From Escherichia coli (GTDB taxonomy: Bacteria; Pseudomonadota; Gammaproteobacteria; Enterobacterales; Enterobacteriaceae), in assembly GCF_024223415.1 (NCBI RefSeq), contig NZ_CP100500.1: 64,000 bases of DNA; one strand, given 5' to 3'. The translations under genes and the position numbers were made by a program. Under the pieces are notes generated by a model. The model saw only the letters and a program-made list of their open reading frames with translations, did no database searches and had not been told where the DNA came from. This document shows positions 1 to 64,000 of this stretch, piece after piece (positions within the stretch are counted from its first letter, which is position 1; every line of letters starts with the position of its first letter).

Positions 1-402
1 CGTAAAAAGCTGCTGGATGACGGCAAAGAGCACTTCTTTATCAACATTAGCCTTGATACCGCCAGGCAGCGTGCATTTATCACCGATTCTAAAGCCGCAG
101 AAGTGTTAGTGGTCGATACCCGTAATGGCAATATTCTGGCGAAGGTTGCGGCACCGGAATCACTTGCTGTGCTGTTTAACCCCGCGCGTAATGAAGCCTA
201 CGTGACGCATCGTCAGGCAGGTAAAGTCAGTGTGATTGACGCGAAAAGCTATAAAGTGGTGAAAACGTTCGATACGCCGACTCATCCAAACAGCCTGGCG
301 CTGTCTGCCGATGGCAAAACGCTGTATGTCAGTGTGAAACAAAAATCCACTAAACAGCAGGAAGCTACCCAGCCAGACGATGTGATTCGTATTGCGCTGT
401 AA
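1..402 (+). CDS. yncE: YncE C-terminal part (beta-propeller protein); 5' end lies outside the window
   Basis: Frame is open from nt 1 to the stop at 400-402; C-terminal sequence ...DDVIRIAL recognised; convergent with ansP. Confidence 0.7.
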   Translation, partial: RKKLLDDGKEHFFINISLDTARQRAFITDSKAAEVLVVDTRNGNILAKVAAPESLAVLFNPARNEAYVTHRQAGKVSVIDAKSYKVVKTFDTPTHPNSLALSADGKTLYVSVKQKSTKQQEATQPDDVIRIAL

Positions 403-485
403 TAGATATGGCGAGGGTGAAAACGGAGAGACTTGCCTGACTTTTATCACGTCGCATGCGGCACACCTTCGTCAGTAATCTAAAT

Positions 486-513
486 TTGCCCGGCACGTAG
501 CCGGGCAATTTTG
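486..513 (+). terminator. Rho-independent terminator between convergent yncE and ansP
   Basis: GC-rich hairpin ttgcccggc/acgta/gccgggcaa followed by TTTT; A-rich on the other side, so possibly bidirectional. Confidence 0.55.
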
Positions 514-516
514 CAA

Positions 517-2016
517 TTAGCTCGCCGTTTCAGGCTTAAACACAATTTCCTGTTTTTCTTCATCTTCCTCGACGACTGGCGCAGTGCTGTGAATTTCAGC
601 AACGCGTTTGCGCACACCAAACCAGCCTATAACCAGCAGAATACCGATAATCGGCAGCGCCGCGATAGTATAAGTCCCGTTCGGGTAATCGAACGCCATC
701 AGCACAAGGACACTCAGTAAAAACAGTAATGTCAGCCAGGAAGTGAAGGGCGCGCCAGGCAGTTTAAAACTGACATCCGCTGCTTTGCCTTCTTTAATCG
801 CTTTACGCAGGCGCATCTGGCACACGATGATAAACGCCCATGAAGCGATGATTCCCAGCGACGCGAAGTTCAACACAATCTCAAATACGCGCGATGGCAC
901 CAGATAGTTGAGGAATACGCCGACGACATACACAACCAGTGTCGCCAGAATCCCGGCATACGGCACATGCTGACGACTCATTTTCGCCATAAAACTCGGT
1001 GCGGAACCGCCCATCGCCATTGAGCGCAGAATACGTCCGGTGCAGTACAGACCTGAATTCAGGCTGGAGAGGGCAGCGGTCAGCACCACAATGTTCATAA
1101 TGCTGCCGATATATGGCACACCCAGTTTAGAGAAAAACGTCACGAACGGACTTTGCCCCGCCTGATACGCGCTCCACGGCAATAACATAACCAGCAACAC
1201 CACGGAGCCGACGTAAAACAGGCCAATACGCCAAATCACACTGTTAATGGCTTTAGGCACCATGGTCTGCGGATCTTTACATTCTCCGGCAGCTGTACCC
1301 ACCATTTCAATGGAGGCAAAAGCAAACACTACGCCCTGAATCAACACCAGCGCAGGCAGCAAACCGTGGGGGAAGAAGCCGCCATTATCGGTAATTAAAT
1401 GAAAGCCAGTGGTGTTGCCATCCAGCGGCTGACCACTACCGAGGAACACTGTACCCACGACCAAAAAGGTCACAATGGCGAGCACTTTAATAAGCGCAAA
1501 CCAGAACTCCATCTCCGCAAACCATTTCACACCGATCATATTCATGGTGCCAACGATGGTAAGTGCAGCGAGCGCAAAGACCCACTGCGGCACGCCGCCA
1601 AACGCACCCCAGTAATGCATATACAGAGCGACGGCGGTAATATCAACAATCCCCGTCATCGCCCAGTTGATGAAGTACATCCAGCCAGCAACATAAGCGG
1701 CTTTCTCACCCAAAAACTCACGGGCATAAGAGACAAAACTGCCACTGGAAGGGCGGTGTAGCACCAGCTCACCCAATGCACGCAGAATAAAAAACGAAAA
1801 CAAGCCACAAATTAAATAAACCAGTGCCAGTGCTGGACCCGCCATTTGCAGTCGGGCTCCTGCACCTAAAAACAAGCCGGTGCCAATCGCGCCGCCAATG
1901 GCGATCATCTGTACCTGGCGATTGCCCATCGCTTTGTGATACCCCTCTTCGTGGGCATTAAGCCAGCGGCGTTTCGCGGCGTGTTGATCTGAAGTGTCGG
2001 TGTCGTGTTTACTCAT
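517..2016 (-). CDS. ansP: L-asparagine permease (APC-family amino acid transporter), 499 aa
   Basis: ORF 517..2067; start refined to the ATG at 2014-2016 (MSKHDTDTSDQHAAKRRW...) with GGGAG RBS upstream; multi-helix permease sequence recognised. Confidence 0.93.
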   Translation of the reverse strand: MSKHDTDTSDQHAAKRRWLNAHEEGYHKAMGNRQVQMIAIGGAIGTGLFLGAGARLQMAGPALALVYLICGLFSFFILRALGELVLHRPSSGSFVSYAREFLGEKAAYVAGWMYFINWAMTGIVDITAVALYMHYWGAFGGVPQWVFALAALTIVGTMNMIGVKWFAEMEFWFALIKVLAIVTFLVVGTVFLGSGQPLDGNTTGFHLITDNGGFFPHGLLPALVLIQGVVFAFASIEMVGTAAGECKDPQTMVPKAINSVIWRIGLFYVGSVVLLVMLLPWSAYQAGQSPFVTFFSKLGVPYIGSIMNIVVLTAALSSLNSGLYCTGRILRSMAMGGSAPSFMAKMSRQHVPYAGILATLVVYVVGVFLNYLVPSRVFEIVLNFASLGIIASWAFIIVCQMRLRKAIKEGKAADVSFKLPGAPFTSWLTLLFLLSVLVLMAFDYPNGTYTIAALPIIGILLVIGWFGVRKRVAEIHSTAPVVEEDEEKQEIVFKPETAS

Positions 2017-2282
2017 TGCTCTCCCTGATTGCTTTAATGAAAAAGTCATATAAGTTGCCATGAACAATGTTTATTCATCCTGGCGATGATAGTTATCACC
2101 ATTATTCTTTATGGGTATAAAACTATCGGCGCAGCATCCTACCCGTTATCGATAAACGATGCAAAACATCCCCTTACAATCCTGAAGGGGATTAATACAA
2201 CTGACGAAAAAATGACAAATCCTTTTGCTGGTTAACCTGTGTACTGTCCTACACTTAATCTTTAAAAGATTGTGAGGGGCAT

Positions 2283-2879
2283 ATGATTAAGGTGTATGGC
2301 GTACCCGGATGGGGCTCTACAATCAGTGAGCTGATGCTAACACTGGCTGATATTCCTTATCAGTTCGTTGATGTCAGTGGTTTTGACCACGAGGGAGCTT
2401 CACGCGAGTTATTGAAAACCCTGAACCCGTTGTGTCAGGTTCCGACACTGGCATTGGAAAATGACGAGATTATGACGGAGACAGCGGCGATTGCATTGAT
2501 GGTTCTCGATCGTCGCCCGGACCTTGCGCCACCGGTTGGGCGCGCCGAACGTCAGCAGTTTCAACGGCTATTGGTCTGGCTGGTTGCTAATGTCTATCCA
2601 ACATTCACTTTCGCCGATTACCCTGAGCGTTGGGCTCCTGACGCACCCGAACAGTTAAAGAAGAATGTTATTGAATATCGTAAATCGCTTTATATCTGGC
2701 TGAATTCACAATTGACCCCTGAACCTTATGCGTTTGGTGAGCAACTAACGCTGGTGGACTGTTATCTTTGCACTATGCGCACATGGGGCCTGGGCATGAA
2801 TGGTTTCAGGATAATGCCACGAATATCAGTGCGATTGCTGATGCTGTATGTCAGTTACCGAAATTACAAGAAGTATTAA
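2283..2879 (+). CDS. yncG: GST-like protein YncG; C-terminus apparently frameshifted (the +1 frame continues as ...GHEWFQDNATNISAIADAVCQLPKLQEVLKRNVII to a stop at 2898-2900)
   Basis: N-terminal GST fold motifs (MIKVYGVPGWGST..., CQVPTL); the in-frame tail ...RISVRLLMLYVSYRNYKKY is low-complexity whereas the +1 frame is protein-like; break maps to the CC run at 2789-2790. Confidence 0.7.
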   Translation: MIKVYGVPGWGSTISELMLTLADIPYQFVDVSGFDHEGASRELLKTLNPLCQVPTLALENDEIMTETAAIALMVLDRRPDLAPPVGRAERQQFQRLLVWLVANVYPTFTFADYPERWAPDAPEQLKKNVIEYRKSLYIWLNSQLTPEPYAFGEQLTLVDCYLCTMRTWGLGMNGFRIMPRISVRLLMLYVSYRNYKKY

Positions 2880-2974
2880 AAAGGAATGTCATTATTTGAG
2901 TGGGATACCAGAAGATTATGTTATTTATTATTCAGTAACTTTATCCACAATGATGGGCGTAATTAATTAGATTC

Positions 2975-3187
2975 ATGTTATGTTTTTTAATTTATATCAC
3001 TCTCCCTTTCATTCAGCTTGTCTATTTCATTTCCTCTGAAAAGAAACTAACTATTCACATTGTGAAGATGTTTCACTTGTTATCACAGGCATTCTATAAT
3101 CTCAAAATGTTTTTAATGATGGATATGCTCGGAGTTGGAGATACAATTAATATTAATACAAATAAAAATATCCGGCAGGTATGCTAA
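2975..3187 (+). CDS. yncH: Small hypothetical protein, 70 aa
   Basis: 70-aa ORF in the AT-rich region; matches my recollection of YncH (size and position after yncG); no function inferable. Confidence 0.55.
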   Translation: MLCFLIYITLPFIQLVYFISSEKKLTIHIVKMFHLLSQAFYNLKMFLMMDMLGVGDTININTNKNIRQVC

Positions 3188-4006
3188 AAGGATAAATGGC
3201 GTTCTCTGTATTTATTCGCAATTATCTGTAGGACAAATATGGAGAGCTTGATGAGTCAGAGCTAAAACAGCAATTGATTAATAAACATGTTGATTTATTC
3301 AAGAAAATGGATGTATTTTAAATATTGATTCTTAATATAACCTAATCAATAGATTATCACGTGAGAGCTGCACATTATTGGAGGGGCAGGGGAAAACACC
3401 ATTTTGGGAACAATGCATCAGGTACTCTTACCACTGAAGCAAGATCATCCGGGCACCAGGTGGTGGTGCAGTGCTTTGGAAATGGTCCCCTCGGGGGAGT
3501 TGTCATTATTTTCTATGCTATTTGCTTATGATATTCATCAGGTGAATTTAATAAATTCCTAATTTGAAATATCCACTATTAAGCCAGTGTTTAACGACGT
3601 TAAGATGGCAATGTGCAGATCATGTTATCAGGGTGGGGCGGTAGCGTATATTCCTTATACAAATCATCATTCATTTCAATGATTGTTATTAAATTATTTA
3701 TTGTTGTGAATAAAAAGACATTATGAATATTGGTTTAACTTTGCATATCAGGTTTTTTATTACTCGCTGTAATGTACGAGCCTGTCGTGAATAACGTCCA
3801 GAACCCATCCGTTGCGTTTGTGATTATTTTGTTGACTAAACAGACGCCCGTTTCTCTGAAGTAAAATCCCAGACTAAATCATCACATAACCATGACATTT
3901 TCTGATATTCCCCGGTAACGCCAGTTGTCGACTCACTTATTTCATCCGCCCGACATGTTGTACATGCAATATGTGCGGATTATTATTCATTTTCACGGAG
4001 GTTGCT

Positions 4007-6115
4007 ATGTCAACCGGATTACGTTTCACGCTGGAAGTGGACGGCCTGCCACCGGACGCGTTTGCGGTGGTCTCCTTTCATCTGAACCAGTCACTCTCTT
4101 CACTTTTTTCCCTCGACCTTTCTCTGGTCAGTCAGCAGTTTCTTTCCCTTGAATTTGCGCAGGTGCTGGACAAAATGGCCTACCTGACGGTATGGCAGGG
4201 CGATGACGTACAGCGCCGGGTGAAAGGTGTGGTGACCTGGTTTGAACTGGGGGAGAACGACAAAAACCAGATGCTGTACAGCATGAAGGTGTGCCCGCCG
4301 CTGTGGCGCACAGGGCTGCGCCAGAACTTCCGTATCTTCCAGAATGAGGACATCGAAAGCATCCTCGCTACGATATTGCAGGAAAACGGGGTGACCGAGT
4401 GGAGTCCGCTGTTCAGCGAGCCGCATCCTTCCCGTGAGTTTTGTGTCCAGTACGGCGAAACCGATTACGATTTCCTGTGCCGGATGGCGGCGGAGGAAGG
4501 CATCTTCTTTTATGAGGAGCACGCGCAAAAAAGTACCGACCAAAGCCTGGTCCTGTGCGATACCGTGCGTTATCTGCCGGAGTCCTTTGAGATCCCCTGG
4601 AATCCGAACACCCGTACCGAGGTAAGCACCCTCTGCATCAGCCAGTTTCGCTACAGCGCACAAATCCGCCCTTCTTCCGTGGTGACCAAAGACTACACCT
4701 TTAAACGCCCCGGCTGGGCCGGACGTTTTGACCAGGAAGGCCAGCACCAGGATTACCAGCGCACACAGTATGAAGTGTATGACTATCCCGGACGTTTCAA
4801 GGGCGCCCACGGGCAGAACTTTGCCCGCTGGCAGATGGACGGCTGGCGAAACAACGCAGAAGTGGCGCGCGGAACAAGCCGTTCGCCGGAGATATGGCCG
4901 GGACGGCGAATTGTGCTGACGGGGCATCCGCAGGCGAACCTGAACCGGGAATGGCAGGTGGTGGCAAGTGAACTGCACGGTGAGCAGCCGCAGGCGGTGC
5001 CGGGACGCAGTGGTTCAGGTACCTCGCTGAATAACCACTTTGCGGTAATCCCGGCAGACCGGACATGGCGGCCACAGCCGTTGCTGAAACCGCTGGTGGA
5101 CGGCCCGCAGAGCGCCGTCGTGACGGGACCGGCAGGCGAGGAAATCTTCTGTGATGAACATGGCCGCGTGCGGGTGAAATTTAACTGGGACCGCTATAAC
5201 CCGTCAAACCAGGACAGTTCATGCTGGATCCGTGTGGCACAGGCGTGGGCAGGCACCGGATTCGGTAACCTTGCGATACCGCGCGTGGGTCAGGAGGTGA
5301 TTGTGGACTTCCTCAACGGCGATCCGGACCAGCCGATCATTATGGGGCGCACCTACCACCAGGAAAACCGCACACCCGGCAGCCTGCCGGGAACAAAGAC
5401 GCAGATGACCATTCGTTCGAAAACCTATAAGGGCAGCGGGTTTAATGAACTGAAGTTTGACGATGCGACAGGGAAAGAACAGGTCTACATCCACGCGCAG
5501 AAGAACATGAACACCGAGGTGCTGAATAACCGCACCACGGATGTGATAAACAACCATGCTGAGACCATTGGCAACAATCAGATGATTGCGGTTACCAACA
5601 ATCAGATACAGACGGTGGGCGTTAACCAGATAGAGACGGTGGGCAGTAACCAGATCATTAACGTGGGTTCTGTTCAGGTGGAAACGATTGGACTTGTTCG
5701 TGCGCTGACCGTGGGCGTGGCGTACCAGACGACGGTAGGTGGCATTATGAACACTTCGGTGGCTCTGATGCAGTCCTCGCAGATCGGTTTGCATAAATCT
5801 TTGAGGGTCGGGCTGGGTTATGACGTCAAAGTCGGAAATAACGTTACCTTCACCGTTGGTAAAACGAAAAAGGATGATACCGGGCAGACCGCGATTTACT
5901 CCGCCGGTGAGCATCTGGAGCTCTGCTGTGGTAAGGCAAAGCTGGTGCTGACAAAGGACGGTCAAATTTTTCTCAACGGCACAAAAATTCATTTGCAGGG
6001 TAAGGAGCAGGTTAATGGTGACTCACTGTTGATTAACTGGAACTGTGCAGCCTCGAAATCCCCACCGAAGACCCCTGATGAAAAGCAGGATACGCCGGAT
6101 ATGAGAGAGTACTGA
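4007..6115 (+). CDS. vgrG: Type VI secretion spike protein VgrG, 702 aa
   Basis: ORF 3971..6115; start set at ATG 4007 (MSTGLRFTLEVDGLPPDAF...) with GGAGG RBS at 3997-4001; gp27/gp5-like core, C-terminal beta-helix octapeptide repeats (NNQMIAVT/NNQIQTVG/VNQIETVG). Confidence 0.9.
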   Translation: MSTGLRFTLEVDGLPPDAFAVVSFHLNQSLSSLFSLDLSLVSQQFLSLEFAQVLDKMAYLTVWQGDDVQRRVKGVVTWFELGENDKNQMLYSMKVCPPLWRTGLRQNFRIFQNEDIESILATILQENGVTEWSPLFSEPHPSREFCVQYGETDYDFLCRMAAEEGIFFYEEHAQKSTDQSLVLCDTVRYLPESFEIPWNPNTRTEVSTLCISQFRYSAQIRPSSVVTKDYTFKRPGWAGRFDQEGQHQDYQRTQYEVYDYPGRFKGAHGQNFARWQMDGWRNNAEVARGTSRSPEIWPGRRIVLTGHPQANLNREWQVVASELHGEQPQAVPGRSGSGTSLNNHFAVIPADRTWRPQPLLKPLVDGPQSAVVTGPAGEEIFCDEHGRVRVKFNWDRYNPSNQDSSCWIRVAQAWAGTGFGNLAIPRVGQEVIVDFLNGDPDQPIIMGRTYHQENRTPGSLPGTKTQMTIRSKTYKGSGFNELKFDDATGKEQVYIHAQKNMNTEVLNNRTTDVINNHAETIGNNQMIAVTNNQIQTVGVNQIETVGSNQIINVGSVQVETIGLVRALTVGVAYQTTVGGIMNTSVALMQSSQIGLHKSLRVGLGYDVKVGNNVTFTVGKTKKDDTGQTAIYSAGEHLELCCGKAKLVLTKDGQIFLNGTKIHLQGKEQVNGDSLLINWNCAASKSPPKTPDEKQDTPDMREY

Positions 6116-6181
6116 TCCCGTACCTGTTCGGTATTCAGTAACAAACAAGCATTAAAAATAAACAGAAGAAGGAATTGAATC

Positions 6182-9100
6182 ATGAGCGGAAAACCAGCGG
6201 CGCGTCAGGGAGATATGACTCAGTATGGCGGTCCCATTGTCCAGGGTTCGGCAGGTGTAAGAATTGGCGCGCCCACCGGCGTGGCGTGCTCGGTGTGTCC
6301 GGGCGGGATGACCTCGGGCAACCCGGTAAATCCGCTGCTGGGGGCGAAGGTGCTGCCCGGCGAGACGGACCTTGCGCTGCCCGGCCCGCTGCCGTTCATT
6401 CTCTCCCGCACCTACAGCAGCTACCGGACGAAGACGCCTGCGCCGGTGGGGATTTTTGGCCCCGGCTGGAAAGCGCCTTCTGATATCCGCTTACAGCTAC
6501 ATGATGACGGACTGATACTCAACGACAACGGCGGGCGGAGCATTCACTTTGAGCCGCTGCTGCCGGGGGAGGCGGTGTACAGCCGCAGCGAGTCAATGTG
6601 GCTGGTGCGCGGTGGTAAGGCAGCGCAGCCGGACGGCCACACGCTGGCGCGGCTGTGGGGGGCGCTGCCGCCGGATATCCGGTTAAGCCCGCATCTTTAC
6701 CTGGCGACCAACAGCGCACAGGGGCCGTGGTGGATACTGGGGTGGTCAGAGCGGGTGCCGGGTGCTGAGGACGTACTGCCAGCGCCGCTGCCGCCGTACC
6801 GGGTGCTTACCGGGCTGGCAGACCGTTTCGGGCGGACGCTGACGTACCGGCGTGAGGCCGCAGGCGACCTGGCCGGGGAAATCACCGGCGTGACGGACGG
6901 TGCCGGGCGTGAGTTCCGTCTGGTACTGACCACACAGGCACAGCGGGCGGAAGAGGCCCGCACCTCTTCGCTATCTTCTTCTGACAGTTCCCGCCCTCTC
7001 TCAGCCTCAGCGTTCCCCGACACACTGCCCGGTACCGAATACGGCCCCGACAGGGGTATCCGTCTTTCAGCGGTGTGGCTGATGCACGACCCGGCATACC
7101 CGGAGAATCTGCCCGGTGCGCCACTGGCGCGGTACACGTATACGGAAGCCGGTGAACTGCTGGCGGTATATGACCGCAGCAATACGCAGGTGCGCGCTTT
7201 CACGTATGACGCGCAGCACCCGGGCCGGATGGTGGCGCACCGTTACGCGGGAAGGCCGGAGATGCGCTACCGCTACGACGATACCGGGCGGGTGGTGGAG
7301 CAGCTGAACCCGGCAGGCCTGAGTTACCGCTACCAGTATGAGCAGGACCGCATCACCGTCACGGATAGCCTGAACCGGCGTGAGGTGCTGCATACAGAAG
7401 GCGGGGCCGGGCTGAAGCGGGTGGTGAAAAAAGAACTGGCGGACGGCAGCGTCACGCACAGCGGGTATGACGCGGCAGGAAGGCTCACGGCGCAGACGGA
7501 CGCGGCGGGACGGCGGACAGAGTACGGTCTGAATGTGGTGTCCGGCGATATCACGGACATCACCACACCGGACGGGCGGGAGACGAAATTTTACTATAAC
7601 GACGGGAACCAGCTGACGGCGGTGGTGTCCCCGGACGGGCTGGAGAGCCGCCGGGCATATGATGAACCGGGCAGGCTGGTATCGGAGACATCGCGCAGCG
7701 GGGAGACAGTACGCTACCGCTACGATGATGCGTACAGTGAGTTACCGGCGACGACAACAGATGCGACGGGCAGCACCCGGCAGATGACCTGGAGCCGCTA
7801 CGGTCAGTTGCTGGCGTTCACCGACTGCTCGGGCTACCAGACCCGCTATGAATACGACCGCTTCGGCCAGATGACGGCGGTCCACCGCGAGGAAGGCATC
7901 AGCCTTTACCGCCGCTATGACAACCGTGGCCGGTTAATCTCGGTGAAAGACGCACAGGGCCATGAAACGCGGTATGAGTACAACGCCGCAGGCGACCTGA
8001 CTGCCGTCATTACCCCGGACGGCAACCGGAGCGAGACACAGTACGATGCGTGGGGAAAGGCGGTCAGCACCACGCAGGGCGGGCTGACGCGCAGTATGGA
8101 GTACGATGCTGCCGGACGTGTCATCAGCCTGACCAACGAGAACGGCAGCCGGAGTGAGTTTACCTACGATGCGCTGGACCGCCTGGTACAGCAGGGCGGC
8201 TTTGACGGGCGGACGCAGCGTTACCGTTATGACCTGACCGGAAAACTCACGCAGAGTGAAGATGAGGGGCTTGTCATCCTCTGGTACTACGATGAATCGG
8301 ACCGTATCACTCACCGCACGGTGAACGGCGAACCGGCAGAGCAGTGGCAGTATGATGGCCACGGCTGGCTGAGAGAAATCAGCCACCTGAGCGAAGGCCA
8401 CCGTGTTGCCGTCCACTATGGCTATGACGATAAAGGCCGCCTGACCGGCGAACGCCAGACGGTGGAGAACCCGGAGACGGGGGAACTGCTGTGGCAGCAT
8501 GAGACGAAACACGCATACAACGAGCAGGGGCTGGCAAACCGCGTCACGCCGGACAGCCTGCCGCCGGTGGAGTGGCTGACGTATGGCAGCGGTTACCTGG
8601 CGGGAATGAAGCTGGGCGGGACGCCGCTGGTCGAGTATACGCGGGACAGGCTGCACCGGGAGACGGTGCGCAGCTTCGGCAATAATGCATATGAACTGAC
8701 CAGCACTTACACCCCCGCAGGCCAGTTACAGAGCCAGCACCTGAACAGCCTGGTGTATGACCGTGACTACGGGTGGAATGACAACGGCGACCTGGTGCGC
8801 ATCAGCGGTCCGCGACAGACGCGGGAATACGGCTACAGCGCCACGGGCAGGCTGGAGAGTGTGCGCACCCTCGCACCGGACCTGGACATCCGCATCCCGT
8901 ATGCCACGGACCCGGCGGGCAACCGGCTGCCGGACCCGGAGCTGCACCCGGACAGTACACTCACAGTGTGGCCGGATAACCGAATCACCGAAGACGCGCA
9001 CTACCTGTACCGTTACGATGAATACGGCAGGCTGACGGAGAAGACGGACCGCATCCCGACGGGTGTGATACGGACGGACGACGAGCGGACCCACCACTAC

Positions 9101-10387
9101 CACTACGACAGCCAGCACCGCCTGGTGTTCTACACGCGGATACAGCATGAGGAGCCACTGGTCGAGAGCCGCTACCTCTACGACCCGCTGGGACGGCGAA
9201 TGGCAAAACGGGTCTGGCGGCGGGAGCGTGACCTGACGGGGTGGATGTCGCTGTCGCGTAAACCGGAGGAGACATGGTACGGGTGGGACGGCGACAGGCT
9301 GACGACGGTGCAGACTGACACCACACGTATCCAGACGGTCTACCAGCCGGGGAGCTTCACGCCGCTCATCCGTATCGAGACAGAGAACGGCGAACGGGAG
9401 AAAATGCAGCGCCGCAGCCTGGCGGAGAAGCTGCAGCAGGAAGGAAGTGAGGACGGTCACGGTGTGGTGTTCCCGGCTGAGCTGGTGAGGATGCTGGACA
9501 GGCTGGAGGAAGAAATCCGGGCAAACTGCGTGAGCAGTGAAAGCCGCCAGTGGCTTGCGCAGTGCGGGCTGACGGTGGAGCGGCTGGCGGCACAGATAGA
9601 GCCGGTTTATTTGCCTGAGCGAAAAATACATCTTTATCACTGTGACCACCGGGGCCTGCCGCTGGCGCTTATCAGTGAAGACGGCAATACGGCGTGGCGC
9701 GGGGAGTATGATGAATGGGGCAACCAGCTTAATGAAGAGAACCCGTATTACCTGCACCAGCCATACCGTCTGCCGGGGCAGCAGCATGATGAGGAATCAG
9801 GGCTGTACTATAACCGGAACCGGTACTATGACCCGCTACAGGGGAGGTATATTACACAAGACCCCATTGGGCTGGAGGGGGGATGGAACCTGTACCAATA
9901 TCCGCTGAATCCAGTGCAACACGTTGATCCATTAGGGCTTAGTACTATGATAATAGGTAACGGCCCCGTTCCTGATAATCCTTTTGGGCATGCTGCGGCG
10001 GCAAATCGATATGGATTAATGAGTTCGGGAACTGGGGATGAGATGGGAGCCTCTGTCTCTGATTATTTTAAAAAGATGCAACCCCGCAGAGATACCTGGA
10101 TTTGGATAATAGATACAACAGATGAAGAAGAACAATGTATGATGAATAAGGCAATAGACCTTAATAAAAAACTAAAAACTATTAACCTCGGGCCTCTTCC
10201 TGTTTTAAATAATTGTTTTAGCCGAACGAACATGATTTTTGAGGCGTGCGGGTTTAACAACCCCTCTATGAATACAAATGCGCCTATAAGCCTACAAGTG
10301 CTCGGTGAGCTTTATGGATATCAAAGATATATTATGCCTAAAGGTCCTTTCACTGGATTCCCATTTGAATTTCAAGAGGTAAAGTAA
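6182..10387 (+). CDS. rhsE: Full-length Rhs polymorphic toxin, 1401 aa: PAAR-like N-terminus, YD-repeat shell, DPLGL boundary motif, variable C-terminal domain
   Basis: N-terminus [23 protein letters not shown]...; many YD repeats ([17 protein letters not shown], ...); conserved core end ...[26 protein letters not shown]...VDPLGL at 9923-9940; symbol assigned by locus position (between yncH and H-rpt/pptA). Confidence 0.9.
9941..10387 (+). other. Rhs C-terminal variable (toxin) domain, 148 aa, family not recognised
   Basis: Begins immediately after DPLGL; abrupt drop in GC content relative to the rhs core; contains His and Cys residues (GHAAA, EEQCMM, NNCFS, EACGF) but no motif I can assign. 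Confidence 0.6.
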
Positions 10388-10786
10388 ATGGAAATGCTTG
10401 GGAAGATATTAGTGATAATTATTTCCATGATAATTATATCTTGTGATTATTATAATGCTGGCATGGACTATCAAGATAATATAGCCCTCGAGCAAGTCGT
10501 AACATGGGATTCTGATAATATATTCACACCTAATATCTTTGAACATAATGGAAGATGTTTTATGAAGAAAAATGAAACATGGATGTTATTAAATGGAGAT
10601 GCAACACCAAACATTAGAACAATGAGCAATAAGAAAATAGAATGCCTGGAGAAGAGTGAAGTAGAATGGGCTAGTAGGGTTTGCGACAGTATCACAGACA
10701 AGGAAAGGGAAAATCTGAAGGCATTAATATGTAGCAAACCAGCTAAATCAGTTAATACAGGCAAAAGACCAGCGTTAGGATATTGA
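10388..10786 (+). CDS. Putative Rhs immunity protein, 132 aa, predicted inner-membrane lipoprotein
   Basis: ATG directly follows the rhs TAA stop (10385-10387); N-terminus MEMLGKILVIIISMIIIS-C19-D20 = signal peptide plus lipobox-like IISC with Asp at +2; AT-rich like the toxin tip. Confidence 0.6.
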   Translation: MEMLGKILVIIISMIIISCDYYNAGMDYQDNIALEQVVTWDSDNIFTPNIFEHNGRCFMKKNETWMLLNGDATPNIRTMSNKKIECLEKSEVEWASRVCDSITDKERENLKALICSKPAKSVNTGKRPALGY

Positions 10787-10937
10787 AACCGGCACTGCAC
10801 TCTATCACTATTACAATATTCTGAGTGACTAGAGCAACTGCTCCGCCATCCGGGCTAGCAGTATGACGACGAATCCGAACTGCACTACAACTGGCACCGG
10901 TACTACAATCCGGGACAGGGACCAGGGAAAGATCACG
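10787..10937 (+). pseudogene. Vestigial orphan rhs core 3' fragment with in-frame stops
   Basis: Translation ...LRHPG*QYDDESELHYNWHRYYNPGQG aligns with the core end ...[27 protein letters not shown] of the upstream rhs (similarity also visible at DNA level); TGA and TAG stops in frame; homology ends at the intron boundary. Confidence 0.5.
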
Positions 10938-11424
10938 GTGTGCCGTAGGCACAAAGATGCAAAACGGGACGTTTTGCATGTAATAAGCATAAGCTTGTGA
11001 AGAGATGGTGGCAGGCCCACCGGGATCTGCTGTCGGAAGTCGGTCCCAAACAACCCCGGCTGCTGTGGTAAAGAGCCAAGGTAGTGAGCGCAGGGGGAAC
11101 GATCAGACGAGATCTGATCCTGTGTGAGATACAGTGAGATGAGTAAACCCGAACCTGTGTTGAAACGTCGTTAGTCCTAAGTGACATCAAAACCGGAGGT
11201 TTCGTGATACCGCCTGGATTAATTTACGGGTGAATTCCGAATGCTGCGTAAATGGTGTCCGGCGTATAGCAGGCATGACGCTGTATCAGGCTCTTTGCAG
11301 GAACTACGGGAACCAGTCGTCGCAATGTCAAGAGAGAAATACAAATAACCGAAATTATGAGTATGAGAGTATCGATGTGCGAAACCGGGGCAGAGCTGTT
11401 CGTAGTAGTGAGGAAGCGTTTGTA

Positions 11425-12725
11425 ATGAATGTGGAGCGAAGGGGCAACGTCGGGCAGTCTGCATCACAGCCCAACTGTAAACAGGAGGAGGCTGCGGGTG
11501 AACAGACAAAACCGTTTCAGGTCAGTAAATTGCATGTGGTGGAAGCGTACCGTCGGGTAAAGGCGAATGCCGGAGCTGCCGGAGTGGATAACCAGACGCT
11601 GAAAGATTTTGAGCGGGATCTGAAAGGAAATCTGTACAAAATCTGGAACAGGTTATCGTCGGGAAGCTGGATGCCGCCGCCAGTGCGTGCGGTGGAAATT
11701 CCGAAGAAGGATGGCAGTAAAAGGCTTTTAGGAATACCGACAGTAAGCGATCGAATAGCGCAGATGACGGTGCTGGTAACGTTTGAACCATTAGTGGAGC
11801 GTTATTTCCTGAATGATTCATACGGATACCGGCATGGAAAATCAGCGCTGGATGCAATAGCAGTTACCAGAAAACGTTGCTGGCAATACGACTGGTGTCT
11901 TGAGTTTGATATTAAAGGGTTATTCGATAATATCCCCCACGATTTATTACTCAGGGCAGTGGATAAACATTGCGCGGATAAATGGGTAAGACTGTATATT
12001 CGCAGGTGGCTGACAGCGCCGGTGCAGATGCCGGATGGAACACTGAAGGAAAGAAATAAAGGTACGCCACAGGGTGGAGTCATCAGTCCGGTACTGGCGA
12101 ATTTATTTCTGCACTATGTGTTTGATAAATGGCTGTCGTTACATTATCCGGAAATTCCCTGGTGTCGTTATGCAGATGATGGATTAATTCATTGTGGCAG
12201 TAAACAACAGGCAGAGGAATTACTGAATAAACTGGCAAAACGTTTTCAGGAATGTGGACTGGAATTACATCCGGAGAAAACGAAAATAGTTTACTGCAAA
12301 GACAGCTAACGACAGGCGAACCACGAAACAGTGCAGTTTGATTTTCTGGGTTATACGTTCAGGGCGAGAAGAGCACGTAATCAGCGAAGTGGAAATCTCT
12401 TTACGAGTTTCAGTCCGGCGGTGAGTAACAGTGCGCAGAAAGGCATGATCGAAAAACTCAGGAAACTGCGGCTCAGACGCAGGGTGGAGATGAGTCTCGA
12501 AGATATTGCGAAAAGGCTGAATCCGATGATATCGGGGTGGCTGAATTATTACGCGAAATACCACAAAGATATATTAATCTGACGCTGATTGCGTGGGCGA
12601 GAAAGAAATATAAAACCCTGCGGTATAGAAAGACGAAGGCGTGTCAGCTAATGGAAAGGCTGTCAAAAGAGAAGCCGGAGTTGTTTGCCCACTGGAATGC
12701 AGGACCGGAAAGCGCGTTTGCCTGA
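11425..12725 (+). pseudogene. Group II intron reverse transcriptase/maturase (IEP), disrupted by an in-frame TAA and a frameshift
   Basis: RT motifs (AGAAGVDNQTL..., GTPQGGVISPVLANLFL, RYADDGLI = YADD box) and X/maturase motifs (FDFLGYTF, ISGWLNYY); TAA at 12307-12309 interrupts the frame; C-terminal segment (12537..12725) is in a different frame; start could alternatively be the upstream ATG at 11230. Confidence 0.75.
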
Positions 12726-12728
12726 CGG

Positions 12729-12762
12729 GAGCCGTATGAAGCGAGAGTTTCACGTACGGTTC
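12729..12762 (+). ncRNA. Group II intron domain V (catalytic hairpin)
   Basis: gagccgtatgaagcgagagtttcacgtacggttc: 10-bp lower stem with AGC triad at positions 2-4, 2-nt bulge on the 3' strand, 4-bp upper stem, GNRA (GAGA) tetraloop; 4 nt after the IEP stop. Confidence 0.7.
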
Positions 12763-12945
12763 TGCGAGAGGCTGTCGGGGAGGTTCCGGTGGCCTACTCA
12801 CTTAACGCTGCTTTTTTGTACTAAATAATTCGCATTTTATGTTTAAAAATTGAGATATTCCCCATTACCTAAAGCTGTTTTTTATTGCTTATACATGATC
12901 AAATACTCCTTACATAATTAAGGAGAACAAAATGGAATTAAAAAA

Positions 12946-14067
12946 TTGATGGAACATATTTCTGTTATCCCCGATTACAGACAAGCCTGGAAAGTGGAAC
13001 ATAAATTATCGGATATTCTACTGTTGACTATTTGTGCCGTTATTTCTGGTGCAGAAGGTTGGGAAGATATAGAGGATTTTGGGGAAACACATCTCGATTT
13101 TTTGAAGCAATATGGTGATTTTGAAAATGGTATTCCTGTTCACGATACCATTGCCAGAGTTGTATCCTGTATCAGTCCTGCAAAATTTCACGAGTGCTTT
13201 ATTAACTGGATGCGTGACTGCCATTCTTCAGATGATAAAGACGTCATTGCAATTGATGGAATAACGCTCCGGCACTCTTATGATAAGAGTCGTCGCAGGG
13301 GAGCGATTCATGTCATTAGTGCGTTCTCAACAATGCACAGTCTGGTCCTCGGACAGATCAGGACGGATGAGAAATCTAATGAGATTACAGCTATTCCTGA
13401 ACTTCTTAACATGATGGATATTAAAGGAAAAATCATCACAACTGATGCGATGGGTTGCCAGAAAGATATTGCAGAAAAGATACAAAAACAGGGAGGGGAT
13501 TATTTATTCGCTGTAAAGGGAAATCAGGGGCGACTAAATAAAGCCTTTGAGGAAAAATTCCCGCTGAAAGAATTAAATAATCCAGAGCATGACAGTTACG
13601 CAATCAGTGAAAAGAGTCACGGCAGAGAAGAAATCCGTCTTCATATTGTTTACGATGTCCCTGATGAACTTATTGATTTCACGTTTGAATGGAAAGGGCT
13701 GAAGAAATTATGCGTGGCAGTCTCCTTTCGGTCCATAATAGCAGAACAAAAGAAAGAGCCAAAAATGACGGTCAGATATTATATCAGTTCTGCTGATTTA
13801 ACCGCAGAGAAGTTCGCCACAGCAATCCGAAACCACTGGCACGTGGAGAATAAGCTGCACTGGCGTCTGGACGTGGTAATGAATGAAGACGACTGCAAAA
13901 TAAGAAGAGGAAATGCAGCAGAATTATTTTCAGGGATACGGCACATTGCTATTAATATTTTGACGAATGATAAGGTATTCAAGGCAGGGTTAAGACGTAA
14001 GATGCGAAAAGCAGCCATGGACAGAAACTATCTGGCGTCAGTCCTTGCGGGGAGCGGGCTTTCGTAA
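12946..14067 (+). CDS. ydcC: H-repeat-associated protein (ISAs1-family transposase), Rhs-linked
   Basis: ORF 12946..14067 (373 aa as called from a TTG; next codon is ATG) with DDE-type transposase sequence; an upstream ATG at 12932 with AGGAG RBS (12921-12925) is out of frame because of a 6-A run at 12940-12945. Confidence 0.85.
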
Positions 14068-14377
14068 TCTTGCCCTGGTTCGTTGAGTTTTTCTGCATTG
14101 CCGGTAATTTTTGCATCTTCTTTGTCCGTGGCTTGTTTCAGCGTCTATAATGGGCGTTAATAAATTGGCAAGTCGGGAACTTGATGTTTTCTTAATGGTA
14201 TGTAGGCAGAAGAATATGTTCTGCAAGTTGACGATTTGTTGGTGCTTTATTTAAAAGGGTGTAGTGCAAATATCTACAATTTCAAGTAGGCATTATTGTC
14301 GTAAAAACGCATCACCGGACATACGACATTCACAATGTGTGTTAATTTTACTGACATCTTTCAAAAGGAGCACAATC

Positions 14378-14605
14378 ATGCCGCACATCGACATTAAATG
14401 TTTTCCGCGTGAACTGGACGAACAACAAAAAGCAGCACTTGCTACAGATATTACCGACGTTATTATTCGCCATCTGAACAGTAAAGACAGTTCGATAAGC
14501 ATTGCTCTACAGCAGATTCAACCAGAATCTTGGCAAGCTATCTGGGATGCCGAAATCGCGCCCCAAATGGAGGCTTTGATAAAGAAACCCGGTTACAGCA
14601 TGTAA
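14378..14605 (+). CDS. pptA: Tautomerase PptA (4-oxalocrotonate tautomerase family), 75 aa
   Basis: [21 protein letters not shown]...; AAGGAG RBS 8 nt upstream of the ATG at 14378; the longer upstream extension in the ORF track has no support. Confidence 0.88.
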
Positions 14606-14608
14606 TGC

Positions 14609-15178
14609 TTAACCCGCCGTAACTCGCTTGCCGCTGGTAACAAACGTGCCAGCACCTAAATGATGCAACGTATTGAGCTTATCATCATCAAACTGCCAGC
14701 GGCCTTCGACAAATACCCGTGCGTCTGCCGCTGCTGATACCACCTCGCCAAACAGCGTGTCGTATTTTTGTTGCGCAGAAGTCGCAGGTAGCAGGCGGCA
14801 CTCCATCCACGCCAGGCATTTCTCTTCAACAAGTGGCAAACCAAGCACCGGACCTTTCATCACCGGAATGCCGTAGCAATTAAATTTATCTTCTTCACGC
14901 CCAGATACACTTCCCACTGCCCACGTCCAGTTAGTTGCTGCAACGCCCGGGATAACGATGCCAAATTTACCGTTACGTTCAATCAACTCCCTGGTCCATG
15001 TCGATTTATCTACCACAATCGCCACGCGTGGAGGTTCAAACTCCACCGGCATTGACCAGGCTGCTGCCATAATGTTACGCCGCTGGGATTGCTCATCGAA
15101 ACTGGTGATCAAGACAGTTGGGCCATGATTTAACAGACGGCTGGCATGGTGTAATTCTATGGGGATGAATCGGCTCAT
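14609..15178 (-). CDS. yddH: Flavin reductase-like protein YddH, 189 aa
   Basis: Start refined to ATG at 15176-15178 (MSRFIPIELHH...); flavin reductase-like domain. Confidence 0.88.
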   Translation of the reverse strand: MSRFIPIELHHASRLLNHGPTVLITSFDEQSQRRNIMAAAWSMPVEFEPPRVAIVVDKSTWTRELIERNGKFGIVIPGVAATNWTWAVGSVSGREEDKFNCYGIPVMKGPVLGLPLVEEKCLAWMECRLLPATSAQQKYDTLFGEVVSAAADARVFVEGRWQFDDDKLNTLHHLGAGTFVTSGKRVTAG

Positions 15179-15350
15179 GGTATCGCCTCGCGAAGAAGGT
15201 TTTTTTAAGCGTAGTCCGTAACGCAATAAGTAACGAAATTAACGGGATTGGCGATTTGCGAACGTGATGCATGTCCGCGATCGCACAAAATAGCCGGTGC
15301 GGCGTCTATTCCAGGTTATAAGTTGAGAAAACCACTAAGGGAAACGCCTG

Positions 15351-16196
15351 ATGACGCCCATTCTGAATCACTATTTTGCCCGTATTAACTGGTCGGGAGC
15401 TGCTGCGGTCAATATTGATACGCTTCGTGCATTGCACCTGAAACACAATTGCACCATTCCGTTTGAAAACCTCGACGTTTTGCTGCCGAGGGAAATACAG
15501 CTTGATGATCAATCTCTGGAAGAGAAATTGGTGTTCGCCCGGCGTGGCGGTTACTGCTTTGAACAGAATGGTGTGTTTGAGCGGGTATTACGCGAGCTGG
15601 GTTTTCAAGTACGCAGTCTGTTAGGTCGCGTAGTGTTATCTAATCCGCCAGCATTACCGCCGCGTACACATCGTTTGCTGTTGGTGGAGCTGGAAGGAGA
15701 AAAATGGATTGCTGATGTCGGTTTCGGTGGAAAGACATTGACTGCGCCGATTCGTTTAGTGGCGGATATCGCACAAATAACGCCACATGGCGAATATCGG
15801 CTTTTACAGGAAGGGGATGACTGGATTTTGCAGTTTAATCATCATCAGCACTGGCAGTCGATGTACCTTTTTGATCTCTGCGAGCAACAACAAAGCGATT
15901 ATGTGATGGGTAATTTCTGGTCGGCGCACTGGCCGCAATCGCATTTTCGCCATCATTTGCTGATGTGCCGCCATTTGCCGGACGGTGGCAAGATAACGCT
16001 GACCAATTTTCATTTCACCCATTATGAAAATGGGCACGCGGTGGAGCAGCGAAATCTACCTGATGTGGCGTCGTTATATGCTGTGATGCAGGAACAGTTT
16101 GGTCTGGGCGTAGATGACGCAAAGCATGGCTTTACCGTGGATGAACTGGCGTTGGTGATAGCGGCGTTTGATACGCACCCGGAGGCGGGAAAATAA
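15351..16196 (+). CDS. nhoA: Arylamine N-acetyltransferase (N-hydroxyarylamine O-acetyltransferase), 281 aa
   Basis: NAT family sequence with catalytic Cys (RGGYCFEQN); length matches NhoA. Confidence 0.93.
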   Translation: MTPILNHYFARINWSGAAAVNIDTLRALHLKHNCTIPFENLDVLLPREIQLDDQSLEEKLVFARRGGYCFEQNGVFERVLRELGFQVRSLLGRVVLSNPPALPPRTHRLLLVELEGEKWIADVGFGGKTLTAPIRLVADIAQITPHGEYRLLQEGDDWILQFNHHQHWQSMYLFDLCEQQQSDYVMGNFWSAHWPQSHFRHHLLMCRHLPDGGKITLTNFHFTHYENGHAVEQRNLPDVASLYAVMQEQFGLGVDDAKHGFTVDELALVIAAFDTHPEAGK

Positions 16197-16206
16197 TATA
16201 TGTCAG

Positions 16207-16286
16207 GTTGCCGGATGCGGCGTAAACGCCTTATCCGGCATACATTAGCTCGGTTGTAGACCTGATAAGCGAAGCGCATCAGGCAA
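16207..16286. repeat. REP/BIME element (two REP units)
   Basis: gccggatgcggcgtaaacgccttatccggc ... tgtagacctgataagcgaagcgcatcaggca between convergent nhoA and yddE. Confidence 0.6.
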
Positions 16287-16291
16287 CGGTT

Positions 16292-17185
16292 TCAGAGTTT
16301 AATTGCCCATTCGGCATGAAACAAAATCACCGCCGCGCCAGAAATGGTGACTTTTTCCGGTTGGTTATCACGAATTGTCACCGTCACTTCAATCATACCG
16401 TCACGCCCCAATGCGCGCCCCTGATGGCCTTTAACACGCAACACGTTGCCATCGTGGGGCAATACGTTGTGATGTACCAACCATGCACCCATCGGGCCAT
16501 TGGCATTGCCAGTCACCGGATCTTCCACAATACCAATCGCAGGCGAGAACATGCGACCATCGGTTTCGTTTTTGCCTGGGCGGATCTGGAACGGGAAGAA
16601 ACCATTGCAGCCAATCTGTTTGCTGATAGCGGTCAGCGCATTAAGGTCAGGCGAAAGGGCGTCGATATCCACTTCCGGTTTCAGTGGGATCATCACTTTT
16701 GAGTGTCCTGTGGTTGCCACCTGAATTGGCAAGCCTGGCAGAATATCGTCTTCAGTGAGATGAAGCGCGTTGATGATCGCCGCACGTGTTTTACCTTCCA
16801 GCGGTGGCTCAAAGCCCGGCGTACCTTGTTCCAGCGAAATACGATAATCATCGTTGTGCTTTTCGATAGTCACGCGATGTTTTCCTGCCAGTGACGTTTG
16901 CCAGATCGTGCAATTTCCTAAACCTAACGCCTTCGCACGTACATAGTGCGCAGCTACTGTCGCGTGACCGCAAATAGGCACTTCAACTGTTGGCGTAAAG
17001 TAGCGGATGCGCACATCGCTGTCGTCGCTGTGCAGCAGAAAAGCGGTTTCCGAATGACCTAATTCGCGGGCGATAAGCTGCATTTGCGCTTCGCTAAGAT
17101 TATCGGCGGGGAAAACAACACCGGCAGAATTGCCGCGAAATGGTTGAGAGGTAAAAGCATCGACGTGGTAAACCTGCGGTTTCAT
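16292..17185 (-). CDS. yddE: PhzF-family isomerase-like protein, 297 aa
   Basis: PhzF/DapF-like fold sequence; length matches YddE. Confidence 0.88.
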   Translation of the reverse strand: MKPQVYHVDAFTSQPFRGNSAGVVFPADNLSEAQMQLIARELGHSETAFLLHSDDSDVRIRYFTPTVEVPICGHATVAAHYVRAKALGLGNCTIWQTSLAGKHRVTIEKHNDDYRISLEQGTPGFEPPLEGKTRAAIINALHLTEDDILPGLPIQVATTGHSKVMIPLKPEVDIDALSPDLNALTAISKQIGCNGFFPFQIRPGKNETDGRMFSPAIGIVEDPVTGNANGPMGAWLVHHNVLPHDGNVLRVKGHQGRALGRDGMIEVTVTIRDNQPEKVTISGAAVILFHAEWAIKL

Positions 17186-17263
17186 TAACGTTCTCCTGTG
17201 ACTGGAGAACTATCATAGCCTGCAAGTGGCCGGAGAGCGAAGGGCTATCCGGCCAGGGTGAAA

Positions 17264-17944
17264 TTATCGCCGCGAGCGCACAATCTGATACCGACGAGTA
17301 AAGTACTCAAACGGGGCGCTCCACACATGCACCAGTCGGGTGAACGGGAAGAGCACGAAGATGGTCATTCCCAACACCAGATGCAGGCGGAAGACGAACG
17401 CTACACCGTTAAGCATCTCTGACGATCCACCACGGAAAGTGACAATGCTTTGCGCCCAACCCACCAGCTTCATCATTTCGCTACCATCAGGATACTGTGC
17501 TGAAAACGGTATGGTGCTTAGCCCCAACAGACACTGGACCAGCAAAATGCTCATGATGATGATATCCGGCGTAGTGGAAGTGGCACGCACGCGCTGATTT
17601 GTCAGCCTGCGCCACAGCAGTCCTGCGCCACCAATCAACGTCAACACACCGCAAATGCCTCCGAGCACCATCGCCATTAGTTGTTTCGCTGCCACCGGCA
17701 AAAACCACGCGTACATCCAGTGCGGCGTTAACATGCCGAACAGGTGCCCGAAGAAAATCCCCAAAATGCCAATATGGAACAGATTCGACCATATCACCAT
17801 CCCGCGTTTATCGAGCATTTGACTTGAGGAGGCGCGCCAGGTGTACTGCCCGTAGTCGTAGCGCAGCCAGCTGCCGAGGAAAAACACCGTCGCACAAATG
17901 TACGGGTAGATATCGTAAAAAAAGACGTTCAGATACTGAATCAT
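17264..17944 (-). CDS. narV: Respiratory nitrate reductase 2 gamma subunit (membrane cytochrome b), 226 aa
   Basis: NarI-family heme-ligating membrane protein; 4-nt overlap with narW (translational coupling). Confidence 0.93.
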
Positions 17945-18636
17945 TTCCCACCTCCCGCACTGATATCGACATATTGCGGCGCGACATCCTGGCTAAAGCG
18001 TCGCTGATATTGATTAAGCGGCGAGCTGTCACACGCCGTGGCGTTATCTTCAATAAACTTCACCTGTTCCTCTTCCCACACTGCATCCAGCGCCTGGCGG
18101 GTGTCATCGCGCTCTTCGCTGTTTACTTGTTTTGTGACACTGTCACTTGAAAGTGTACTTCCCGCCAGTTGCAGCAGAGCATCATACAACGCGTACCACG
18201 GTGCCTCGCGTTGTTTTAAGCGACCGCCAAGCAGGGCGAGGATCGGCGCAACATTGAGCAATCCTTCTTTCGCCTGATCGTCAGGCAGTACGCTTAAATA
18301 CTCCAGATACAGCGGTAGATAATCGGGCAGTTCCCGACAATCCAGCTGCAGGCCGACCTTTTCATACTCCGCCAGCAGGTCCACCATTGCCTGGCCGCGA
18401 TCGCGGGACTCGGCATGAACATGTTCGAACAGCAGCAGCGACGTAGTGCGCCCGCGGTCAAACACTTCGCACCATTCGGCCTGTTTATCCAGCAGCGGCG
18501 CGTTAAGCAGGTTGTGGGTGAAATCCGTAAGCATCGGCGCGTCGCGGCGGATCAACGCCAGCGCGTCCTCCTTGCATTCCCACAACAGCTCGTCCGGATA
18601 CTCCATCAACAGGCCGATCACTTTGAGGATCTGCAT
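17941..18636 (-). CDS. narW: Nitrate reductase 2 assembly chaperone (delta), 231 aa
   Basis: NarJ-family sequence; position between narY and narV. Confidence 0.93.
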
Positions 18637-20180
18637 TATTCGCCCTCCGCTTTGTCGCGCACTTCGGTGATGTTGATGGCATCGATACGGCTACTGTTGA
18701 ACAGGTTGAATTTACTGTCCGAACCGTGGCAACCGTCGCCAAAGGTAAAACCGCAGCCGTTGCGTTCTGCGAAGGCATCGCCCGCCATTTCCCGATGGCT
18801 GGTCGGGATAACAAAACGATCTTCATAGTTGGCAATGGCGAGATAGCGATACATTTCTTCGACCTGGGCGACGCTCAGGCCTACTTCGTCGATGGCACGA
18901 GTATCAGTAACGCCTTCCACGGTTTGTGAACGCATATAGTGGCGCATCGCCATCATCCGTTTCAGCGCCCGCAGTACCGGACCAGTATCACCGGCACTCA
19001 ACATATTGGCGAGATATTGCACTGGAATACGCAGGCTTTCGATGGCGGGGAGCACGCCTTCGCTTTTCGGCAAACCGCCCGCATCAGCGTAAGACTGAAT
19101 CGGTGACAGCGGAGGAACGTACCAGACCATCGGCAGGGTGCGGTATTCAGGGTGCAACGGTAGCGCCAGTTTCCAGTCCATCGCCATTTTGTAGACAGGC
19201 GAACGCTGGGCAGCGTCAATCACATTTTGTGGAATACCTTGTTTCAGGGCTTCCTCGATCACTGAGGGATCGTGCGGATCGAGGAACACTTCGCACTGGC
19301 GTTCATAGAGGTCAACCTCGCGCTCGGTGCTTGCCGCTTCCTCAATGCGGTCGGCGTCGTAAAGCAGCACGCCCAGATACCGGATGCGACCCACGCAGGT
19401 TTCTGAGCAAACGGTCGGTTGACCGGACTCAATTCGTGGGTAACAGAAGATACATTTTTCTGACTTGCCGCTTTTCCAGTTGAAGTAGATTTTTTTGTAC
19501 GGACAACCGCTAATGCACAAACGCCAGCCACGGCATTTATCCTGATCAATCAGCACAATGCCGTCTTCTTCGCGTTTGTAGATAGCGCCGCTTGGGCAGG
19601 TCGCCACGCAGCTGGGATTGAGGCAGTGTTCGCACAGGCGCGGCAGGTACATCATGAAGGTGTTTTCAAACTGCCCGTACATCTCCTTTTGCATGGCCTC
19701 GAAGTTGCGGTCGCGGGCACGTTTTTCAAACTCGCCGCCCAGCAGTTCTTCCCAGTTTGGCCCCCAGATCACTTTGTCCATCCGCTTACCGTCAATCAGC
19801 GAACGCGGGCGAGCAGTAGGGATATGTTTGCCTTCCGGTGCGCTATGCAAATGTTCGTAGTCGAAGGTGAAAGGTTCGTAGTAATCATCAATCTGCGGCA
19901 CCACCGGGTTGGCGAAGATTTTGGTTATTACGCCCATCTTACTGCCCAGACGCGGGCGTATCTTGCCATTCACATCGCGGACCCAGCCGCCTTGCCACTC
20001 TTCCTGATCTTCCCAGTTTTTCGGATAACCAATGCCCGGTTTGGTTTCGACGTTGTTAAACCATGCGTACTCCATGCCTTCGCGTCCGGTCCAGACGTTT
20101 TTACAGGTCACCGAACAGGTATGGCAGCCGATACATTTATCGAGATTAAGCACCATGCCGACTTGCGAACGGATTATCAT
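18636..20180 (-). CDS. narY: Nitrate reductase 2 beta subunit (Fe-S), 514 aa
   Basis: Four Cys clusters (CIGCHTCSVTC, CEHCLNPSC, ...); overlaps narZ by 4 nt. Confidence 0.95.
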   Translation of the reverse strand: MIIRSQVGMVLNLDKCIGCHTCSVTCKNVWTGREGMEYAWFNNVETKPGIGYPKNWEDQEEWQGGWVRDVNGKIRPRLGSKMGVITKIFANPVVPQIDDYYEPFTFDYEHLHSAPEGKHIPTARPRSLIDGKRMDKVIWGPNWEELLGGEFEKRARDRNFEAMQKEMYGQFENTFMMYLPRLCEHCLNPSCVATCPSGAIYKREEDGIVLIDQDKCRGWRLCISGCPYKKIYFNWKSGKSEKCIFCYPRIESGQPTVCSETCVGRIRYLGVLLYDADRIEEAASTEREVDLYERQCEVFLDPHDPSVIEEALKQGIPQNVIDAAQRSPVYKMAMDWKLALPLHPEYRTLPMVWYVPPLSPIQSYADAGGLPKSEGVLPAIESLRIPVQYLANMLSAGDTGPVLRALKRMMAMRHYMRSQTVEGVTDTRAIDEVGLSVAQVEEMYRYLAIANYEDRFVIPTSHREMAGDAFAERNGCGFTFGDGCHGSDSKFNLFNSSRIDAINITEVRDKAEGE

Positions 20181-30926: not shown

Positions 30927-33900
30927 ATGGACGTCAGTCGCAGACAATTTTTTAAAATCTGCGCGGGCGGTATGGCTGGAACAACAGTAGCGGCATTGGG
31001 CTTTGCCCCGAAGCAAGCACTGGCTCAGGCGCGAAACTACAAATTATTACGCGCTAAAGAGATCCGTAACACCTGCACATACTGTTCCGTAGGTTGCGGG
31101 CTATTGATGTATAGCCTGGGTGATGGCGCAAAAAACGCCAGAGAAGCGATTTATCACATTGAAGGTGACCCGGATCATCCGGTAAGCCGTGGTGCGCTGT
31201 GCCCCAAAGGGGCCGGTTTGCTGGATTACGTCAACAGTGAAAACCGTCTGCGCTACCCGGAATATCGTGCGCCAGGTTCTGACAAATGGCAGCGCATTAG
31301 CTGGGAAGAAGCATTCTCCCGTATTGCGAAGCTGATGAAAGCTGACCGTGACGCTAACTTTATTGAAAAGAACGAGCAGGGTGTAACGGTAAACCGTTGG
31401 CTTTCTACCGGTATGCTGTGTGCCTCCGGTGCCAGCAACGAAACCGGGATGCTGACCCAGAAATTTGCCCGCTCCCTCGGGATGCTGGCGGTAGACAACC
31501 AGGCGCGCGTCTGACACGGACCAACGGTAGCAAGTCTTGCTCCAACATTTGGTCGCGGTGCGATGACCAACCACTGGGTGGATATCAAAAACGCTAACGT
31601 AGTGATGGTGATGGGCGGTAACGCTGCTGAAGCGCATCCCGTCGGTTTCCGCTGGGCGATGGAAGCGAAAGACAACAACGATGCAACCTTGATCGTTGTC
31701 GATCCCCGTTTTACGCGTACCGCTTCTGTGGCGGATATTTACGCACCTATTCGTTCCGGTACGGACATTACGTTCCTGTCTGGCGTTTTGCGCTACCTGA
31801 TCGAAAACAACAAAATCAACGCCGAATACGTTAAGCATTACACCAACGCCAGCCTGCTGGTGCGTGATGATTTTGCTTTCGAAGACGGTCTGTTCAGCGG
31901 CTACGACGCTGAAAAACGCCAGTACGATAAGTCGTCCTGGAACTATCAGTTCGATGAAAACGGCTATGCAAAACGCGATGAAACACTGACTCATCCGCGC
32001 TGTGTGTGGAACCTGCTGAAAGAGCACGTTTCCCGCTACACGCCGGACGTCGTTGAAAACATCTGCGGTACGCCAAAAGCCGACTTCCTGAAAGTGTGTG
32101 AAGTGCTGGCCTCCACCAGCGCACCGGATCGCACAACCACCTTCCTGTACGCGCTGGGCTGGACGCAGCACACCGTGGGTGCGCAGAACATCCGTACTAT
32201 GGCGATGATCCAGTTGCTACTCGGTAACATGGGTATGGCCGGTGGCGGCGTGAACGCATTGCGTGGTCACTCCAACATTCAGGGGCTGACTGACTTAGGC
32301 CTGCTCTCTACCAGCCTGCCAGGTTATCTGACGCTGCCGTCAGAAAAACAGGTTGATTTGCAGTCGTATCTGGAAGCGAACACGCCGAAAGCGACGCTGG
32401 CTGGTCAGGTGAACTACTGGAGCAACTATCCGAAGTTCTTCGTTAGCCTGATGAAATCTTTCTATGGCGATGCCGCGCAGAAAGAGAACAACTGGGGCTA
32501 TGACTGGCTGCCGAAGTGGGACCAGACCTACGACGTCATCAAGTATTTCAACATGATGGATGAAGGCAAAGTCACCGGTTATTTCTGCCAGGGCTTTAAC
32601 CCGGTTGCGTCCTTCCCGGACAAAAACAAAGTGGTGAGCTGCCTGAGCAAGCTGAAGTATATGGTGGTTATCGATCCGCTGGTGACTGAAACCTCTACCT
32701 TCTGGCAGAACCACGGCGAGTCGAACGATGTCGATCCGGCGTCTATTCAGACTGAAGTATTCCGTCTGCCTTCGACCTGCTTTGCTGAAGAAGATGGTTC
32801 TATCGCTAACTCCGGTCGCTGGTTGCAGTGGCACTGGAAAGGTCAGGACGCGCCGGGTGAAGCGCGTAACGACGGCGAAATTCTGGCGGGTATCTACCAT
32901 CATCTGCGCGAGTTGTACCAGGCCGAAGGTGGTAAAGGCGTAGAACCGCTGATGAAGATGAGCTGGAACTACAAGCAGCCGCACGAACCGCAATCTGACG
33001 AAGTAGCTAAAGAGAACAACGGCTATGCGCTGGAAGATCTCTATGATGCTAATGGCGTGCTGATTGCGAAGAAAGGTCAGTTGCTGAGTAGCTTTGCGCA
33101 TCTGCGTGATGACGGTACAACCGCATCTTCTTGCTGGATCTACACCGGTAGCTGGACAGAGCAGGGCAACCAGATGGCTAACCGCGATAACTCCGACCCG
33201 TCCGGTCTGGGGAATACGCTGGGATGGGCCTGGGCGTGGCCGCTCAACCGTCGCGTGCTGTACAACCGTGCTTCGGCGGATATCAACGGTAAACCGTGGG
33301 ATCCGAAACGGATGCTGATCCAGTGGAACGGCAGCAAGTGGACGGGTAACGATATTCCGGACTTCGGCAATGCCGCACCGGGTACGCCAACCGGGCCGTT
33401 TATCATGCAGCCGGAAGGGATGGGACGCCTGTTTGCCATCAACAAAATGGCGGAAGGTCCGTTCCCGGAACACTACGAGCCGATTGAAACGCCGCTGGGC
33501 ACTAACCCGCTGCATCCGAACGTGGTGTCTAACCCGGTTGTTCGTCTGTATGAACAAGACGCACTGCGGATGGGTAAAAAAGAGCAGTTCCCGTATGTGG
33601 GTACGACCTATCGTCTGACCGAGCACTTCCACACCTGGACCAAGCACGCATTGCTCAATGCAATTGCTCAGCCGGAACAGTTTGTGGAAATCAGCGAAAC
33701 GCTGGCGGCGGCGAAAGGCATTAATAATGGCGATCGTGTCACTGTCTCAAGCAAGCGTGGCTTTATCCGCGCGGTGGCTGTGGTAACGCGTCGTCTGAAA
33801 CCGCTGAATGTAAATGGTCAGCAGGTTGAAACGGTGGGTATTCCAATCCACTGGGGCTTTGAGGGTGTCGCGCGTAAAGGTTATATCGCTAACACTCTGA

Positions 33901-33974
33901 CGCCGAATGTCGGTGATGCAAACTCGCAAACGCCGGAATATAAAGCGTTCTTAGTCAACATCGAGAAGGCGTAA
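30927..33974 (+). CDS. fdnG: Formate dehydrogenase-N alpha subunit, selenocysteine-containing (UGA at 31512-31514 decoded as Sec), 1015 aa
   Basis: Tat signal MDVSRRQFFKICAGGMAGTTVAA; the two ORF-track pieces (30927..31514 and 31563..33974) are in the same frame, separated only by the in-frame TGA. Confidence 0.95.
31512..31555 (+). promoter_or_regulatory. Selenocysteine recoding site: UGA plus downstream SECIS-like structured region
   Basis: In-frame TGA inside an otherwise continuous conserved ORF; GC-rich region immediately 3' (exact SECIS fold not computed). Confidence 0.55.
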
Positions 33975-33986
33975 GGGGGCGAACAG

Positions 33987-34871
33987 ATGGCTATGGAAAC
34001 GCAGGACATTATCAAAAGGTCCGCAACTAACTCCATCACGCCGCCTTCTCAGGTGCGTGATTACAAAGCAGAAGTCGCAAAACTTATCGACGTTTCCACC
34101 TGTATCGGCTGTAAAGCCTGTCAGGTGGCGTGTTCGGAGTGGAACGACATCCGTGATGAAGTGGGGCACTGCGTCGGGGTTTACGATAACCCCGCCGATC
34201 TGAGCGCCAAGTCCTGGACGGTGATGCGCTTTAGCGAAACCGAACAGAACGGCAAGCTGGAGTGGCTGATCCGTAAAGACGGCTGTATGCACTGTGAAGA
34301 TCCAGGCTGCCTGAAGGCGTGCCCGTCTGCTGGTGCAATCATTCAGTACGCTAACGGGATTGTCGATTTCCAGTCGGAAAACTGCATCGGCTGTGGTTAC
34401 TGCATTGCCGGGTGTCCGTTTAATATTCCGCGCCTCAACAAAGAGGATAACCGGGTATATAAATGCACGCTCTGCGTCGATCGCGTCAGCGTCGGCCAGG
34501 AACCGGCTTGTGTGAAAACCTGTCCGACCGGGGCTATCCACTTCGGCACCAAGAAGGAGATGCTGGAGCTGGCGGAACAGCGCGTGGCGAAACTGAAAGC
34601 GCGTGGTTACGAACATGCTGGCGTCTACAACCCGGAAGGGGTCGGTGGTACGCACGTTATGTACGTGCTGCATCACGCCGATCAGCCGGAGCTGTATCAC
34701 GGTCTGCCGAAAGATCCGAAGATCGACACCTCGGTAAGCCTGTGGAAAGGCGCGTTGAAACCGCTGGCAGCGGCTGGCTTTATTGCCACTTTTGCAGGGT
34801 TGATTTTCCATTACATCGGTATTGGCCCGAATAAGGAAGTGGACGATGACGAGGAGGATCATCATGAGTAA
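33987..34871 (+). CDS. fdnH: Formate dehydrogenase-N beta subunit (4Fe-4S), 294 aa
   Basis: Multiple CxxCxxCxxxCP ferredoxin motifs; C-terminal TM anchor. Confidence 0.95.
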
Positions 34872-35517
34872 GTCGAAAATGATTGTGCGCACCAAATTTA
34901 TTGATCGCGCCTGTCACTGGACCGTGGTGATTTGCTTCTTCCTGGTGGCGCTGTCCGGGATTTCGTTCTTCTTCCCGACGCTGCAATGGCTGACGCAAAC
35001 CTTCGGTACGCCGCAGATGGGACGCATTTTGCACCCATTCTTCGGCATTGCGATTTTCGTCGCACTGATGTTTATGTTTGTGCGTTTTGTGCATCACAAC
35101 ATCCCGGATAAGAAAGATATTCCGTGGCTGTTGAACATTGTCGAAGTATTGAAAGGCAATGAGCACAAAGTGGCGGATGTTGGTAAGTACAACGCCGGGC
35201 AAAAGATGATGTTCTGGTCAATCATGAGCATGATTTTCGTGCTGCTGGTGACCGGGGTGATTATCTGGCGTCCGTACTTTGCGCAGTACTTCCCGATGCA
35301 GGTTGTCCGTTATAGCCTGCTGATTCACGCGGCTGCGGGTATCATCCTGATCCACGCCATCCTGATCCATATGTATATGGCATTCTGGGTGAAAGGATCG
35401 ATTAAAGGGATGATCGAAGGGAAGGTGAGCCGTCGCTGGGCGAAGAAACATCATCCACGCTGGTATCGTGAAATCGAGAAGGCAGAAGCGAAAAAAGAGA
35501 GTGAAGAAGGGATATAA
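34864..35517 (+). CDS. fdnI: Formate dehydrogenase-N gamma subunit (cytochrome b556), 217 aa
   Basis: Start refined to ATG 34864 ([19 protein letters not shown]...), overlapping the fdnH 3' end; heme-binding membrane protein. Confidence 0.93.
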
Positions 35518-35590
35518 TCTCTTTTGAACTTTAAGCTGAAAATGGCGCTGTAAAAGGCGCCATATTGTAGACAACGTGGGCTTTGTTCAT

Positions 35591-35688
35591 GCCGGATGCG
35601 GCGTGAACGCCTTATCCGGCCTACAAACCGTTCAAATCCAATAGATTGCAGTGAACGTGTAGGCCTGATAAGCGTAGCGCATCAGGCA
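35591..35688. repeat. REP/BIME element (two REP units) downstream of fdnI
   Basis: gccggatgcggcgtgaacgccttatccggcctac ... gtaggcctgataagcgtagcgcatcaggca. Confidence 0.6.
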
Positions 35689-35738
35689 ATGTTGCGTTTG
35701 TCATCAGTTTCAAATGGCGCTTTATAAGGTGCCATTTT

Positions 35739-36023
35739 TTATTGCGTAACCAGACGGCGTAATCGCGACACATCCACCGTTTTTTCAGCCTCTGCCAGAC
35801 TCCAGGCGTTTTGCAGATTCAGCCACATTTGCGGCGAACTGCCGATCACCACGGAAAGTTTAATTGCCATTTCTGGCGTCAAAGCTGCTTTTCCGGTCAG
35901 CAATCGGCTTGCCGTTGAGGGCGCAATTTCCATTGCTCTGGCAAACTCGCGCAGGCTGACATTAAGTTCGTCCAGTGATTCCTGAATAATGTCCCCCGGG
36001 CGGGGATGATTGGCCATTTTCAT
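35739..36023 (-). CDS. yddM: HigA-like HTH (XRE-family) antitoxin homolog, 94 aa
   Basis: Start chosen at ATG 36021-36023 ([49 protein letters not shown]...); the frame is open a further 26 codons upstream, so start is uncertain. Confidence 0.8.
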
Positions 36024-36168
36024 TAGTGTCTTTACTCTCAGTAGCGTTCCTTCTCTGGGAACACTATCATTATTGTTCCTTCCTACGCAACAATAATCCA
36101 TCTAGCCATTTCATGTTGGAGAGTGTGCGATGCTGCGACCCGAACATGGGAGTCGCAGCAAAGGCCTC

Positions 36169-37179
36169 TTAGCGGCGGAAATCAATCACCATGCGGCCAC
36201 GGATTTTGCCTTCTTCCATCTCGGTAAAGATGGTGTTGATGTCCGCTAACGGACGCAGGGCGACTTTCGGCACCACTTTGCCTTCGGCGGCAAACTGGAA
36301 GGCTTCAGTTAGATCCTGGCGCGTGCCGACCAGCGAACCGACCACTTCAATGCCATCCAGCACAAGACGTGGGATATCCAGGCTCATAGACTCCGGCGGC
36401 AGACCGACAGCCACAACACGACCGCCTGCACGGACAGCATCAACTGCCGAGTTAAACGCAGCTTTAGCTACTGCTGTTACCACCGCAGCGTGAGCGCCAC
36501 CGGTTTTCTCCTGCACAATTTTGGCGGCGTCTTCGGTGCGTGAGTTAATCGCTAAATCTGCACCCATTTCGGTTGCCAGTTTTAACTGCTCATCATTGAC
36601 ATCAATGGCGATCACTTTGGCGTTAAAGACATTCTTCGCGTATTGCAGGGCGAGGTTACCCAGACCGCCAAGACCGTAGATAGCAATCCACTGCCCGGGA
36701 CGAATTTTTGACAGCTTAACGGCTTTGTAGGTGGTGACCCCCGCACAGGTAATGCTGCTGGCCGCCGCCGAGTCCAGACCATCTGGCACTTTTACCGCGT
36801 AATCGGCGACCACGATGCACTCTTCCGCCATCCCGCCATCAACGCTGTATCCGGCATTTTTAACTGAACGGCAGAGCGTTTCGTTACCACTGTTACAGTA
36901 TTCGCAATGACCGCATCCTTCGTAAAACCACGCCACGCTGGCACGATCGCCTGGTTTTAATGAGGTGACACCTGGGCCAACTTCTGCCACCACACCGATG
37001 CCTTCATGGCCCAGAATTACGCCGGTTTTGTCACCAAAATCGCCATTCTTAACATGAAGATCGGTATGACATACACCACAACACTCCATTTTCAGCAGGG
37101 CTTCGCCATGTTTCAGTGAGCGCAGTGTTTTATCCGTAACGTCAACATGATGATCCTTCGTAACAACTGCAGCCTTCAT
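36169..37179 (-). CDS. adhP: Zn-dependent alcohol dehydrogenase, propanol-preferring, 336 aa
   Basis: [19 protein letters not shown]...; GHEGIG and CGVCHTD zinc motifs; AGGAGG RBS. Confidence 0.95.
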
Positions 37180-37312
37180 AGTTCCTCCTTTTCGGATGAT
37201 GTTCTGCATAGCAGGTGAGGCAAATGAGATTTATTCGCCACTACCCAGTATGGATGAGATCTGAAAAAGGGAGAGGGAAATTGCCCGGTAGCCTTCACTA
37301 CCGGGCGCAGGC

Positions 37313-39010
37313 TTAGATGGAGGTACGGCGGTAGTCGCGGTATTCGGCTTGCCAGAAATTATCGTCAATGGCCTGTTGCAGGGCTTCGGCAGAGGTTTTC
37401 ACCGCCACGCCTTGCTGCTGCGCCATTTTGCCAACCGCAAACGCAATTGCGCGGGAGACTTTCTGAATATCTTTCAGTTCCGGCAGTACCAGACCTTCGC
37501 CGTTCAGCACCAATGGTGAATACTGCGCCAGCGTTTCACTTGCCGACATCAGCATTTCATCGGTGATACGTGACGCGCCGGAAGCAATAACACCCAGGCC
37601 GATGCCCGGGAAAATAAAGGCGTTGTTACACTGGGCGATAGGGTAGATTTTATCTTTCCATACCACTGGATTAAACGGGCTGCCCGTGGCGACCAGCGCG
37701 TTACCTTCAGTCCAGGCGATAATGTCCTGCGGTGTGGCTTCCACGCGTGACGTCGGGTTGGACAGCGGCATCACGATCGGACGCGGACAGTGTTTATGCA
37801 TCTCACGGATGATCTCTTCCGTAAACAGCCCGGTCTGTCCTGAGACGCCAATCAGAATATCTGGTTTTACATTGCGCACCACATCCAGCAGTGACAACAC
37901 ATCGCTGTCGGTATCCCAGTCACTGAGGTTTTCGCGCTTCTGCACCAGTTTGGTCTGGAAAGGCAGCAGGTTCGGCATCTTGTCGGTCAGCAAGCCAAAG
38001 CGATCGACCATAAAGACTTTCTGCCGCGCCGCTTCCTCGCTTAATCCTTCGCGCTGGGTCTGGGCGATGATCATTTCGGCAATGCCGCATCCCGCTGAAC
38101 CTGCGCCAAGGAAGACGATTTTTTTCTCGCTTAACTGACCACCTGCCGCGCGGCTTGCTGCGATCAGGGTGCCGACTGTTACCGCCGCAGTGCCCTGAAT
38201 GTCATCGTTAAAGGAACAAATTTCATTGCGATAGCGGTTAAGTAACGGCATCGCATTTTTTTGTGCGAAGTCTTCAAACTGCAACAGCACGTCCGGCCAG
38301 CGTTGTTTCACAGCCTGGATAAATTCATCAACGAATTCATAGTATTCGTCGTCAGTGATACGCGGATTACGCCAGCCCATATACAGCGGATCGTTAAGCA
38401 GCTGTTGGTTGTTGGTGCCGACATCCAGCACCACCGGAAGGGTATACGCCGGGCTGATGCCGCCACAGGCGGTATAGAGCGACAGTTTACCGATCGGAAT
38501 GCCCATCCCGCCGATGCCCTGGTCACCAAGCCCCAGAATACGTTCACCGTCAGTCACCACAATCACTTTGATATTATGGTTTGGTACGTTTTGCAGAATA
38601 TCGTCCATATTGTGGCGGTTCTGGTAAGAAATAAACACGCCGCGTGAACGGCGGTAGATCTCAGAAAAACGCTCACAGGCTGCGCCGACGGTTGGGGTAT
38701 AAATAACAGGCATCATCTCATCAAGATGATTGTTTACCAGACGGTAGAAGAGGGTTTCGTTAGTGTCCTGGATGTTACGCAGGTAGATGTGTTTGTCGAT
38801 TTCGGTTTTGAATCCCTGATACTGGATCCATGCTCGTTCCGCTTGTTCCTCGATGGTTTCGACCACTTCCGGCAGTAACCCCAGCAGGTTGAAGTTACGG
38901 CGTTCTTCCATGCTGAAGGCACTGCCTTTATTTAACAACGGAAATTCCAGCAGTACAGGGCCAGCGTAAGGGATATAAAGCGAACGCTGTTTTTTTGTTT
39001 TTGGTTCCAT
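37313..39010 (-). CDS. maeA: NAD-dependent malic enzyme, 565 aa
   Basis: Start refined to ATG 39008-39010 ([23 protein letters not shown]...); malic enzyme family. Confidence 0.95.
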
Positions 39011-39166
39011 GTCACTCACTCTTTTTTGAATATCCATCCCTGGGGGGCTTTTATCGTCTTTGCTTTACCGCCAGGGCGTCGGCCCCAAGTATAAAGCAGA
39101 TAAAAACAAAAACACCATTGCGCAGGCAATGGTGTTTAATCGTCATTGAGGACTGATGGTTATGAA

Positions 39167-39304
39167 TTACTTTTCAGCGGGGCGTTTTCTGCCGGTTGGG
39201 TTATTTACCACGCTGGATTTGTCACCTTCGGTAACTATTTTGCGCTGGTTAGATATTTTATGGTCCAGTCCAAGAATATGACGTGCCTGACGGTTCGATT
39301 TCAT
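39167..39304 (-). CDS. sra: Stationary-phase ribosome-associated protein Sra (30S subunit protein S22), 45 aa
   Basis: Minus-strand translation [45 protein letters not shown] with GAGGAG RBS; below the ORF-track size cut-off, and the + strand ORF 39146..39352 is spurious. Confidence 0.85.
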
Positions 39305-39405
39305 TTTAACTCCTCAATCCTGTTGCTAGTTTTAAGGACAACATCGCCGTAGCGAAGAAACACGTGCTAAACCCCTAAATTAGGTTGCCGATCAAGCATA
39401 GCATC

Positions 39406-39621
39406 TTAAAGCGTAGGGTGCTGGCCACTGACCACATAATTGACCGTTTGCTGGTAGATATCACTGAGGATGTCGTTATCAGAAGCTTCCACCCATTTGG
39501 TCAGCTCCATGAGAATGTCATCTTCAGTGACAACACCGTGCTCTGCCCGAAGGCCTTGCTCAATGGCATTAACCAGAGCGGGTTCTGCTGTTGAATTTTC
39601 TGCCTGATAATAAGTAAACAT
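39406..39621 (-). CDS. bdm: Biofilm-dependent modulation protein, 71 aa
   Basis: Start refined to ATG 39619-39621 (MFTYYQAENSTAEPALVNAIEQ...). Confidence 0.85.
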   Translation of the reverse strand: MFTYYQAENSTAEPALVNAIEQGLRAEHGVVTEDDILMELTKWVEASDNDILSDIYQQTVNYVVSGQHPTL

Positions 39622-39966
39622 AGTGATTCTCCGTGTCTGTGTATTTATAGTGTCTGCTACGGATCGCAGATTTATAAAGCACATTCAGCATGGCAAATAT
39701 TTGCCGCTTCGTTGTTAAGATTAGTCCTGGTTGATGATTTTTATATTTTAACCACATGATATTGATAGGTATTATTATTGTGGTGAGTTGAATGATATTG
39801 ATGCAATATCTCTTGAGATATATATTCCCGGTAATCTATTGTGGGAATTTAATTTAAGTGCAGAAGTAATATTTTCTGCCGGATTTTATTCGGAATATCC
39901 TGCTTATCCTCGTGCTGTTTCTCACGTAGTCTATAATTTCCTTTTTAAGCCCACAGGAGAGCAACA

Positions 39967-40398
39967 ATGACAATCCATAAGAAAGGTCAGGCACACTGGG
40001 AAGGCGATATCAAACGCGGGAAGGGAACAGTATCCACCGAGAGTGGCGTGCTGAACCAACAGCCGTATGGATTTAACACGCGTTTTGAAGGCGAAAAAGG
40101 AACCAACCCTGAAGAACTGATTGGCGCAGCGCATGCCGCATGTTTCTCAATGGCGCTTTCATTAATGCTGGGGGAAGCGGGATTCACGCCAACATCGATT
40201 GATACCACCGCCGATGTGTCGCTGGATAAAGTGGATGCCGGTTTTGCGATTACGAAAATCGCACTGAAGAGTGAAGTTGCGGTGCCGGGTATTGATGCCT
40301 CTACCTTTGACGGCATCATCCAGAAAGCAAAAGCAGGATGCCCGGTCTCTCAGGTACTGAAAGCGGAAATTACGCTGGATTACCAGTTGAAATCGTAA
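39967..40398 (+). CDS. osmC: Osmotically inducible peroxiredoxin OsmC, 143 aa
   Basis: OsmC/Ohr family with both catalytic Cys (AACFSM, AGCPVSQ); GGAGAG RBS. Confidence 0.95.
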   Translation: MTIHKKGQAHWEGDIKRGKGTVSTESGVLNQQPYGFNTRFEGEKGTNPEELIGAAHAACFSMALSLMLGEAGFTPTSIDTTADVSLDKVDAGFAITKIALKSEVAVPGIDASTFDGIIQKAKAGCPVSQVLKAEITLDYQLKS

Positions 40399-40453
40399 AG
40401 CGTTGCCGGATGACGCGTCAGGCGCGTGAATGCCTGATGCGTTGTTAGCATCT

Positions 40454-41380
40454 CTACAGCGCCCGCCAGCACCGGAGCTCACGTCCGTCCTCCCTTATTG
40501 CTAATGATTGCCGGACTTCGCATCCGCTGGTTGAAAGGGGGCAACGTTCGTAGAAAAAACAGCCTTGCGGCAACGTGCGGTTTCCCGGCAGATCCGTTTT
40601 ACGTAATGCCCATTCTTCCTCCAGCGGTTTATCAATGGCGGGGAGGGAATCCAGCAATAATCGGGTGTATGGATGTGCCGGAGCCGTTAGCACCTGTTGC
40701 GCTTCCCCTAATTCCACAATCTGCCCGAGATACATCACCGCTACCCGATCGCTCATATGACGAATCACCGAGACATTGTGTGAGATCAGCACATAGGTCA
40801 GCCCGCGATTTACCTGTAGCGTTACCAGTAAATTGAGGATCTGCGCCTGCACGGAGATATCCAGCGCCGAGGTTGGCTCATCAAGCACAATCACGTCAGG
40901 CTGCGAAGAGAGTGCTCTGGCAATGGCGATGCGTTGCCGCTGCCCGCCGGAGAACGCATGAGGCAGGCGGTCGAGATACTCCGGACGAATACCCACCTGC
41001 ACAGCCAGCTCCTCTGCCAACGCTCGCCGCTGTTGTTCACTACTACGCTTAGCTATCCAGAGCGGTTCTGTGATGATGCGCCACACCGGTAAGCGCGGAT
41101 TAAGCGAAGAGAGCGGGTCCTGAAACACCATCTGCATAATGCGTTGTGATCCTGAACGGATGTATTGCCCGTGGCTCGGTTGCAGCATACCCATTAAAAG
41201 CTGTGCGAAGGTGCTTTTGCCGCAGCCTGACTCACCGACGATCCCTAAGGTTTCACCACGGCGGATCTGTAAATCAATACCATTAATCGCATGAACATGT
41301 TCCGTAGTTTTACCAAGCCAGTTTTTACGGGCCGGGAAATTGATATGGACGTCGCGTAACGTTAATAACGTGTCAGACAC
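40454..41380 (-). CDS. ddpF: D,D-dipeptide ABC transporter ATP-binding protein, 308 aa
   Basis: Walker A GESGCGKST, ABC signature LSGGQRQR. Confidence 0.9.
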   Translation of the reverse strand: MSDTLLTLRDVHINFPARKNWLGKTTEHVHAINGIDLQIRRGETLGIVGESGCGKSTFAQLLMGMLQPSHGQYIRSGSQRIMQMVFQDPLSSLNPRLPVWRIITEPLWIAKRSSEQQRRALAEELAVQVGIRPEYLDRLPHAFSGGQRQRIAIARALSSQPDVIVLDEPTSALDISVQAQILNLLVTLQVNRGLTYVLISHNVSVIRHMSDRVAVMYLGQIVELGEAQQVLTAPAHPYTRLLLDSLPAIDKPLEEEWALRKTDLPGNRTLPQGCFFYERCPLSTSGCEVRQSLAIREDGRELRCWRAL

Positions 41381-42359
41381 TTATGACCTCCTGCTGCGGA
41401 TACCAACAGGCGCAGCGCTGGTTGTTGTCACCACACGCTGTCAGCGCCGGGACGTTTTCACACTGTGCACCTGCCGCATAGCAACGATCGCGAAAAGCGC
41501 AGCCGTCAGGCAAATGGGTGAGATTTGGTACCGTCCCTGGAATGGCGGGTAATGGCTGGCGCGGTATTCCATGTTCTGGTGCGCATTGCAGCAAACCAAT
41601 GGTATACGGATGCCGGGGATGATGGATAACGTCTGCCGTCACGCCGCTTTCAATTACGCTTCCGGCATACATCACGTAAACGCTATCGCACAGTTGCGAC
41701 ACCACGGCCATATCATGGCTGATGAACAGTACCGCAGTTCCACTGGCGCGGGCTTTATGTTTAAGCAAACGCAGTACCTGCAACTGTACCGTGACGTCCA
41801 GCGCCGTAGTCGGTTCGTCGGCAATAATCAATTGCGGCTCGCAGGAGAATGCCAGCGCAATCATTACCCGCTGGCGCATACCACCTGAAAGCTCAAACGG
41901 ATAGCGCGACATAACTTCCACTGCATCCGGGATTTGCATCTCTTCCAGCAGGGCAATCGCTTTAGCTCTGGCTTCCCGACGACTTATTGGTTGATGATGG
42001 CGGATCACGTCCATCATCTGAAGACCTATTCGACGTGTCGGATTAAGGGCGGTCATCGGTTCCTGAAAGATCATCGCCACTCGTGCGCCGCGCCACTGAC
42101 GAAGCTGTGTTTCCCGCGCGTTAAGAACATCTTCTCCCAGCAGGGAAATCTGCCCCCGATGTACGCAATAACTGCCCGTCGGTAGCAGACGCATAATCAG
42201 CATTGCGGTGACTGATTTACCTGAGCCGGATTCTCCCACCAGACCGACAATTTCACCGCGGTTAATCTGCAAGGACACATTGTTGAGCGCGTGAACATCA
42301 CCGTTAAAACCGGGGAAACTCAAATGCAGTTGTTGAATGTCCAGAACGGGTTGGGTCAT
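41373..42359 (-). CDS. ddpD: D,D-dipeptide ABC transporter ATP-binding protein, 328 aa
   Basis: Walker A GESGSGKS, signature LSGGMRQR; overlaps ddpF and ddpC. Confidence 0.9.
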   Translation of the reverse strand: MTQPVLDIQQLHLSFPGFNGDVHALNNVSLQINRGEIVGLVGESGSGKSVTAMLIMRLLPTGSYCVHRGQISLLGEDVLNARETQLRQWRGARVAMIFQEPMTALNPTRRIGLQMMDVIRHHQPISRREARAKAIALLEEMQIPDAVEVMSRYPFELSGGMRQRVMIALAFSCEPQLIIADEPTTALDVTVQLQVLRLLKHKARASGTAVLFISHDMAVVSQLCDSVYVMYAGSVIESGVTADVIHHPRHPYTIGLLQCAPEHGIPRQPLPAIPGTVPNLTHLPDGCAFRDRCYAAGAQCENVPALTACGDNNQRCACWYPQQEVISV

Positions 42360-43252
42360 GACTGCTTTCCTCCTGCTTTCGGGTCAAGCAGATCGCGAAT
42401 ACCATCACCAAAGAGATTAAACCCGACGGCGGTAAGCAAAATCGCTGCCCCCGGAAATGCGCAATACCACCACTGATCGAGTACATAGTTGCGACCATTT
42501 GCTACCATCGCGCCCCATTCAGCACTCGGTTGTTGAGCACCCAGGCCAATAAATCCCAACGTGGCGGCCATTAAAATCGCGCTACCGATATCCAGCGATG
42601 CCTGCACGATCAGCGGCGGTAGGGAGTTACGTAAAATATGCCAGTTGATCAGATGCCAACGAGACGCGCCAAAGGTTTTCGCCGCCTGAACATAGGTATA
42701 CTGGCGTACAACTAATGCTTGCCCCCGCGCCAGGCGCACATAAAAGGGAATTCGCACAATAGCAATAGCCAGCATGGCGTTAAACAAACTCGGCCCGAGA
42801 GCGGCAGCCAGTGCCATTGTCAGTACCAACGAAGGAATCGACAGCATAATGTCCATGATGCGCATGATGATGGCGTCTGCGCGTCCGCCAAGCACACCGG
42901 ATAGACATCCGAGTAGCGAACCAATCATACCCGCAATGGCAACCACGACTAATCCGGCGAGAATTGATTGCTGACTGCCGACCAGTACGCGGCTGAACAG
43001 ATCGCGTCCCACTTCATCGGTGCCAAACCAGTGCGCCGCAGAAGGCGGCAAAAGGCGGGCGGTTAAATCAATGGCGTTGGGATCATGCGTCGCCAGCCAC
43101 GGTGAAAAAATCATCATCAGTAGCATTAATACAATGATGACTGCGCCGGTCACGGTGAGCGGACTGCCTTTCAGCATCCATACCAGTTTTGCACCGTTAA
43201 ATCGCGTTTGTTTTTGTGGGCGTACGGCGGACGTTTCCTCGCTTAGCATCAT
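42356..43252 (-). CDS. ddpC: D,D-dipeptide ABC transporter permease, 298 aa
   Basis: DppC/OppC-type permease. Confidence 0.9.
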   Translation of the reverse strand: MMLSEETSAVRPQKQTRFNGAKLVWMLKGSPLTVTGAVIIVLMLLMMIFSPWLATHDPNAIDLTARLLPPSAAHWFGTDEVGRDLFSRVLVGSQQSILAGLVVVAIAGMIGSLLGCLSGVLGGRADAIIMRIMDIMLSIPSLVLTMALAAALGPSLFNAMLAIAIVRIPFYVRLARGQALVVRQYTYVQAAKTFGASRWHLINWHILRNSLPPLIVQASLDIGSAILMAATLGFIGLGAQQPSAEWGAMVANGRNYVLDQWWYCAFPGAAILLTAVGFNLFGDGIRDLLDPKAGGKQS

Positions 43253-44271
43253 TCACCACCTCCACGTCCGATACGCGGATCAATCCACAAATAGAGCAAA
43301 TCCACTACCAGGTTCACCAGCACATAAGCAAACGAAACCACGACGGCAAATCCCATCACTGCCGGGAAGTCGAGCGCCTGTATTGATGTCACTACCCATG
43401 CCCCCATTCCGGGCCAGGCAAAAACGGTTTCGGTGAGCACTGCGCCATACAACAAATCGCCCAGCGCCAGCCCCAATACGGTAATCGATGGGATCAACGC
43501 ATTGGGTAGCGCATAACATAGAACGATATACCAGCCGGGCAAGCCGCTGGCCCGGGCGGTACGAATGTAGTCTTCACTCAATTGTTCCAGCATCGCTGAG
43601 CGGATCTGGCGGGCGACAATCCCCAGGTGAACAAACGCCAGCGTTAATGCCGGTAAGATGAGATGTTGCAACGCATTGAAGAAGACTTCACCGTTGCCTT
43701 CAAGCAACGCATCGAGCAGATAAAAGCCGGTGACGTGCGTTGGTGGATCCAGCCAGTCATCAAGCCTTCCGCCGCCGGGAAGTATTTGCAGATGACCATA
43801 AAACAGCACAATGACGCCCAGCCCAAGCCAGAACGCAGGTGTGGAGATTCCGGTAATGGCCATTATTCGCACCAGATGATCCAGCCAGCGATTTCGCCAG
43901 ACTGCAGAGAGTATGCCCAGCGGGATGCCAATCAAGAGTGCCAGCAGCAGGGCACAAAAAGCCAGCTCCAGCGTCGCCGGGAAAAATATACGCAACTCTT
44001 CCAGCACCGGACGCCCGGTACGAATGGATGTTCCCAGGTCACCATGAAACAGGTCGCTGACGTAGCGGTAAAACTGTACATACAGTGGCTGGTCCAGTCC
44101 CAGTTGCTGGCGAATATTTTCCACGATAGCATCGCTGGCGCGGTCACCCGCCAATAACCGCGTCGGATCGCCGGGGATCAGATGCGAGATAATAAACGTA
44201 ATCACACAGACCCCCGCCATCACGAGCACCAGCCCCCAGCAGCGTTGGCGTAAAATACTCCAGAAGGTCAC
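43249..44271 (-). CDS. ddpB: D,D-dipeptide ABC transporter permease, 340 aa
   Basis: DppB/OppB-type permease. Confidence 0.9.
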   Translation of the reverse strand: MTFWSILRQRCWGLVLVMAGVCVITFIISHLIPGDPTRLLAGDRASDAIVENIRQQLGLDQPLYVQFYRYVSDLFHGDLGTSIRTGRPVLEELRIFFPATLELAFCALLLALLIGIPLGILSAVWRNRWLDHLVRIMAITGISTPAFWLGLGVIVLFYGHLQILPGGGRLDDWLDPPTHVTGFYLLDALLEGNGEVFFNALQHLILPALTLAFVHLGIVARQIRSAMLEQLSEDYIRTARASGLPGWYIVLCYALPNALIPSITVLGLALGDLLYGAVLTETVFAWPGMGAWVVTSIQALDFPAVMGFAVVVSFAYVLVNLVVDLLYLWIDPRIGRGGGE

Positions 44272-44272
44272 G

Positions 44273-45823
44273 TTATTTACTCATGGTATTGATATTGAAG
44301 ACCTGTTCCAGCATGGGATTGAACACAAAGCCTTTCACCTCTTTGTTCATCGCCAGTTGGTAGTTTTTCTGGAACAGGTACACATAAGCAGCGTCATCAA
44401 TGACGATTTTCTGTGCCTGCTGGTAGTCCCGGGTACGCTGCGTCTGGTCGGTGGTCGCGAGCGCATTGCGTAGTAACTTATCGACCTCACTGTTTTCATA
44501 GAACGAGCGGTTACCCGGCAGACCTTTTTTGTCTGACTCAAACCAGTAATTCATAAACATATACGGGTCGGCAAAATCCGGGCTCCAGTTGCCAATCGCA
44601 ATGTCGTAATCACCTTTACCCACTCTGTCGCGCATGGTGGCGTTCGCCAGCTTTTCCAGCTTCACATTGATGCCCAGCTTGTTGAGACTGGATTGTGTTG
44701 CCAGAGCAATAGGCTCCCAGTTCGGATCATTATCAGAATAGAGAAACGTCAGGCTGGTGGGTTTGCTCTTCACTTTATCCCATTCGGCTTTGGCTTTCGT
44801 TTCGTCATGGTTGTATTGCATTGCCGTCGCATCGTAGCCCCACATGCCTTCCGGAATCGGGCCGCGCATCTGTTTTCCGTTACCACTCAGAATGCCGTTA
44901 ACCATGCCCTGATAATCGGTAGACCAGGAAATGGCCCGCCGCAGATCCGCCTGATTAAGTGGCGCTTTGCTGTTATTCAGATACAGATAGGTGACGCGCA
45001 GTGACGGATACTCTGCCACATTGACTTTATTTTCCTGCTTCAGGGCGTTGAGTTGATCCACCGGCAGCGCATCGGCAATGTCAATGTCGCCACGGGAGAG
45101 CTGCAGGCGACGGGAGGCACTTTCACCGATAATTTTTACCGATACTCGCTTAAAGTTCGGTTTATTGCCGGAGTAATGCGGATTTGGCACCAGAACTAAT
45201 TGCTGACCTTTTTGCCAGCTTTTCAGCATAAACGGTCCGGAGCCAGCGGTATTTTGCGCGAGGAAGCTGCGGGCATCATCCGCCGCATGTTCCTTTAACA
45301 CCGCCGGATTGATAATGGATGCACCGTCATTCGCCAGCGTGTAGAGGAACGGTGCAAATGGCTGGCTAAGGGTAAACTTCACCGTATGTTCGTCGGGAGC
45401 ATCAATCTTTAAATCTTTGGGAAATGCTTCTGCTGGCCCCTGGCCGATTTTTAGTAGCCGCTCAAAAGAAAGTTTTACTGCTTCGGCAGTGACAGGTGTG
45501 CCATCGGCAAATTTAGCATTATCTTTCAGGGTGAACGTCCACTCTTTTTGATCGTCAGACGCTTTCCAGCTACTTGCCAGATCGCCTTCAACGTCGGTTG
45601 AGCCTTTATCACCGTCCGTTTTGTACTGAACCAGCCGCTGATAAGACGGGTAGGTCACTGTCCAGTCGTTATTATCTATTGTTACCGCCGGGTCGAGGGT
45701 TTGTGGATCGGCGGCCTTACCAATCACCAGCATATCTTTCGGTACGGCGGCGTGCGCAACCGGGAAAGTTGTGGCAAGGACGAGCGCGAGCAATGTGGGA
45801 CGAAACGATATCGATCTCTTCAT
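44273..45823 (-). CDS. ddpA: D,D-dipeptide periplasmic binding protein, 516 aa
   Basis: Start refined to ATG 45821-45823 (MKRSISFRPTLLALVLATTFPVAHA signal peptide); family 5 solute-binding protein. Confidence 0.9.
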   Translation of the reverse strand: MKRSISFRPTLLALVLATTFPVAHAAVPKDMLVIGKAADPQTLDPAVTIDNNDWTVTYPSYQRLVQYKTDGDKGSTDVEGDLASSWKASDDQKEWTFTLKDNAKFADGTPVTAEAVKLSFERLLKIGQGPAEAFPKDLKIDAPDEHTVKFTLSQPFAPFLYTLANDGASIINPAVLKEHAADDARSFLAQNTAGSGPFMLKSWQKGQQLVLVPNPHYSGNKPNFKRVSVKIIGESASRRLQLSRGDIDIADALPVDQLNALKQENKVNVAEYPSLRVTYLYLNNSKAPLNQADLRRAISWSTDYQGMVNGILSGNGKQMRGPIPEGMWGYDATAMQYNHDETKAKAEWDKVKSKPTSLTFLYSDNDPNWEPIALATQSSLNKLGINVKLEKLANATMRDRVGKGDYDIAIGNWSPDFADPYMFMNYWFESDKKGLPGNRSFYENSEVDKLLRNALATTDQTQRTRDYQQAQKIVIDDAAYVYLFQKNYQLAMNKEVKGFVFNPMLEQVFNINTMSK

Positions 45824-45836
45824 GACAGTTTCCTGA

Positions 45837-46418
45837 TTAACTGACGTGCTGTGTGCCAGGGGATATAAAACAAGAGAATTGATCAGCGAGCAGTGGGTAA
45901 CTCGCTGCCTGGGGTAATTCGAAGTGCCACCATTCGCTGGAGATACCGACAAAACCGCCACCAGTCATAATCGCATTCAGCAACAGCCGATTGCGCTGAG
46001 CGGCGGGCGGGACGGAAGGATGGTAAGCATGGGAGCGCTCGTGCATTTCATCGAACCCTGCGCCCATATCGAGGATGTTCCCGTGCTCATCACGAAGCGT
46101 CAGGTCGATCGCCGTGCCACGGCTGTGATTAGAACCGACCGTCACATCAACAACATATTGCGGGTCTGGGCAGGCTTGCCACAACATCGCCTGTGCTTGT
46201 TGTGGGCGATACGCATCGTAAATCACCAGTTGTAAGCCTGATAGCTGGGCGATACTGATACTTTTCGCCAGCGCGGTAATCGCATCCTTGTGTAACAGAC
46301 AACGCGCTTGCTGGTAAATAGCTTTACCTGTGATGTTATCAGCGCAGGCGTATTTCAATTCGATCTCCAGATCAGGGAAGATCACGGCTAAATCAACCAG
46401 TTCGGTGGTATCCGACAT
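45837..46418 (-). CDS. ddpX: D-Ala-D-Ala dipeptidase (VanX homolog), 193 aa
   Basis: VanX-type zinc peptidase sequence; first gene of the ddp operon. Confidence 0.9.
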   Translation of the reverse strand: MSDTTELVDLAVIFPDLEIELKYACADNITGKAIYQQARCLLHKDAITALAKSISIAQLSGLQLVIYDAYRPQQAQAMLWQACPDPQYVVDVTVGSNHSRGTAIDLTLRDEHGNILDMGAGFDEMHERSHAYHPSVPPAAQRNRLLLNAIMTGGGFVGISSEWWHFELPQAASYPLLADQFSCFISPGTQHVS

Positions 46419-46675
46419 AAACGGTTCCTGTATAAGACAAAAATTGCTGCGCTTTCCGCTTATGCAGATCTCATGCCATGCCGGGATAAGCGCCAGAATG
46501 CTGGCTTAAAGTTATATTTTTTAACTTTTGATCAACATTTGTGCAGCGTAGTGCAGTTTTGGTGCAAGAGGGGAAGTTAAGGAAGGAATCTCCCGGAATC
46601 GTAGCTGAAATCACAGTATTTAAGTGACAGTGTCACGTTAAATGAAAACCCGCGAGTGCGGGCGAGAGGAATTTG

Positions 46676-49075
46676 TCAGATTTTCAGCGGTAACACGCTG
46701 CTCATCCAGCCTGGAATTTCTTCGGCGGGTAGGGGGCGGGAAAAGAAATATCCCTGAATAACGCGACAGTGGATCTTGCGTAGCATCTCAAATTGCTCTT
46801 TGGTTTCGACGCCTTCCGCCACGACGGTTAAATTGAGGCTTTGCCCAATGCTGGTAATGGCTTCAAGTAAGGCAAGGATGCGTTTTTCCGTCAGACAACG
46901 ATCGACAAAACTTTTGTCAATTTTGATTTCCGTTACCGGAAGACTGACTAAGCGGGATAATCCGGAAAAGCCCGTGCCAAAATCATCTACCGATAAACCC
47001 ACGCCCATATCACGCAGGATCTGAATGCGCTTAAAGATTTCGGTATCGTGTTCCATCATCATGCTTTCTGTGATTTCCACCGTCAGCTGGTGGCCGTCAA
47101 TACCCCAGGCTTGCATTGCATCAGACACCTGATTAGGCAGCTGATTACTGCGAAAGTGCAGCGCCGACAAGTTCACGGATAACGCCGGGATATGAATATT
47201 CTGGCTACGCCATTCTGCTAACTGACGGCAAGCTTCCGCGATGACCCAGCGCCCAATATTTTCGATTTCACCAATCTCTTCTGCGAGAGGAATAAACCGT
47301 GAAGGGGGCACATGACCATGCAGGGGATCGTGCCAGCGAGCAAGGGCTTCGATGCCGTAGAGTTCACCCGTTTCTGCGAAGATTTGCGGCTGGTAAACCA
47401 GTTTCAGTTGGTTATTGCTAATCGCCTCTTTCAGCGCTGCGCCTAAAACCAAACGCTCTTTTACCATTTCGTTCATCGCCGGGCTGAAGAACTGCCAGCC
47501 GTTACCGCCATTCTTGCGAATATAATCCATTGCATTGTGAGCAGTGGAGAGCAGGTAATCGCGGTTTTTACCCACGTCGTAGCTGATGCCAATACTCAAG
47601 GTAAGCGGGAAGGGTTTATCGTCAATCATTATCGGCTTGCTGACCACATTCCGTAGCTCATCGGCGATCTGGGTAATGTTACTGACGTCGTTTTCCAGGC
47701 TCACGAGGACAAACTGCGTACCTTCGATACGACAGAGATACTGATCCGGTTTGAGTTTTTCACGAAAGCGATTGACCACTTCCAGCAATGCCTGATCGGC
47801 CCACGCATAGCCAAGGCTATCAATCACATCCTGAATATGGTCAACACCGATGAGATACACCACCGGAGAGACGGCTTTGTCGACCAGGTCATCGAGGTAA
47901 TTGTGCAGGTTATTGCGATTTGGCAGACCGGTCATCGGATCAAATTGGATGAGTTGTTCAATATGCTGACGGCTTTTTTCCTGTTCCAGCGCCAGCGCGG
48001 CCATATGCTGGCTGATATCTGCCACGCGTTCGATAAAGGCGCTGGTTTCTGCTCCTGACGAGGTTTTAATTTGCAGGATCCCCGCAGGCGCGCCATCACG
48101 CTGACGAATGGTCGCTGACCAGCTTTGCGCATTTTGAACTTCTGCACCGTGGGAAGATGACGCCCAGTGTATCGGCATCCCGTTGCGCAGTGCGAACAGC
48201 GAAACATGCGATTCGTTGAGAACAGATTCGATGTTACGACAAATGATTTCCCCCATTTCATGAAATGGCGGGCTGCTGCACATGGCGGCGAGAATATTGC
48301 CTTCAAGCTGGCGGATCTGCCGTTCTTCGGTGATATCCGAGAAGGTCATTACCAGGTTCTGCAGATGCGCGAGCACGTCATAAACCGGGCTGATAGAGGC
48401 TTTAATCCAGATTTTTTCACCGGTGCGCGTCAACAGCAGAAATTCGTCCTGATCGCGGGCGGTTTTCCATAGCAACTGTTGTAAACGAATGCGGTTATCG
48501 GCAGGGAATTCAGGAATGTTCAGGAGTGTATCGGGCTGCATACCGCTGGCTTCGCTAATGCAGTAACCAAACATTTCGGTAAATGCGCGATTGCACTGCA
48601 CAATATGGCGTTCCGGATCGAGGACAATCACCGGTCGGCCGAGATGGTCAACGGCAATAATCAATTGTCTGGTCTGTTCTTTTTGCGCCATTTCTACGCT
48701 GGCATCCCGTACCAGCGCCAGGTAATAAACTTTCCCCTCGGCGCTCACTTTCGATAGCGCAAAACGGGTCCAGATTTTACTGCCGTCTTTTTTCTCCAGC
48801 TGCAGCTCCCGACTCATCCCCTCGACGCGCGCTTTACCGCCTTCACGGTTGTGACGAATGTATTCAGGATGCGCAGGACGCAAATCCCGCGGAATCAGCA
48901 TATCAATGTTATTGCCAATGACTTCTTCACGTTTGTATCCCCAGAGCTTCTCTGCGGCGGGGTTGAAAAACATCACTTCATCATTTTCGTTAATTAACAC
49001 CGCACCCATCATATTTTGCTCAAGGGCGGGGAAAAAAATGCCATCGGCGGCATTATCCGCATCGGTTAGCTTCAT
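46676..49075 (-). CDS. dosP: Oxygen-sensing c-di-GMP phosphodiesterase (PAS-GGDEF-EAL), 799 aa
   Basis: Start refined to ATG 49073-49075 (MKLTDADNAADGIFFPA...); EAL motif and degenerate GGDEF domain. Confidence 0.93.
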   Translation of the reverse strand: MKLTDADNAADGIFFPALEQNMMGAVLINENDEVMFFNPAAEKLWGYKREEVIGNNIDMLIPRDLRPAHPEYIRHNREGGKARVEGMSRELQLEKKDGSKIWTRFALSKVSAEGKVYYLALVRDASVEMAQKEQTRQLIIAVDHLGRPVIVLDPERHIVQCNRAFTEMFGYCISEASGMQPDTLLNIPEFPADNRIRLQQLLWKTARDQDEFLLLTRTGEKIWIKASISPVYDVLAHLQNLVMTFSDITEERQIRQLEGNILAAMCSSPPFHEMGEIICRNIESVLNESHVSLFALRNGMPIHWASSSHGAEVQNAQSWSATIRQRDGAPAGILQIKTSSGAETSAFIERVADISQHMAALALEQEKSRQHIEQLIQFDPMTGLPNRNNLHNYLDDLVDKAVSPVVYLIGVDHIQDVIDSLGYAWADQALLEVVNRFREKLKPDQYLCRIEGTQFVLVSLENDVSNITQIADELRNVVSKPIMIDDKPFPLTLSIGISYDVGKNRDYLLSTAHNAMDYIRKNGGNGWQFFSPAMNEMVKERLVLGAALKEAISNNQLKLVYQPQIFAETGELYGIEALARWHDPLHGHVPPSRFIPLAEEIGEIENIGRWVIAEACRQLAEWRSQNIHIPALSVNLSALHFRSNQLPNQVSDAMQAWGIDGHQLTVEITESMMMEHDTEIFKRIQILRDMGVGLSVDDFGTGFSGLSRLVSLPVTEIKIDKSFVDRCLTEKRILALLEAITSIGQSLNLTVVAEGVETKEQFEMLRKIHCRVIQGYFFSRPLPAEEIPGWMSSVLPLKI

Positions 49076-49099
49076 GATTACCTCTGCATCCTGGCGCAT

Positions 49100-50482
49100 C
49101 TAAAGACTGGCTTTCCAGAGTTCAACACGGTTTCTACCTCGTCTTTTGGCGATATACAGAGCTTCATCGGCTATTTGAATGAGGCGCTCATAGTCAGGAT
49201 GACCATTAAACATGGCGGCACCGATGGAAAGTGAGAGGGCAATATCTTCGCCGTTTGCGGCTTTCAGTTTGGTTTTCTCCACCCGACTGCGAATACGTTC
49301 TGCGGTACGTAACGTTTCGTTTTCAGAAGCTTCAGTCAAAACAATGATAAATTCATCGCCCCCGTAGCGGAAAACATAATCACTACTGCGGACGTTGTCA
49401 TAAAAGGCCTGAGAGACTTTACGCAGAATTTCATCACCAGTGTTATGGCCCCACGTATCGTTGATCTCTTTGAATTTATCAACGTCAATAATCAGCACTG
49501 ACAGCGGTGTACCGGTCCGGTTGGCATGGGCAATTTCGCGTTTGAAGATAGTCGGCAGGAAACGGCGGTTAAGTAATTTCGTCAGTACATCCATACCGAC
49601 TTCGTGGCGCGATACTTCTTCAAACAATTCACGCAGCAAGGTAATAATTTGCGATACAGTATTTCTTATCTGTAATAAAAATTTCACCCGCAGACTTCTG
49701 TTATTCAAATTCCTGGTGTTACGCATGGTTTGATTGAAAATACCGTCGAAATCCTGAATCAGACGAGAGATATGGCCCACTTTAGCAATGCCGCTGAAAT
49801 AATGTCGACCTTTATGGTTAAACCACAGGCCAAAATCAGCCTGGCTTAAAGGCAAACTACTGCCTAAATCAGAATCCAGCAGGATTTTATAGATGATATC
49901 TATTTCCCATGAAAGTATTGAGGCTATTTGCCGTTCTTTTTCTTCTTCGGCGTTTTCCAGTAACGAGAAGATACGATAGTTTTCATCTTCTTTTGAGGCA
50001 CTACTGTCACTAAAGGTAAACGCGCGGGTCATCACTTCCATAGCGATATCAATACTGTTAATCGAGAAATGGTAGACCTGAAGTTTTTCTGCGGCGGAAT
50101 AATTCGAAGAGAAGATTACCGGATAGAGGATTTTTTTCAGCACCCGAAACCCCATCTCGACAATTTCTACCGGAATTCCTATGCGGGCATGCACTTCCGC
50201 GACGGTATGCTGGATTTGTATTAGCCTTTCGACATCGTCAACCTGGGCAGAAAGCACGTTAATAATCCAGCGTTCCATCGCACTCTTCAACTGCCGCTCA
50301 ACTTGTTCATTACTCAAGAATTCTTCGGCATGCGGGTCGATGCGGACAATTCGATAAAACTCAATACTAAGATAATGAGCATGCGCAACGGCAATTTCCG
50401 CGGCTTTAGCTCGAATGGGCGGATCTGCCTGTTCGACAAGTCCGGTCCACTCATCTTTCATTCTTTTAAAATACATCTCCAT
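49100..50482 (-). CDS. dosC: Oxygen-sensing diguanylate cyclase (globin-coupled sensor + GGDEF), 460 aa
   Basis: C-terminal GGDEF motif (RYGGDEF); cotranscribed upstream of dosP. Confidence 0.93.
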   Translation of the reverse strand: MEMYFKRMKDEWTGLVEQADPPIRAKAAEIAVAHAHYLSIEFYRIVRIDPHAEEFLSNEQVERQLKSAMERWIINVLSAQVDDVERLIQIQHTVAEVHARIGIPVEIVEMGFRVLKKILYPVIFSSNYSAAEKLQVYHFSINSIDIAMEVMTRAFTFSDSSASKEDENYRIFSLLENAEEEKERQIASILSWEIDIIYKILLDSDLGSSLPLSQADFGLWFNHKGRHYFSGIAKVGHISRLIQDFDGIFNQTMRNTRNLNNRSLRVKFLLQIRNTVSQIITLLRELFEEVSRHEVGMDVLTKLLNRRFLPTIFKREIAHANRTGTPLSVLIIDVDKFKEINDTWGHNTGDEILRKVSQAFYDNVRSSDYVFRYGGDEFIIVLTEASENETLRTAERIRSRVEKTKLKAANGEDIALSLSIGAAMFNGHPDYERLIQIADEALYIAKRRGRNRVELWKASL

Positions 50483-50858
50483 AATTCACACCCTTATAAG
50501 GCTGGGAAATCAGACGGAATCAAAACGAAACGCAACGTGCGAGATCGACTAACTGCACCATATTCTCCTGAAATATGAAGATATACTGAAAAGAAATAAG
50601 CGACTTAGGACAGTTTCAATCTACGCTACTGTTCTTCAGAAGAGTATAGCCCATCGTAATTATTTTTCGGTGACAGCGAATATCGTATGTTTTTTCATAT
50701 TCATACATTTTTATTAGGGGATTTATGGCTGTTTAACTAAGTGTGGTTAATTGCATGGTTAATTTGACTTTAGTAAGCATGATTAGTAGTGGGATAGTTC
50801 AAGAGGGTAACAAGCCGGTGGGTAATGTACCGGCTTGTTACAAAGTAAGAATGGGAGT

Positions 50859-52178
50859 TTAACTGCCCCAACGACTTTGCAGATAGCTGACCGCTTGTTG
50901 AGTCTGCGGTTTATTCAGATAGTCCTCACGGAACAAGATGGTGCCGCTAATTTCTGGTACCGCATCGTTAAGATCGAGCTGCTTTTTCAGTTCCGGTACG
51001 CCGCCGTTAATCATCCAGTCTGGCTCTATCTTTGAAGGTTCACCCACTTTATAGAAGGCGATACCGATATACAGGCGGGTCCTGGTCGGTTTAACGACAT
51101 CCGCCCACCATTTTGCCAACACGTCATAACGCGCGGCACTCCGTGAGAACGGCCAGTAAATTTGGGGAGCAATGTAATCCAGCAATCCTTGTTCCACCCA
51201 TCGACGAGTGTCAGCGTAGGATTCGTCATAGGCTGCCGCGCCTCGGGTATCGGAGCCGAGCGGATCGTGTGATCGGTTACGCCACACGCCTGCCGGGCTA
51301 ACACCAAATTCGACTCCCGGCTTAATGCTTTTAATGGTGTGCGATACTTTTGCAATTAACTGCTGAGTATTGTTGCGCCGCCAGTCTGCTTTTGACGCAA
51401 ATGCGCCTCCGTATTTACGGTACGTTTCGTTATCATTTAGCCGTGAACCCGGTGACTCAGTATAGAAATAGTCGTCAAACTGCACGCCATCTACCGGATA
51501 GCGGGAAACCACTTCTGCGACTATTGATGTGATCCAGTCCTGAACCTCAGGGATGCCCGGGTCGAGGACAAAGCGATCGCCAGACGTTCTGATCCAGTCA
51601 CGGTGTTGCACATAGACGCTCGCCGGTTGTTGAGACAGAGTGCTATTCAGTTCCCTGATAGTACCGGGCTTCGTATTAACCGATACGCGATAGGGGTTAA
51701 ACCAGGCGTGTACTTTCATCCCACGCTTGTGGGCTTCGTCGAGCATAAATTGCAGCGGATCGTAACCAGGATTTTCACCAATCTTACCGGTCATAAGATC
51801 GGACCATGGCAAAATTTTTGAAGGCCACAGGGCGGTACCGTCCGGCTTGACCTGGAAAAAGACCGTGTTTATACCGAGACGTTGCAGATGATCCAGTTTG
51901 TCGATCATCGCCTGTTGTTGTACACGGGCCCGGCTGGTGGGGTTACTAATGTTAACCGAGGAAACCGGTGGCCAGTCGAGGCGAGACACCGTGGCCAGCC
52001 AGATGCCACGCATCGGTTGTGACGATTGTTGCGTCGTGGCTGGTGGCTTTGAACCCGCTGGTGGTGTCACCATGGACTCTGGAGGCGTGCTTTTACAACT
52101 ACACAGTAAAAGTGCCAGTGCAACCAGTATCGCTGGTCTTCTAATCGTTAATTTCTCGTTTCGGGAGCAGATATCCAT
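50859..52178 (-). CDS. yddW: Lipoprotein YddW (glycoside hydrolase-like), 439 aa
   Basis: Signal peptide with lipobox LLCSC; length matches YddW. Confidence 0.88.
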   Translation of the reverse strand: MDICSRNEKLTIRRPAILVALALLLCSCKSTPPESMVTPPAGSKPPATTQQSSQPMRGIWLATVSRLDWPPVSSVNISNPTSRARVQQQAMIDKLDHLQRLGINTVFFQVKPDGTALWPSKILPWSDLMTGKIGENPGYDPLQFMLDEAHKRGMKVHAWFNPYRVSVNTKPGTIRELNSTLSQQPASVYVQHRDWIRTSGDRFVLDPGIPEVQDWITSIVAEVVSRYPVDGVQFDDYFYTESPGSRLNDNETYRKYGGAFASKADWRRNNTQQLIAKVSHTIKSIKPGVEFGVSPAGVWRNRSHDPLGSDTRGAAAYDESYADTRRWVEQGLLDYIAPQIYWPFSRSAARYDVLAKWWADVVKPTRTRLYIGIAFYKVGEPSKIEPDWMINGGVPELKKQLDLNDAVPEISGTILFREDYLNKPQTQQAVSYLQSRWGS

Positions 52179-52308
52179 ATGTGCTGGTTTCCGGTAAACA
52201 GATGTGCGCTCATTCTCGTACTTATCCCGGTTAAGTCAATACGACAGCAAGCACGAAAAAGGGAGCGATGAATTATCGCTCCCTTGTCTTATAACCATTC
52301 AGACATAG

Positions 52309-53844
52309 TTAGTGTTTCTTGTCATTCATCACAATATAGTGTGGTGAACGTGCACGCGGGTGCAGGAAGAAGTGACCTTTTGGTGCGTTCTTACTGTTGA
52401 TTGGCTCCAGAGTGACGCCGGTATTCGCTTTGCCTTTACGATCATGAACAGCATAGAGAATAAAGGGCAGGGCAAGTACCACCAGGAAACTAACGACCAG
52501 TAATTCAACATACATATCGGTAGAGTCACCCTGGATATTATCCGGCGGCAGGAAGGAAACAATAAACGCCATAATTGAAGTCAGCAGACCGACAATAGCC
52601 ACGACCAGTTTCACCCCTTTACCACCAGGGATATTAAATGTGCGTTTTAAGTCAGGATGTTTAAGAACCAACACAATGTAGCCAATAAACAGCATGAAAT
52701 AAGCACACAGATAAATCACCACCGTCAGCGCCAGTGCGATCAGGAAGGACATGTTGTTACCGCCACCGGTATTGGTGAGGATGATCAACGCGATAGAAGT
52801 AATCACCAGCTGCGAAATGACCAGCGTTACCGGTACGCCATTTTTGTTCATTTTAGCGAATGCCGCTGGCAGCAGGTTTTTCTGCGCTGTGACATACATC
52901 CCGCGAGAAGGACCAACAATCCAGGAGGCGATTTCCGCCAGAACACCCAGCAACAGCAGTGCGGAGATCACGCGAACCGTCCACTCAATTTCCGGTGCCA
53001 CATGAGACATCAGAACGGTAAAGGTTTGCATTACCCCTGCGGAGAGGTTGATTTCATTACCCGGAATGACCATCGCAATAGACAAACCACCAACAGAGCT
53101 TAAGCAGATTGCCGCCACCATCAGCAGTAACATAGCCAGTGGATAGTCGCGCCCTGGGTTGCTCATTTCATTGACGTGGGTTGCGGATGCTTCTACGCCC
53201 ATATAACTCAAAATGAAGGCAACAAATACTACCAGGGTGCCCACTTTAGAGAAGTCAGGGAAGAAGGTCTTCGAATCCATTTCGATAGCAACGGGGGCAC
53301 CGGAGTGCAGATAAATAGCCGCTAATGCGATCAAAATAAATGCAGGTAACAGGATACCGGCGAAGAAGCCAACTTTAGCAATGCGCGCCGTGTATTTCGT
53401 GCCACCAAACTGCGTTAATGCCAGCGCCCAAAGAATGATGAGTGCTGCAATAGTTTTGGTAATAGGGTCTTCATTCAGCGCTGGCCATTTCAGGATGTAG
53501 GAGAGTGCCCCTAACACGAAATAGAGCATCGGAATAAAACCAATGGCGATTTGCAGATAGCCAAATGAGATCGCTGCAAATCCCCATCTCGGCCCCAGAG
53601 TATTTGATACCCAGGCGAAGACACCACCTTCTTCCCAGCCGTCGACGGTGGCCATTTCCGCAGCACAAAGTCCCACGGGAATAAACCATAAAATCCCGCC
53701 TAATAGCAGGAAGAAGACTAATGAAAAGCCCGATGTTGCGAAGGTAGGGTATTCATAAACAGCCATTACCATCGATGCCGTTATGGCAAAAAAGCCGAGT
53801 AATGTGAGCTGCTTAGCTTTACCTGTCTGTACTGATGTAGCCAT
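52309..53844 (-). CDS. gadC: Glutamate:GABA antiporter, 511 aa
   Basis: APC-family transporter immediately downstream of gadB. Confidence 0.95.
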
Positions 53845-53999
53845 ATTATCCCCCTAAAACGGTATTCCTGTCGGAACCGCACCTGTTTTGTTCTGAAGCG
53901 TATTCAGAACAATATTTTCCGTTGCTAATGCCAGTGAACAGACTTTGGAAATTGTCCCGAAACGGGTTCGTTTCGGGACACCGTTACCGTTAAACGTTA

Positions 54000-64000: not shown

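Follow-up and report, generated by a model that had tools for sequence, protein, structure and literature searches.

YddM of Escherichia coli is a HigA antitoxin, the surviving half of an old chromosomal HigB-HigA pair

Introduction

Between adhP and fdnI, the Escherichia coli strain studied here carries yddM, a gene for a HigA-like antitoxin beside which no toxin gene is found, and the question raised by this locus is where the partner went and why the antitoxin stayed. A first-pass annotation of the 64,000-nucleotide stretch of DNA analysed here (hereafter the window) proposed that yddM may be an orphan antitoxin retained as a regulator or the remnant of a decayed toxin-antitoxin pair, and gave its start codon as ambiguous between products of 94 and 120 aa. 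In this work, we address these alternatives by profile and structure comparisons, by the inspection of the same site in 5426 complete E. coli genomes and in related genera, and by the analysis of the control region and of polymorphism in yddM.

Results

Organization of the locus

The window belongs to E. coli, and a 1-kb query around yddM displayed 100% identity to strain SCU-316 and 96-98% to most others. The genes are ordered fdnGHI (plus strand), yddM, adhP and maeA (all three on the minus strand); the adhP stop codon occupies 36169-36171, and a spacer of 145 bp (36024-36168) separates adhP from yddM. The elements at this locus are the following:

35739-36023, minus strand: yddM coding sequence (94 aa, RefSeq WP_000781370.1), a HigA-family antitoxin with an XRE-type HTH
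35712-35737, no strand assigned: hairpin at the yddM stop codon (inverted repeat I3), with an 11-bp stem followed by a T run, terminator-like on the plus strand
35585-35702, no strand assigned: REP/BIME palindromic elements of the fdnI-yddM interval (inverted repeats I1 and I2)
36131-36160, minus strand: adhP 3' stem-loop (inverted repeat I6), with 9-bp perfect arms, -22.9 kcal/mol and z -3.06

The region 3' of yddM (35518-35738) consists of hairpins and REP-type palindromes (inverted repeats I1-I4), in agreement with the fdnI terminator/REP region that the first-pass annotation had placed downstream of the gene, and the hairpin at 35712-35737 probably acts in both directions. Sub-threshold Rfam matches to naRNA4 and ES036, both REP-derived families, were obtained in the fdnI-yddM interval, and the 1-kb query around yddM found about 39 matching places per genome. 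The length of this interval differs by strain, with about 50 nt in WEC, 221 nt in the window and about 406 nt in K-12, REP/BIME units being gained and lost; an IS200-family transposase gene (tnpA) is present inside the fdnI-yddM-adhP region of some strains. The start of adhP is ambiguous too, with an ORF of 346 aa versus a RefSeq protein of 336 aa (MKAAVV...), the 10 extra codons corresponding to 37180-37209. In fdnG (30927-33974), codon 196 is an in-frame TGA (NQARV*HGPTV), the known selenocysteine codon, hence the ORF list gives only the C-terminal 803 aa of this protein.

YddM belongs to the HigA family

YddM matched the NCBIfam model TIGR02607 ("HigA family addiction module antitoxin") with 92.7 bits, the cutoff being 47.7, over model positions 1-80 of 81, and Pfam HTH_3 with an E value of 9e-10. 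Residues 1-94 are 100% identical to PDB 2ICP/2ICT, deposited as "antitoxin HigA", and the next-best PDB relative is HigA of the Proteus vulgaris plasmid Rts1 (4MCX, E 1e-18). A score above the curated cutoff, an XRE/Cro-type HTH with the HigA fold, and orthologues adjoining a PF05015 toxin gene (see below) place YddM within the HigA family. The XRE-type HTH typical of HigA antitoxins, originally recognized from the letters alone, was therefore corroborated, and profile searches assigned YddM to no non-antitoxin HTH family.

The window lacks a toxin gene

The coding capacity of the 145-bp spacer is at most 48 aa, versus 92 aa for the toxin encoded in other strains. Small ORFs around yddM matched no Pfam family, and tblastn of E. 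coli and P. vulgaris HigB against the whole 64-kb window gave nothing significant (best E = 0.22). One full-length tblastn match with 26% identity (15588-15848, E = 0.77) was rejected because it falls within a 281-aa ORF whose frame it shares. Consequently, the window contains no complete higBA module, HigB coding capacity being found neither in the spacer nor elsewhere in the 64 kb. The earlier statement that the 145 bp up to adhP harbor no HigB/RelE-like ORF holds, and the small toxin ORF that the first-pass annotation conceded it might have missed was found neither among the small ORFs by Pfam nor over the 64 kb by tblastn. The same annotation proposed looking for a cognate toxin elsewhere in the genome. 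At the DNA level, a sensitive blastn search (~65-70%) recovered chromosomal copies of the toxin gene only in the same ~1330 genomes that carry it beside yddM, plus 24 distant plasmid copies, and no DNA-level paralogue was found on the chromosomes of toxin-less genomes.

A higB gene occupies this site in other genomes

In E. coli MS1050, adhP and yddM are separated by a 279-nt gene annotated as "RelE/ParE family toxin", whose end shares 1 nt with the yddM ATG. Its 92-aa product matches Pfam PF05015 (HigB-like toxin) over its full length with 64.4 bits, and P. vulgaris HigB with an E value of 8e-32; H54, D90, Y91 and H92, which we take to be the catalytic residues of P. vulgaris HigB, are conserved in every intact full-length toxin examined. 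This gene was detected in 1331 of the 5426 complete E. coli genomes (~25%), always at the yddM locus, in strains that include MS1050, UM146, Nissle 1917, CFT073, NC101 and ST95 strains, the CFT073 assembly carrying a 279-bp copy with 97.8% identity.

An outgroup scan using one genome per species revealed the intact higB-yddM pair adjoining fdnI in E. albertii, three cryptic or divergent Escherichia genomes and about 12 Citrobacter species, as well as in Pluralibacter, one Enterobacter sp. and "Enterobacteriaceae bacterium 89"; adhP is also adjacent to the pair in the Escherichia loci and in two Citrobacter. This synteny indicates that the pair is ancestral at the site and that the toxin-less state is derived. 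The suspicion of a decayed toxin-antitoxin pair is thus confirmed by a HigB gene that still stands at the exact position in about 25% of E. coli and in outgroup genera, and yddM is a genuine HigA antitoxin gene, the surviving half of an old chromosomal HigB-HigA pair. Both proteins are unusually strongly conserved across species (E. albertii versus E. coli). In E. albertii NBRC 107761, HigB and YddM are 100% identical to those of MS1050, with 10-11 synonymous differences per gene.

Toxin loss with antitoxin retention has recurred independently across lineages. In the ST131 strain 5392 and in Iso00225, a 1-nt deletion after higB codon 32 leads to a stop at codon 36 and yddM is intact; this frameshift occurs in the sampled ST131 strains and in further sampled genomes, amounting to about 40% of the toxin-bearing genomes of spread samples. 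The antitoxin is likewise retained in Citrobacter sp. FP75, where the toxin has an internal deletion, in C. portucalensis and one Xenorhabdus, with toxin frameshifts, and in Chimaeribacter californicus, in which a 5' deletion has left only the last ~14 toxin codons.

Haplotypes and the deletion of higB

Almost all of the 5426 genomes correspond to one of three haplotypes: the toxin-bearing one (1331 genomes), the window-type toxin-less spacer (3017 genomes, including K-12 and typical O157:H7), and a second toxin-less haplotype (~1061 genomes, including strain WEC, O104:H4 and O111:H8, the latter two being serotypes of phylogroup B1). The two toxin-less types differ by point changes and by the exact reverse-complementation of an 11-nt loop in operator O1 (see below); they have in common a short distal upstream segment and the 5'UTR, and therefore descend from a single deletion event. 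In alignments with toxin-bearing alleles, the entire toxin ORF is absent from the window, and two segments mark the place of the loss:

36023-36028, minus strand: CAC TAA, probable relic of the higB His92 codon and stop, overlapping the yddM ATG by 1 nt
36024-36045, minus strand: remodelled 5'UTR/deletion scar, without the higB Shine-Dalgarno AAGGA and start codons

The sequence at this point is ...TAT CAC TGA TG in toxin-bearing alleles, CAC TGA TG in WEC and strain 142, and CAC TAA TG in the window; judging from these sequences, CAC TAA before yddM is probably the last codon and stop of the deleted higB. A weak Shine-Dalgarno-like TAAAGA is located 5 nt before the yddM ATG. The deletion junction is ambiguous, as it may be reconstructed either as a 279-nt loss through ATGAA microhomology or as an in-frame 255-nt loss between the His7 and His92 CAC codons, and affine-gap global alignments place it differently depending on the parameters. 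The 255-nt reading, itself ambiguous, would need a second small deletion to account for the subsequent loss of the higB start codons.

Upstream, the toxin-less haplotype has 38 unrelated nt where 87 nt separate the adhP hairpin from O1 in toxin-bearing alleles, the adhP 3' stem-loop being the upstream edge of the difference, right after which the alignments diverge. Neither these distal 38 nt nor the toxin-less 5'UTR can be obtained from toxin-bearing sequence by simple deletion. Comparison of the toxin-less upstream segment with the toxin-bearing allele on both strands (k-mer and dot analyses) showed only chance-level 7-mers, and a blastn search of plasmids for a donor segment returned E. coli records only, i.e., chromosome-sized entries and a few plasmids with the same E. 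coli sequence.

The O157:H7 strain TR01 (NZ_CP033605.1) was considered as an intermediate allele and discarded as a probable assembly artefact. Its spacer (1101-1247, equivalent to window 36024-36168) has 145 nt, the same length as in the window, and is unique among the 5426 genomes; the 33 nt that follow the adhP hairpin are of the toxin-bearing type, as are the 45 nt that precede yddM, with the toxin 3' end among them, and the central 29-nt palindrome alone is window-type. This mosaic looks like the product of reference-guided assembly or polishing.

Predicted promoter and operators

Four elements were recognized on the minus strand between the scar and the distal segment:

36046-36062, minus strand: predicted operator O2, a 17-bp palindrome GTTCC-N7-GGAAC over the predicted transcription start
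36061-36069, minus strand: predicted extended -10 TGaTAGTGT, assigned by eye, with an 18-nt spacer from TTGCGT
36075-36091, minus strand: predicted operator O1, a 17-bp palindrome GTTGC-N7-GGAAC overlapping the predicted -35
36085-36090, minus strand: predicted -35 TTGCGT, assigned by eye

From their sequence, TTGCGT and TGaTAGTGT would make a plausible extended -10 promoter, in which O1 would cover the -35 and O2 the start site. A strict sigma-70 scan of 35500-36300 reported no promoter at threshold; the by-eye assignment agrees with an RpoD genomic SELEX site between adhP and yddM in K-12 (PMC3946193). The pattern GTTSC-N7-GSAAC has two matches in the 64 kb, namely O1 and O2, with 0.31 expected and at least two found in 4 of 100 shuffles. 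The four operator half-sites are invariant in the Escherichia, Citrobacter, Pluralibacter and Enterobacter alignments and in all E. coli haplotypes, where a common layout is kept, composed of GTTGC-N7-G(G/C)AAC (O1), a TAATGATAGT-like block and GTTCC-N7-GGAAC (O2), with freely varying spacers between half-sites; the block AACAATAATGATAGTGTTCC at the -10 is conserved across genera, and 19 of its 20 positions are identical to toxin-bearing alleles. Given two conserved palindromes at the promoter, YddM is predicted to bind O1 and O2 and to repress its own transcription. ChIP-exo peaks with a palindromic motif are reported for YddM in K-12 (PMC6237786).

A perfect 9-bp inverted repeat, ATTATTGTT/AACAATAAT (36069-36077 / 36089-36097), encloses the 11-nt loop of O1. 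In the second toxin-less haplotype (~1061 genomes), this loop is exactly reverse-complemented, by which the half-sites are swapped and the putative -35 is changed; the inversion is a small polymorphism that preserves the palindrome. In K-12, a MazF-regulon study lists yddM as a transcript whose start codon has an ACA at 6 nt on its 5' side (PMC5001579). The window presents this ACA as well (36026-36028), so that MazF cleavage could yield a near-leaderless yddM mRNA.

The yddM start codon

The longest yddM ORF reaches the ATG at 36101 (36099-36101) and would encode 120 aa, so that the start ambiguity was real at the ORF level; it is settled in favor of the 94-aa product by the profile alignment, the crystallised protein, the stop/start overlap with the toxin gene and the position of the promoter. 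The additional segment is:

36024-36101, minus strand: spurious N-terminal extension of the 120-aa ORF, corresponding in fact to the 5'UTR, operators and promoter

TIGR02607 aligns to residues 29-107 of the 120-aa ORF and leaves the first 28 residues uncovered, and the crystallised protein has 94 aa. In the toxin-bearing loci sampled from the different genera, the toxin stop consistently overlaps the yddM ATG, and the position of the extension is occupied by higB in a different frame. Furthermore, the 26 extra codons coincide with the operators and promoter; the O1 inversion alters their sequence, and an allele with a 28-nt deletion (see below) has them out of frame. The upstream ATG (36099-36101) lies 5' of the predicted -35. 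The correct start is that of the 94-aa protein, the 120-aa ORF being spurious.

Conservation of yddM

A full-length yddM is present in 5408 of the 5426 genomes (99.7%), about 75% of genomes being devoid of the toxin. Among 15 intact alleles, representing all haplotypes and E. albertii, the 30 polymorphic nucleotide sites are all synonymous, with 0 amino-acid changes. The toxin-less alleles alone display 11 synonymous and 0 non-synonymous changes, with a chance probability of ~1e-7 when ~76% of sites are non-synonymous, and the K-12 and E. albertii genes differ by 13 synonymous and 0 non-synonymous changes over ~68.5 synonymous and 213.5 non-synonymous sites. These data show that yddM is under strong purifying selection, part of whose signal may be imported from toxin-bearing backgrounds: the yddM of the window is nucleotide-identical to that of the toxin-bearing MS1050, which indicates that alleles recombine across backgrounds.

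Rare exceptions were also found. In AST215, a 28-nt deletion (window ~36047-36075) between AAGGAAC direct repeats fuses O1 to O2 with loss of the -10; WP4-S18-ESBL-07 carries the same 28-nt deletion together with the R40* nonsense codon in yddM, which suggests that yddM decays once its promoter is lost; and in one strain yddM is truncated by TnAs1. These alleles indicate that yddM is dispensable. In K-12, the Keio deletion of yddM is viable and the uncomplemented mutant is hypersusceptible to epetraborole (PMC12457515), and genetic interactions of yddM with stress regulators have been reported (PMC9283627).

Discussion

With the integration of these findings, we consider it very probable that yddM is the HigA gene of an ancestral higB-higA module whose toxin was deleted and whose antitoxin was kept as a stand-alone DNA-binding regulator. 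The data show that an ancient chromosomal module of the P. vulgaris Rts1 type resides at the adhP-fdnI site of Escherichia, Citrobacter and allied genera, and that nearly the whole 279-nt higB was deleted in the lineage of the window strain, together with K-12 and O157:H7, at most the last codon and stop being left. The higB ribosome-binding site, start codons and distal upstream sequence were lost or replaced, and the promoter core, i.e., two palindromes GTT(G/C)C-N7-G(G/C)AAC bracketing a -10-like element, was kept. Under the proposed mechanism, a YddM dimer would bind O1 and O2 and thereby repress yddM transcription, in the manner of toxin-free P. vulgaris HigA; translation from the ATG at 36023 would give the 94-aa YddM, which would persist as a stand-alone DNA-binding regulator and may also still neutralise an incoming cognate HigB. 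The protein is identical to the partner of intact HigB in other strains.

Of the two possibilities offered by the first-pass annotation, retention as a regulator is favored over passive decay by the near-universal presence of yddM, its purely synonymous polymorphism, the conserved promoter and operator core, and the published K-12 ChIP-exo binding (PMC6237786). Thus, yddM is most likely maintained as an autorepressor or regulator. That the gene is instead a functionless remnant, whose disabling mutations are merely yet to come, agrees with the viable Keio mutant (PMC12457515) and with the rare promoter-loss alleles (AST215 and WP4-S18-ESBL-07, one of them with R40*) and the TnAs1 truncation; we regard it as improbable in view of full-length genes in 99.7% of 5426 genomes of which ~75% are toxin-less, of the 11 to 0 excess of synonymous changes in toxin-less alleles (chance ~1e-7), of half-sites and a -10 conserved amid scrambled surroundings, and of two diverged toxin-less haplotypes that imply long persistence. 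Even less credible, and in our opinion very improbable, is a toxin still encoded for YddM as a small ORF nearby or in trans: some room for it is left by the scope of the searches, which covered the 64 kb with protein comparisons and whole genomes with DNA comparisons, but the 145-bp spacer is too short for a 92-aa toxin, its small ORFs match no Pfam family, tblastn detected no significant HigB match in the window, and chromosomal blastn copies are confined to the same ~1330 genomes.

Another explanation is that orphan YddM is kept mainly to neutralise HigB arriving with plasmids, phages or recombined DNA, and so blocks post-segregational killing, an anti-addiction role that has been proposed for orphan antitoxins in reviews (PMC7354431). 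The identical cognate toxin is still encoded at the homologous locus in about a quarter of the species, and yddM alleles move between backgrounds by recombination; 99 Escherichia plasmid records contain HigB-family toxins; and YddM is identical in toxin-bearing and toxin-less strains, so that its toxin-binding surface is intact. However, the genuine plasmid homologues are all less than 60% identical to the chromosomal toxin, which makes cross-neutralisation hypothetical, and of three plasmid-search matches at >=90%, at least one lies on a chromosome-sized record. Toxin-less chromosomes, moreover, have no DNA-level toxin paralogue, and protection from HigB alone would leave ChIP-exo binding elsewhere in the genome unexplained. 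As the main reason for retention, we find this explanation rather unlikely. A similarly doubtful extension of the regulator reading is that the hig control region was actively rewired after the loss of higB, and YddM domesticated as a stand-alone transcription factor with a regulon of its own. The tentative basis for such rewiring is the erasure of the ribosome-binding site and start codons, the exchange of 87 nt for 38 nt, the O1 arms that now form a perfect 9-bp repeat, and the loop found in both orientations. If true, the YddM regulon would connect with the reported interactions with stress genes and with the hypersusceptibility to epetraborole that the yddM deletion strain displays.

Under the favored reading of a deleted toxin and a retained regulator, the locus offers a clean, well-dated natural case of chromosomal toxin-antitoxin decay, in which the toxin goes first, repeatedly and independently, and the antitoxin and its operators persist under selection. 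Most E. coli have lost the whole toxin gene by deletion; in ST131 it is frameshifted, one Citrobacter has an internal deletion, and a Chimaeribacter has a 5' deletion. For annotation purposes, the yddM start is fixed at 94 aa and the presence of a "HigA antitoxin" without toxin in K-12 is explained. In addition, CFT073, Nissle and MS1050 supply a natural cognate toxin for K-12 YddM, and the operator pair is defined for studies of autoregulation.

Comparison with known systems

An orphan HigA at this locus is essentially known biology, in agreement with existing database annotation, and constitutes no new kind of system: the protein is named HigA in RefSeq and has a solved structure, and the intact pair of B2 strains is catalogued in TADB entries (PMC11205521). 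According to a review, 2ICP/2ICT correspond to YddM of E. coli CFT073, a HigA-like antitoxin whose structure was solved without toxin (PMC3968373). The CFT073 protein has the same 94-aa sequence as that of the window; the strains differ in that the CFT073 assembly carries the toxin gene, and the related B2 strains UM146 and Nissle have an intact higB upstream, whereas the window strain has none. The CFT073 higBA deletion mutant of Norton & Mulvey was left aside, since it could equally be of the ygjNM-type higBA.

The P. vulgaris Rts1 HigB-HigA system (PDB 4MCX/4MCT and 6CHV) resembles the E. coli module in its toxin-first order, reversed with respect to most type II modules, in the homology of both proteins (E 8e-32 for HigB and 1e-18 for HigA), and in the conserved H54, D90, Y91 and H92 of the toxin. 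In P. vulgaris, a HigA dimer binds O1 and O2 over the -35/-10, and HigA alone represses at least as strongly as the HigB-HigA complex (PMC12266136). In E. coli, a pair of palindromes is likewise predicted to serve as operators around the -35/-10, with a different operator sequence. Unlike the plasmid-borne Rts1 system, the module of E. coli resides on the chromosome, where it is inherited vertically beside fdnI, and its toxin half is deleted in the window.

E. coli K-12 YbaQ (PDB 2EBY, E 6e-9 to YddM) is also a solitary HigA-family HTH protein, whose DNA binding is likewise confirmed by ChIP-exo (PMC6237786); it resides at a separate locus and is only a distant paralogue. With regard to orphan antitoxins in general, one review proposes roles as remnants, regulators or anti-addiction factors, and cites a survey of the Klebsiella pneumoniae complex in which the antitoxin outlasts a decayed toxin, as yddM does (PMC7354431). 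In comparison with such orphan antitoxins, yddM represents a single locus with a documented ancestral state, known haplotype frequencies and a record of several independent losses, and these, along with the retained operators and the resolved start codon, are what the present analysis adds.
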